Part shown: one piece after another, positions 1 through 64,000 of the stretch
Layout: every line of letters starts with the position of its first letter
How positions within the stretch are numbered: the stretch's first letter is position 1
DNA from: Eutreptiella sp. 'Long Island Sound 2002'
Lineage: Eukaryota; Protista; Euglenida
Length of the DNA stretch: 64,000 nucleotides
Assembly (NCBI GenBank): GCA_964036045.1
Contig: OZ038379.1
Location: 6,944,001-7,008,000 of the forward strand
Direction: 5' to 3'
Position numbers and translations under genes: made by a program
Notes under the pieces: model-generated
Told to the model about the DNA's origin: nothing
The model's input: the letters and a program-made list of their open reading frames with translations, nothing else
The model's database searches: none

Positions 1-433
1 CATGAGAAGGGGAGGAGGTGGGGGGAGGGGGCCCAAGGGGCGGGGGACCCTCCACCTACGGTTGGCAGCTGTTCTAATACATCCACGGGGGTGCGCTTGA
101 AGAGGGGGGAGGGATCCCTGCCCCCGCCCCTCTTTGGGGTGCCGGTCAGCTGTGCTAACCGCTTCTGGCCCCCTTCAACGGCCCTGACACCGCTTTGTAC
201 CCGACCGAAATTGCCTCCCAACCGCTTTCCAACCGCCTGCAACCGCTCCCAAAGCCTCCCTTCGGCCCCCTCCTCCCCCGCCACTCCGCTGCACCAGTCG
301 GCCTGCCCGGCCCCTTCAGAAAGGGCCCCCATCCGCCACACCGGGCACGGCCCGCGGCCCAGACCCAACGGGGAATGGGGTGGGGCTTGGGGGCAGGGGG
401 TAGCGGTCCGGAGAAACGGAGCACAGGCCACAC

Positions 434-576
434 CAACCGCTCGCCATCCCAATACGCCCGCAGCCCGTCGTACTTCTCGGACACCCACCAGCCCTTCAGC
501 GCCGCCGCCTCGTCCAGCCGCTGCAGCGTCTTGGCCAAAAGAAACTCAGGGGCCTGCGGCATCTGTGCCACGTCCT
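434..576 (-). CDS. Internal exon of an ATP-dependent DNA ligase (adenylation motif I); gene continues beyond the left edge
   Basis: Translation EDVAQMPQAPEFLLAKTLQRLDEAAALKGWWVSEKYDGLRAYWDGERL contains the KxDGxR adenylation motif in the WWVSEKxDGxRAYWDG context of small ATP-dependent ligases. Pyrimidine-rich acceptor cttccccAG (578-577) with an in-frame stop just upstream; donor GT at 433-432. Confidence 0.8.
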
Positions 577-1889
577 CTGGGGAAGCGGGTCACAGACTTC
601 GTTGTGCAGGATTGAACAATGCAGGGGAAGGGGCCCTCAGTAGGATTTGGATATCGCACCTACAAATACCAAGAAAAAAGGTCACACATGAATTGGGGAC
701 ATGATATGTGGCGGGGGAAGAGAGAAACAAGATGGACGGTCAGAGGACTCAAACAAACGCCGATTGCACCCCAGGGGTGCAATTCACAATGTCCCGATCA
801 TGCTTCACAAAGCTGAGTGACATATGGTTGGGTGACAACACGCCCAAATCCACACACATCGATGACAGTCGCAACTGCAACTGTCCCCACATTGGAATGT
901 GAAGGGGTCGGTGCTGGAATGCCTTTGTTGCTTGGGCCATCCACAAGAGCTTGCTTGTACAGCTGATTGCGCTTGGGGTCCCACAAGTACAAATGACAGG
1001 CGGGTTCAACGGCCACCCCACAAGAAAAAAAAAGAAGCAGGCCACAGAGCAAGCTTTTTTTTCTCAAACGTGCAAGGCGCGGAGACACACCAGCATCGCA
1101 TGTTTCAACACATGCCTTGAACTGCAAACACCAATCCCATGTGTTTGACCATACCCGCAGTGCAAAGAACCGGTGATGTCACACCCAGGCCACTAACTTA
1201 AAGCGGGGGTTGTGGCGTGGGGTTGTGTTGTGTCAAGTTTTCCTGGGCAATGGAGTCACTTGAGAGATATCCAACATTTGGCGCTTTGGAGTGGCAGGTG
1301 GCACGCCTTGAACACGTGGTGTGAGTTAAGGGGAGAAATTCTCCTTCACAGATTTTTACCAGGGTCCCCAAGCGGTGAGGAATCAAATGACTACATAACT
1401 CATGCATTAACCTGCCCAAAGCAGCATGCAGCATCAGGGTCCTCAAGCCGGGAAGGAGTCAAATGGCTGCACAACCCATACCGTATCAGGGTGCCCAAAG
1501 AGGGGAGGAATCAAATGACCGCCTAACCACCACCATCCACTACCATATGGAGTCCCCATCGTGGGAAGGAGTCAAACGACCACCTAGCCCATGTTGTAAC
1601 CAGACCGGCAAACAAGGGGGTGATGGTGTTTTCAATGGCTGTGATTCTTTCAAGCACATTTGCAAATACAGTAAAAAAAAAAAAATCAGGTGCAATAAAC
1701 GGTGCTTGGAAACAAACTCAAAATTTTTCTAGTCGGAAAATGTCACGTTTTTGATTCCGTTGCACCCCAAGGACGTTCGATGCGCCCTGAGGCAGAGCAC
1801 CGGCTGATGAGGGAGATTTGTGCGTCACCAACAGTGTGCAGGACTCCTCCCGATGAACACTCATAAGTGGAAGCTGACCCGATGCAATC

Positions 1890-2072
1890 CAGAAGACCGT
1901 GTTCATTTATCTGCCGTTGTTTGTTTGTTTTGCCAACTGAATTTCTGCAATGGTCCTGGCGTCGCAAGATACTTCATTTTTCCTGTTTTTCCTGGGCAGC
2001 ATTTTTGTGAAGTTGACCTTTCTGTGAAGGATGTTTGGGTGCCCTTCTCCTGTTCATAACAAGAAGTGCGGG
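1890..2072. repeat. 183-bp direct repeat, copy 1 (copy 2 at 2885-3067)
   Basis: cagaagaccgtgttcatttatctgcc...cataacaagaagtgcggg occurs twice 995 bp apart with few substitutions. Confidence 0.9.
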
Positions 2073-2329
2073 TTACTGCGTCGCCAACCACTGTCGGGTT
2101 GCCACAAAAATGCCACCCCAAAACCTGAGGCTTTCCTGGAAAAACGAAAGAAAGAAGAAAAGAAATAAATCCCCGTGGCAACCAACATTTGTCCAGCCCC
2201 ACCACCCCTCGGCCCACACGGGAGAAACCGTGACCCAACGAACCCCTGCCAGTGAGAAATTCCCTCGCGGCAGACATCCCCTCCGGACCTGCCCGACCCA
2301 ATCATCCCCATACCACTGTCCTCGGCCGC

Positions 2330-2542
2330 CACAAATGTGGACTGCAACTCCTCCCCAGTCTCCACAAGGTGGACCAGGAAATCCTCTGTAACAACCGCAA
2401 CCTCAGCTTTTCTGTGGGCTGCATTGTGCAAAGCGGTGCCAGCCCCGTTCTCGCACACCACCAAATGCGTCACCTCGGAGGTCAGCGTCCGGGCCACAGA
2501 CCAGCCACGACTCCCCAGTTCCTGTATAATAGAGGAAACGGT
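2330..2542 (-). pseudogene. BRCT-domain-like coding fragment (relic or orphan exon)
   Basis: IIQELGSRGWSVARTLTSEVTHLVVCENGAGTALHNAAHRKAEVAVVTEDFLVHLVETG fits the BRCT pattern (LG-G-V, VTHLVV, A...IVT..FL). In-frame TGA immediately upstream (2545-2543). Confidence 0.55.
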
Positions 2543-2884
2543 TCAATGGGCACAAGTGCAGCAGACCTAACCTCCTGCGGTCAACTGGATATCCCCGCCA
2601 TGGAGGCCGGTAGACACGGCGTAGATTGCAACCAACAGAAACGCCAGACTGCGTAATTCAACCCCTTTCAAGTTTGGGTGAAATGACGATAAGGTGGAGG
2701 ACCATTCACAGCAAGGTAAAACACCCTTTCAACACAGCAGCAGCTGATGCTGCAACAGACCAAGATATTCGACACCGGCCCGATCCAGTGTCTCATCCAG
2801 ATAGACTGTAGCGGTGTCAGAGAATACGCGGGATACCAATTCTGTTGAATTCTATTTTCGCAATTTTTGAAGGCCGCCAGAAAA

Positions 2885-3067
2885 CAGAAGACCGTGTTCA
2901 TTTATCTGCCGTTGTTTGTTTTTTTTGCCAACTGAATTTCTGCAATGGTCCTGGCGTCGCAAGATACTTCAATTTTCCTGTTTTTCCTTGGCGGCATTTT
3001 TGTGAAGTTAACCTTCCTGTGAAGGATGTTTGGGTGCCCTTCTCCTGTTCATAACAAGAAGTGCGGG
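2885..3067. repeat. 183-bp direct repeat, copy 2
   Basis: Near-identical to 1890-2072. Confidence 0.9.
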
Positions 3068-4439
3068 CCCTTGGACTATGGGATCGCACGCAGTCCATGC
3101 CACACACATAGGTTGGTTGAACTCGAGGAGTGCCATACACTTTCCAATCCGTTTTCGGGCACTTTCAATCTTGGTGTCACTCAAAGTCTTCATCGCTGCT
3201 GATGTGACAATGAGGCAAGCAAACCCTTCCACGTTAGAAGAGCCACAGGGTCCCACAACTGGGCAACAAGGGTGACTGCTGCAGGGCCAGCAGCAACATT
3301 CAAAATTCCAACAACCATGGCTCTACAGAAATCAGACAGAATGTCCAAATCTCCTCCAGCAGCAAAACGAAGGGCTGCAATGTCATGGGGCACAACGGAC
3401 CAACCAATACACTTGCTCCATCTGAACACAATGCGACATAAACAACCCAGCAATCAGGGTTTGTAGAATGACGTCTTCCAAAATTGCTCCCAGACCTCTT
3501 GGGATGCCCAAAACGAGTGTTTTCAGCCTGTTTTGAGGCCGTCCTGCCCTGTGTGGCCCCCGAACAGTCCCGAAACCCTTTGAAAACGGGCCATTTGGCG
3601 CCCATAAGTGCGTTAAAAATGGGGTCAACAACGGATTTTTCCAGAAATGATGGGGCTGTGTTGGTCCCATGTTCAGTCGGTTTTGCCATGTACGTATGGC
3701 ATGCCCATGTTTGAGGAGTCCCAGGGTGAATCCCCTCTATTTTGAAAATAGAGGGGTGGGGAATCCATTTTTGAAGATTTTGGGGCCTGTCCGTAAATCC
3801 TCTGCCCAGAGATTCCGATTTTGTATCATTTTTGCCATGTTTTCACCAACATCTGGCAAGGCTGCATCCCGGGCATCTTACAGGCCCGATTCCTTCAAAA
3901 TAGTGTCAATGGGAGGTCATATTCATTCAGAGTAGATTTGTTGCGTCTGATGTGTAGAAGCCATGTGCAAAGTGGCTCGACTCAACTCAACAATACTTGG
4001 CACAACCATCATGGGCACCCCCCATGGTGCTGCCAGTTCGCATCAGGCTGCACAGGGGTGTTAGTGTTCAGATTAGCCAACATATCATTGGGATGAGGGG
4101 AGCTACTTTGCACATGGCTTCTAAACATTAAAATGCAACCAATCCACCCTCAATGACTTGACCACTCACTGACAATATGTCGGAGGATTTGGGGGGGGGG
4201 GGGGGGGGAGCAAGGTCGAGACGCCGGGAGCTGAGCCAACAGCAGGTCGAAACCATGAAAAGTTCAAAATTGCGTCTTCGGTACTCAAAAATATGGCCTC
4301 AGGACCCCCCATGACGGATACCTCTTCGAATATCCCTTTTTTTTGGAGATTTCAGCCCCCCCCCCCCCCCCAGTGACAATAATCTTAAGCAATTCGGCCG
4401 AAAAATTGACAACCCGTTTTGTGGATTACCCCCTCCCGT

Positions 4440-4815
4440 TTCTACAACGCGTATTTCTGTGTTCTACAATGCACAGTATTGCCTACACTGCATATTTCGT
4501 TTTCTACAAAATGACATGACACACACTATAATTTCCACAATACGTAGTAAAGCGTTCTCCAACGCGCGATATATTTTCCACACGGCATATCAAATTTCAT
4601 GCAAAAATGTTACATTCTCTACAATGCGCATTCAATTGGCTACAATGCAGATTACATCTTCTACAACACACACTACATTTTCTTCGACATGCATTGACCT
4701 TTCTGCAACACACGCTACACTTTCGTTCGATTGTGTACCATTTCCACAACACGCCTTGCATTTTCTGCAGCACATGTCAACCACATTTTCTGCACTCCAC
4801 ATTGCAATTTCTGCA
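4440..4815. repeat. Degenerate AT-rich minisatellite (ttttctacaac/ctgcaac-like units)
   Basis: Recurring tttctacaa/tttctgcaa/tttccacaa motif at roughly 20-25 bp spacing. Confidence 0.55.
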
Positions 4816-6439
4816 ACGTGGTACAGCCTCAACTGCTGATGGTGCATACCTCGATCCACTCCTTGCGGGTCTTCTGCTTTGGATGCCCAGCAAAGATGAA
4901 GCCATATCCTGAATAAGACACAGTCAAGATGGCCATTGGTTTTGAGAGAAATACCATGACCGGAGATTCGTTGCTCTGGGATTGCTCACCAAGTAATGGG
5001 GCTAAACCACAGGAACTAGAGGAAAAGTGTGGTGCATAATTGTGTGTGTGTGGGAAATTGCCAAAAAGGCTCAGTAAATGTGCTGGTGAGTACTTCTGGG
5101 CGTATTGGTGGGTGAGAGTGTGTCAGTTGTCCATGTGATCACAAGGGGTGCTTCTGCCCCTGTGGCATCCCTGCCATGCTGGCGATGGCAACCTGTTCAT
5201 GAAGGCCCTCCCAAGACTGTGAAGATATAGAGGGGGCTCGCCACTACCACTGATGTGGCAAATGTAGCACCGGGCCAGGAGGTTCCGGGCCACTGAGTCT
5301 TCTGAGGGGGGAGAGGAGGGGAAAGGGGCACAGGAATTCGGGAACGATGGGTCATTGAGCCACCAAATATCCCGTCAGATATTACAGTCTGCATTACAAC
5401 AGCCCTCTGTCCTTCACTACAGCAACGAAGCAAGCAAGCAACAAGCAAGTCCACTGGCAGCTGTGTCAATCACCCCATCCCAACGCTGTGGGCTCAACTC
5501 TACTCCTGTCCCCTTATGCAACCACATGTGCCCTGCCCTGCCGTAACCTGCCCTGACCTGAACAATCGCTGTGGGCTCCAAATTGGGAAAACACCCTGTG
5601 GAAACCGTCCAGTTCGGCGACGTCCGTCCAGTCAAGTGTGCCCCAAACCGGCCACAGCGCAGATTTAGCGGTGAGTGTGCCACAGTTTCACTTCCCTTGC
5701 TGCGCCATTGAGGGTTGTTCCAGCCTCTACCTCCAAGACAACTCTGGGTCACGCCTCAATAACTGCCCCACGTGTCACAGGCCGCCCAACTTGTCCGATG
5801 GTGCCTCGAAGGCTCCTTGTGTTTGCAGTTGTTGCATCCAACAAAGGCGAATCTGCTAATTTGTGCTTGAATGCTGCACATTTGGGACTTTGGTGCCAAA
5901 ACTTCCGCCGTAGTTTTGTGGCATATGCCTGTGGCAGGCGTTTTTCTTTTGTCAAGTGCCTTGAGGTCCTCACATGCACAACTCCCAGCGATGGACTTGG
6001 ACACTTGTGCTTCTCCTTTTGCTTGATCTCACTTGGGGTTCCGCCCACTTCAGAGGGCAAGTCGCAGATGAAAAAACCAACCTTGTTCAGCGACTAGCCA
6101 CAAGTTCCAACTTTCAACACGGCTCCGCAGAGCGTGAGGCGACCTATTTCGCCACGGTGGACGATATCTTTGGCTGTATGGCTCGGAATCCGAATTTGAC
6201 GGCACGTACTCTGACCGCCACCACCCCCACTTTTTGCAATCTGGACCCTGTCCAGCGTGTCCCTAACCCCATCCCAATCGCTGGACATACCCTGCCCAAA
6301 TGACTCTCCAAAGGTGCCCCAACGCGGACCATTGGAGCTATATTCATGCGCCAAAGTGCACGCACAAGCGCATACATGCAAGCCTACCCGCACCTAGGCC
6401 GAACATGCACATCGCGCACTGATACCATTCAGGTGGGGC

Positions 6440-6720
6440 CCACGCGAACTCTGAGATCATGCTGCTGCTGGGCACTGTGCCGTGGTCCAGCAGATGAGCC
6501 ACGAAAGCCTCCGTGACGATCAGAATGTTGTTGTGCACTGCTTTGTCGTAAGCTTGGGTGGTGTGCCCTTTCTCACCACAGACCAAGTGGGTTACCTGCC
6601 AGGACATTGGGACGGAGGCTGTTGGAACGATTCCATCATCTGACATGGGCATGCAACTCAAAGATGTGGTACTTTCGTGTCCTCTCTACAGCTTCGTATA
6701 GTGCAATGAAAACGCATTTT
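6440..6720 (-). pseudogene. Second, disrupted BRCT-like fragment
   Basis: KKCVFIALYEAVERTRKYHIFELHAHVR*WNRSNSLRPNV, then a frameshift into VTHLVCGEKGHTTQAYDKAVHNNILIVTEAFVAHLLDHG. BRCT pattern that aligns loosely to the 2330-2542 copy, with one stop and one frameshift. Confidence 0.55.
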
Positions 6721-8012
6721 TTACGATGGCTGCTGGTAAAGAGGTTGCGGATAGGTGTTATTGCAACGCGTAGACACAGGTCATGCTTTTGCACTTCGCG
6801 CAGCACACGTCTGCGCTGTCCCCAGCATCCAGGGACGAATTTGGTGAAAATAACATAAAAAGAAGAGAAAGATGATGCACAAGCAACTTGCACCACCATG
6901 CATGGCAAATCTGTTTCAGAAATTTCGATTATTCCACTCTTGTGGCTCAAAACAGCCAAGCCCTTCAGGATCACAATGGCAAGGGTAGAATCCTGTGCCG
7001 ATAGCTGAACCCCCCCCTTGCCCGAAAAACAGCTGTCGAAAATTTCATTATTTTTCGGGCCCCGGCTTGACAACACCTTAGTCTCCTTTGGGCCATTGTC
7101 CTATGTAATAAGGTGGTGCTCATATCTAGACTCAACATTTACATAGCCACTGATATTGCATGCTCTGTGTGTTGCGTCTCCCCCAATTGTTGTGTCCGTG
7201 GTCAACAATGATGTCCTAGGTGCAAGCACTTCCATTTTGCAAACTTCGCTCAAGTTTGCATACCAACAATCCCAGATTCCAACATTGTGCCCAAATTTCC
7301 CATGCACAGTTTGGTGTCAAAGCACAAACCTCAATGTGATGACGCTCATGCACTGTACCTATTCTCAAGTGCCTGGCACCTTTTGGCCCAAGTGGGTGGA
7401 TGGCTAACACAAAATGTGCGGCATGTGTGTGATTGAGCATTCAAGCATTGTCTACATAGGCTTTGCAATGATGCATCTACACTCCATCTACCACATACAC
7501 ACACGAGCAAGAGGATAAATAATGGCCAAATGAGTCACACAAGGTAGCAACAAGGCCACTGCCTTGTCCAATTGGCAAGTCAAACACACACAACACTCAA
7601 ACAACACAATACCAACACAAAAAAAAGACAACACAAAACAAGAAAGCACAAAAGGTGGTAAGCATGCAACTTATTCTAGGACACCTACAAACCGCCACAA
7701 ATACCCAAACTCAACAAACAACAGACCACACAAAGAAATTACGCCTGCATAAAAAAAGGGCCAGCAACTATTAACTCCAACAGCTGGCGGGCAGGCTTGC
7801 GGCGGAATTGACCTAACGGCTGGCCACCACCAACAACACTATGTTGACATAGCCCAAAGAAAGACCGCCCATGTGGTTCAAGGTCATGCCCATGTTATAG
7901 CAGCCCCGCCCCCCCCAAAAAAATTGGGCATCTATCCTACCACACATTGCAACTGTGGAGTCTTTTGCATTGCAAGCTGGACAGGTTTTCATGAAAGTAA
8001 CCAAAAAAAGAG

Positions 8013-8927
8013 CAAATTCGTGCTTCTGCTTTGGGGAGCAAGCTCTTTCCTCGCTGTGTCTTTTTCCCAATCAGGGTCTTTGGTGGCTTCAACACAGAGC
8101 ACGAGGGCATCTGGTGGCCAAACGCGACTCCTTGAGTGTTGAACGGAATATTGAGAACGACTTGGAACTGTACACAAATGTGCAGTGCACATAAAAAAAG
8201 AGCATCCTCCAAGCATCCGTCCGACGCAACGACACAAACAACGTGCGCGAAACAAGCTTCACCTGCAAGGAACGAGTGGAAGCACGTCCTCGTCAGGAAT
8301 AGTCGACGTACGATGTGCGAAAGCCGTCGAAGAACTGCAGAGACGAATTCACGACCTTGTGGCGGCACTCTGAAGACAAAAACAACATTGTGGACTTCTC
8401 TGGCACTTGGTAGAGCTGGTGTTTTGTGTGCATTGCTGGATTCGGACCCCTTGGAGCTACATACTGGATGCAAACAAAAAAAGGATGCATTTGAACTGTG
8501 TTGAACTCTCCACTGTTTGAACACAAAGCAACACAAAAAAGGTAACGACACAAATTCGTGCTTCTGCTTTGGGGAGCAAGCTCTTTCCTCGCTGTGTCTT
8601 TTTCCCAATCAGGGTCTTTGGTGGCTTCAACACAGAGCACGAGGGCATCTGGTGGCCAAACGCGACTCCTTGAGTGTTGAACGGAATATTGAGAACGACT
8701 TGGAACTGTACACAAATGTGCAGTGCACATAAAAAAAGAGCATCCTCCAAGCATCCGTCCGACGCAACGACACAAACAATGTGCGCGAAACAATCTTCAC
8801 CTGCAAGGATTCGCGAGGCACGAATGGAAGCATGTCCTCGTCAGAAATAGTTGACGTATGACGTACGAAGCCGTCTCGTACGAAGCCGTCTAAGTGAGAG
8901 TTCGCGACCTCGTCGAGGCACTCTGAG
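8013..8927. repeat. Local direct duplication (8013-8271 and 8551-8809 near-identical; diverged homology extends to ~8373 and ~8927)
   Basis: caaattcgtgcttctgctttgggg...cacctgcaagga repeated at 538-bp period. Confidence 0.9.
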
Positions 8928-9120
8928 CGATGAGAGCTAGCCACGTCTCGGACCTCTTGAACGTTGAAGGAATCCGTCTGGTGGCAAGCCACCACGTCGG
9001 TAGGCACGTCGGAGTGATCGTTGAAAACAGACAACCCGTACTTGGAAATGGTCCGGGCCAACACGTGTATCTCGTCACCAGCAATCAAATACAGAATGGG
9101 AATCCCCCGAGCTCCCAGCT

Positions 9121-9304
9121 CCCCCGAGTCTCGCTTTGCCTGCTTCCCCAAGCGTAGCTCGGGGCATAAAAAGGTACGGCGGATCCCCCAAAATTCGCTT
9201 CGCCTGCACGGCTCCCCCAAGCGCAGCTCCGGCCATAAAAAGGTAAGGCAACTCCCCCGAGTCTCGCTTCGCCTGCAAGGCTCCCCCAAGCGCAGCTCTA
9301 GGCA
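9121..9304. repeat. Tandem ~65-70-bp repeat, about 2.8 copies
   Basis: cccccgagtctcgctt(t/c)gcctgc...cccaagcgcagctc...cataaaaaggta units. Confidence 0.8.
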
Positions 9305-9615
9305 TCTCCACAAGTCCCATGTTCTGGTGGAGAGACCTTGAGCAAAAAGGTAAGGTGAAGGCACACCCAACAAAGAGCAAAGGTAAAGGTCAGAGGTAAA
9401 AGGTCAAAGTGCACACAACAAAGAGCAAAGGTCAAGTTCCAAGGTCAAAGGTCACAAGGGTGCAAGTCAGTTTGGAGATGATGCAGGTCACTGTGGAGAA
9501 GGTGTAACTGACAGCAAGCAGTAAAGGCAAAAGAAAGCACCTAGCAGCCTACAATGCGACGACCAAACATGCCAACTAATTTGCCTAACTGCAATAATTA
9601 TGTATTATGTATACA

Positions 9616-10932
9616 TGAACTAACAAGCGTAGCGTCATGACACAAGAACTTTTGCGGAGTAGCTGCGGAGTAGCGGCACGAGCAGACAATTGGGTTTACG
9701 GTGGGTGCAAAAGTATTGAAATGCCCTCCCTTTAGCATTTACAGCATGAGGGCAAACACCTACGTACTATGCAATTGAACTTTATGACACTTGCTACTAA
9801 CATCGGTGCTTGCACTCCATCATTTTGCGTTGATTCCAAAGCACAATATGCGGGTGAGACACATGCAGCCCATCCATATCCTCAAAGCTTCACGATGCGT
9901 GACACTCAGATGGTTTATGTTCATCCTTGCTTCAAGAGACAAATACAAAACCTTAAGGCTCCCAATTAGGAGGTGTGTTCAAATTCACCCGGATAGTACA
10001 TGGAAGGGTGAATTGTACAACACAATGCAAAGCAAGCGAGCAGCGCTCAAAAGCTCAAAGACATGGAACTCGATATAGACAGCAAAATGCGGTGCCCCAT
10101 GTGCTGCTGGTCTCAACACCAATAATCTGATGGGGGGCACGGTACAAAAGGGATTGAAAACAGGAAAATGGACGACCCTTGGACGTCTCAGTTTGAATGG
10201 CATCGCATCTATACCATAAACAATTTGTCATTTGGGGCACGCCAACTCTTCGGCAATCGCGAAGTCTCCCGAGGCAGAAGGAATACCTTCTCGAGCCTTC
10301 CGTAGGATGGGATCAAAATTTTACCCGCGCCCGCAAGGGTCGGCCAAAACCAAAACCAAACAAAACCAAAATTTGGTGCCACGCACAGGTTAGCAGCTGC
10401 TACAAGCGGAAAAGTAAGGATGCGGGCTTCAATGGGGGAGAGCTGATGAAAATGTTCTCAAATAAAATGCATCCGGGCTGCACCCGTGACAAGTGGTAAA
10501 AGAGCCTTCTCCGTTCTCAAATTGTGCAATGCCAGTAAGGGAAACCACTTCAAGTGATAGCGACATCCACACGATGCAAGCCAATCCACCCTCCACCATT
10601 GAGTGCAAAAAGTCCAAGATATCGCACTTTTGATGCCAATTCAAACGAAAGCGGATGGTTCGCCGCTGCTGTGCATAGCGCATGACGTCGTGCCTGCAAA
10701 ATCGTTCAAAAACCCAGTTCAGCCGCAAACGGTGGTCACTAGCGAAAAAACATGAACACGACTCTCCAATACGGCCATGTGGTTGGTCGGCATGGCAAAT
10801 CCCTGCTCTGGCACTCCCGGGAACCTAGTGACTTGGGAGGGAATGGGCCCAATTGTGGTGGTAGCTCACGTGTTCCCTTTGCAAGATTTTGTCCTTCATG
10901 CAAAACGGAAAATCTTTGAATCTTTGAATTGA
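9616..10932 (+). repeat. Left arm of a large inverted repeat; carries the empty target of the YR retrotransposon at 9951-9958
   Basis: Reverse complement of 12979-14015 joined to 19307-19646. The ORF track gives identical translations on opposite strands (10197-10499 vs 13472-13774; 9985-10203 vs 13768-13986). About 60 bp present in the right arm (~13071-13130) are missing here. Confidence 0.92.
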
Positions 10933-12540
10933 GCCGCCAACCTAAGCTTGGTTGGGGTTTGGATACATGTGAAAAATCCCTAGATCATCGAACAAAGGTT
11001 CTGTACTCCGTTTCCCATCCGGAGCCCCCGTTTGGCGCGAAGATTTCCCCGACAACTTTACCACAAGAGCACACACCCGAGGCATTCGTTTAGGGGAATT
11101 AGACGCAAGGTTTTGGTGGAAGCCCCGTTTTTGGTGCGGGAACATGCATCGAGTTTACTGAAGACGTGCCGCGAGGTACATGTTGCTTCACGGATGAACT
11201 TGCCGTGACCGGCAGTGCTGAGGATGGCCTGAAGGGAGACGGGGCACGCAGTTTGCGCTCTTGTTGCACCGTGAGAGCGTGTGCTGGTGAGGGTTGTACT
11301 TGTTGGGGTACATAGGCTCACCACCACTAGCGGAACACCACTCCGCTGTTGGACAGAGTGTTTGCACTTCGTGCTGAAAGGGGTATTGCCGTGTGGATCC
11401 CCAAGGGAATGTGCATATCCCAAGATGTTCCCTTCATAAAGTCCGTTCCGGACCCTGGCAACTCATTCCATTTGAAAAACTCCGTTCCAGCTAAACTCCA
11501 TTCCATTCCATTTTGAAACTCCTATCCCAAGATCTCGAATATTCTTGTCGTACTGCAGAATTTGTGTTAAATAAGGAATAATAATGGCCTCGGCCACCGC
11601 GGGCTTTTTTCCTTATCCTTATGTTCTAATAATGTGTTTTGTAGAGCCAGGATGTTTTCCTAATTTTCTAATGGAGCCCAACCTCAGGGATGTATTTTGA
11701 TGTGTTCCTCATTCTTTGCTTCGCCGCCTTCGGCGGTATTGTTCCTTGAATGAATGCACATAAGCATGCATGGGCACAAAGCAGGCACAAAGCGTAAGAG
11801 GGAATTCTGAATGTGCTAAGCACGGCTAACCAAGGACGTGCAGCGAATCACGTCGCACATCTGCTCCCACCAAGTATGTCAGAGCCGACTTGTGCCGAGG
11901 CTGAGCCTTTTGGGCAGTGATCGAGTAAGGCAAGCCCAAGGCACCAAAACCAGAGCGGCAATTTCATGAACGCAAATTCGGGGTGCGAAGCACAAAAAGT
12001 TTTTTCCCACCTAGTGCTGTAGTGTGTCTCCAAGCACTTGTTGTGGAATCCGTCCCCTGGAGTTGAGGCACCGGCACTTTAATGAGGATAGTGATGAGGA
12101 TGATGAGAATGACCCAGCTTGGGTTGATTTCATGGTAGAGATGGGGAGGAAGATGAGGAGGTTCAAGAGGAGGAGGACGATGACAATCAATTGCCGACCA
12201 ATCTTGCTGATTGATAGCTTTAAAGCTACTACCACCCGCGGTGGACGAAGTACATGCATTCGACCCAAGTACTCATGAGTTTAGTGTCACATGTGGACAA
12301 CGCCGATGTTTTGGCTGCTGTCGGATCTGTGGCAGATTGAAACTCAGGTATCACACCTGGGTGATCGATCAATCACTCTACTGTATATACAGGTCAACAC
12401 AGTCAGGCACCGTTTTGGTGCCTTCGCGGTCCCCACAGTAGCCACAGAAACGGTCAAGCGGGTAACCGGGCAGATCACGGAGTGTCAAACCACCAGGTGC
12501 CAGTATGCAATTTGCAGCCTATAGGACGCACTAGAGTTTT

Positions 12541-12672
12541 CACAGCGCAGATAATTCCCCGTAAATTCGCGGTACGTCTCTGGACGATGTCTGTGGTGGG
12601 GAGTTTTCGCACACAGCGCAGATAATTCCCCGTAAATTCGCGGTCGTCTCTGGACGATGTCTGTGGTGGGGA
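12541..12672. repeat. Tandem duplication, 71-bp period, in the spacer of the inverted repeat
   Basis: cacagcgcagataattccccgtaaattcgcggt(a)cgtctctggacgatgtctgtggtgggga at 12541 and 12612. Confidence 0.85.
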
Positions 12673-12978
12673 ACTTCTGACACATTTGTGGGATGCGGCT
12701 AAGTAAGGGATAAGTCCCTTACTGAGCCGCGTCATCTTTTCTCCTCAGTACCTGACAGGACATTCAGGAATTGACACAATGTTGGAACCGGATTTTCTAG
12801 GATCACATTTCTGATTCTGATTTCTATCTATTGCAGAAATTTGGCAATTTCAGAATGCAGACTAGGGGCCCAAAAAAAAGAAAAGTGAATGATGTTGATT
12901 GTTTCGACAGTGCTATCCCATTACATCGTCTAAATGTATCATTTCAATGAGACAATCCATGGTTATGCTTTTTTTTTA

Positions 12979-14015
12979 TCAATTCAAAGATTCAAAGATT
13001 TTCCGTTTTGCATGAAGGACAAAATCTTGCAAAGGGAACACGTGAGCTACAACCACAATTGGGCCCATTCTCTCCGTATGTCCCCATGGCCGTACCAAGA
13101 GGACGCAAAAGTTTCGCCGAGTCGCTTCTTCCTCCCAAGTCACTAGGTTCCCGGGGAGTGCTAGAGCAGGGATTTGCCATGCCGACCAACCACATGGCCG
13201 TATTGGAGAGTCGTGTTCATATTTTTTCACTAGTGACCACCGTTTGCGGCTGAACTGGGTTTTTGAACGATTTTGCAGGCACGACGTCATGCGCTATGCA
13301 CAGCAGCGGCGAACCATCCGCTTTCGTTTGAATTGGCATCAAAAGTGCGATATCTTGGACTTTTGCACTCAATGGTGGAGGGTGGATTGGCTTGCATTGT
13401 GTGGATGTCGCTATCACTTGAAGTGGTTTCCCTTACTGGCATTGCACAATTTGAGAACGGAGAAGGCTCTTTTACCACTTGTCACGGGTGCAGCCCGGAT
13501 GCATTTTATTTGAGAACATTTTCATCAGCTCTCCCCCATTGAAGCCCGCATCCTTACTTTTCCGCTTGTAGCAGCTGCTAACCTGTGCGTGGCACCAAAT
13601 TTTGGTTTTGTTTGGTTTTGGTTTTGGCCGACCCTTGCGGGCGCGGGTAAAATTTTGATCCCATCCTACGGAAGGCTCGAGAAGGTATTCCTTCTGCCTC
13701 GGGAGACTTCGCGATTGCCGAAGAGTTGGCGTGCCCCAAATGACAAATTGTTTATGGTATAGATGCGATGCCATTCAAACTGAGACGTCCAAGGGTCGTC
13801 CATTTTCCTGTTTTCAATCCCTTTTGTACCGTGCCCCCCATCAGATTATTGGTGTTGAGACCAGCAGCACATGGGGCACCGCATTTTGCTGTCTATATCG
13901 AGTTCCATGTCTTTGAGCTTTTGAGCGCTGCTCGCTTGCTTTGCATTGTGTTGTACAATTCACCCTTCCATGTACTATCCGGGTGAATTTGAACACACCT
14001 CCTAATTGGGAGCCT
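12979..14015 (-). repeat. Right arm of the large inverted repeat, part 1 (up to the retrotransposon insertion)
   Basis: Reverse complement of ~9956-10932. Confidence 0.92.
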
Positions 14016-14084
14016 CGTGTTTTGTGCTTGCTCAAAACACGGGTTTAACTTAATTACCTCTTCATTAGGCATTTGTCAGTTTGT
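14016..14084 (+). repeat. Split direct repeat A1 (left terminus)
   Basis: 69 bp, 2 mismatches to A2 at 18790-18858. Confidence 0.92.
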
Positions 14085-14096
14085 TCCCTTTTTGCC

Positions 14097-14954
14097 ATGT
14101 CTGGGCTTCACGGGAGCAGTGGGATGCAAGAGGACGCAATTTTTGTGTCCGACGATTCACACGCGGAATCGGGTACGGCCAAGGAATTGGCCGAGTTGAA
14201 GGCCATGCTCCGTCGACAGGATGCGGAGGTGGAGCGCTTGAGGGTACAATTAGCCGCCACGGAGATTGAAAAGCGCAAGGACACGGAAATCCCGGACCTC
14301 AACTTGGATGGGATAGAGGAGTTTTTGAAGAAGGAAAGAGTCACGGTTTGGATGAAGGATGCATGTGCGGTATTAAAGAAGTATGTGACGGCGGTTCCGA
14401 AGCCGAGTAGGCCAGCAGACGTGGGAGGTAAGCAAGGAGAACAATTAAGTCTCGGAGATGCGTTGGCGTACAGAATGTGGAAAGTCCTCATTGTTGCACA
14501 TGCGACTTACGTGAAGAGGTATTCGCCGGGACAAGCATCGGGGCCCAAAGGAAAGTCGGAAAATTTTGATGAGGCCATGGCGAGTGGCGGGGATTCCTGG
14601 AGATATATAACTGCTAAGATCTGTTCACATAGACGCGTACGTGTTGAAATCTCAACACGTACGCGTTGGTTTTTTCTTTGTTGGAAATTTGTCATTTTTC
14701 ATGCAAAATTCATGTGTGGGGTATCACCTTACCCAACCCAACCCCTCTTTGCCCTTTCCCTACACCACTGGGTGCCACTGCAAACATTGCCGACCGTAGG
14801 TCGCCTTCTCCCTCTGCAGAGTGTCCCGAAAACCATACTGAATTTCCCAAAACAAGAGTATTCAATTCAAGAAACGGGACGGGGTAGCCTACTGGTTATC
14901 CAAGGCCGGAGACTGGATACCGGTGGACGCACAACCCAGCGAAGATTGCCGTAG
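14097..14954 (+). CDS. Putative gag-like ORF1 of the YR retrotransposon
   Basis: First ATG after A1. Predicted coiled-coil (ELAELKAMLRRQDAEVERLRVQLAATEIEK) followed by a helical region. Position matches ORF1 of this element class. The 3' third (after ~14600) looks less protein-like. Confidence 0.55.
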   Translation: MSGLHGSSGMQEDAIFVSDDSHAESGTAKELAELKAMLRRQDAEVERLRVQLAATEIEKRKDTEIPDLNLDGIEEFLKKERVTVWMKDACAVLKKYVTAVPKPSRPADVGGKQGEQLSLGDALAYRMWKVLIVAHATYVKRYSPGQASGPKGKSENFDEAMASGGDSWRYITAKICSHRRVRVEISTRTRWFFLCWKFVIFHAKFMCGVSPYPTQPLFALSLHHWVPLQTLPTVGRLLPLQSVPKTILNFPKQEYSIQETGRGSLLVIQGRRLDTGGRTTQRRLP

Positions 14955-15021
14955 ATGCACGGCGGCGGGAAAGCTGGAGAACTTGCGGTACTGGTGTTTC
15001 CGGTGCCCATTGTGGTCGTGA

Positions 15022-16740
15022 CGAGAAAACCCGTGGCGGTATCGGGATGCCGTCGCGGGGATCGAACCACCGGGAGAGCAGAGGCCGACGTACCGGTGGT
15101 TGGCGCTTGAGTTTGAGTCGCACCGACGTGAGGAAGAACCCACAACACCTGTGGGTGTTGCAATTCGGGGTTGGAAGCCGTCTACGACGGCTGGATACGC
15201 GTCCAGTTTGCGAAGGTTGGGAGACCTTGAGGAATCCTTGGGAGAAGAGGGCAACTTGCCTTCCATCCTATCTCGGAAACTCGCTCAGCACGTTCAAAAT
15301 GGTGGCAGCTCAAGTGGGGCGAGAGGCATCATCTCGGTAGTGCGGGCTTGTGAAGACCTCCAAATGGCTGCAGGGGTCGTCAAACCACTGCATTGGCGGC
15401 TTGCTAAAGCGGGGGCCCAAGCGGGAGTCCAAGAATATGCAAGTCCTGTACTGCTGCGTCATTTGGTGGATAGAACGACTTCGGATGGCGAAAGGGCGGT
15501 CGTGGCAATGGCCCTGGTGTCATATGTTTGTTTTCTTAGAGTGGCGGAGGCTGCTAGCGTACGTGTTGGGGATGTACGTGACAGCAGTTATTTGGTTTTT
15601 TGGAATAGTAAGACAGGACATGAAGGGTGGCAGAGGAGGCCGGTGCCTCCTTGGGTCAGGCCGTTTGTTGAGTGGCTTCACGACTGGGCTGAGGGACGAG
15701 GGTGCGCCAGGGACGACTTGCTCTTTCCTGCAGGGGCTCCTCAGCTCGAGAAAACAATGGCGGACTTGGTGCGTGGGACGGCATGGTCCCGACATCGGTG
15801 GCACTGTTTCCGACGTGGAGGAGCTGCAGCGTGCTGGAAGAGAGGACCGGCCCTGCCTCATTTTAAATGGTGGGGCAGATGGGCAGCAACGGCGACGGCA
15901 ATGGCGTATGCGCTTGGGTACCGAGATGAAGAGGTTGTGGCCCCGCTTTGTCTACCACAGGTTTGGGGTTCCGTATCAGCGGCAGCTTTCGCGGATCCGC
16001 AGCAAGTATGGGGAGACATCATGTTCGATGAGCGGCATCAGGACAAAAACCGGCCGGTGTGGGGCCGGAGCGAGCGACGCCGAGCAGCGCCCAGTATGTT
16101 CAGGGGTAAGAGATTTGCAGGGGAACCGAGATCTGATGCGGCAGACTTGGGCAGTTCATCGGAGGACACGGGATCAGGAGTATCGGCCGATGATGGGCCG
16201 AGTGTGCGTTCGGGTGTCCGGAGGACTGCAGAGGTTGTTCCAGCGCCAGAGGCAAGAAGGAGTTCAAGAGCAGGACCGACGATGGGGAGGCCAGGTGTCG
16301 CTGAGCGGGGACTTGCGGGTCCTGCCGGTCCACTCCCCAGCGGGGGATCGGATGCCAGCGATGCAGCGAGTGCTGGGCAGCAAGTGCCCGGCAATGGAGG
16401 AGAGAGGGCAAAGTTCAGATTCACGGCGCCGCCGCCGGGACGACCAAAGGCGCCAACGAAGTCGGGGCCATGGCGGTCAGCCGCTGAGCCTGCCCGAGGG
16501 CACCGAGGAGTCAAGCGTACGGTGGGTGGCAGAGCCCTTTCAGTACCAGCAGGCCGGAAGGGTGGCGCGGCGGTGGCGGTGGCGACGCCTTCAACGAGAC
16601 GCCCGGTTACCACAAGGGTGGCGGGAGCTACACGACGACCGCGGCACAGCGATGGAGAGTCCGGACCGGGACGGAAGCGATCCAGGACTCTACCCAGTGG
16701 AGCCGGCAGCACCAGGGGGGGGGCTCGCCAGCAACGGTGA
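15022..16740 (+). CDS. Tyrosine recombinase (ORF2)
   Basis: Catalytic set present: R (FLRVAEA), K (FWNSKTG), HxxR (HCFRRGG), W (KWWGRW), Y (MAYA). Frame is open from 15022 after a TGA at 15019-15021. The tail after ~16000 is low-complexity and overlaps ORF3. Confidence 0.9.
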   Translation, partial: RENPWRYRDAVAGIEPPGEQRPTYRWLALEFESHRREEEPTTPVGVAIRGWKPSTTAGYASSLRRLGDLEESLGEEGNLPSILSRKLAQHVQNGGSSSGARGIISVVRACEDLQMAAGVVKPLHWRLAKAGAQAGVQEYASPVLLRHLVDRTTSDGERAVVAMALVSYVCFLRVAEAASVRVGDVRDSSYLVFWNSKTGHEGWQRRPVPPWVRPFVEWLHDWAEGRGCARDDLLFPAGAPQLEKTMADLVRGTAWSRHRWHCFRRGGAAACWKRGPALPHFKWWGRWAATATAMAYALGYRDEEVVAPLCLPQVWGSVSAAAFADPQQVWGDIMFDERHQDKNRPVWGRSERRRAAPSMFRGKRFAGEPRSDAADLGSSSEDTGSGVSADDGPSVRSGVRRTAEVVPAPEARRSSRAGPTMGRPGVAERGLAGPAGPLPSGGSDASDAASAGQQVPGNGGERAKFRFTAPPPGRPKAPTKSGPWRSAAEPARGHRGVKRTVGGRALSVPAGRKGGAAVAVATPSTRRPVTTRVAGATRRPRHSDGESGPGRKRSRTLPSGAGSTRGGARQQR

Positions 16741-18679
16741 CCAGCCCCTGGGCTCCCCCTTGAGAGTGCCTGGGATTCTGGGGGGTTGGGTGGGCGCGGA
16801 GGCTGGCCTGCATCTTAAAGGTGGAATTCTCCTGACCATCATGGCTGTGCTGACCCAACACTTCTGGTGGCTCAAGTGTAGGCTACAGTGTGCAGTAGGG
16901 GTTCTGGTGCGTCGTCTGTGGATACTGTTGAATCGCATTATTTCTGTTTGTGAGGACTTTCGGTTGGATGAGCCACTGGGGATTTGCCTGATGGCAGTAC
17001 AGTACCTCTCGCCAGGGGTTTGGGATTCTGTTAATCACCTCTCCACCTCTCCCAAGCCTAGGGAAGCGAAGGTCACCCCGGAGATTTTGGAGGCTGGTAT
17101 AGGTAATGTGGGGTGCTATGCGATGTCTGAAGCGGAATGGGATGCTGCGGTGCCCCCGGAGTTTTTGGAATTCATGAGAACTTTTGATCTGCGGGAGGCT
17201 GACAGGGGAAATGGGAGGGTGCGAGCAACGGTGAGTGGAATGACGGACGCCATTCGAAGGACTGGTGTTTTACATGATGAATCACCCTCTCTACCGCCAA
17301 CCTGTTTTCCTTTTGTAATACCCAAAAATGATATTAAGCGCTCCTTGATTTTAAGTTGCGTGGGTATTCACAGGGGATTGCATCTCAAGCCACCAAAGTT
17401 TTCACTAGCGTCTTGGGAGGGAATAGGTAGATGGATGGCGGAGCAGCCGGCTGGGGTGGAACTGTACGGTACTCATATCGACCTCTCTAATGCCTTCTGG
17501 TCGTTCCTGTTACCCAGAAAAGCGAGGCGAATTTTCCGCTTCTTTACCCACCAGAAGGGGGGGCTCGTGTCGCTGGACCGCCTCCCGTTTGGGTGGGCCT
17601 TTTCGCCCTATCTGTGTCAGGAGATATTGGGGCGGGTGGTGGGAGATGCAGTGCCGGATGGGGTCTTTTTGGTGCATTACTTGGATGACTTTATTTTGTT
17701 ATCCAGCGACAAACCCCTGCTTGGGACAACCACGAGTCACTTGAAAGATCGTATCGTGCGGGCGGGATTCTTGGTTAGTGCTAAGAGCACACTGAGCCCC
17801 GTCCAGAAGCTACAGGCCTTGGGGAAGGTGGTTGATTTGAAAGAACGTTCCATCCAAGTGCAGCCTTTTGTGTTCCTCCAGTTCCTGGTTGCGTGGTTGC
17901 GACTGGCCACGGGGGCGTACTCGAAGCGGCGGCTGGACAAGCTGCTGGGTACCCTGCAGTGGCATTTAGGGCCACGACGCGGGTTTTCAGGGGTGCTCGC
18001 AGGAGCGTATGCCTGGTCGAGATTTGGACCGGAAAGGGCGCCAGCCACCCCTGTTAAAGTGTTGGAGGGATTGGCGACAGCAATTGCGCGCATAGGCCAG
18101 AAGTGGAGACCGCTGTCGGAGTCGCGCATGCGAAGGGTACGGCAGCTGGGAGGTTGGTGCCTCTCTGAAAGGCCGGCATCTAGAGGCGATTTGTTTGGGG
18201 CTGTGATATTGGTGGATGCCGCCAAAGACGGTGTTTGCTACAGGGTGGGTGGTGTGTTGCCTGCTAACCAGTCTGTGCGAACATGGGTATGCCCGGACGG
18301 ACCCTGTAACCAGCAGGTGGCGGAGCTCATGGGCATAGCGTGGGCGGTGAGATTGGCGGTGCGGTTGGGTTGGAAGGTTTTCACTGTCTTCGCCGACAGT
18401 ATGGTGGGCATTGCTCAGGTGAGGGGTTTGAAGGCAGCATCCCATCTGCGTACCCAGTTGCGTGTGTTGCGCGCACTGACGTGGGTGCTGTATAACACAG
18501 GAGTGATAGTACGTCTAATTTGGGTGCCGTCAGAGCTTCATCCTGCCGATCCAATGAGTCGAGTGGACATGGATTTCGGGGGGCGGGTGCACCAAGCTGA
18601 GTTGGAGGCGTGGGAGAGATGGCGAGTATTGCAGAAGTATCCTGAACTCTGCTGGGTGCAAGGCCTAGCTTATGTATGA
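15350..18679 (+). CDS. Reverse transcriptase-RNase H (ORF3); catalytic core ~17150-18679
   Basis: RT motifs FPFVIPKND, HIDLSNAFW, RLPFGWAFSP, HYLDDFIL, LQALGKVVD. RNase H motifs LVDAAKDG, QVAELMG, FADSMV, WVPSELHPADPMSR. No internal stops. True start uncertain. Confidence 0.93.
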   Translation: MKTSKWLQGSSNHCIGGLLKRGPKRESKNMQVLYCCVIWWIERLRMAKGRSWQWPWCHMFVFLEWRRLLAYVLGMYVTAVIWFFGIVRQDMKGGRGGRCLLGSGRLLSGFTTGLRDEGAPGTTCSFLQGLLSSRKQWRTWCVGRHGPDIGGTVSDVEELQRAGREDRPCLILNGGADGQQRRRQWRMRLGTEMKRLWPRFVYHRFGVPYQRQLSRIRSKYGETSCSMSGIRTKTGRCGAGASDAEQRPVCSGVRDLQGNRDLMRQTWAVHRRTRDQEYRPMMGRVCVRVSGGLQRLFQRQRQEGVQEQDRRWGGQVSLSGDLRVLPVHSPAGDRMPAMQRVLGSKCPAMEERGQSSDSRRRRRDDQRRQRSRGHGGQPLSLPEGTEESSVRWVAEPFQYQQAGRVARRWRWRRLQRDARLPQGWRELHDDRGTAMESPDRDGSDPGLYPVEPAAPGGGLASNGDQPLGSPLRVPGILGGWVGAEAGLHLKGGILLTIMAVLTQHFWWLKCRLQCAVGVLVRRLWILLNRIISVCEDFRLDEPLGICLMAVQYLSPGVWDSVNHLSTSPKPREAKVTPEILEAGIGNVGCYAMSEAEWDAAVPPEFLEFMRTFDLREADRGNGRVRATVSGMTDAIRRTGVLHDESPSLPPTCFPFVIPKNDIKRSLILSCVGIHRGLHLKPPKFSLASWEGIGRWMAEQPAGVELYGTHIDLSNAFWSFLLPRKARRIFRFFTHQKGGLVSLDRLPFGWAFSPYLCQEILGRVVGDAVPDGVFLVHYLDDFILLSSDKPLLGTTTSHLKDRIVRAGFLVSAKSTLSPVQKLQALGKVVDLKERSIQVQPFVFLQFLVAWLRLATGAYSKRRLDKLLGTLQWHLGPRRGFSGVLAGAYAWSRFGPERAPATPVKVLEGLATAIARIGQKWRPLSESRMRRVRQLGGWCLSERPASRGDLFGAVILVDAAKDGVCYRVGGVLPANQSVRTWVCPDGPCNQQVAELMGIAWAVRLAVRLGWKVFTVFADSMVGIAQVRGLKAASHLRTQLRVLRALTWVLYNTGVIVRLIWVPSELHPADPMSRVDMDFGGRVHQAELEAWERWRVLQKYPELCWVQGLAYV

Positions 18680-18730
18680 CGCCCACCTGGGTCGCGCCGC
18701 GGGTGTCAGAAGCCAGCCTGGTAAAGCTTT

Positions 18731-18858
18731 CCAGTGAGCCGAGGCAAGCATTGTTTAGTATTGTTTCGTGCATGCACTAGGGTTAAACTCGTGTTTTGAG
18801 CTTGCTCAAAACACTGGTTTAACTTAATTACCTCTTCATTAGGCATTTGTCAGTTTGT
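18731..18858 (+). repeat. Internal B1-A2 junction (copy of right end fused to left end)
   Basis: B1 18731-18789 is identical to B2 19248-19306 and is followed immediately by A2 (18790-18858), which matches A1. Confidence 0.93.
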
Positions 18859-19247
18859 CCCCCCCCCCCCACCCCCTGCCACTAATCGGGGCGGGTTTCT
18901 GCCACACTTCATAGCTGTTTTGTGGAGTGGGAGCGGTGGGATGTCCAGCTTAAGAGCGACAGTAGTGGGCGCAGGGGGGGGGTTTGAAGGTGAGAGGGTG
19001 GCCTGCTCTGACCCCACCCACCCACCCCCTGCCGCGATTGAGTTACATCCGCGCATGACCAGCTATGATGGGCAGGGACGGGGCACTGTATGTTGAATGT
19101 ATCTTTGCTTTCGTCGGCGGGACATGACAGAATACGCGGGTGAGTGAGTGCGTGAACGTGTGGGTATTGGTCGGGTCCCCTGCGGGGAGGCGAACGCTGT
19201 CGGTCACAACGATGTTATACTGGCCACTACGGTGGCAACTGAACAGG

Positions 19248-19306
19248 CCAGTGAGCCGAGGCAAGCATTGTTTAGTATTGTTTCGTGCATGCACTAGGGT
19301 TAAACT
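19248..19306 (+). repeat. Split direct repeat B2 (right terminus)
   Basis: 59 bp identical to 18731-18789. Confidence 0.93.
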
Positions 19307-19646
19307 TAAGGTTTTGTATTTGTCTCTTGAAGCAAGGATGAACATAAACCATCTGAGTGTCACGCATCATGAAGCTTTGAGGACATGGATGGGCTGCATG
19401 TGTCTCACCCGCATATTGTGCTTTGGAATCAACGCAAAATGATGGAGTGCAAGCACCGATGTTAGTAGCAAGTGTCATAAAGTTCAATTGCATAGTACGT
19501 AGGTGTTTGCCCTCATGCTGTAAATGCTAAAGGGAGGGCATTTCAATACTTTTGCACCCACCGTAAACCCAATTGTCTGCTCGTGCCGCTACTCCGCAGC
19601 TACTCCGCAAAAGTTCTTGTGTCATGACGCTACGCTTGTTAGTTCA
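19307..19646 (-). repeat. Right arm of the large inverted repeat, part 2 (after the insertion)
   Basis: Reverse complement of ~9616-9955; resumes at taaggttttgtatttg exactly where part 1 broke off. Confidence 0.92.
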
Positions 19647-19826
19647 CAAAATCATTGTTTTCCATTATTTAAATTATGTATTATGTATGTTCATGTATTA
19701 CATATTATTCATTTCGTTTATTTACATGTAAAACGTGCAAGTAACCCGTTTTACCGGCACGAAAACGGGCTATTAACCCGTTTTTCTCGGCCATGTAACC
19801 CGTTTTACTGCCGAAAAAATAGGTGC

Positions 19827-20399
19827 TGTTTCTATTTTGTTTTTGGTTGCAAAGGCAATGCCATAGACTCCGGGTACCATGGACGCATCCCTACAACCCT
19901 TGGACTCGAGTCCGGAGACTCCACCCCAATAGGCTATGGTCCGACAGTCCAATCCCCCATCGTCCTCAGCATATGTATGCCTTGCAACAGAAGACATATT
20001 AAGGATGACTCTATGTATCTGGCATATTCATCACCAAGACCATGTCTTATGTGACTGCACTACATTTGGTACCGAATTCAAGTAGGTTTGAAATAAATAC
20101 GGTCCCTACTTACTGTGGCATGGACAAGGGCGTGGCTATGACAAAGGCGAGGGGTACCTTGTTTGACACAGCCACCTACCATGAGCTACTGCATCACTAC
20201 TACGGAAACCTACTATGGAAAGGCACACAAACGGTGTTGTTTCTATTTTGTTCCTAGTTGCAAAGGCAATGCCTCAGACTCCGGGTACCATGGACGCATC
20301 CCTACAACCCTTGGACTCGAGTCCGGAGACTCCACCCCAATAGGCTATGGTTCGACAGTCCAATCCCCCATCGTCCTCAGCATATGTTTGCCTTGCAAC
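19827..20399. repeat. 162-bp direct repeats (19827-19988 and 20238-20399) flanking a 249-bp unique core
   Basis: tgtttctattttgtt...gactccgggtaccatggacgcatccctacaaccc...ccttgcaac repeated at 411-bp period. Confidence 0.88.
20086..20233 (+). pseudogene. Possible M1-type (gluzincin) metallopeptidase exon fragment
   Basis: FEINTVPTYCGMDKGVAMTKARGTLFDTATYHELLHHYYGNLLW resembles the M1 pattern GxME...HExxHxxxGNL. AG at 20084-20085 and GT at 20234-20235. Short and isolated. Confidence 0.35.
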
Positions 20400-20786
20400 G
20401 CCAAGCGCAGGGAGCAAAAATTCAGAAGTGGTCCCCAACAAAGGGGAGCAAAATCAGAAGTGGCTACCTCACCCCTGCCTTCTCGGGGGCCAAAAAGGGG
20501 GCGGAAATGCTATGGTGCCCCTGCATTCTCGGGGATCCCCAACGCCAAGCGCGGGGAGCAAAAATTCAGAAGTGGTCACCAACAAAGGGGAACAAAATCA
20601 GAAGTGGCTACCTCACCCCTGCCTTCTCGGGGGCCCAAAAGAGGGCGGGTATGCTTTGTCACCCCATTCTCGGGGATCCCCAACACCAAGCGCGGGGAGC
20701 AAAAATTCAGAAGTGGTCCCCAATAAAGTAGAACTAAATCAGAAGTGGCTACCTCACCCCTGCCTTCATGGGGGCCCAAAAGAGGG
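20397..20786. repeat. ~143-bp tandem satellite, about 2.7 copies
   Basis: aacgccaagcgc.gggagcaaaaattcagaagtggtccccaacaaaggggagcaaaatcagaagtggctacctcacccctgccttctcggggg units at 20397, 20541 and 20682. Confidence 0.9.
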
Positions 20787-21721
20787 TGACGTATTCTTTG
20801 TGGCGTTTTGGCGACATTCTCGAATCCCCTCGTAATTCCATTTGAGTCCACACGGGCAAGGGAATGGTGACACAAGTGGGCGGTCAGGTTCACGCAAGCC
20901 GGGGGTCAGAACCCGCTCCCCAGTCGCCACGTGTGAAACCGAAACAGGGCATTCCCGCAGACATACAAATGAACCCACGAGGCACACGCAGAGCGTTGCT
21001 AAAGGGTGGGGCTGAGCTGTGCGGGGGGGACCCCAACCCCGCAGAGGATTGTGAGGCCTTTGTCTTCACATGGGACGGGGCACAACAAACCCGACTGAAA
21101 CCCCCCGTTCCCAGAAGACCAACAAATGCCATACTACTGCAGCTGTACATTGGGGGGGGGGGGGGGTGGCAGGACAGGGCAGACAGGGGACTAGGGCCCG
21201 AACCCACTCCCATGTCCCATCTCCACCCGCGCTTCTTATTGCCATCCCTGACCGTCCTTGTCGGCCAATGGACAATGCGGCCCAATCACTTACCGGGGGC
21301 TTTGGGGGGGGTGTTAGATCCCCCCCACCCCACCCCCCACCCGCGAGATGTTGAGTTGTGAAGCAAAATTCTGGGCACCCGCCTAAAATGGTAAAAAAAA
21401 ATCAACCAATTGAAGACAGCCTTTGACGAAGGTGTGGGGGTCTGTAAAGGGGGGACGGGGTGCGGACGTACTCCGCGGCCGCCATCTCCATCGTGGCTAA
21501 GCGCCAGTGAACATCAAAGCCCAGAGGAACCCACGCCCACGGCAGGTATTCGTCTCCGCAAAGCACGGGGTCTCTGGGGCTGAGGTGATCGTACAGTCGA
21601 CGTGCTCCAGGACCCCTACAAGCTGCCCCATGACTGCCAAGCGGTGGATACCGATGCCTTCGACTTCATCCAGCGTCATCTCAAAGCACGACCAACCCTA
21701 GGTGCACCCGGGGGGCCTCTA

Positions 21722-21956
21722 CCAGAGATGTATTGGATATACTGGATCCTTGTATGGTCCCCCTGACCCCGGCGTCAAAGGTGCCAGAAAAAAAATTTTA
21801 AGCTTAAATCCTGTTGCACCAAAGGCGCAGAAGAAAATTCTGCCTCAAACAGTGGAACGGGAGGAGGGGCGGGGGGGGGGGGGAGAGGGGTCCAGCGGGG
21901 GGGGGGGGGGATCCCCCCTCCTCCGACGGTAAACGGTCGTTCTAATACATCCCTGG
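21722..21956. mobile_element. MITE-like element with 16-bp imperfect terminal inverted repeats
   Basis: ccagagatgtattgga (21722-21737) versus tctaatacatccctgg (21941-21956). Related end motifs at ~72-85 and ~11684-11697. No clear TSD. Confidence 0.45.
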
Positions 21957-23921
21957 CCTTTACACCATCTCCAGCAGATGCCTGTACATCAGCCCCCTCT
22001 CTTTCTGGCCCTCTTTCTGAAGGTCATGCCGTGCCCATTGCTGCACCCCTGCGCAACCCCATGCTGCGCCCTTGCGCCACCTTGCCCTGCGCCCCTTCGC
22101 GGTCCCACCCTGCGCCCCTGCGCAGCTCTGCACTGTGCCCCAAGAATTTGTACGCCGCCCCCGTGTGCGCCTTTCTGGTGCGGTCCTTCAGGTTTCGACG
22201 CAGAGTGGCTTCCTATGAGCAGCCATCTTCACGATCCGCCTCCTGTAGCATGGACTGCAAGCCGTTCCGAATTGGTACCGCCTGCTTGCTCCGCTCGCAT
22301 GTCCCATCGCCAACTGTAACCCCTCTTCCAGGACCCCAGGGTCAGTCCTCCTCCACCACGGATTTGCACGTGGGCTGTGCATCCGCCGGCTCCATTCTTC
22401 GCCTGAGAAGAGCGGGTGTGCGACTGAGAGACAGGGGGTTCCTTCGAAGACCTCTGGTATTTGTGGTCTCCCCCCCCCGGCCCAGAACCGTCCCCCACCC
22501 TCTTCCCTTTGCTCAGTGCCGAGTGTGCGCATTGGCGTTGCTTGCCGATGCTTTTGAGGTCTACCACGTTTTTGGGGGGTTCTTTTGACCCCCTCCCCTG
22601 AGTTTTGCTTAAAAGGGGGCGCGGGGGGTCTGGAACCCAAAAGTCCAACAGTTTGTGTACCAAAAAAATTAGCCCAAATCAATATTTCCTGTTGTACATT
22701 TCACTTTTTTCCCACAATGTTTCAAATCGCATCACTGGCTTCTGTAGGTTTGTCAGATGCTGCCTGTCAAAAAAATCAACCTCCTAACGCTTTGACGGCA
22801 CTATTAACCGCAAAAGCCAGGTACCACATGACTACGCGTATAAAGGCAACTTTTTTGGGACGAAATTTGAATATGTGCTCGCAATGTTGATGCTTCTTAT
22901 GAACAGATATGCAAGTTGCAAAGCTCGAAGATCATGAAATCATGGGTGTTGGTCAAATCGGGTCCGAGAGGGAGGGGTGTTAGCCCCCCCCCCCCCCAAG
23001 GAGATGCTGAGTTGTTAAGCAAAACTCTGCCCCTCCCCCACAAAAAAATTCTTAATGAATTGCTGCCATGACCTGCCACCCCTCGAGAAAATGGTGGGCT
23101 AACAGCGGTGTCCGAAAATGGCTAAAATCGCCAAAAATTAATCCAAATAACGCTGTGCAAAAACGGCCGAAACGCCTGAAAACAATACAACTACCGCCAT
23201 CCGAAAACGGCCAAAGCTGTGTCTGCGGCATATTGCACATCACCGGTCCCGCCCCCGCTCAGGCGCAAGATGTGAAGCCAATGGGTGTCCGTTTGTGGCT
23301 GTTGTGGAATCCGGGGATATCCGTGGCCTCCTGTTAAATCGGACACGAGCGTGCGGTACCGCCTTTGCTGGAAAAGATCACGGAAAGGCGTGCCAAGTGG
23401 TGCCGGCAACAATGATCACTTGGCAATGATCATCGCGGCATCATGGCAGGGGGTGGTGTCTTCTATGCATGTTGAATTTGTGTTTTGCTTTGCGCTGCCT
23501 ATGTTACCAATGCAACCTAAGTCTTGAGACTTGTCTCACCCCGCCCCCGCCCCCCCCTCTGGCAACATTCGGAACTGGTTGGCAATGGCCATATGCCTTG
23601 GGTGCTGTGGACGGGAGTCCCCAAGAAACTGGTGCACAAATTGCTTAACCAGTTTGCTGCCCCAATAGCACAGCAACCCGTACCTTCAACATGTGACCAC
23701 GCACCATGTTCAAAGCTCATATATGAAGGTGCGTAGTCTTGCCGCATTCATGTGAGTGGTACTCGTCGTGTGCCCACAGGTAACACAGTCCCCTCTACGC
23801 TTCGAGGTGTGTTGCCGAAGGCAATAGAGGTTTGGTTCGGCGCCTTTGGCCCCGGATTTCATGGCGAGTGCTGCATCGATGGTGGTTGGCGGTCAACGGC
23901 AGTGGCGGCAGGCGTTCACAC

Positions 23922-24026
23922 CACGGATGGTTGGAACAGGGCTGTATGACAGTGCGAGGGCCGACTGCAAAGACCATAGGCTGCAGTCTTGGTCTTGACG
24001 CGCACACGATGCCTCGCGCCAGACCT
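23922..24026. repeat. Dispersed ~105-bp repeat, second copy at 27254-27358
   Basis: cacggatg.ttg.aacagggctgtatgacagtgc.agggccgactg.aaagaccat.ggctgcagtcttggt...gcgccagacct in both. Confidence 0.8.
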
Positions 24027-26456
24027 GGGCCGGTCGGCACAGACGAGGGTGAGTACTTGAATGCTTGGCAGGAGCCTACTACTGCCAAACTGAGGAAACT
24101 TGTGCTGTGTGCATGTCAAATCACATCATATTTTTTGTAGTGCGCTTTGGCCTGTGGTGGTGGGGCTACGAGAATATGCCACACAAGCCCTACACAACTG
24201 TCGTGCAGGATTCGTTCCACAGAATTTCTCACCTGGAAACCCCCCCTTGGCCCAGAAAGAAGACTGGGTTGTGGCAGTAAGCCGGCAAGCGTTAGCAGCG
24301 CATGAAGCAGAAGAAAGCCCCGTCAGTGGCTGTGGAGGACCATGGGTACCTTTCTGTCACAAAGAGGGACGGATTGGTGGGCCCTCGATGAACAGGGGCA
24401 ATCAGCGGTTCAACAGCGGCGGTTGGCGGTCAACTGACGACGGTTGGCGGCTGGCAGGACGGTGCACCAGGTGCAGGGGGGGGGGGGGTCCCGAGGGCAG
24501 AAAGAAGAACAAAAAGGGCCCCCACAAGACCCGTGGCAACGCACTTTGCACAGTGCCCAACAAAGAGCATCATGCCGGTCCCCAAGGCCCCCCTTGTGGG
24601 CAGCACTTCTTTTCACGTAGGCACACACACACATACCGTCCCATGATGGTGCCCTCGTCAGGGCTCTGCAGCAGATCACTGGATTCGGGGTCCGCCCACG
24701 TCAGCTCCACCCACTTACATTGTGTAAGCACCAGCTGCTCCTACAACACGCAAGCCGTGCAGACTGGCGAGCGTTGGCCACGCAGGAGATCAAAGACCGG
24801 GGTTAATCTCCAAGATCAGCACAACTCATTTCACAGCCCATATCACATCCTGTACACATCTCTTGTGGCGCCCCCCCCCCCCTTTTGCAGGTGCACGCAT
24901 TTTGTGTGCACTAGGCAACCCCCCGCCCCCTTGTGGTCTGCCATGTGACAGACCCACTCGCCGGCCCACACATATCACACGCTGTGCAGATCCATTGAAG
25001 GGAACACCCGCTGGTGGCATCGCACAGTAAAAAATGAGCCAAAAGCGCACGAGTAACCCAAAAGCGGGCCCATGGTGCTTTAAACCTGGGCGGGCTTGGA
25101 AGAGGGAGTGTGGTAGGCGCAGGGGTATGCCCCTCAATCCGCACTATAAAATTCGCATTATTTTTCTGGGTTCACTTTTTCAGGTTTGGAGTAGTGTTAG
25201 GCCAAAAGAAAGGCCCTGATAACCCCAGCCCTACCCCTACTCCTGGAACACGGACCCTTCTTTGATTCGGATTAGCGGTCAGTGGTGGGGTTGTAGGAGA
25301 AGCAAAGTGAAGCACAGAGAAAAGGTCCTGCATTGGACAATGACACACAACAAAATTCTGTGCTGGGCAACTGCATTGACTTTGGTGTTCGCTAATCCTA
25401 CGCTTACTCAACTTTCCTCAACGTTGAAATGTGAAATCAGCAGCACCATTGGTATCATGATCCTGAAGCTACAATCTGTCAAACATAGGGCAAGGTGGGG
25501 GGGGGGGGGGTCCGCATACAGGGAATGGGCCCGCCTCCCGCCTTATGACCACATAATCTACATGGCATTGACAAAACCAGCATCAACATGGTGATTGTCC
25601 CGGTAAAGTGTGCAAGATTCACGCAAAAAAAATTAGCTGCCCGCCCCGACACGACCGCCCATCCACCCTGACACGCCTACCAGCCAGCCCCAACATGCCC
25701 GCCTGCCCACCGTGACACGCCCGCCTGCCCACCCTGAGACACGTGCCTGCCGGTGTAGACACACGTGCCTGCCCGCCCCACTGCGCCCGCCCGACACGCC
25801 CTCCCGCCCACACCAACACGCCAGGCTGCCCGCCCTGACACGCCCGCGACACACGTGCCCACCCGCCCGCCCACCTACCCTGACATGTGCATGCACCCCC
25901 ACATGCACGCGCTCCCGGACACGCCCCCGGCCACACACCCGCCTCATTTTGAGATAATAGGAAAATGAGGGGCTCAAAACCCGACCCCAGAGTTTTGCTT
26001 AAGGGAGGTGGGGGATGGGGGGGGTCCAAGGGGGGGAGGGGGGGCTCACCACAAATGTGTACCATAGTATCACAGTGCAGGTCAGCTTCGGCGCCTTGTA
26101 GAAATTTGCTTTGGCGCCTTCGGCGCCTAGTATTTCCTATGCTTTCTGGGCCAAGGTGACGGTTCCCCCCCTGGGGGCGGGGGGATTTCAAAGGGGGTAG
26201 GGAAGGTACCATTGACGAAGGGCAGTGGCAGCCTTCGTAGCCCATGCACTCCACCGCAAAAACTCTTTCGCCACATCTTCATACCCCATGCTTTGGCTCC
26301 GGGTCTGGCACTATTTCGGCTCATTTTCAACCCAGGGGAATCGCCCTTCAGCCACTACACTCTAAACACATACGCTGTGTAGAGGGGTGGAGTGCACAAA
26401 ACGTAGTGTGACGCACAGTCTGAAAGGCAGTCAACCTGCACTTTAGGGTCCATCAC

Positions 26457-26561
26457 CTTTTTTGTCTCCTTGGTCTCCTGCTGCTGCAGGGCCAATTTCT
26501 CGTTCAGCATGTCAACAAACTTCCGTTTGGCCTCGGCGTGCGATGGATCAGTGGATGCAAC
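26457..26561 (-). CDS. Candidate orphan phase-0 exon of an unknown gene
   Basis: tttgtctgtgttttcAG|VASTDPSHAEAKRKFVDMLNEKLALQQQETKETKK|GTgatg. 105 bp, helical and charged; partner exons not identified. Confidence 0.4.
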
Positions 26562-27712
26562 CTGAAAACACAGACAAACATGCTTGCAGTAAATCCGAAC
26601 CCAACAGTGACCTCCTGAGCAGACCCATGGGGTGCGTGCAGGAAAGGCTCAGTACGTGTGCCGGGTGATACAGATGTAGGCAGAGGGTTGGGTTTCACCA
26701 GGAAATTGTCCGGATTTTTTGTCGACAGACGGTCAGGAAGTGTTTTTTGGGAGATGAAAATGGGCCTTATGCCCACAGATGTGCTTCTGCCCCTTGGTGT
26801 TCCTCCAGTGCTGGCGACACCCATGGGGGGAGAGGGGGGGGGGGGTTCTGGATATCATGAAGCACTTCTACCCATGCGCAGACCGCGGTGCTGCTGCTGA
26901 GCACATTCCACTCATCCAACATCAACGCCTCTGAACTATCACTTTGGTGAGCGAGAGACCGGCCAGTCTGAGGCTATGAAGCGACAAACATCGAAACAGT
27001 CTTGAGAGCAATCAAAGCAAACACAGCGGGGGGGGGGGGGGCTGTGCCAGGGAAATTCTGCAGCAGCTTATTCTGATGGACGGGGGGGGGGGGGGGGCTG
27101 TGCCAGGGAAATTCTGCAGCAGCTTATTCTAATGGCACACATTCTATGCAAATTGTACAGTAGCCAGAATATGCCCATGGATCGTCACCGAGGTGGTCCC
27201 CTCCGTTGGGCAAGCCACCGTCGGCAGCCCCAAATGGCGGCAGCCGTTCAAATCACGGATGATTGAAACAGGGCTGTATGACAGTGCTAGGGCCGACTGT
27301 AAAGACCATCGGCTGCAGTCTTGGTGTTGCCACGCAGGCGATGCCCCGCGCCAGACCTTGAAAAACCTTGAGTGAGAGCACCTGGACACACTCAACGTGA
27401 TCGGGGCACGGTGCCAGTCACTGCAACACACACTGTAGGCTAGGAAACTGAACCCGAGGCTGGGAGATGGCCCACGCTACCCACAGCAATGCACACCCTT
27501 CTACCCACCACTGTGTGCAGGACACTATTCACATCATGCCACATCGTATCCAGTACCACCTCCCCCACCTCGCCTACATGCGATGACAACACTGCACACA
27601 GTGCCATCGCAACGGTTCAGCCTTGCAACCCCAGAAGTGTGGTCGTGCAATTTTGCTTCCGGTGGGGCTTTGCGTCATGTACGAGGGGTTCGTTCCACTG
27701 CCACGTCTTACT

Positions 27713-29272
27713 GCTGTTAGTCGCGTTGTTGGTGGGTAGTGACGAGGAATGTGGTGTGGTGGTGGGGGGGGGGGGGGAGGCATTTTTCTGGTGGTGGGGG
27801 TTGTAACCACAGGTTGAATCTGGGCCGGACGTCTGGGGCAAGGGGAAACAGGCTATGAGCACTCGGGAGTCCCCATTGGCCTACGTCCACCGTTGCCTCT
27901 TCTGTCAGGCCCTCTTCTCGCTGTGAGTCACGTTGTTGGTGGGCAGTGACGTAACGTGGTCTGATGGATGGGTGGGGGGGGGGGTGGCGCAGTTTTCTGG
28001 TGGTGGGACTTTGGAAATGGAGACATTGTGACATGTTGGTTGACTCCAAATGATTCATGCTGCACAGGGCATGTTCGTCGCTCGCTGGCACTTTCAGGTG
28101 CACAGTGCAGGTGCCAGAATTGAAATGGGAATGGGAGAGCCCTGTGACACGCTGGTTACCCTAAATGATTCATGCTGCATAGGGCCGGCTTGCTGCGCGA
28201 TGGCTCATGCAGGGCGTAGTGCGGGCAGTCAAATCGATTGAGTGGCATCCTACGGTTCGTTGAGTCCAAAGCATTCACCCTGCACTAGGCAGGTTCACTG
28301 TGCGCTGGCACATGCAGATGCATAGTGCAGGCACCAGTAGAAATGGGAATGGAAGAGCCCTGTGACTTGTTGGTCAACCGAAAGGTTCATGTTGCACAGG
28401 GCCGCTTTGCTGCGCGATGGCACATTCAGGGCACAGTGCAGGCATCAGAGTTGACTGAGGGGCACTCACCAGTTGGGAATGGGAGAATCTTGCGACGTGT
28501 TGGTTAACCCAAACGATTCATGCTGCATCGGATTGGTTCGCTGCACGCTGGTACTTTCAGGTGCTCAGTGCAGACATCAGAATTGACTGAGAGGCACTCA
28601 ACCGCAGGAAGTGGGAACTGGTGTTAAATGAATTTCGTGACGTTGGGCAGTGATGAGGAATGTGGCGTGACGGGGGGGGGATGGCAGTTTTCTGGTGGCG
28701 GGACGCTGCAACCACAACTGAATTTGGCCCGGACGTCCGGGGCAAGGGGAAACGGGCTATGAGCACTGGAGAGTCCCCATTGGCCTACGTCCACCGTTGC
28801 TCCTTCTGTCATGCCCTCTTCCCGCTGTTAGTCGCGTTGGTGGTGGCCAGTGACGAGGAATGTGGTGTGGTGGTTGGGGGGGGCGGGGTCGGCATTTTTC
28901 TCGTGGTGGGGCTTGCAACCACAGGTTGAATCTGGGCAAGACGTCTGGGGCAAGGGGAAACAAGCTATGAGCACTCAGGAGTCCCCATTGGCCTACGTCC
29001 ACCGTTGCCTCTTCTGCCAAGCCCTCTTCTCGCTGTGAGTCGCGTGAGGGGAGGGGAGGGTGGCGCAGTTTTCTGGTGGTGGGACTTTGGAAATGGAGAC
29101 ATTGTGACATGTTGGTTGACTCCAAATGATTCATGCGGCACGGGGCATGTTCGTCGCTCGCTGGCACTTTCAGGTGCACAGTGCAGGTACCAGAATTGAA
29201 ATGGGAATGGGAGAGCCCTGTGACATGTTGGTTACCCTAAATAATTCATGCTGCATAGGGCCGGCTTGCTGC
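27713..29272. repeat. Hierarchical repeat block: ~480-bp unit repeated at 1111-bp period with internal ~100-bp subrepeats
   Basis: 27713-28196 matches 28824-29272, with a partial third copy ~28645-28823. The gtgacatgttggtt...tgattcatgctgca...gctggcac.ttcagg.gcacagtgcagg subunit recurs about 7 times. Confidence 0.8.
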
Positions 29273-30966
29273 ACGCTGGCACATTCCAATAGCTTGCGGC
29301 GTCAAAATCTTGTGTCAATAGCTTGCATCAACAGTTGGTGCCAATGTCTTGTGTCAAGAGCTTGCGTCACTAGCTTGTGTCAATAGCAGGTGTCAATAGC
29401 TTGTGTCATGGTTTGCACTGGTTTGAAAATGTGCGGCAAGCTGACTAGCGCGGAGCCAAGGGGCACCCTGGTTCATCCCCCCCCCCCCACCCACCCCCAA
29501 CCCCCCAACTCCCCAAAGTTCTTGAACCCAGTTTGAGGCAATTTCAGGTTTTGGCTAATTGACACAAGCTCAGCACTGCCCTTTTGTGCAGGCTCAGTTC
29601 ACAGGAGCCCCTGCAAACCGCCCAAACCTTCAATTTTGAGGGGGCTTGACACTCCCCAGCCCTGTCCCCCTCTGTGTCTGTGTCCCACTCCCCTAGTACC
29701 AGGGCTATGTCCTATGTGCCCCTGAGCTGGGCCGTCCGTACCGCATCCCCGCCGTTGACCATATCTCTGCTGGAACTCGCCTCACGCTTGACCAAACAAC
29801 ACATACCGCTGCCGGGGACGAGGTACCCTTTGGGGTACTGTTGGCCTTTGCATATTATCGCGAGCTCTGCCCGCTGACTAGGGGCGATTCGGTGGTGGTG
29901 GTGGAAGTGTTGGCTTTGGCATGGACTTCCTGGCTCTACTTCTGCACGGCACTGATTCCATGTGAACCCACCATCGCAGTCATGGCAGCTGTAATAAGAA
30001 CGAGCGGGCGCCCTCATGACAAACCCAGTCTGTCTCCATCGATAGCCCCACCTCCTGGTGGAGACTCGACGGATGCGTTGTTTCATGGTGACTGTTGGAG
30101 TCTTGCTTGCCGGAGTTAGTGAGACTTTACGTTTGCTAAGATACTCAGTTTTTGTTTCTAGGATACACATTGGGTACGCCCTTTGGAGAGTTGGGGGACA
30201 CAAGGGATGGGACACCGTAGCACACACACATTGATATCTTTGCAAAGAAATATCGTCGGGGGGGGGGGGGGGGATAATTTGAAGGGGGATTTTTTTTGGG
30301 AGGCCCCAAATTAAGGTGGGAAAATTGTGGACATTTTGGCACATAGCATCCTTAATGTTGAAGAAGATATTGGCTAGGAGGGAGGGCTTCCACACAAGTA
30401 CTGCACAAGAACCAACAAAAACCACTAGTGTGTTTCAAAGCCGGCCCATCCCGCCCAAGTCTCGTTGCTTAATCAAATGGAGTTGGTGTCAATGTTACGC
30501 GGTGACGTTTCATCAGGTGAAATCCGGCCCTTTGGTCCATGCCTCATGGTAGTGATCGCCGTGTTTGTCAAGCTAGTGTGGTTGGGCGTGTAGCCCTTGT
30601 TCTTGGATAGCGATAACATGTGGCTCACGCTAGGTTTGGGTGGAGGTGGTGCAACGGCAAACCCGCTCGGTTGAACCAGCCTTTGCCCGCCCCCCCCCCC
30701 CCTCCACCCGCCCCTAGACCCTATGCTTGGGTCAACTTCTTCTGCACACCACCAATCAACACCTTTGATGTGCAACTCGCGGAGACTCGGTGACCACAAG
30801 CTTCCAATAGCGCCTAGTACTCCGATCTCGATTTGGAATGTCCGCAAAACACAAATGGTATTGTTCTCCATGCTTCGGCGAAGTATCCGAAGCATCATCT
30901 ACACATGACAAGTGAAAAAGACGAAGGCCGAGCTTTCTTGAGTTGAACACGAGCAACTAGCTTGTC

Positions 30967-31260
30967 TTGCAAAATTCCCGACGTTACGATCATTTTGGAT
31001 CGGTTCGGCATGGCAACCAAAACCCGTCAAACCAAGTGGCCGCGGAATTCGGGTTCGAGAAGGTGAAAAGATGGCTTCTAGGACTAGAGGACTACGAAGG
31101 TCACACAACAAATGACGCGACACTACGTGCGGTGTTGGTTACCTTGAAGCTTGCCGTGTGCACTTGTTTGGCGATACCATGAACGCACTTCGTGGATCCA
31201 AACATTGTCTACATCCCAGTCTACACAACAGAAGAAAATTGGTGGCCACTCGGCGTTCCC
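30967..31260 (+). pseudogene. Possible Ulp1/C48 peptidase-like relic
   Basis: Same frame gives AEFGFEKVKRWLLGLE...*THFVDPNIVYIPVYTTEENWWPL, resembling SENP/Ulp1 GY-xVKRW...D-IxIPV....HW. One in-frame stop; N at the catalytic His position. Confidence 0.3.
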
Positions 31261-31300
31261 AATGCTTTAGGACCACTTTCTTCTTGCTTTTTCATTCGTT

Positions 31301-31417
<117 letters not shown>

Positions 31418-31435
31418 CTGCCGAAAAATCGAATC

Positions 31436-31641
31436 CAAACTATACTCTATGCATTTTGGGCGACCGGCCTACTCCCTCTAGCAAAGGAGAAGAGGGAAAG
31501 AGGGTAGACGAGTGAGAGGAGCATCGGGATCATAGAAATGCCGCAAACTATACTCTATGTATTTTGGGCGACCCGCCTACTCCCTCTAGCAAAGGAGAAG
31601 AGGGAAAGAGGGTAGACGAGTGAGAGGAGCATCGGGGTCAT
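31436..31641. repeat. 98-bp direct repeat x2 (31436-31533, 31544-31641)
   Basis: caaactatactctatg.attttgggcgacc.gcctactccctctagcaaaggagaagagggaaagagggtagacgagtgagaggagcatcggg.tcat. Confidence 0.9.
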
Positions 31642-34351
31642 GAAATGTCGAAGTCCTTGTTGCGAGGAACCACGTCTCCTAGTGCTCCGGATTGGGCAAG
31701 CCTATTATTCTAGATCAATGCCCACCATGTATGCGGAATTCGAGAATTATTGTAGCTACATCTCGATGGCCGAGTTTCCTAAGAGGCGAAGCACGTCAAC
31801 ACGTAGAAATCATTAGGAAGCTATAGCCTCTATTATGAGCCGTCACGCAAGGAGCTACACTCGCTACAGTAGTTACATTAGGAACCCTTGTTATTTAGGT
31901 CCCTCTCGTGGACGTTCTACGAAATCTATACACGAAGAAGGCAATATCCATGGGAAGGGTTACCGGCCTGAATTGTTATGCAAAGGAAAGGGTTGCATCT
32001 CAATAGTCCCAGTTGGTGAGGCCTTTTTGTGTGATATTTTGGATGTGATCACCCAAACCGGAAAAACGTCAAGAGGCAAAGGAACAGATGCTGGCTATCC
32101 TTGTGGCTAGGATGGTTGAGCATACGTAGCACGTACAAAAATATAGGCGCAAAGGAAGGCGTGTAACGCTTAAAGATTGAGAAACAACCCATTTGTGGGT
32201 CGGGAAACACTGGATGATGCAATGCACAAAGCACTCACTCATCTGTTTCAGCTTTTTGCTAGTTGAACGCTTTCTCTTTGGGTTTTGCAACAACTTGACC
32301 CCCCTTGTTTTGGTGTTGTGATTGTTGGACCTTCGTTGGCTCCCCTTGTGTCTTCATTCACTTGGAAGACAGCCCAAAGTAGTGACAAAAGTTTCGATAT
32401 GCAGCACTCCTGCGATGAATTATTTCCGGATTTCCCGATATCGATTACTTCGTGTGAAAATGCAACTTATGTTCGACAGCACATCTAGCAAATAAATTTT
32501 CAATCGGAGAAAAAATTGGCATGCCTTCCGAATAACAAAATTTACCTGAGTAGTTGTTCTGTGCAGGCCGCGCACGCGACTCGAGTACCGTTACTTTTGG
32601 TTCACCACCACGTGTAAATCACCGTTCAGCATCTTTGTTTTTCAATATATATATCTATATATATATATACATATATATCTTTTTATTATTAGTATTTATG
32701 TACATTTTTGTGTTGTTCGTCATGGTAATTAATTGGCCATGAATTGGGAATTTAGCATGCATGGCTTCATGCATGGGCGTGACACATTCTTTGGCATCTT
32801 CACACAACTTGACACATGTGGATGCGCCAAGTGGCGGTTGCTGACACGCAATTTCAACCCATTTTGAGGAAAATGTCAACATTAGACAACGGGAATGCAT
32901 TTGTTTATTATTTAGTCGTGTTGACACTGCAAATTGAGTTGACCAATATGCCGCAAACATGCAGATCAAGACCCGCCTTTCAAGTATTACACCTTCTCTT
33001 CGGGGACTAGGCGATGTGATCCCCCCTGGATTAGAGTGGTGGAACCCTCCCAATGGACCGGATCACAGATTGGACATGGATATGACCCCCCACCCTCCTA
33101 ACCCCCCCAAAATGGATTAGAGAAAAAAATCCAACAAAGACCGTACGCGCGTGTACTGCCATGGAAGCCCCAACCACCAAGTCTTCCTGAACTTTCCAAC
33201 GTAGAGCCACGATGGGAGGCCACAAAGAGACAGGCACATGGCAAAGCAAATACATCCTTGACCATGCTAAATTTGAAAATTCCAAATTAGGTGCCCAAAG
33301 ATGAACTTGCCAAGCAGCATTGGGCAGATCACTCATGAGTCATGCTATCTTTGGGGGTCTTGAAGATGATGCGAGCACTACAAAGAACAACAAAGTTCTC
33401 GATCCATAAAGCAAAACTGAAGCAAGTTCCTAATGGACAACAAATGCTTGGTTTGCAACATTGCACACGTGTACACACACCACACACATGCACACACAAC
33501 ACAACAACGGTGAACGAGAGCCAAGGAGCCATGGACACCGCACACACCCCCACACAACACACGCACGGCGCACCGCAACAAACAATCACCAAAGTTCTTG
33601 ATGCACAATAAAGTTCCTCATTCATAAATGCAAAATTAATGACATGAAGACACGTTACCACGAAGCACACAAACTAATTGCCCAATGAAAGTTCTTGATT
33701 CTTCCAAAAAAAAACATAGCTACTATCCACACATCATCCACATCATCAACTTGCCACAATCCAAAATGCATCAAACGAGATTGGAGGGCTAGATTGGATT
33801 GATTGGAGGGCTAGCAGATAGCACAAAAGCAAAAGACAGTGCACATTGGACCAGGCGAAAAAAATTAGACACTCAAAAAAGACAAGCGTGCACGCCCATA
33901 AAAATGGATCAGGGTGTTGACCCCCCCCCCCCCCACTCCCCAAGGACCAGATCATGAATCGGGATTCCCCCCCCACCCATTCGACTCCCCTTCAAAATAT
34001 CCTTCAACCATCTTTGCTACCACCCAAGAAATGATGCCCTCTGCCACATCTCCACGGAAAACCTTTTGTACCTTTTGTACCTTTTGTTGTTGCACGTCGG
34101 AAGACGTGTTGGCAAGGGTTTGGATTGTACTTGCCTATTCCTATAACCTTCTACAGATTACACGGTGGGGGGCGGCAAACCGGGGCATGTTTATTTTGTT
34201 TATTTTGGTTGATTGGCTGGTGGTTGGTGGTTGGTATACATGACCAGTTCGCTTGCCTTTCATCGTGTTGCACGCGACGTTTTGTCAATACCTTCACACT
34301 TTCATCAAGATTTTGTGCCATGGGGTCGTGCGGATCCACTTCGTAGACCAG

Positions 34352-35671
34352 ATGGTTCATGGGCGTGCGGCATGGGTACTCTTGACGTGGTTGTTCGTGA
34401 GCGCCTCGGCAAGCCCATTCCGATACGCCACGATCAGTTACCAACGCGTGAAGGAGCCGGGGCACACTTCTTGGCAAACCTCGAACACGATCGAATTCTC
34501 GTCGACCTTTGCTTTTAATGCCTCGGAATTCGGGGAGGAAGACTTTGCGCCTGGGGACCCCTTTTCATACGGTGACCTTGTCATGCACTTCGGCGACGCG
34601 CAGTCAACCGCTTTTTCCAACGAAACTTGCGTCGTTACGTTGCACGATGACGTGGAGGACGTGGTCATCACGCAATGCAAGGTCACGCACACATACAGCC
34701 CCGTAGCGGTCGCGGCCTTGGACAACAAGGCCGCGGCGTACGTGGAGACGTGCTGCCGGCCGGTCGAGTTGCAGAACAACCCGAACACCACAATGCGGAT
34801 TGCCGCCGGGGTCGATTTCCGGAGCAACGCGACGTCCGGCATGGTGCTGGGGACGACCCCCACGGTGCGGATCTTCGTGCCGGTGGGGGAGCACAACTTC
34901 ACGTTCACTCCGGTGCTGATGGCCGACCCCTTGGGGCGGATCCCTCACTTTCGGTTCGCCACGAGCCAAGAAATGAGCGGCAGCGCAGAGGGCTCGGGGG
35001 CCCCGGACGGCATGACTATCGACCCCGTCACGGGGTCCATCACATGGGTCAACGCCACGGGGACGGTCAACGGGGGCCTCTACAGCCTCCAGCTCGTCGT
35101 CACCGACGGCGACCGGACCGCCGCCGTGGACTTCCTCGTGGAGCTGCACCACCTCGGCCGCCGCTGCGACGACGCCTCCGGGGCCTTCGCCGGGGTCGCG
35201 TGCGGCACCTCCGCGGAGTGCGGCGCGGGCGGCTGCGCGCTGCCCGACATCCCGACGTTCGTCGCCCCGTCACCGCCCGCCGGGACGCGGTACGTGGCAC
35301 TGGTGGGCGCCGCGCGCAACCTCTCCGTTGCCGCGCGCTCGCTGTCCTCGCATCCCGGCGGATACCTGGTGATGTCCCCGGGCTCAATTCCGCTGTATTT
35401 CGGGCCTCCCCGGCAAACCGGGCGCAACCCCCTGCAGCATGTCCACACGCTGTCGCCCTCTGTCAACCACACGAGCCCTGAGATCGTGTGCTGGACGGCC
35501 ACGTGGGTGAACACGTCGGTGTGGGAGATGACCACGTCGCTGCCGTACTGCCTGCAGGTCCAGCCCCTACTCGCCCCCTCGTACAGCACGGCCCCGCCGT
35601 CCGTGCACGGCTCCCAGGAGTTCGCCATCTATTTCGAGGGCCAGGCCTTTGCGGAAGGCGATCTGTTTCAG
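34352..35671 (+). CDS. Giant surface/secreted repeat glycoprotein, exon 1 (signal peptide, N-terminal domain with CCR motif, Ig/cadherin-like domain)
   Basis: ATG 34352 MVHGRAAWVLLTWLFVSASA is a signal peptide. PDGMTIDPVTGSITW...GLYSLQLVVTDG is Ig-like (He_PIG/cadherin style). Many NxS/T sequons. Donor CAG|GTGAGT at 35672, phase 0. Confidence 0.88.
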
Positions 35672-36207
35672 GTGAGTCGCCTCCTTCGCCTCCTTTGGCC
35701 CGTTGTGAGGGCTGCGGTGTGGCTATCCATTTAGTGCCCCTTACCCCCAAAACGTAATGCCCCCACCCCCTTCGCAATGGTGCCCCGGTCCTTTAAAAGG
35801 CATGCGTGCCCAAAAACACATGTACCCCCCCCCACACACACACTACCCCTGACAAGGTACGTCTACCAAAGGTTCCACCTACACCCTCGCTTAGCTCCCC
35901 GTAATTCGGTTTTACCACACACACACACACACACACCGCAGAAGGGGAGGGTCCAACGTTCCACAGAGGCCTCAGCAGTCCTGAGCCAAATGGGGCGTCC
36001 TGCCCAGCGCTGCACAAGGATCCACCTCTATAAGTACAGATCACACACACACACACACACACATTTCATTCCCACTCCTTTTTGAAATCATTTGCCTTTG
36101 AGTGGTTGCAATCCAGTAGGTGGGTGGGTGGGTAGGTGGGTTTGTGAAACATGGTAAGTCTACCAAAGGGCCCACCTTCGCTTAGTTCCCCTTCATCAGG
36201 TCTCAAC

Positions 36208-36214
<7 letters not shown>

Positions 36215-36283
<69 letters not shown>

Positions 36284-36380
36284 ACGCACGCGCACGCGCA
36301 CGCGCACGCACACGCACACGCACACGCACACGCACACGCACACGCACACGCACACACGCACACACGCACACACGCACACA
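36215..36380. repeat. (CA)n/(CACG)n compound microsatellite in intron 1
   Basis: Direct inspection. Confidence 0.95.
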
Positions 36381-37214
36381 CCGAAAAAAAAACGAATGTA
36401 ACCCGCCCCACGCACACACTTACTAACACCCAAAACAATTCAATGTACCACCCCATCCCCCAGACACACGCTTGATGTCTCTCACCCCCCAACTCAAAAT
36501 AACCCCCACGTCCCACACGCACGCACACCAACGCAACCCCTTTTGTCGCGTCGCGATGCCGGTCTCTGTCCGGCTCCAGCCCAGAACCCCCGTTGCTGCC
36601 AGGGGACCATACCGGCCACACGTCAAGCCTCACCCATGTTGTGTGCAATGCTCAGAGCTTTTACAGTTTCCTGGCTGACACGGGGGATAAGTGCTATTGC
36701 ACAGTGCAATTCATGGGCGCCACAAGAAACACAGCTGTTGTTGAGATAAGACGCAACGAAATGGAAGCCCGGGACCTGGGGAGCTGGTGCACACCTCCTG
36801 CCTGATGAACACCCCCCCGCCCCCGTTGTCCAACACACCGTGCCCAACGAACAGTAGGCGTTCGGACGATCTGGGACCCCGTTTGATGGGGTAATGGTTT
36901 TGAGATAACAACATTTTGGGCCGAGAACTCCGAGGGAATGGCGCAACGGATACCACGTGTCTGTGGAATGATCGTTGTGCCATTGATGGTGAGCGGAGTT
37001 GGTGACCGGCAGGTGCTGTACGAACAACCATCACCCGTCGACCCCTGCGCCGCCCATGTCCAGCGAACACCCGGTGTTGCGACCCATTTCAGGGGGGTCG
37101 CATACAGGTTTGCAGGGCAAACGGCCCTAGGCCGGGTCAGCAGTGGCGCCAGCAGCGCTAGAACCCGTGGGGGGGGGGGGTGGGTCCATCTTCCCATTGC
37201 ACCGCTTTCCACAG

Positions 37215-38252
37215 CTCGTCGACGCAGCCCACAGCCCATGCGGGAACTATTCAGAGCCGTTCTACGCCGTGACCCAGGGCATGCTCAACCCCGAGCGCAC
37301 GCGCGTCGACGCCAGCGCGGTCACCCTCGAGTCCCGCCCGATGCGCGCCACGGTGTGCTACCGCTTCGGGGACAACCCCTGGTTCGCCCTCGATGCGCCG
37401 CTCGCGATCGCGGGGCCGCACGGGTACGCGAGCGCCGAGGCCCCGGTCCTGCAGCTGCGCAACGGCACGATCGTCGTGCGCGGTGTGGGGCTGGCGGCCG
37501 CGGATCGCGTCGCGGTGGCGCTGCAGCCCGACGACGATTGCGACTCGCCCTCAGCCGCGTTCAACGTCACGGAGGAGATGGTGCTGGACGATGAGACCGT
37601 CGAGCTGCGGGACCTGCGGCTGACCGCCGGGGTATACCACCTCTGCTACCAGTCCCACACGTGGCATGCGCTGCAGCCGCCGCTCGAGGTCACCGGGACC
37701 GTCCGCTTGCACACGGTCCCGGCCGTCCCCGTTTCACGCGCCAACTTGACGCTGGTTGTCGAGGGTGTCGGGCTCTCGACCGCGGACCATTTCGCGATCG
37801 CGCTGGAGGCGGAGGAGTGCACCGCCGTCGCGCGCACCAACGTGACCAGCGGCATGTTCACCGGCGCAGACCCCCCGCGGGCCACCCTCACAATCCCGGT
37901 CTACCCGCTGGTCGCGGGCGCGTACCGCGTGTGCTACTTCTTGAAGGGGGAGCCGGACCTGTTCGAGCCCGCGTTCTCCGTCCAGGGGGTATACGGCTAT
38001 GCCGTGACCCCGGCACAGCCCCAGCAGACCACCAATTTCACCCTCTCGATGCTGGGGATCAGGCTGTCGACCGAGGACACGTACGGCTTCTCGGACGAGG
38101 CCGCGGGGTGTGACTCCCTCAGTGACGGCGGCGTGTGGTCAGTGCATAGCGGCCTGCTCACGGGCTCCACCGGGTTTCTGGAGGGAGGGCTGCAGCTTCC
38201 GGCAGGACGCTACGTCGTGTGCTACAATGTGAACCGGACCGGGTGGCTGCAG
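37215..38252 (+). CDS. Surface repeat protein, exon 2
   Basis: cacAG|CTC acceptor, CAG|GTATGG donor, phase 0-0. Repeats with FTL.V.G.GL...D...C...AG.Y.VCY. Confidence 0.88.
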
Positions 38253-38933
38253 GTATGGACGGGCCTCCTCTTCCATCTTTTCTCTGCACTTCTGCTCGTC
38301 TGCTCGCTCACTGCCTCTTCTCACTTCTCGTGATGGGCGTTCTTCGTGGGCATCGGCGGCATTCACGTTTCTTCGTGCTTTTGGACGGACCCCCCCTTGG
38401 TCCCGCTTCCGTGCGTCAGGATGGGGCGCAAAGCAGAACCACCCGCACCCGCCGGCTGCAGGAAGGGGGGGGGGTTCCGGAGCGGTTGACCGGGCAATCT
38501 CTGCACGCCAGCTATCCCTGCAGTGTCCCTCCCCTCGTGGGGTCACCGACACCCTGGCGCCTGAAACAGCCGTGCGTGCCAACTTACCACCCGGCCTGGG
38601 ACTCATACTTGGGACCTCTAGTTCAAGTGTCAGGGGCATCACCAATTCGCTTTTGCGTGGGGGGGGGTCCCATGCTAGGCAACCTTACGGCGGGGGGCCA
38701 AGAAGGGGGGGTTTTGCCATGGCATGGGAGGGTGCAATTTGTCATTTGCAATTTTTTTTCACAAAGGGTTTTTTGTGGTGCGGCAGGGCAGGAGGGCTTT
38801 ATTGTGCCACCGCAGGGCAGCAGGGCTGTTTTGTGTGTTTTGTCTATGTCCCTTTTGTTTTATTGTTTTATTTATTTTGTTTTTTTTGTGCTGCCATCGG
38901 GCAGTAGGATTATGTGAGCTGCCATAGAGCATC

Positions 38934-39129
38934 CATCCAGAGTGCACCAAGAAATAGCAGCAACCATCCAAAGCACACCAGGAAATAACAGAAATAACAT
39001 CCAAAGTGCACCAAGAAATAATAGTAACCATCCTGAGTGCACCAGGAAATAACATGAACCATCCAAAGCGCACCAAGAAATGTGAGCAACCGTTCAGAAC
39101 GCACCAAGAAATCATGGCAACCATCCAGG
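38934..39129. repeat. ~31-bp degenerate tandem repeat x6 in intron 2
   Basis: ccatccaaagtgcaccaagaaata-like units. Confidence 0.8.
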
Positions 39130-39440
39130 GCCCTGTGGGACTAACAGTGTTTGTCCAAAGCAATAGCAATGTCCATCAAGGACTTTGGACGTTGGCCTGC
39201 ACAAAGATGCAATTTTTGTGGACAATGGACAGCAATCATGCGGAAGCCTTCGGAAATAAGAAACAGTAATACGCGGGGCAGGGGTTGTGTGGCGCCGCCG
39301 TATTGTTTTGTCCACTACAAAATGATCCCCCATTGCCCATTCGGGGTCTTGACTGGTGTGCCCAGCTACCATAGGTTATGAGGGGGATCACATTTAGCAC
39401 ATATGGGAAGCAACAATGGACGATGTAGACCCCCTCCCCC

Positions 39441-40207
39441 TTGTCCATCTCTGCCCTTCCCCTTCAGATAGAAAAAATATTTTTTGGTTATTGTATTGGT
39501 TTCCAATCACCAGGTAGATGATTTTTGTTTACAGTACTGGCACCGTAAACATTTTTGCAGGGAGATTTCGCATTGAGAATTAATCTCTACACCAAACATT
39601 ACAAAAAATGGGAGCATTGACAGTGTGTTCGGGTTTCATTTGATCAATGTTTCCCTCCTTGCAGTTGTGCAATTAGGGAGATGTCTTTTAAATTGTCTGG
39701 AGAATGCAACTTATAACTATCTGTCTTTTTGTGGATCTGCTTTACACATTCCCCAAGGGTTGCCAATGACCCGTCGTACCATATCCAAACAAGGTCCACA
39801 TCGTGCGCTACTAGTTTCGGCTGTTGCTAGAACTGTGTTTTTCAGATACAACTCGGTGTAGAGAAAATGCAAAATCACCTCGAAGAGAGATCAAGCGTAG
39901 TTGCGGACACCATACACCCCCTTTTGGGGTGTCATTCGCGTATCCCTGACTGACTGCTTCCCTGACTGACTGACGGATTGGCTGACTGTCAGCCTCTCTT
40001 TGAGGCCCCTTGCCAAAGGCAATAGAATTTGACCGAGATTTGTCAATGTTTACAGCGCCACCGCCGTAAAATTTTCATTGGTCATACATTTCCGTTCCAG
40101 TCAGTTGGTGCCTTGTCGTGCGCATGTTTTCAAAAAGAGTGCATTTTTTACGGCGCCCTTGGGTTTGGGGGTTTACGGCTGTACGTGTGCGTGTGGTGCA
40201 CCCCAAG
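39441..40207. repeat. Dispersed intronic repeat, second copy at 51226-51813
   Basis: Collinear blocks ttgtccatctctgcccttc, ttcagatacaactcggt and aaaagagtgcattttttacggcgccct. This copy has an extra ~150 bp (~39875-40025). Confidence 0.8.
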
Positions 40208-40423
40208 GCCAAAGTAGCGCATCTTCATGCAGAGCCCCCCCCCCCCCCCTGCCAACCCACCAAACACCTTGAGGAGGGAGGAAATGGGCAATGATGCATT
40301 TTTGGGGACGGGGGCGGGTCCCCTCCCCATACCATGCTCCTTAGGGGGGGGGGGGGGGCTTAGCGGGGGGTGGGGCGTTTTGCCATGGCATGGGAGCCCC
40401 CGCCCCCATGTAAACGCGAATTG

Positions 40424-40535
40424 GAAGGGAGCAGTGTGACAGGCAAAGACACCCGAGGGTTTGGTCGGGGTACTGTGCAGGCATCGTTTGCTGAGGAAGT
40501 AAATTGGAGAGCGCGCGGGGAGGCGGGGGGGGGGG
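40424..40535 (+). repeat. ~112-bp intronic repeat with an inverted copy at 45906-46017
   Basis: gaagggagcagtgtgacaggcaaagacacccgagggtttggtcggggtactgtgcaggcatcgtttgctgagga is the near-perfect reverse complement of the intron-4 copy. Confidence 0.88.
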
Positions 40536-40782
40536 AGCCGAGCTGCTGGCAGCCCAGATGCATGACGACTGAGCTACGTGACCTCATTGAAGTAGAGGAA
40601 GAGGAGCAGGGGAGCGGACAGAAGAAGGAAAAGGGCGGGGGATGGGAATGGAGGGACCAGCGCACCGGGCAGGCGGTGCTGATGCGGCTCCTCAGGCTCC
40701 GCCGCGTGTGCGGGCGGCCTCTACGCCCCCCTGCCCCTCCTCGCCTCTGGCCCGTGGGGCCTATCCCGCGCCCCTCTCGCAG

Positions 40783-41943
40783 GTGGGGCCGGCATTCGTG
40801 GTCCTGGGGCCCACCGGCTATGTCACCGACCCGGCCCCGGTGCCGCAGGACGTGCCCTTCACTCTGACGGTGGCGGGGCACGGGCTTTCCGAGTGGGACC
40901 AGTGGGACGTGGTGCTGACCGCCACCGAGGCCTGCGGCGACCACGCCCGAAACGTCACGGGGGCGGGCCTCAACGCCACCAACGACACGGTGCGCGTCGT
41001 GCTGGAGGCCCGGGACGCGGAGAGCTACACCGTGTGCTACAAGTTCCGGCACATGGCCTGGCAGGGACTGGGCGCGCCCCTGCTGGTGCGGTTCGGCGCG
41101 GCGGCCATCGGGACGGACCCAGCGCCGCTGCTCCCGTACCAGCGCTTCAACCTGACGCTGACCGCGGCCGGCCTCGCGGCCGGGGACAGGTACGCGCTGC
41201 GGTTCTACGCGGACGCGTGCCGCGACGCCGGGCCCGGCACCAACGTTACCGGCGAGATGCTCAACGGCACTGCGCTGACGGTGCCGGCCCTGAGTCTACC
41301 CGCCGGCGAGTACACTGTGTGCTATCAGCTCGGCGACCGGCTCTGGGTGCCCTTTGGGTTCCCCGACCTCGGCCCGGTGGTGGTGCGCGGCGCGGCGTAC
41401 TTCCGCACCGAACCCGAGGAGGCCTCCAACCTGCTGGCCTTCACCCCGATCGTCACCGGAAACGGCATGTCGACCGGTGACCGGTACGCGGTGGTCGGTG
41501 GTACCGGGGACGTCGGCTACTGCGAGTCGCAGCTGAGCCCCACTGGCGGGGCGCCCGCGGCTCCCGTCGACAACACGACCGTTGTGCTCGCGGGAATGAC
41601 CAAGAGCCCCGGGGATTTCACGGTGTGCTACCGCTTGGACGGGGACGTGTGGAACGCGGTGCCCCGGCGCACCGGCGAGCACCTGATTGTCGCCGGCGCG
41701 GTCTACGCCCTGAGCGACCCTGTGCCGGTGCTCGTGAACAGCAGCTTCAACCTCTGGATCGTGGGCTTCGGATTCGACGTGGCGGCGGACCGATACGCGA
41801 TTCGGTCCGGGGCGGAGGGCTGCGCGATGGACTCCGGGGCAAACTTCTCGGCGGCCCAGGTCTCCGAGGACCGGACGCGCGTGTTCGTGCAGGGGGCGTT
41901 TGTGCCCGCCGCCGGCATGCGTGTCTGCTACAACGCCCGACAG
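40783..41943 (+). CDS. Surface repeat protein, exon 3
   Basis: ctcgcAG|GTG acceptor, CAG|GTAGCG donor, phase 0-0. The junction restores the WLQ-VG repeat motif. Confidence 0.88.
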
Positions 41944-43305
41944 GTAGCGCCTCTTCTTCTCCGTGGGTTGTGCACACGTGCTCATCCCCCCTGGAGGTGA
42001 TGGATGACGGGCATGCCTGCCATCTGGAGTGTCTGTCCCCAACACCCAATCCGTGAGTACGTAACCAAGAGGATGTTCCTGGTGCGGGGTGTGTGTCCAT
42101 GCGCGCGCGCGCGTGCGTGTGTGCGTTTGTTTGCGCGTGCGCGCGCGCGCGTGTGTGCTCTCACCTTTCTCCCTTGTGACTGTCTTGCCTACAGGTACAC
42201 CTGTAGGCCTGCGTGTGCGCGGTCGCCCCCCTGCTACTCATTCAGGCAGATTCACGACAGTTCTTGTTGTGTGGTTGGGGGCTGGTGCCCAACAATGTAG
42301 GTGAACCATGGGCTCCGCTGTGGAGAGCTTGCGATCTGTGGGGTTTGGGCGGGAGTGCACGCCTGTCTGTCTATCCATCTGTCTGTCAGTCTGTCTTTGC
42401 CCTGACAGCTTACACACCCTTTTGACTCTGCCATAGAAGAAAAGACGCCAAGAGCTGCTCTGCGGCGCCTGTGGAGTCTTCTCCAGCCGCTTGTTTAGCG
42501 TTGTCTGCTTCTTTGTTTGTTTTCCTTGCAGATCTCATCGCGTGTGTGTGCGCGCGCCCGTGCGTGCGTGTGTGCTGGGGTGTGTGAATGATGGCATTTT
42601 TCAGGTGAAGAGCCAAACAGCGTCGTCGATGGGCAGTTGGTGTACATGTGTGCGTGCGTGTGTGCGTGTTGAGCTGCCTGTACGTAGTTTTCTGCGCATG
42701 GGTGTACGTGCAAGCGCGGCACATTTGTGGGTATGCCCGCAGGAAGTTGTCGGAATCGGTTGTTGGGCGCCTGCGGGTCATGAGTTGTGGCTGGCACTAC
42801 AGCAGGTCCTGGCTGCTCCCGGGGTGCGCACTGTTGTACCCGAAGTGCTTTGCCGCCCATGCGCGAGTATCGTACGATTGTGGCTGGTCGCATGTGCGCG
42901 CCGCTCTACGGTGGGAAGCTTCGTGTCAGGCCCGGGCGTTTCGCCGCGGTGCCCTCTCCCGGGGGCCCGTATACCCTTGCCCGTGCTTGGGATTCGGGAG
43001 CGTTCACAAGCGGCGATTCAGTAGTTAAAGGCCAAAAATGGCATGTGGAGGGCGGACGAGGAGGTTGCTTTGGCCATCCGGGAAGCGCCGGAGAAGCGCT
43101 TGCCCATACAATGGCTGTACCCGGTCATTTGTGCATTGGAGGCTGCCTTGGACAGCTACGCAGTTGCTGAGTCACTTCCGGTGTTAGTGAGAAGGATACA
43201 AGCGGAAAAAAGCCCTTGGTCACAATGCATAACTAGACACCGCGCCCCCCCCCCAAGCCCACCCCTCACCTCCGCCCTGGCTGCCCCTTCCTCGTCCTTT
43301 TGTAG

Positions 43306-44826
43306 GTGGGGTGGCTGCTGACGGCCCTCCAGGGGCCCACGCTCAGCTTCACCACAAGCCCCGCGGCCCCGGTGCGGCTGACCGACTTCACGCTCACCCT
43401 CAGGGGCGCCACCGGCGCGCTGAGCGAGGGCGACCAGTACGCCCTCGTGCCCGTCGCCCACGCGTGCCACGGCGCCCTCAACGTCTCCAACACGCTGGTC
43501 CTGGGCGCCGGCACCAACGCCACCGTCGCGAGCGACGCCTTTGGCTCGAGCCTGACGGTCGCCGCGGTGAACGTGCCGGCGGGCGCGTACCACATCTGCT
43601 ACGCCCCCGCGGGGCAGGCCTGGGTGCACCACCAGGAGCTGCGCGTCGCTGGGGGCGTCTCTTGGAGCACCGCAGGGTCGCCCGCGCACGGCGTCCCGTT
43701 CGCCATCGAGTTGCAGGGCTTCGGGCTGAGCCGCAATGACTCTGTCAAGGTCGTGCCATCGGGCGCGGAGTGCGGCGTGTGGCTGGGAGGCCCGTGGGTC
43801 CCGGGCGCCAATCTGACGGACGGCATGGTCGACGCCGCCGGGGAGGCCGCGACGCTGCCGGGGCTGCAGCTCCCGGCGGGCCTGTTCGACGTCTGCCATG
43901 ACCTCAACGGGTACGGGGCGTTGAGGCTGCCGGGGTCGCTTGTGGTGGCCGGCGCGACGCGCTGGGGAAGCGACCCGGCGCCGCCCGCGCGCGCGTCGAA
44001 CTTCACTTTCGTCGTTTACGGGCACGCGCTGTCGGCCGACGACCGGGTCAAGCTCGTCGACACGAGTGCGCACGCGGACTGCCACAACGACACGCACCCG
44101 GGGGCGGAGGTGTCGGCCCCCGACCCGGACCGCGAGAACTCCGTGAACGTCACGGACCTGCGGCTGGACGCCGGGCGGTACCTCGTGTGCTACAACGTCC
44201 GCAACACGACGTGGGTGCCGCAGCCGCAGCCGCTGGACGTGTTCGGCGCGTCCGGCTTCAGCACCACCCCGGCCCTGCTCCTCCGAGACGTGGACTGGCT
44301 GATCGCCGTGCGGGGCCATGGGCTGGGCCCCGGCGACGCAATCGCCCTCGTCGCGGGCGCCGACGAAGCCTGCGCCGCGGCCGTCTATGCCCCGGTCTAC
44401 ACGCACAACGTGACCGCTCTGGAGGCCGTGACCGTGGACGGCGTCAGCACCGTCAACGTCACGCGCCCCGTCCGGCTCCCCGCCGGGCCCTACACCGTGT
44501 GCTACCGGCTCTTCGCGCACGCCGAGCGGGACGACACGGACCCGGTGTGGGTCATGGTCGGGGACCCCCTGGAGGTGCTGCCGGGGGCGGGCGCCTACAG
44601 CGTCGCGCCGGCCCAGGCGGCGGACAACACGCTCTTCTCCATCACCTTCACCGGCACCAGCATGGCCAACGGCGACCGCTTCGCCTTCGCTCAGGGCGGC
44701 TGCGGCGGCCTCAGTCCGGGGTCATCGGGAATCACGGTGGCCGGGGCCGCCGGGGATGGGACGTCAGTGACGGAGGTTGGGTTGCAGCTCGCCGCTGGCG
44801 TATACGATGTGTGCTACAGCCTCCAG
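43306..44826 (+). CDS. Surface repeat protein, exon 4
   Basis: ttttgtAG|GTG acceptor, CAG|GTATGG donor, phase 0-0; five repeats. Confidence 0.88.
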
Positions 44827-46705
44827 GTATGGAGTGGTTGTCAGAGGGGTGGTTGTCAGGCCGGATGAACAACAAAGTCCGTTTGGACTACTGTTGATCA
44901 AGAACTTCGTTCTGACCCGTTTTCGGTGAACACGGTTTTTGTGGGCCCAGTATGCCCATGTTTGGCAGCCTGTGGTCTTGCCGAGAGTCGCCCATGGGCC
45001 GTTTCAAAGATGCGAAATTGCTGCTTGCACTCAAAATTGCCAACACGGGTTGGCTGAAAAACCGAATTTTCAAGTGACCCCTAATGACCCCGAGGGAAGT
45101 TGGGTTTTCACTTCTGGGGGACCCCCGAAAACTGGTGGGTGGTTCGGGAAAAGGGCTCAATTGACAGGACCATTAATAAGTCATTATGAACTCTGGCGCC
45201 GAAGGCGCCGAAAATGTTTTTGAGCATTGAAGATGGTCAATTTTTTTTTTCACCAAATACATGGCAAATGTTGTTTTTTCTCAACCCCCTCGACGCACTG
45301 ATTCCAAACATCTTATTTTCCCAAATTTTGGGTCCGGGTCACCTCCGGGCCCAGCATCGGTACGATTTTTGGGGGGCCCGTCAATTGAGCGTTTTTTTTG
45401 GGGGGGGTCTAGCCAGAGGGCTGTATCCAACCCCCCCCCCCCCGGAGACGAAAGCCCGTCCACCCCGAGGTATATTTGAACCAGGGTTTGGGTCATCGTT
45501 TGGTAACCATGGAAGTGCATATTATTATGGCCTAACAATTCATTTTTGACCCCTTTTGGTCAATCCACTGGGGTCCGGACACCCAGTCAATAGATAAATT
45601 TCATACAATGCCCTTTGGCCAAACAATCCAGTGCGGACCCATGGTCGACAGCTCGGCGTTGTACAGGTCTGTGCAGGTCTGCGAAGGGTTGTGTACGAAG
45701 AGGTGCGCTCGGGGTTGTCCCAATGACGGAGTTGTCATGACTGGAGGAGAGGGCTGTGGAGGCCTGTGGAGGGGCGCTGAGAAGCCCAGAGGGCACGCGT
45801 GGGCGCGCGCGCATTCAACAACGGAGGGTGGGGTCTGAGATTTTTGACCCACGCAGCTCGGCTGCCCGCCCCCCCCCAGATCAGATACCGAGGCCTTGTG
45901 CCAAACCCCCCCCCCCGCCTCCCCGCGCGCTCTCCAAGTTACCTCCTCAGCAAACGATGCCTGCACAGTACCCCGACCAAACCCTCGGGTGTCTTTGCCC
46001 GTCACACTGCTCCCTTCGCGCCTCCCAAGGAGTGCACTGCGCTTGAGGGGGTCCCTATCGCTGCTGGGGCCCGGAGCGGTCTCCCACTTGACTGAACGTG
46101 GGGGCGGTCCGTGCCCTGTTTGGCGTGACGCCCCCATCTGCATTGCTGTGCAGGCCTGTTGGCATCATGCAGCGTTGCTGGGGGTTTTTCTAATAAGTTT
46201 CTGAGGGCTGATGAGGGGCCAACGGGCTTTGAAGGGACGCTCCAAAGCTGGAGCGGAGGCTGGAGCTGAGACTCCGCAAGTGCGGCGCGATTGGAACGTG
46301 CGCCGTTCTGTCATACAATTCAGCCCCCGCTGGGTGGGTGGGTGGGTGGGTGGGTCTGCACCGCCCCAGCCCCCCCTTTGCTTGTATGGGCCCTGAGGTA
46401 CAACCTTTCGCTGCTCCAGGCAAAGCCTTTTGGAATTCTCCTCCCCCCGCCCCAGTTCTTCCGTCTTCTTTGTGATGCACGCCTGATGGGCCTGGGCGTG
46501 TGCGGTGAGGCTGTAGGGCATGAAATACGGGTGCCTTGAACACTCAGCGGGAGCATTCGAAGAACAAGTAGCAAGCGCGGGAGAAAAGGCTGCAACCCAC
46601 GATCAAGGCCCCACCTCTCCAGGGTTCACAAGCAGAAGCGGCAGCCGCGACAACAGCACGAATGGCATCGATACTTCTTGGGTTTTGTTTTAATTTTTTT
46701 TTGAT

Positions 46706-46784
46706 TTTTTGAATTCTCGGAAAATTTTGAATTCTCAGAAATTTTTGAATTCTCGGAAAATTTTGAATTCTCGGAAATTTTTGG
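46706..46784. repeat. 18-bp tandem repeat (gaattctcggaaaatttt) x4
   Basis: GAATTC at 46711, 46729, 46747 and 46765. Confidence 0.9.
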
Positions 46785-46993
46785 GACGAAATTCCCAAAA
46801 TGCAAATTTCAAGCAACGGCTGACTATTGAGGGCCCCATAGAGAGCCGTAGACGTGGCGTTGCCGCATGCGGCAAGGGTTGTGGAGGGCGTGAGGGCGTC
46901 GCAAGGCAGTGGTGGGCGAGGGTGGACCAGGACCCCCCGGCATGTGCCGCCGGGTTGACGAACCGCGTGGGTTGATGGCTCCACAATCCGCAG

Positions 46994-47452
46994 GGGCTCG
47001 ACTTCCTGGAGGTGGGCGGGAACCTGACGGTCGCCGGGGCCGCCGCGTGGACGACGGATCCGGCCGCAGTGGAGAACTACGAGAATTTCACGGTGACGAT
47101 CACCGGGTTCAACCTGAGCGCCGCCGACAAGTACGCCGTTGTCAACGCGCGGACCAGTCTCAGCGGCTGCGACCAGCCGTCGAATCCCGCCTACGTCAGT
47201 GACGCTGCCGTGGACGGTTTGTCGGTGGGCATCCCGGGCCTCCTGGCGCTGCCGGCGGGCGTGTACCTGATCTGCTACAACACGGGGGGCATCTCCTATT
47301 TGGATTCCGCGGCGCCGTACGTGGCCGTTGGGCCGCCGCTCCGCGTCCAGGGCGTGGAGTTCTTCTCGTCCGACCCCACGCCCCCCACCGACGACGCGCC
47401 GTTCACCGTTACATTCCACGGGCTTGGGCTCAACACGACGGACCGGTACCAG
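46994..47452 (+). CDS. Surface repeat protein, exon 5
   Basis: ccgcAG|GGG acceptor, CAG|GTCGTC donor, phase 0-0. Confidence 0.85.
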
Positions 47453-48951
47453 GTCGTCCTTGGGCTGGGGTGGGCGTTGATGTGGGAGTCAGCGGCGTTT
47501 CGAGGGGGGGGCAGCGGAGGTGAAACGTTGTGCTGGGTAGGGGGGCGGGCCATTCGGGACCCGCAGATGCAGCATGTAGAGGGTGGCGGTTTGGAGACGG
47601 TTTTCTCGTGCCGATAGCACGGTGGTATGCACGCAGTCGTCCCCCCCCCCCCCCACAACCCACACCTTCCCTGGTCTACAAACATGTCGACAGTGTCTAC
47701 AATCAGCAGACCGCGTCTACTTGTATCAGGTAGTGTTTACAACCCACAGAAGGTGTGGTCATTGCCCCGCCCCCCCCCCCTCTGCACGTGCAGCCTGGCG
47801 TTGCACCAAGTACGAGCGTTGAAGTACATTCCCTTGTAAAGGTATGGTGCGGTATGCAAGAACGCTGACTATGTGTCAAAAGCCCCCCCCCTCATGCGAT
47901 ACATGGATGGCAGAGCACAGCGTGAATCGTGCAGAGGGTGCACGGCCAAGTGCTGGATGTGCAGCGCGCAAAGTGCAATGTGGAATGTGTGTTGTGGATG
48001 AGTGTGCCGTCGGATATGCAGAGAGTGCCAGGGTGGGTGTAGTGAACACGCTGCCGTGTGTAGAGTGCACAGGGGTGCAGTGTAGAGTGTGGAGTGCCAT
48101 GTGCTGGATGTGCGGTGGGCAGTGGGCGAAGTGCAGTGCGGGGGTACAAGTGAGTGGTGTGCAGTGAGATGTGCACAGTGTGCCTTGTGGAGAACAGTGT
48201 GCAGTCGTCAAATATGTGGCGTGCAGAGCGTGAAATCGTGAGTCCAGTGCGCGGTGTGTAGTGTGCGCACTGTGGAGTGCACTGTAGTGCAAATTGCACC
48301 ACCTGCCCCACCACTTGGGTCCCGGTGTTCAGTCTTGTTGAGGTCTGGGCCCCATTCCCTTCCCGGTGCGCTACCTGGCCTGGCCACTGGCGGGGGCACA
48401 CACCGTGCGCTGTGCGACAAGTAGGCTATTCTGGACCCGTTTCCCCCGATGGCCAAGGTGACCGCAGTAACTACGGTGTTCCCCTACACAGGACTACTGA
48501 GATTCTTACTCAGATCAGAAAATCAGACGACGCGTTGAAACAAATGGTGTTTCGCACTGAAAATGCCAGAATGCTGTCTGAATCTGCTGTGTTTGCCCCG
48601 TGGGCGTGGCTTCCCCAGCGGTGGGTGGCTTTCAGGGTGGTCACGCAAATGCTGACTTTCTATTGGGCGCTGTGCCCGCGCTGTGCAGAAACGACCCCCT
48701 GGATAGCAGCGCCTCTGGCGCAACGCTGCCACCCTCAAAAGCCTGCAACAGCTCTCGACTGGTGGGCACAGTGTCGCGTGTCTGAGGGGTGTGCAATCAG
48801 AAGGTTGTTGAGGGTTGTGGAGAGGTGCCCAGGGGTGATGGAGGGGGTGTGCGAGGTCGTGGAGGGTTGGAGGGGTAAGAGGATCGACCAGGACCTTCCC
48901 TAACTTCGGAACAAAAAGCCGACATCGCACCCTCTCGCACCCTCCGCTCAG

Positions 48952-49729
48952 GTTGTGGTGGGGACCTGCGTCAACGTCACGGACGGCACCAGCACCGGCG
49001 TGAACTTGACGGACATCTCAGGGGACGGGCTGGTCACGGTAGGGCCCTTTACCCCGGGGCCGGGCTGGGCCGTGTGCTACAGCTTCAACGGGCAGGAGTA
49101 CCAGGTGGTGGACTTCGGCGGGGCCGTGGGGTGGGCCTCGGACCCGAGTCCCCCGTACCCCGAGGCAGACTTCGACCTCGTCGTCACCGGCGCCAGCCTC
49201 TCGGTGCTCGACAAGTTCGCCTTCGTCCCGGGCGACGCCGTCGGCTGCGCGCCCGCGACGTCCGGCGACGCGCGGCCCTACAACCTCACCGCGCCCGATG
49301 TGGCCCCGTCCCGCGCGCGCGTGAACGTCACCGCCGGAACGGCGCTGTCCGCCGGGATGTACACCGTGTGCTACGCCGTGGACGCGACGCGGTTCGTCTC
49401 TATCGGGCACACCTTGACGGTTGGGGGCGCGACTGGGTTCGCCTCCACGCCCAGCTTTCCCAAGCAGTACACGGGCTTCACGCTGCGGCTGGACGGGTAC
49501 CTGTTTGGCGAGGGTGACCGGTGGGCGGTGGTGCCGCAGAGCGAGGGGTGTGCAGTGGCGGCAGAGGCGCGCGCGCGCAACGTCAGCGGGGCGACGTTCG
49601 CGATGGACGCGTACAACGTCACATCGTACACGGTGGCGGCCGACGGGCAGGACGCGGGGTACCATGACGTCTGCTACGATTTCCAGGGATCCGGGTGGCT
49701 AAAGGTGGGCACAACACTCCGCATCGACG
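48952..49729 (+). CDS. Surface repeat protein, exon 6
   Basis: gctcAG|GTT acceptor (phase 0), G|GTATCT donor (phase 1). Confidence 0.85.
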
Positions 49730-52700
49730 GTATCTATTGTGTCCTCTGATGGTTCTTGTCTCCTTTTGTCCCCGTTTGTGGTTGCTTGTTGTTTTTGTCG
49801 GGTTTTACTTGTTGTTGCTTGCTGTTGCTTGGTTTTACTTTTTGTTGTTTGTTTGTTCTTGCTCTTACTTGTGGTTGTTGTTTTTTGTTACTTGTTACTC
49901 TTTGGGTGCACTATGTGGACGCATAGAGCTGTAAAGTTAGGCTGCGCGGGGGCAAAAAGTGCCATAAACGCCACAGAGATCCATTTGGCCAATGCCAAAA
50001 GAGGGGTGGTAGGCGGATTGACACAGTTCTAACGCAAACGTTTACGGCACCATTGCCGTAAACGTTTACGGCGCCACCACCATAAAGCGGCACGGGTATT
50101 GGAGGGGAAGCTTTTAGGTAGCAGGAAGACGTGCCCCCCCCCCCCCCCCCAGAGGAATAGAGACTACACCCCCTCTCCCTTCTCTTCATCTTTCCACAGG
50201 CAAGAACCAACATGATCAAATAATTAGGCAATGGTGTTGAGACGATGGTGTGGACAGTAACAGCCTGCCTCAGGCCGGCCAGGTCATTTCCGAGGCAGGG
50301 CAGAGATGGAGAATTTGGGGCACCTGCGTAGCCCACTAGGTACGGGAAAGCATTTTTACAGCGCTCCCGCCGTAAAACTGTACGGTGTTGCCGCCATAAG
50401 TTTGTGTATAGGTCCTTGATTGCCGGCGCAATGGTCTCAAAAATGTCATACCGCAACAGGAAAGCACTCAGTTGCACACTCTGGATATGAATAGAATAGG
50501 GCGCTCTCAAGAAATATATAGTAATCAAAATTTAGGGCTTTGGTGAAATTGAGCTCATAGGCCATCTATTTGGCTACTTACGGTGTTGGTTAGTGGTGTT
50601 AGGCCGTACAATTTTTCCTGCGGATATTATAGATATTGCAGATATTGTTTTCTGCGAAAACAAATCCTGTTGATGGGCAGCATGCAGTTTTGCCAGTGGA
50701 CATGCTTTTGCATGTGTGTTGGGGTGTCTAGAGAAGGTGGAGGGGGGGGGGGGTAATGGGATAAAATTGTGCATTGGGTTGGCCTCAAAAGGCATCAAAA
50801 TGGCACCCCGCGGTGGTAAGCGCTGCTTTGCAGCCAAGGAGCCCGTAGTGTCTGACGGCGAGATAGAGGAGATTGGTGCAACGGCCGCCCCTGCAGTGGT
50901 CAGTTAAGAACCCCGGGATGTACCCGAGGACAAGTTGAGTGATGGTGACGCCAAATTTGGTGCAGTGGGAAATGACAAAATTGAAGCGGGTGCTGTAACA
51001 CCCATCTATGAGGACCCTGCCAAGCAGGATACCATTAGAGTACACAGGACACGGGTTTTGATCCTGCACCTGCAACAGATAAGGACTTGGACTTTGATGT
51101 GACGTCAGATGTAAGAACCGGTGGGGGGGCTCATTGTGTGTAGGGGTGACCACATGGTTAGCTCTGAGAGGGGATGACTGGTAGCATAGCATTGGTATAA
51201 GTGAACCATGCAGGTTCCTTCCAATTTGTCCATCTCTGCCCTTCTCCTTCAGACAGAGAAATATTTTTCAGTCCTAGTATGGGTTTTTAATCACTAGGCC
51301 AACACCGTAAGCATTTTTGCGCTGAGATGTGCCATTGAGGGTTAATCATTACACCGAAAATTAAAAAAAATGCGAGCATTGAACGACTGTTTGGGGCACA
51401 TTTGATCAATATTCCCCTCGCTGCAGTTGTCCAATTAGGGGGACGTCTTCTGGCTTATCCGGGTCATGCAACTTATAGCTATCTGTCCTTTTGTGGATCT
51501 CTTTTACATTTCCCTGGGGGTGCCAATGACCTGTCGCAGCAATTCCGAACAAGGTCCGGATCCCGCACTATTAGTTTAAAGCGCCGCTGGAGCTGTGTTT
51601 TTCAGATACAACTCGGTACAGAGAAAATGTAAAATTCGACCGAGATTTGTCAGTTTTTACGGTGCTAGCACCGTAAAATTTTCATGGGTCATACATTTCC
51701 GTTCCACGGGGCTAAAGCCCTGTCGTGTACTTGTTTTTAAAAAGAGTGCATTTTTTACGGCGCCCTGGGTCTGGGGGTTTACAGCTGTACGCATGCGTGT
51801 AGTGCACCCCAAGTTGCTTGTTGTTATTTGTTGCTTGTGTTGTTAGTTGTGGTTGCCCTTCATTCATATCTTTGCTTTTTGACTCAAAATAAACGCCCGG
51901 TCTATAGCCGTCTACTGAGCTGTGACTCGATTTTACCCTTACCGTACTTTCATTGCTATGAGTAGGGGGCTGGTTTGTTGTGTGTCGCCCCCTGTGGGCT
52001 GGCCCTGCTACTGATGTGCCCGCTGCCAAACGTGATGAAGTCCGAATCAGCCCCCCCCTCCCAAAACAAATCCGCCGAGGCCCGATTTGGTTCCAGTGCT
52101 GCCCCATATTGTGACCGCCTGCCTCTTGCTGGAAGGTCTGCACCTGCAACAATCCTGCCAAACGCCGACCCCCTTCGTGGCCATGCTCCCACCCTCCGGC
52201 AATGGATTCACAGTACTTACCCCCTCCCCCCTCAAGAGCGCGTGCCACCGCTGTTTTTCTGACCGTAGTTTTTGCGGCCAAGAGTATCCAGTGACGTGGT
52301 TGGGTGCCGATTGTGGAGAAAAAGAGGGTGGCAGTATTTCCTGTTGATGACAGCGTTCTGTTTGACACTAAAACCCAATGCTCACGGGGGGGGGGTCTGA
52401 CATACTGTAGGATAGTCTGCTTTGTGATATCTATATGAGCCCTCTATAACAGTCTTGTCAGGGTACTGCATTGTACCACAGAGAAAGGTGCCTATGGCAA
52501 TGTCACTAAAGAGCTTTTTGTCCTGACCCTGCTGCTCTGCAGCCTTGTGCCTGTGTGGTAAAGGTGTGGCAAAGCATACAACATCTGCATCCCACAGCGG
52601 GGGCCCTTGGTTTCCATGCGCGACTCCCCCTGTCCCTGCCCTGGGGGCCCAGTTAGTTGCAAAGGGTGGCCGCGTTTGGCCCATAGTACTGGTGCCGCCG

Positions 52701-53421
52701 AAGGTGTTGGGTGACGCCGTACGTCAGGTGTCATGCTCTCCTCCACCCCATGGCGATCGTTGTAAGGTGCATATATGTTGGGGTACCCCCTCCCCCGGCC
52801 GCTGGCTAGACCCTCCCCCTCAAAGGAGCCTTCGGCCCACTTCTACTTGGGGGAGGTGAGTCGCGTATCAACCCGAGGGGTTGGCCCCCGCGTGACCCAA
52901 TGCCATTCCTGGCAACCAACAGAAAAGGGATGCCAGGGATCGGAAGCAGGGATGCTCTTGTAACGATGTGATGTCGTGCATCATGGACAAGTCACTGGAA
53001 CTAAATTTTGTCGGCAAGACGTCTGTATATTGTGTGGCTGCTGTGCTCATGTGAAACCTGGTCTGGATGAGGTCTGGGTAGGTTTTTGGTGTATCCATCG
53101 GATCTCAAAACACGGGTCACAGGCAAGCACCATTTTGTGTCGAAGCTCCGCCCTGTGCTACGGTCGTTTCCCCGACTCCGGCCGACCAATTGTTCAAGAT
53201 CTCTATGTTTGCCGAACACCAACAGGGTTCCTTCCGGTCAGCCCCCCCCCAAATCGACGGGGTTCGCTTGGACCCAACTTATCCAAACAGACCAAACGGC
53301 CACATGCCCCCTTCCGGGGTTGTTCGCATTGTGTGGAGGGCACCTGCGCAAGGGTGTGGGAGGGACATGCCTTGCCACTGGTCTCGATGTCTCGATTCTC
53401 CTCCTCCCTCCCGTCTGGCAG

Positions 53422-54113
53422 GCGCCCTGGCATACTCACACGGCTACCCCATCGCCAACGAGGTCTTCACGCTCACCATCACGGGACTCGGCCTGTCCAA
53501 CTTCGACTCCTACGCAGTCGTCCCGGAGGCCGAGGGGTGCGGCGCCCCGACGGCGGTCCCCGTCGCCGGGGTATCCGGCACAACCTCCGCGACCCTCTCC
53601 GTGTCGCGTGCCGCCGGGAGCCACGTGGTGTGCTACCTCCTCCTGGGCGCGGCCTGGAAGCAGGTTGGCGCGCCGTTCGTCGTCAACGGGGCCTCCGACG
53701 CCTACACGACGCCGCACCCGGCGGCGCGAATGACCAATTTCACCCTGGTGGTGTCCGGCAGCGGCTTCGACTCCGGTGACAAGGTCGCGACGGTCCCGGC
53801 CGCGATGTCCTGCTCCGCAGTGAGCCCTCTCACCGGGGGTTACCTGTCGGTTGGGCCGGACATGATCAGCCCGGACAACACCACCGTCAATGCCACGCTG
53901 GTGCAGTACGCCGCGGGCGCGTACAAGGTCTGCTACAACGTCCAGGATCTGGGGTGGCAGCAGGTCGGGACCTACGAGTTGCAGGTCGCCGGGGTGTCGT
54001 CGCACACCACGATCGGGAGCCCTGCGGCCGCCGGGGTGCGCTTCACGTTGAACCTGCACGGCAGCTTCTTGACGGACGAGGATGTCTACGGCATCGCGAC
54101 ACCCGGGCAAGAG
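53422..54113 (+). CDS. Surface repeat protein, exon 7
   Basis: ctggcAG|GC acceptor (phase 1, matches exon 6), GAG|GTCTGT donor (phase 0). Confidence 0.85.
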
Positions 54114-55415
54114 GTCTGTTGAGGGCTGCAGGGAAGGGTAGCGCAGCGCTTAACACGGGGGAGCTGTGACAGTTCATTCCGCCGCAACTACTTCTGCCCG
54201 CACCCAGCGGTTTGCCAACCGAATGGTAGTCGCCAAACCTGGGCCCACAACCGCTTTTCCAACCATTGTTAACCGCCTCCGGCACCCACTTTTGAACTCC
54301 CCCTCCAGTCCCCCACTTCCAATCCCAACAATTATGACTGTCCTCCATTTGGGATGCCAGGGTATCTTCCGGCTGTTGTTGCTTTGCAAAATGGCGCTGC
54401 ATCTGAACTGGTTGCCCCCCCCCCCCCAAAAAAAAAGAGACAACACACAAATACAAAAAATAGTAGCAGACACAACCTCCCAACCCAACCCAACCCACCG
54501 ACAAGCAGCACGATTAACCCGACCACAAATAAATTATCCGCCACAACAACTATCCGCCGACATTTTCCAGACTCCTGTTCCGACCTTGGTGTGTGGGGCT
54601 TGATTTGTCTGGGGTATTGTGCTGTAGTTTTTGATCTTGCGTGTCGTTGCTTCTCCATGAGGGTCCTTTGGTGCTGTCATGCTTTGTGGATGGTCAGATT
54701 GGTTGAAGGGTCATTTGGGCCGTATTTGGCCGTACTGCCCTCTACGGTGCCCCGCTGGCGCAAATTCCTCTATGGTCCACCCAAGGTGAGCACAACCCCC
54801 TCTATGGTGCCCCTACAGTGAGCACATTCCCTCTATGGCCTCGTGTAGTGATCACTCCCCTCATGGCCACTCAAGAGGGGGCAGACACTCTGAAATGGCG
54901 CCCCTTCAGTGAGCACAACCCCCTGCTATGGCCCCCCTGCAATGAGGAGAAGCGCTTGTATGGCCCTCCAGGCGGCCCAACAGGACAACAAACAGGGCCC
55001 CTCGGTGCTAGCCATGAGGCAAGGGCGGGTGTAAGGCTCGGGGTGTACGTGGGTGGATTGGAGGGAGAGAAGGAGCGGGAGACCAGGAGGCAGCCCCGAG
55101 GGACGCCGCCCCCCTCCCTCCAGATGACGGTAGGCAGGTCTTCTTGTCCAAAGTAAGGAAAAACTCTCCATCAAAATTGCATCTGCAATGTGCCCCAGAA
55201 ACGCATGTCAACCATATACATGCCTCCAGCAACAAGCAGCCCCTTCGTCCATGAAAAATCCGACGGCCAGTCCCTATCCTCTGTCCTGCACCTCATTGCG
55301 CCGTGCTCCTGTTCCCAAACAAAACTCCTGCCCCCCCACCCGCCATCCATCTGTCAATACCCGCTTTTGCAACCGCTCTTGAAACCGCCTTCATGCCCCT
55401 GCTGTGCCCTTGCAG

Positions 55416-55601
55416 TGCGACAACGTGACGATGGTGGCAGTTTCTGCCGGTTGGGTGTCGGGTGGTGGCGCGCTGGTGGCAGTGCCGGAGCAGCAGCTGG
55501 ACGCCACTGGGACGTACACCGTGTGCTACAACTTCCGCGGCCTGGGTCTGCTGTCCATCACTGACCTGGTGGTGGTGAGCGGGGCGGTGGCCTTCCGGAC
55601 C
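55416..55601 (+). CDS. Surface repeat protein, exon 8 (ends at or is broken by the retroelement junction)
   Basis: ttgcAG|TGC acceptor, phase 0. CDNVTMV...GTYTVCYNF...VVSGAVAFRT, then an abrupt switch to retroelement sequence. A weak GT lies at 55602. Confidence 0.8.
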
Positions 55602-55606
55602 GTTGG

Positions 55607-56956
55607 ATGTATGCAGCGCCACTACTGCAACCCACGCAAATCACCGCCAGAACCGCCCAGGGGAACCCCATCTACGTCTATCACCCCACAGCAATCGCCC
55701 GCCTACCCATACCCAGCGACACCGACATCATCTACTTCACTGACGCATCCGGCACCCAGCAACGCACCCCCACGGTCGGTTGCGCCTCCGTGCGCATCAC
55801 CCGGCACGCGGACGGCCTCCACGTGGAACACCACACCGGGGCCACCATCTTTGGGGCGTCCTCCCACGGCGAACTGCGCACCATGGCAGACGCCGTCACC
55901 GCCACACCGCCACCCACGACGATCCGGCCCCGCAACATCTGGGTAGTCGTGGACGCCACGGTCGACATCCACCTCACCAGGCGCCTTGCGGACCTGCCCC
56001 TCCACAAAGCACTCGAATCCGGCCTCACCACACAAGCGTTGGGACTATGGATGGCCTTCAAGGGCATGCACCCCCAGGACACCCTACACATCATCAAGCA
56101 GGAGTCACACCGCTACGCATACGGCAATGGACGCGCAGACACGCAGGCCAAACACCAGAACACCAACCACACCCCAGGGCTCGAACGCGTGCGACTGGAC
56201 ACCCCACACCATAGCCACCTGCAGCACCTGCCCCCGATACCCCCGGCCACACAGCCCCCCCAATGGATGCCCGAGGACACGCCGTACACGGATCGAGACA
56301 AGCAGTACCACTACCCCACACCCATCCAGCAACTGGCCACCACACTGGGCCACCCAGCGAACACCGAACTCCTCCGACGCCTCGAAGACTCCGTCCACAC
56401 CCCCCTCTACTACTCCGCCCTGCGCCCGGATAGCCTCCCAGCACACCTACAAAAGCCCCGACTCCAACTCGCCCTCGAACAACTTCCCCTCCTCACCCGA
56501 TACCACCGATGGTATACGCGCCGCTCGATCCACGTCCCCGCAGGACACACCAAATGCATCTGCAGCCACGCGGAAGAAGAAGCATGGGACCACTTCAAGG
56601 CGTGCCCCCTGTACAGAGGACTGGACACCCTCACAGACTGGAACCCAACCCACACCATCGCACAGCACGCCGGATGGCTGACGCAGTCCCCGGCGACCCA
56701 GCAACTCACCACCGTCCTCAAGCAGACGGAGGTGCTCGAGGCAGTCCGCAGGGGACTCGTCCCCACTGCCGTCTACACCTTGCTACGCACCCACGCGGAG
56801 GACCCCCAGGCCACGGCGGCGCACATGCAGCGGACGGCCGTTGCCAAGACGGCGGAGCAGCTCACATACCGCACCAACAAATACCTGCAGCATGCGGCAA
56901 CCCTGCCCCCAACAGACCAAGCCCACCTCCTCAAACTCCTGTTCTACCAACCATGA
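55607..56956 (+). CDS. C-terminal part of non-LTR ORF2: RNase H and CCHC zinc knuckle (RT/endonuclease absent)
   Basis: YFTDASG, SSHGELRTMADA, VVVDATVD, IKQESHR..GNGRADTQAK match RNase HI D-E-D-H-D. CICSHAEEEAWDHFKAC matches the LINE C-terminal CCHC motif. Confidence 0.8.
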   Translation: MYAAPLLQPTQITARTAQGNPIYVYHPTAIARLPIPSDTDIIYFTDASGTQQRTPTVGCASVRITRHADGLHVEHHTGATIFGASSHGELRTMADAVTATPPPTTIRPRNIWVVVDATVDIHLTRRLADLPLHKALESGLTTQALGLWMAFKGMHPQDTLHIIKQESHRYAYGNGRADTQAKHQNTNHTPGLERVRLDTPHHSHLQHLPPIPPATQPPQWMPEDTPYTDRDKQYHYPTPIQQLATTLGHPANTELLRRLEDSVHTPLYYSALRPDSLPAHLQKPRLQLALEQLPLLTRYHRWYTRRSIHVPAGHTKCICSHAEEEAWDHFKACPLYRGLDTLTDWNPTHTIAQHAGWLTQSPATQQLTTVLKQTEVLEAVRRGLVPTAVYTLLRTHAEDPQATAAHMQRTAVAKTAEQLTYRTNKYLQHAATLPPTDQAHLLKLLFYQP

Positions 56957-57379
56957 GAACCTACCCCGTGACATACCAACACGGAACCCCCACCACGTCT
57001 ACACACCATCCACCGAGCACAGCACTGGCACAGCACACACGGACGCCACAGGCACCGCACACACTCCCACCAGCATGCGCGCGCCACCAGCCCCCATCCC
57101 CCCACGCCGCCGTCCGTCCACAGGTACCACCAACCACCAGCCACCGCATGTCCCCTCTGCGTTAGCCGGCGGCTACCACAGACAGCCCTGCCCTGCAACC
57201 CAGACCACTGGGTCTGCCTGGGAGCCGCGCACCGCCTCACCCGCTGCCCCCACTGCGGGGACCTCAACCCCCGCCACCACGAGCGGCCCGCGGCCCCAGC
57301 CGCACCCCACCCCGCCAGCCACCCCAGCTTCTTCGGGTTCCTCACCGACACCCTCCGGGACCACCTGGGAGGGTACTAC

Positions 57380-60300
57380 GTGGCGGACGCGGCGGACCAC
57401 GCATGGACCATAGCCGTGGCCACGGGCAGCACACCCCTGCCCCCCCACAGCCCACCCCTACGCCACAGCGGAGGCGGCTTGAACGTGGCGGCCCGCCACA
57501 TCCTCCTCGCCCTATACCTCCACCACCGAGACCTACACCTCCCAGGCCCACAACTCCCGGCCCCCCAAGCAGCAGCCCTGACGCCGGAAGCGTGGGCCGA
57601 CACGGCACCAGAGGAGATAGCAGCCTACCTCCGAATCACTTGCCGCCGGTTCAAAAACGCCCTCGGCCGACGGAAGGGAACACCTTACCCCCTCAGCGCA
57701 CTCCTCTACCCGGCACACCACCCCCACCCCGCACAACAGACGCCCCCGGAGGGCTGGGCGTCTTTTCGGGACGCCCACCTGGCCGCCCCCGACGAGGCCA
57801 CCGCCACGCGGATGGGCCTCACGGACCAGGAAACCTACGTCAGAGGCCTCAAGACGAGCCTCCAAGAGGCACACCGCTGGCACGCCCGCTCCCCGTCGCC
57901 CCCACAGGGACAGGGGGGTTCACCCGCCCCCGACACCCACCAGGCCAAGAAGACCAAGACAGGTCAGGGGGCCCGCCAACGCGCCCACCAGCAGGGCGCG
58001 ACGCCCCGACCAAGGCCCGGGTCCAGCCACACCGCACCACCCCACGCCCAGACCCCCGGGGCACACCAACAACACCGCCACCGCCAGCGCCCACCACCAC
58101 CACCGTACCGCAGCACCCAAACCCTGCAGCCCAGTCAGCCACCACCGCCCACACACGTCCACACCATGCCAGGACCACCATACGCGCAGAGCCAGGGGAC
58201 ATGGCACCACCAACACCACCACCACGCCCCCGTCCCTCCCAACCCCTACCCCCTAATGCCCCCAAGCTACAGCGACCCCCACCAGCTACATCCCCACCAC
58301 GCCCCAGCACAACCAGGCCCCGCGAACCACCCACCCCACATAGCGCACATCACCGCACCACACCATCACGTATTCCACCACCACCAGCCCCTGCCACCAC
58401 ACCCACCAACGCCGGGGTACCACACACAACCGGCACACCCTCCACACCACCACCACGCGGTCCAGCACCACCCGCCGCCCCCGCTACACGGGCCCACGAC
58501 ATACGAGCCACGGTACACCCCCATGGACCCGCGAGGAGCCGCGCACGCACACCAGCAACACCAGGGCCTAGTAGGAGCGCCCCACCACCACCAACAGCCC
58601 CCCCACCCACACCCCATACCAGCGAGCACCATCCACCAGCAGCCACCCATCACATACGGACCACAGCCCCACCCGGGGGCTCATGCGGCCGCCTCCCACC
58701 CGCACCCCGGCACCACAACCAGTCAAGAACCGCAAGGGCCACACGGCGCACACACGCAACACCCACACGACCCACAGGGACGCCCGGACCCCCAGCCGGC
58801 ACAACACCCACCCCCGCCCCCCCCACCCCACCACCACCAGCAGCCCCCCCACCCACACCCCATACCAGCGAGCACCATCCACCAGCAGCCACCCATTACA
58901 TACGGACCACAGCCCCACCCGGACGCTCATGCGGCCGCCTCCCACCCACACCCCGGCACCACAACCAGTCAAGAACCGCAAGGGCCGCACGGCGCACACA
59001 CGCAACACCCACACGACCCACAGGGACGCCCAGACCCCCAGCCAGCACAACACCCACCCCCGCCCCCCCCACCACCAACAGCGCCACCCCCACACCACCC
59101 CCCCCCCGCCCCCCCCCCGAGACCAGGCCACGGACACAACACGCGGCAGCCAGCACCAGCCAATCGACGTCGATACCCCCGCCGACACACGCCACCGCGA
59201 ATCCCCCCTCCCGCGACCGCCACAAGAGACCCCATCACCGGACCCCACGCGCGACAACGATGACCACCCCCCCCAACCCACACCACCCCCCCCATCACAC
59301 CCCGCACCACCAGTCGCCGCACCGGCCGAACCCTACGCCCTACACAACCCCGCAGCGGTACGGCAGCACCTCCGGGGACTCGGGGAACAGGACGTCGTGC
59401 TGTACCTCCGCACCTCCGGCACCAGCACCCCCATCCGGGCGGCCACCCTGGTCCAGGCGGCCAGCCTGGGGGAAGGCGTTAGAGACTTCCTCTTCGACGC
59501 CTTCCTCCACGTCGCCCGACACGAGCGCCCCCCGCGCGCCACCCCAGACGGCGAGAGCCCGCCCCCCACGGGGAGCCGGATCTGGGTGCCCCCCATCGAC
59601 TGGGGGCGACACCTGGTCGGACACCCCGTGCCGGGGCGGGTGGGCACCAAGGGCCGCACCCGCTACCACGAGCCCGACATGGCCCACCCCCCACCCGACG
59701 CCACCCCCGACAGCACCAAAGAGTGGGAGCGGGAAACATGGGTAGCCCGGATGGCCTCCCTGAGCAACTTCCGGCACCACGTCCCGGGGGACATCCCCAC
59801 CCCCGACGAGCAGCAGCCAGCCCCCTCCACGTACATGACCCTCATGTACAATCTGCACTACACCCTCTCCACCACCACCTACGACGCACCCACAGACCAC
59901 TGGGTGGTACACGGCACCGACTCCCTCCTCCCCGCCGACTACACCCCCCCCCCACACAACCCAGGCCCCGACACGTACGCCAGGGGGGACGACCCGGACG
60001 ACCCCCACATCTGGGGCACGTGGGAACCCAAATCCCTGGACACGCTGCTCTCCATCCGCAGCGGCTACCAGGGCCTTGGTAGGGCGATGTATTGCCTCGC
60101 CAAGTGGACCCAACGGACCTGGGGGATCCCCACGGACCGATGGGTGTGGGTGGTCACGCTGCGCCCCCAGCAGAGGGAAGCCCCCCCAAACCGCAGGGGA
60201 CCCACCCCCCCACGCCCCACCACCCTACAACTATGCCCGTACATGGTGGCAGCCCGCCTCATGACGCTGCTGTGGACGGGCCCCCACACCCCCACCCAAA

Positions 60301-61865
60301 ACTACCCCCACCTCACAGAGGAGGACATGCCCGGCATCCAGCGATGCTTCTTCCAGACCCTCGACTACCTCCAGCAAACACACCCGCACGTCCTGGAGCA
60401 GATATGGCCACCCCCCGGGTAACCCACGTGCCCGCGCAGCCGAGACAACGCCGCCACGCCAGCACCAGCACGCACGGATCACCAGGGAAAACGCGCGCAC
60501 ACGCCCGATGCCCGAACCTGCACCCTCGTTCTCGCTACTTACAGGACCCAGCATCATACACCCGCCCCCGAGGCCCAGGACCCTCCGCCGTCTCCCACAG
60601 CCCTCTCCTCCGCCTCCGACTCCACAACCTCCACCACCACGACCACCTCATCCACCACCACCACCACGTCCTCATCCAGCACTCCACCCCCCAGGCCGCG
60701 GGGGACACCTCCCAAACGGGCCTCCAAACCCGCCCCCACCGCGAGCAGCCCCGCCGCCGCCAAGGCCCACGCCCCGACGAAGCCCACACCCACGACCCAG
60801 CCGACGCCCAAGACCGCCGCCAAACGGCCACCCAAACCCAAGGGTCAACCCGCAGCCAAGCCCAAACCCAAGCCCAAACCTGGCGCCACGACGGCAGCGC
60901 GAGCCCGGCCCCCCGAGGACGTCCTCTACGACATCCGGCCCCAGCCGTCCCAGGCCCGAAGGCAGCAGCGCCCAACGCGGCGCCCCCCCACCGTCACCGA
61001 CGCCACCGCCACCACCTTCATGGCGGAGCGCGCCGCGGCCGAAGCGCGACGCACCTCGTCCCGCCACCTCTCAAAGCCCGCACCCCAGGCCCACGGACCG
61101 CTCCCGACCAAGCCAGAACAACGCCAGGGTCCACCAGCAGCGTCCCCGCCCCCCTACCGGCCCTCGATGACAGCCCACATGCAACGCATGCCCCACTACC
61201 GCCGCCGCCGCGAATCCCCGCCCAACCCCGAGGCGGAGACCGTACGCGCACACCCGCGGGTCCACATCCGCGTGCACCCCCACTCCCCACGCACCCCCAC
61301 GGAACAGGACTACGAGGAATCCCCCAGGCCCGCCACCGCCGCCGGTCCCCACGACCACGTCACACCCACCCACGCCCACTCCTCCGCCCAAGACCGCAGG
61401 CCCGCCCAGGAACAGTGGTGGCAGCGCTGGACCCACACGCAGCTCTGGGAGCTGCGGAAGTGGGCCCGGGGAGAGCCCTCCCTCGAGGGCCTGGTCCATC
61501 GGCCCCGCAAGGGGTCGGTGGAGAACTGCCGCCTCCGGCCGGCGGGGGGGTGGATGCCGCAGGCCGCATGGGAAGCCATGCTGGCCGATGCGCTCCACCC
61601 CCTGGGAGTCCACCCCCGCAACCTCCCCGCGCCCCAGGACCACCCGTATGTCCTCAGGCGCCTGCGGGAGACCCTCCAGGAAACGCAGCGAGACGGCATC
61701 CGCCTGTGGGACATCACCCAAAGCCCAGCCCCGCACGCACACACCCCCTCACCACCCCACAAGCGTCGGCGCACCGACACCGGCGACACCCACAGCACCC
61801 CAGGAGCCCTGCGCGCCACACAACACGACGCGCCTGACCCCCCGGCCAGCGGCGCCGCCATCTAA
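57380..61865 (+). pseudogene. Degenerate ~1,500-codon ORF (helical N-terminus, Pro/His/Gln-rich repeat, globular middle domain, S/T/P/K linker, Trp-rich C-terminal domain)
   Basis: ORFs 57380-59263, 58683-60422 and 61020-61865 join through one frameshift in the C-run at ~59097-59117 and one in-frame TAA at 60420-60422. Confidence 0.5.
58583..59074. repeat. 246-bp (82-codon) tandem duplication inside the Pro/His-rich ORF
   Basis: HHHQQPPHPHPIPASTIHQQPPITYGPQPHP...PAQHPPPPPP occurs twice, starting at 58583 and 58829. Confidence 0.9.
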
Positions 61866-62591
61866 CCCCGTTACCCAGCAAACCACCACCACGGGGCGCC
61901 ACGCCAGGCCCCGCCCAGAAGTCACCAAACGAACCGGACGCCGAAGGAAGCCAACACACACGACAACGAGCACCACTACGCCCAAAGACGCCGAACCCAG
62001 GCCCGCTACCGTGGGCTCCTCTCCACCCTCAGCACGACACACACGTCGCTGGCGTCACTCCTCCGCCGTGCCCCCTCCCACGCCACCGCCCCGCCCCCCC
62101 CCCCCTCCCGCCGCACGTCCCCACGCCGCCCAGCACCCAGCCCCACACACTGCGCCACAGCATCGCCCTAGTCCGGCTCCTCCACCATCGCGCCACTTGG
62201 CACCTCACAGTAGACCGCCATCCTGTGGTCCCGCTCCCCCCGGCACCGCTCCCGGGGCCGCACCCGGCCCACGTCGTGTTCGCCCCCACGTCGCGGGCCG
62301 CGGACATCCTCCCGCTCCTCGCCGCCACCCCTCCCGGGCATCGCATACTGCTTGCCGCCAACCCCTCGGTCCTCAGTGAGGTCCTCATCGGGCACGCCGA
62401 CGCCCTGCACGTGCGCCCGCTGTTGCCCAACCTGCACGCTGCGTACGCCCCCGGCACGCCCGTCGACCCCTCCGTGTGGGACTCCCAGTGAGGCCACCGG
62501 CCACCGGCCGGCTCGCACGCACCACCCCGCACTCGCCTCGGGCGCACGACCCCGTGGACGCCGCTACCCACACGCCCGGCCCCGCGCAACC

Positions 62592-62966
62592 GCCTAACCG
62601 AGCCAGAACCCAAGCACAAATCAAACCCGAGCCACACCCCAAAACCGCTAACCCTTGACTCCTAACCAAGCCCGCCGAGGGAACACCGAAACCACAGCCC
62701 ACACCCACAGCCCACACAGCCGCCTAACCAGCCAGCTCCAGAAGCAAAGAGACACCTCACCAAACCCACCCTGACCCAAGCCTAACCGAGCCGAAGCCCC
62801 AACACAAATCAAACCTGAGCCACACCCCGAAACCGTCAACCCTTGACTCCAAACCAGGCCCGCTGAGGGAAATACGTAGACACAGCCCACAGCCACAGCC
62901 CACACAGCCGCCTAACCAGCCAGCACCAGAAGCAAAGAGACACCTAACCAAACCCACCCTGACCCA
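62592..62966. repeat. 188-bp tandem duplication
   Basis: gcctaaccgagcc...gagacacct.accaaacccaccctgaccca at 62592 and 62780. Confidence 0.85.
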
Positions 62967-63286
62967 TACCCGTGTACATCAGGACACGCAAGCCGCACCC
63001 CTGGGGCGCGACCGCCGCCACAGCACCGACGACACACGCCAGAGGACACAACGCTATTGCACCGCCGCACCAACTGCCCGTGCCTGTGCCTGCAGTGTAC
63101 GCGCCCCTGTTTTTCTCTTTTTTGTTTTTTCTTTTTTTTTTCCCAAAAAAAAAAAAACAAGTAAAAAAAAAAAAAAAAAAGTAAAAAAAAAAAAAAACAA
63201 AAAAAAAAAAAAAAAAAAAACGAAAAATTAGGGGGGGAGGAAGAGGGACACAACCACCCATGGCACACGCGCACCGCACACAGCAC

Positions 63287-63458
63287 GCACACCGGTGAAC
63301 AGGAGCCCAGTGGCCCAGGACACCGCACATGCAACACAACACACCGAGCGAGCACACCGGTGAACAGGAGCCAGCTGGCCCAGGACACCGCAGACGCACC
63401 ACAGCAAACCGCGCGGGCACACCGGTGAACAGGAGCCCAGCGGCCCAGGACACTGCAC
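63287..63458. repeat. 65-bp tandem repeat, about 2.6 copies
   Basis: gcacaccggtgaacaggagcc...ggcccaggacac at 63287, 63352 and 63417. Confidence 0.85.
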
Positions 63459-64000
63459 ACACGTAGGGCGGCCGAGGGACAGGAAAGAACCAATACCCCA
63501 TGGGTCGGACGCACTGGGGCGACCCAGCCGACCCACCGGGCCAGTGGCAGGAGCGGTACTCCAAGGCCACTGGTCCGAGCCCGGCCAGGCTGCATCGGGG
63601 ACCATGGCAAACGTCACCCGGAGCCATGGAAGCAACCGGTGACAGGCGAGCCGGTACACAGTCCAGGAGGGGGTCACCTGCCAAGCAGAGTGGCCCCGCA
63701 ACTCAAGCCACAAGGGTGAGGCGGACGTACCGTAGACAAGCGGGAGCAATACCCCTTGTGGTGAGAGATACTCCACACGGCTGGGCAGCCCCCCAGAGCT
63801 GCCGCCCAAAGGAGGGGGCATGTGGCCCTACCCATGGACACATGTGGGGACACCCTCCCACCTGGGACACATGGACCGGGTGGCCGCGACAATGCCTTCC
63901 CAAGCACATGCGGGAGCGGCTCAAGAGGCACCTGACATAGGGCAGTGGGAGGGACAGGACGTCCCCTTGGTAAGACCTTCTTCCTGCAATGTCAAAGGAG

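Follow-up and report, generated by a model that had tools for sequence, protein, structure and literature searches.

In the 64,000-nucleotide stretch of DNA analysed here (the window), a tyrosine recombinase (YR) retrotransposon splits one arm of an inverted repeat, the other arm of which carries the same site uninterrupted. We consider it likely, with a probability of roughly 0.7, that a DIRS-order, VIPER/TATE-like retrotransposon of a probably euglenozoan genome inserted once, and conservatively, as site-specific recombinases do, into a single arm of an inverted repeat that exists in multiple copies. The joined ends of the element (...GGGTTAAAC|TCGTG..., a sequence also present internally as B1A2) would have undergone recombination with an [A/T]-C-N target, presumably by way of a circular intermediate, with catalysis by the encoded YR, and in the direction of insertion rather than excision. 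Exchange would take place at a single C that could be assigned to neither element nor target, with no host bases duplicated and none lost; the target here happens to have the preferred C-T, and the identity would thus stretch to 2 nt. Segmental duplication would afterwards have copied this filled unit of the inverted repeat at least 18 times.

Element architecture and the recombinase

The features of the locus are as follows (window coordinates and strand, with the basis of the assignment in brackets).

9616..10821 (-): host inverted repeat, left arm, which holds the uninterrupted (empty) target
13151..14013 (+): right arm, inner part, the left flank of the insertion (inverted-repeat alignment)
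14014..19306 (+): YR retrotransposon, 5293 bp with the ambiguous C(T) counted at both ends
14014..14088 (+): A1 repeat, which starts CTCGTG and includes the hairpin arm GCTCAAAACACGGGTTTAAC
14073..14954 (+): gag-like ORF1 (ORF and domain search)
14605..14851 (+): secondary insertion of 247 bp, a separate high-copy repeat (copy comparison and contig joints)
15100..16740 (+): tyrosine recombinase ORF (domain search, homologue alignment and predicted fold)
16952..18679 (+): RT and RNase H-like domains, within the long frame 15350-18679 (Pfam)
18731..18789 (+): B1 repeat (direct-repeat search)
18782..18823 (+): junction hairpin (inverted-repeat search and folding)
18788..18862 (+): A2 repeat (direct-repeat search)
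19248..19306 (+): B2 repeat, which ends ...GGGTTAAAC(T)
19307..19646 (+): right arm, outer part, the right flank of the insertion (inverted-repeat alignment)

The element is a genuine DIRS-order retrotransposon, with a gag-like ORF, YR and RT/RNase H in that order and split direct repeats arranged as A1...B1A2...B2; the earlier note had recognized it as such. The two A copies (14014-14088 and 18788-18862) are identical at 72 of 75 positions, the 3' limit of A1 at 14088 being marked by loose contig ends, and the two B copies (18731-18789 and 19248-19306) at 59 of 59. B1 and A2 overlap at the C(T) of 18788-18789, which probably serves as the template of the circle junction; since the internal B1A2 and a circle junction have the same sequence, reads cannot tell them apart. 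The RT domain is clear (RVT_1, E 1.4e-12) and RNase H (RVT_3) is sub-threshold at E 0.0019, while Pfam detected no rve or other integrase domain in any ORF of the element. The combination that characterizes the DIRS order (RT, RNase H and YR in the absence of a DDE integrase) is therefore present, as is insertion without a target-site duplication. In three distant families (L031, L032 and L034, RT 31-44% identical) split repeats are not clearly readable.

The gag-like ORF1 had no match in a Pfam search. Its C-terminal part is displaced here by the 247-bp insert, and insert-free copies encode a 233-aa ORF1. The insert is missing from older copies and from some copies with the same flanks (a gap at query positions 593-838); in public contigs it is marked by the joint 14604>14852, by foreign flanks, and by a word depth several-fold above that of neighbouring bins.

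Membership of the YR in its superfamily rests on fold and motifs, because sequence similarity falls below family thresholds. The ORF scores 15.5-17.1 bits on Pfam Phage_integrase (PF00589; E 0.005-0.015) against a cut-off of 27.1, its homologues reach up to 23.2 bits, still under that cut-off, and searches of PDB (single sequence and profile) and of NCBIfam with the YR sequence found nothing. Residues R147, K171, H235 and R238 are each conserved in at least 90% of 41 homologues and a GRW...Y motif is present; with the homologue consensus including WGRW.S...A..Y, the catalytic set R-K-H-R-(W)-Y is present. The AF2 model has a pLDDT of 92.1 and a pTM of 0.80 when built from the 41-sequence alignment (10 close homologues gave a pLDDT of 38.7), its folded part comprising residues 1-290 and its tail being of low complexity. 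Foldseek returned 65 PDB matches at E<=0.001 covering both domains, the leading ones being Cre, XerA, IntI and lambda Int (TM 0.64-0.68); with Tn1549 Int included, TM is 0.6-0.68 and E about 1e-6. The homologues found are all unnamed ENA proteins.

Filled, empty and internal junctions

The host inverted repeat is about 1.2 kb long; its right arm is split by the element at 14014-19306, and its left arm is uninterrupted at 9947-9963, where the minus strand reads GGGAGCCTTAAGGTTTT (one exact match, against none expected from 100 shuffles). The natural target at this empty site is GGGAGCCTTAAGG, with the shared C at 9957 and CT at 9957-9956 on the minus strand. One arm pair (9956-10610 with 13361-14015) aligns over 655 nt at 100% by the aligner, or with one mismatch by direct count, and the other (9616-9957 with 19305-19646) over 342 nt at 99%, with two mismatches. 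On the left arm the two segments have exactly 2 nt in common (9956-9957); the element has accordingly displaced no host sequence and, apart from the ambiguous CT, duplicated none.

The filled junctions read gggagc-CT-cgtgtttt on the left (CT at 14014-15) and ggttaaa-CT-taaggtttt on the right (CT at 19305-06), and the internal B1/A2 junction reads ggttaaa-CT-cgtgtttt (CT at 18788-89). Direct reading and alignment place these three and the empty target where the earlier note had put them, and junction alignment bears out its claim that filled, empty and internal junctions are related to one another exactly as the substrates and products would be in a single conservative crossover. Its further claim of insertion without a target-site duplication holds in two filled/empty comparisons, and no repeated flank was found among about 75 left and 39 right flanks. 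Both filled junctions are present in contigs of independent public runs (under two organism labels, and in estuary metagenomes); the best contigs for the empty site reach just 29 nt on one side, slightly less than the bridging rule of the contig search demands.

The assembly holds at least 18 near-identical filled copies, and the flanks of L001-L019 are identical, which indicates one insertion event spread by segmental duplication, not independent events. The empty site occurs in 36 copies, 18 of which have a filled arm about 4.07 kb away; in filled units it is always the same arm that is filled, with its empty partner at the same distance, and at least three inverted-repeat units have both arms empty. 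The two filled/empty comparisons comprise this inverted-repeat site and a site in a 20-bp satellite, at which the insertion reads AAAT-C[element]C-ATTCA. In each of the 43 empty units of the satellite, AAAT and ATTCA are separated by exactly one base. The filled and empty states thus have just one position in common and no CT, the exact pre-insertion unit presumably having been of the same form. L033, a copy in another assembly that was considered as a third pair, was not counted: its element is without B2 and its genome has no normal right junction, so that it is either aberrant or the result of mis-joined haplotypes.

Flanks across copies were taken from pattern-search output with restricted patterns and counted by hand, which gave a non-exhaustive set of independent ends, about 75 on the left and 39 on the right. 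The right end is ...TTAAAC in all but two sites, and its C is near-invariant. The base that follows at the 39 independent sites is T in 18, A in 10, G in 6 and C in 5, such that T is found at 46% against a background of 22% (P 5e-4). When the two bases before CGTG were left free, the left end had CT at 47 of 51 distinct sites; the base preceding this CT, counted over 75 sites, is T in 38, A in 29, C in 8 and G in none (A/T enrichment, P about 1e-16). The target preference is accordingly [A/T]-C-[T], a new detail. Targets mostly have T before the C where the element has A, so that homology alone does not account for target choice. A search for a swapped or longer exchanged overlap (TCGT... added to the right end, or CGT missing from the left) found only mutated copies and so gave no indication of a more extended heteroduplex overlap.

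These counts bear directly on the version proposed in the earlier note, in which crossover occurs inside an obligatory 2-bp CT core common to circle junction and target. CT does stand at all four junctions of the inverted-repeat site, T is the commonest base after the right-end C, and among the eight distinct insertion sites in the fetched loci three read CT at both ends (four read CA and one CG). The tabulation of flanks that the note had proposed as its own check, however, returned copies lacking the T: A, G or C follows the C in 54% of right ends, a frequency at which post-insertion mutation is an unlikely source, and the satellite target has no CT. A 2-nt heteroduplex would, moreover, leave target-derived bases on the left in about half of mismatched cases, whereas none of the four left ends without CT has C followed by a non-T base. 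We therefore regard a general CT core as quite improbable. That the empty arm is not ancestral, having been restored from a once-filled arm by precise YR-mediated excision or by gene conversion, seems improbable to us as well. Conservative recombination is reversible and excision would restore exactly the empty sequence seen, and the 99.7-100% identity of the arms suggests ongoing homogenisation; but homogenisation would tend to put the element into both arms or take it out of both, units with both arms empty exist, and the constant choice of arm and constant distance fit a single insertion that was later duplicated. It is very improbable that the arrangement is an artefact of assembly, for instance one in which haplotypes were mis-joined so as to imitate a filled/empty pair: the region is highly repetitive, and L033 does look like two alleles in tandem, one filled and one empty, but the geometry is consistent across the 36 empty sites and the filled units, of which there are at least 18, the filled junctions recur in contigs from two organism labels and from metagenomes, and the junction conclusions are independent of the linkage between the two arms.

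Relation to known YR elements and recombinases

Measured against the family description in PMC6681497, the element has the characters of VIPER/TATE, namely the order gag-like, YR and RT/RNase H, and the repeats A1...B1A2B2 reported there for VIPER of T. cruzi and C. fasciculata; this likeness is to the published description and not one of sequence or phylogeny. The hosts belong to the same phylum, Euglenozoa, to judge by the nearest Atlas clusters, but the host here is probably a euglenid and not a kinetoplastid, and the repeats are shorter (A 75 and B 59 bp, versus 136-414 and 219-308 bp in VIPER). A short A+B derivative of the present element recalls SIRE, which has been equated with the A2-B2 region of VIPER (PMC6681497). 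Target sites and junction identity of VIPER are not described in that paper, from which the term 'target site' is absent.

Crossover on a sequence common to circle junction and target, offered as new in the earlier note, had already been published for DIRS1-like elements, in which a 3-bp circle-junction sequence recombines with an identical genomic sequence without a TSD (PMC3266345, PMC7192593); the accounts of this model in those two papers trace it to Goodwin & Poulter 2001. DIRS1-like elements resemble the present one in carrying YR and RT/RNase H and an internal sequence that specifies the joined ends, and their start and end trinucleotides are sometimes one base apart (PMC3266345, Table 3), a difference paralleled by CT versus CA here. 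By contrast, they carry inverted terminal repeats and an ICR, and usually a methyltransferase (MT) domain, and have 3 bp (NTT) in common, while the present element has one invariant base, split direct repeats and no MT domain. Ngaro and PAT-like elements have the same A1-[ORFs]-B1A2-B2 layout (PMC8547959, PMC4157794). The YR lies upstream of RT/RNase H in the element described here. In Ngaro and PAT-like elements, unlike here, it lies downstream.

Known tyrosine recombinases use 6-8-bp overlaps between inverted binding sites. The YR matches Cre, lambda Int, XerA and IntI in its predicted two-domain fold and its catalytic set, but differs from them in its sub-threshold sequence similarity and in that identity at 1 nt suffices. 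An identity so much shorter than the overlap of the well-studied enzymes means that the chemistry may differ from that of Cre or lambda Int.

The junction hairpin and the value of the locus

The joined ends sit in a strong hairpin (18782..18823; -13.6 kcal/mol, z -5.35, with 0 of 200 shuffles as good). One of its stems joins GTTAAAC, from the end of B, to GTTTAAC within A, the other is made by the start of A folding back on itself, and the crossover point C|T falls between them. Part of A is thus complementary to both termini, which is a further new detail. Mini elements of about 135 bp, in which A is directly followed by B without B1A2, occur at several loci.

Folding of a linear single-stranded cDNA offers a tentative and, in our judgement, unlikely route to these structures. 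The first 36 nt of A, through GCTCAAAACAC(N)GGTTTAAC, would form a built-in splint that pairs with the final 7 nt of the element as well as with the first 13 nt of A itself, by analogy with the DIRS-1 internal complementary region (ICR). The two termini, ...GTTAAAC (3') and TCGTG... (5'), would meet at C|T, where the cDNA would close upon itself by sealing of the nick, or the hairpin itself would be offered to the YR as substrate, as with integron attC sites and CTX phage; B1A2 would then only restore the ends, and the mini elements, as SIRE analogues, could be mobilised without it. Only with B joined to A is the hairpin complete, the break between its stems coincides exactly with the exchange point, and the mini elements retain all of its parts; IntI is among the structural matches of the YR, and the intermediate observed for DIRS-1 is a single-stranded linear cDNA (PMC7192593). 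However, a palindrome at a recombinase site fits a double-stranded binding site equally well, the hairpin sequence is identical in the L033 subfamily and so leaves no covariation to read, the mini elements may be deletion remnants, and the match to IntI is no better than that to Cre. If true, the splint reading would join split-direct-repeat and ICR elements in one mechanism and provide a possible origin for SIRE.

On the preferred reading, a single conservative insertion, the locus is a clean filled/empty example from a probable euglenid lineage. To our knowledge, such elements are undescribed in euglenids, no YR retrotransposon has had its integration reconstituted, and few filled/empty comparisons have been made at base level. 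The TTAAAC|TCGTG junction and the natural target are defined substrates for a recombination assay. The findings fit the published model of integration, which they refine and do not change: the required identity can be one base only, with a preference for [A/T]-C-[T].

Architecture of the element and its uninterrupted target

The element is a genuine one, 5293 bp long in the window sequence (14014-19306), inserted in one arm of a host inverted repeat.

Features of the element and its host inverted repeat (window positions)
9616-10821: left arm of the host inverted repeat, continuous
9947-9963, minus strand: empty site, GGGAGCCTTAAGGTTTT
13151-14015 and 19305-19646: right arm of the host inverted repeat, split
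14014-14088: A1 repeat, pairing with A2 (72/75 positions identical)
14073-14954: ORF1, gag-like, disrupted in this copy by a 247-bp insertion
14605-14851: the 247-bp secondary insertion, within ORF1
15100-16740: second ORF, tyrosine recombinase (YR), with a sub-threshold Phage_integrase match
18731-18789: B1 repeat, pairing with B2 (59/59 identical)
18788-18862: A2 repeat, pairing with A1 and overlapping B1 by two bases, CT
19248-19306: B2 repeat, pairing with B1

ORF1 has no family match, and the second ORF has no sequence match in PDB or NCBIfam; a profile search with the YR returned 377 homologues, and in an alignment of 41 of these R147, K171, H235 and R238 are nearly invariant, with a WGRW...Y motif downstream. 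An AlphaFold model built from that alignment (pLDDT 92) is matched by Foldseek across both domains to Cre, XerA, integron IntI, lambda Int and Tn1549 Int (TM up to 0.68, E about 1e-6). In a third frame RVT_1 (E 1.4e-12) is accompanied by an RNase H-like stretch, and the nearest Atlas clusters of the reverse transcriptase are from Euglenozoa. The host is probably a euglenid. Gene order and split-repeat layout are the same as in VIPER of trypanosomatids, in which gag-like, YR and RT/RNase H genes are arranged in that order with A1...B1A2B2 repeats (PMC6681497).

The empty-site sequence occurs once in the window (0 expected in shuffles), and is uninterrupted there because the left arm is continuous and the right arm split. 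The left-arm segments that match the two right-arm pieces have an overlap of exactly two bases; between the arms there are mismatches at 1/655 and 2/342 positions. Further direct repeats adjoin the inverted repeat on the right (19822-20399 and 20396-20806), with 167 nt present twice at a spacing of 411 bp and tandem units of about 126-141 nt.

Public runs were examined as contigs: one contig spans the left junction (14015) by 40 nt, the empty site is crossed with 29 nt on one side, and the right junction shows up in three runs as a loose end at 9957. Part of the stretch is present in some metatranscriptome runs.

Target identity at independent insertions

A four-way alignment reproduced the filled, empty and internal-junction strings from which the earlier note had deduced a 2-bp CT crossover core, and a second filled/empty comparison shortens that core. 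At contig C3 of the searched assembly G000 (124275913/124280991) an insertion reads AAAT-C[element]C-ATTCA within a 20-bp satellite, one unit of which is a target of the element; the unit, CGGAGGTATGAAAT[A/C/G]ATTCA, forms several arrays (C3:66.47-66.60 Mb, C3:113.32 Mb, C3:124.28-124.46 Mb and elsewhere). In every uninterrupted unit found (43/43) a single base separates AAAT from ATTCA, usually A and sometimes C or G, and therefore one terminal C is target-derived or indistinguishable from the target's. Nothing has been duplicated or deleted, and the identity at this insertion is one base. Two bases are common at the window site, since the target there was by chance CT, itself the preferred sequence.

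Independent insertions, which differ in their flanks and are 96-98% identical to the window copy, show that CT is not invariant at both ends. The fetched loci include eight distinct sites, all of them with CT-CGTG on the left; on the right TTAAA-CT stands at three, -CA at four and -CG at one. Whole-genome pattern searches that allowed any two bases ahead of CGTG gave CT at 47 of 51 distinct left ends. As for right ends, the C alone is near-invariant (missing after TTAAA at only 2 sites), and is followed by T 18, A 10, G 6 and C 5 times. The base preceding the left CT is T at 38, A at 29, C at 8 and G at none of 75 sites, and both flanking-base biases are significant against window composition. 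A longer overlap exchanged as heteroduplex would leave about half of the copies with target bases inside the start of A and element bases past the end of B, and pattern searches found no such copies except point-mutated ones. The crossover was rightly conceived in kind, with neither duplication nor loss at the junctions, but its core is C rather than CT.

Amplification and derivative copies

Many copies in the 2.28-Gb genome are about 100% identical, and loci L001-L019 all have the left and right flanks of the window copy. The 30-mer of the empty site is present 36 times, chiefly on the window's contig (4.7-16.2 Mb); at 18 of these sites a filled arm is about 4.07 kb away, the distance seen in the window, and at least three inverted-repeat units are empty in both arms (for example, C2:4674544/4678580). 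The common flanks, the 18 filled/empty pairs and the doubly empty units together point to a single insertion in one arm, followed by segmental duplication of the unit; near-identical, same-flank copies are no independent evidence on integration, and the number of events had been overstated. With its 1.2-kb arms and 2.3-kb spacer, the host inverted repeat belongs to a large, many-times-repeated unit at about 4.67-16.2 Mb of C2, window included. Near the window neighbouring copies of this unit are 158-256 kb apart, and in the majority of copies it is the same arm that holds the element.

The 247-bp insert is a small mobile repeat: it is missing from older copies and some identical-flank copies (in copies with the window copy's flanks that lack it, ORF1 is 233 aa), occurs in contigs with unrelated flanks, and has a contig word depth several-fold above neighbouring element bins; public-run contigs carry both forms. 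Within it lies a perfect stem of 15 bp (about 14633-14666), and GT..AG ends are lacking; should the host be a euglenid, it may be intron-like. Loci L013-L015 (e.g. C2:6643908-6648588) share the right flank and begin within the insert's palindrome, at element position 613, which suggests rearrangement at its hairpin.

Two other loci lack part of the right end. L026 (C12:58866743-58871270), an independent copy, ends at B1 with host DNA directly after (TTAAA-CA-tcacc), A2 to B2 being gone, and is the expected product of B1 x B2 recombination. L033 (2380-8900; assembly ERZ25074135, the same insertion as C15:24509805) lacks B2; after it comes a second, 1.4-kb copy of its left flank, which runs into new sequence as ggat-CT-gaggtg. 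The arrangement resembles a filled allele and an empty one placed in tandem, or may be a genuine rearrangement.

Elements of A then B only, 108-146 bp long, are found at several loci, with B directly after A in two of those listed below, and are analogous to SIRE of T. cruzi.

Mini elements with the element's left and right ends (approximate positions)
C1:36969704-36969840
C1:39777610-39777755
C1:199367194-199367322
C2:189450315-189450460
C7:29840264-29840403
C7:71084439-71084568
C19:15741934-15742041

Probable conservative recombination and a predicted junction hairpin

The junctions fit conservative site-specific recombination, in which joined ends (...TTAAAC|TCGTG..., kept internally as B1A2) would recombine with a target [A/T]-C-N. 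The same model has been published for DIRS1-like elements, making it less novel than the earlier note held: a 3-bp junction sequence recombines with an identical genomic sequence and leaves no target-site duplication (PMC3266345; also PMC7192593, citing Goodwin & Poulter 2001), and in some cases the trinucleotide at the start is one base different from that at the end (PMC3266345). Their identity is 3 bp, whereas here it is one base; the literature examined contained no description of a one-base requirement with A/T before the C, nor of structure around the element junction.

At that junction GTTTAAC within A base-pairs with the final 7 nt of B, and A's opening 13 nt with the GCTCAAAACAC next to them, giving a computed hairpin of -13.6 kcal/mol (z -5.35) that is complete only with the ends joined and whose internal break falls at the exchange point. 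Such a hairpin could be a double-stranded binding site, or could serve as a splint, like the internal complementary region of DIRS-1, drawing together both termini of a linear single-stranded cDNA. The locus provides a natural pair of substrates that should be of use, and its junction hairpin suggests an idea that can be tested.
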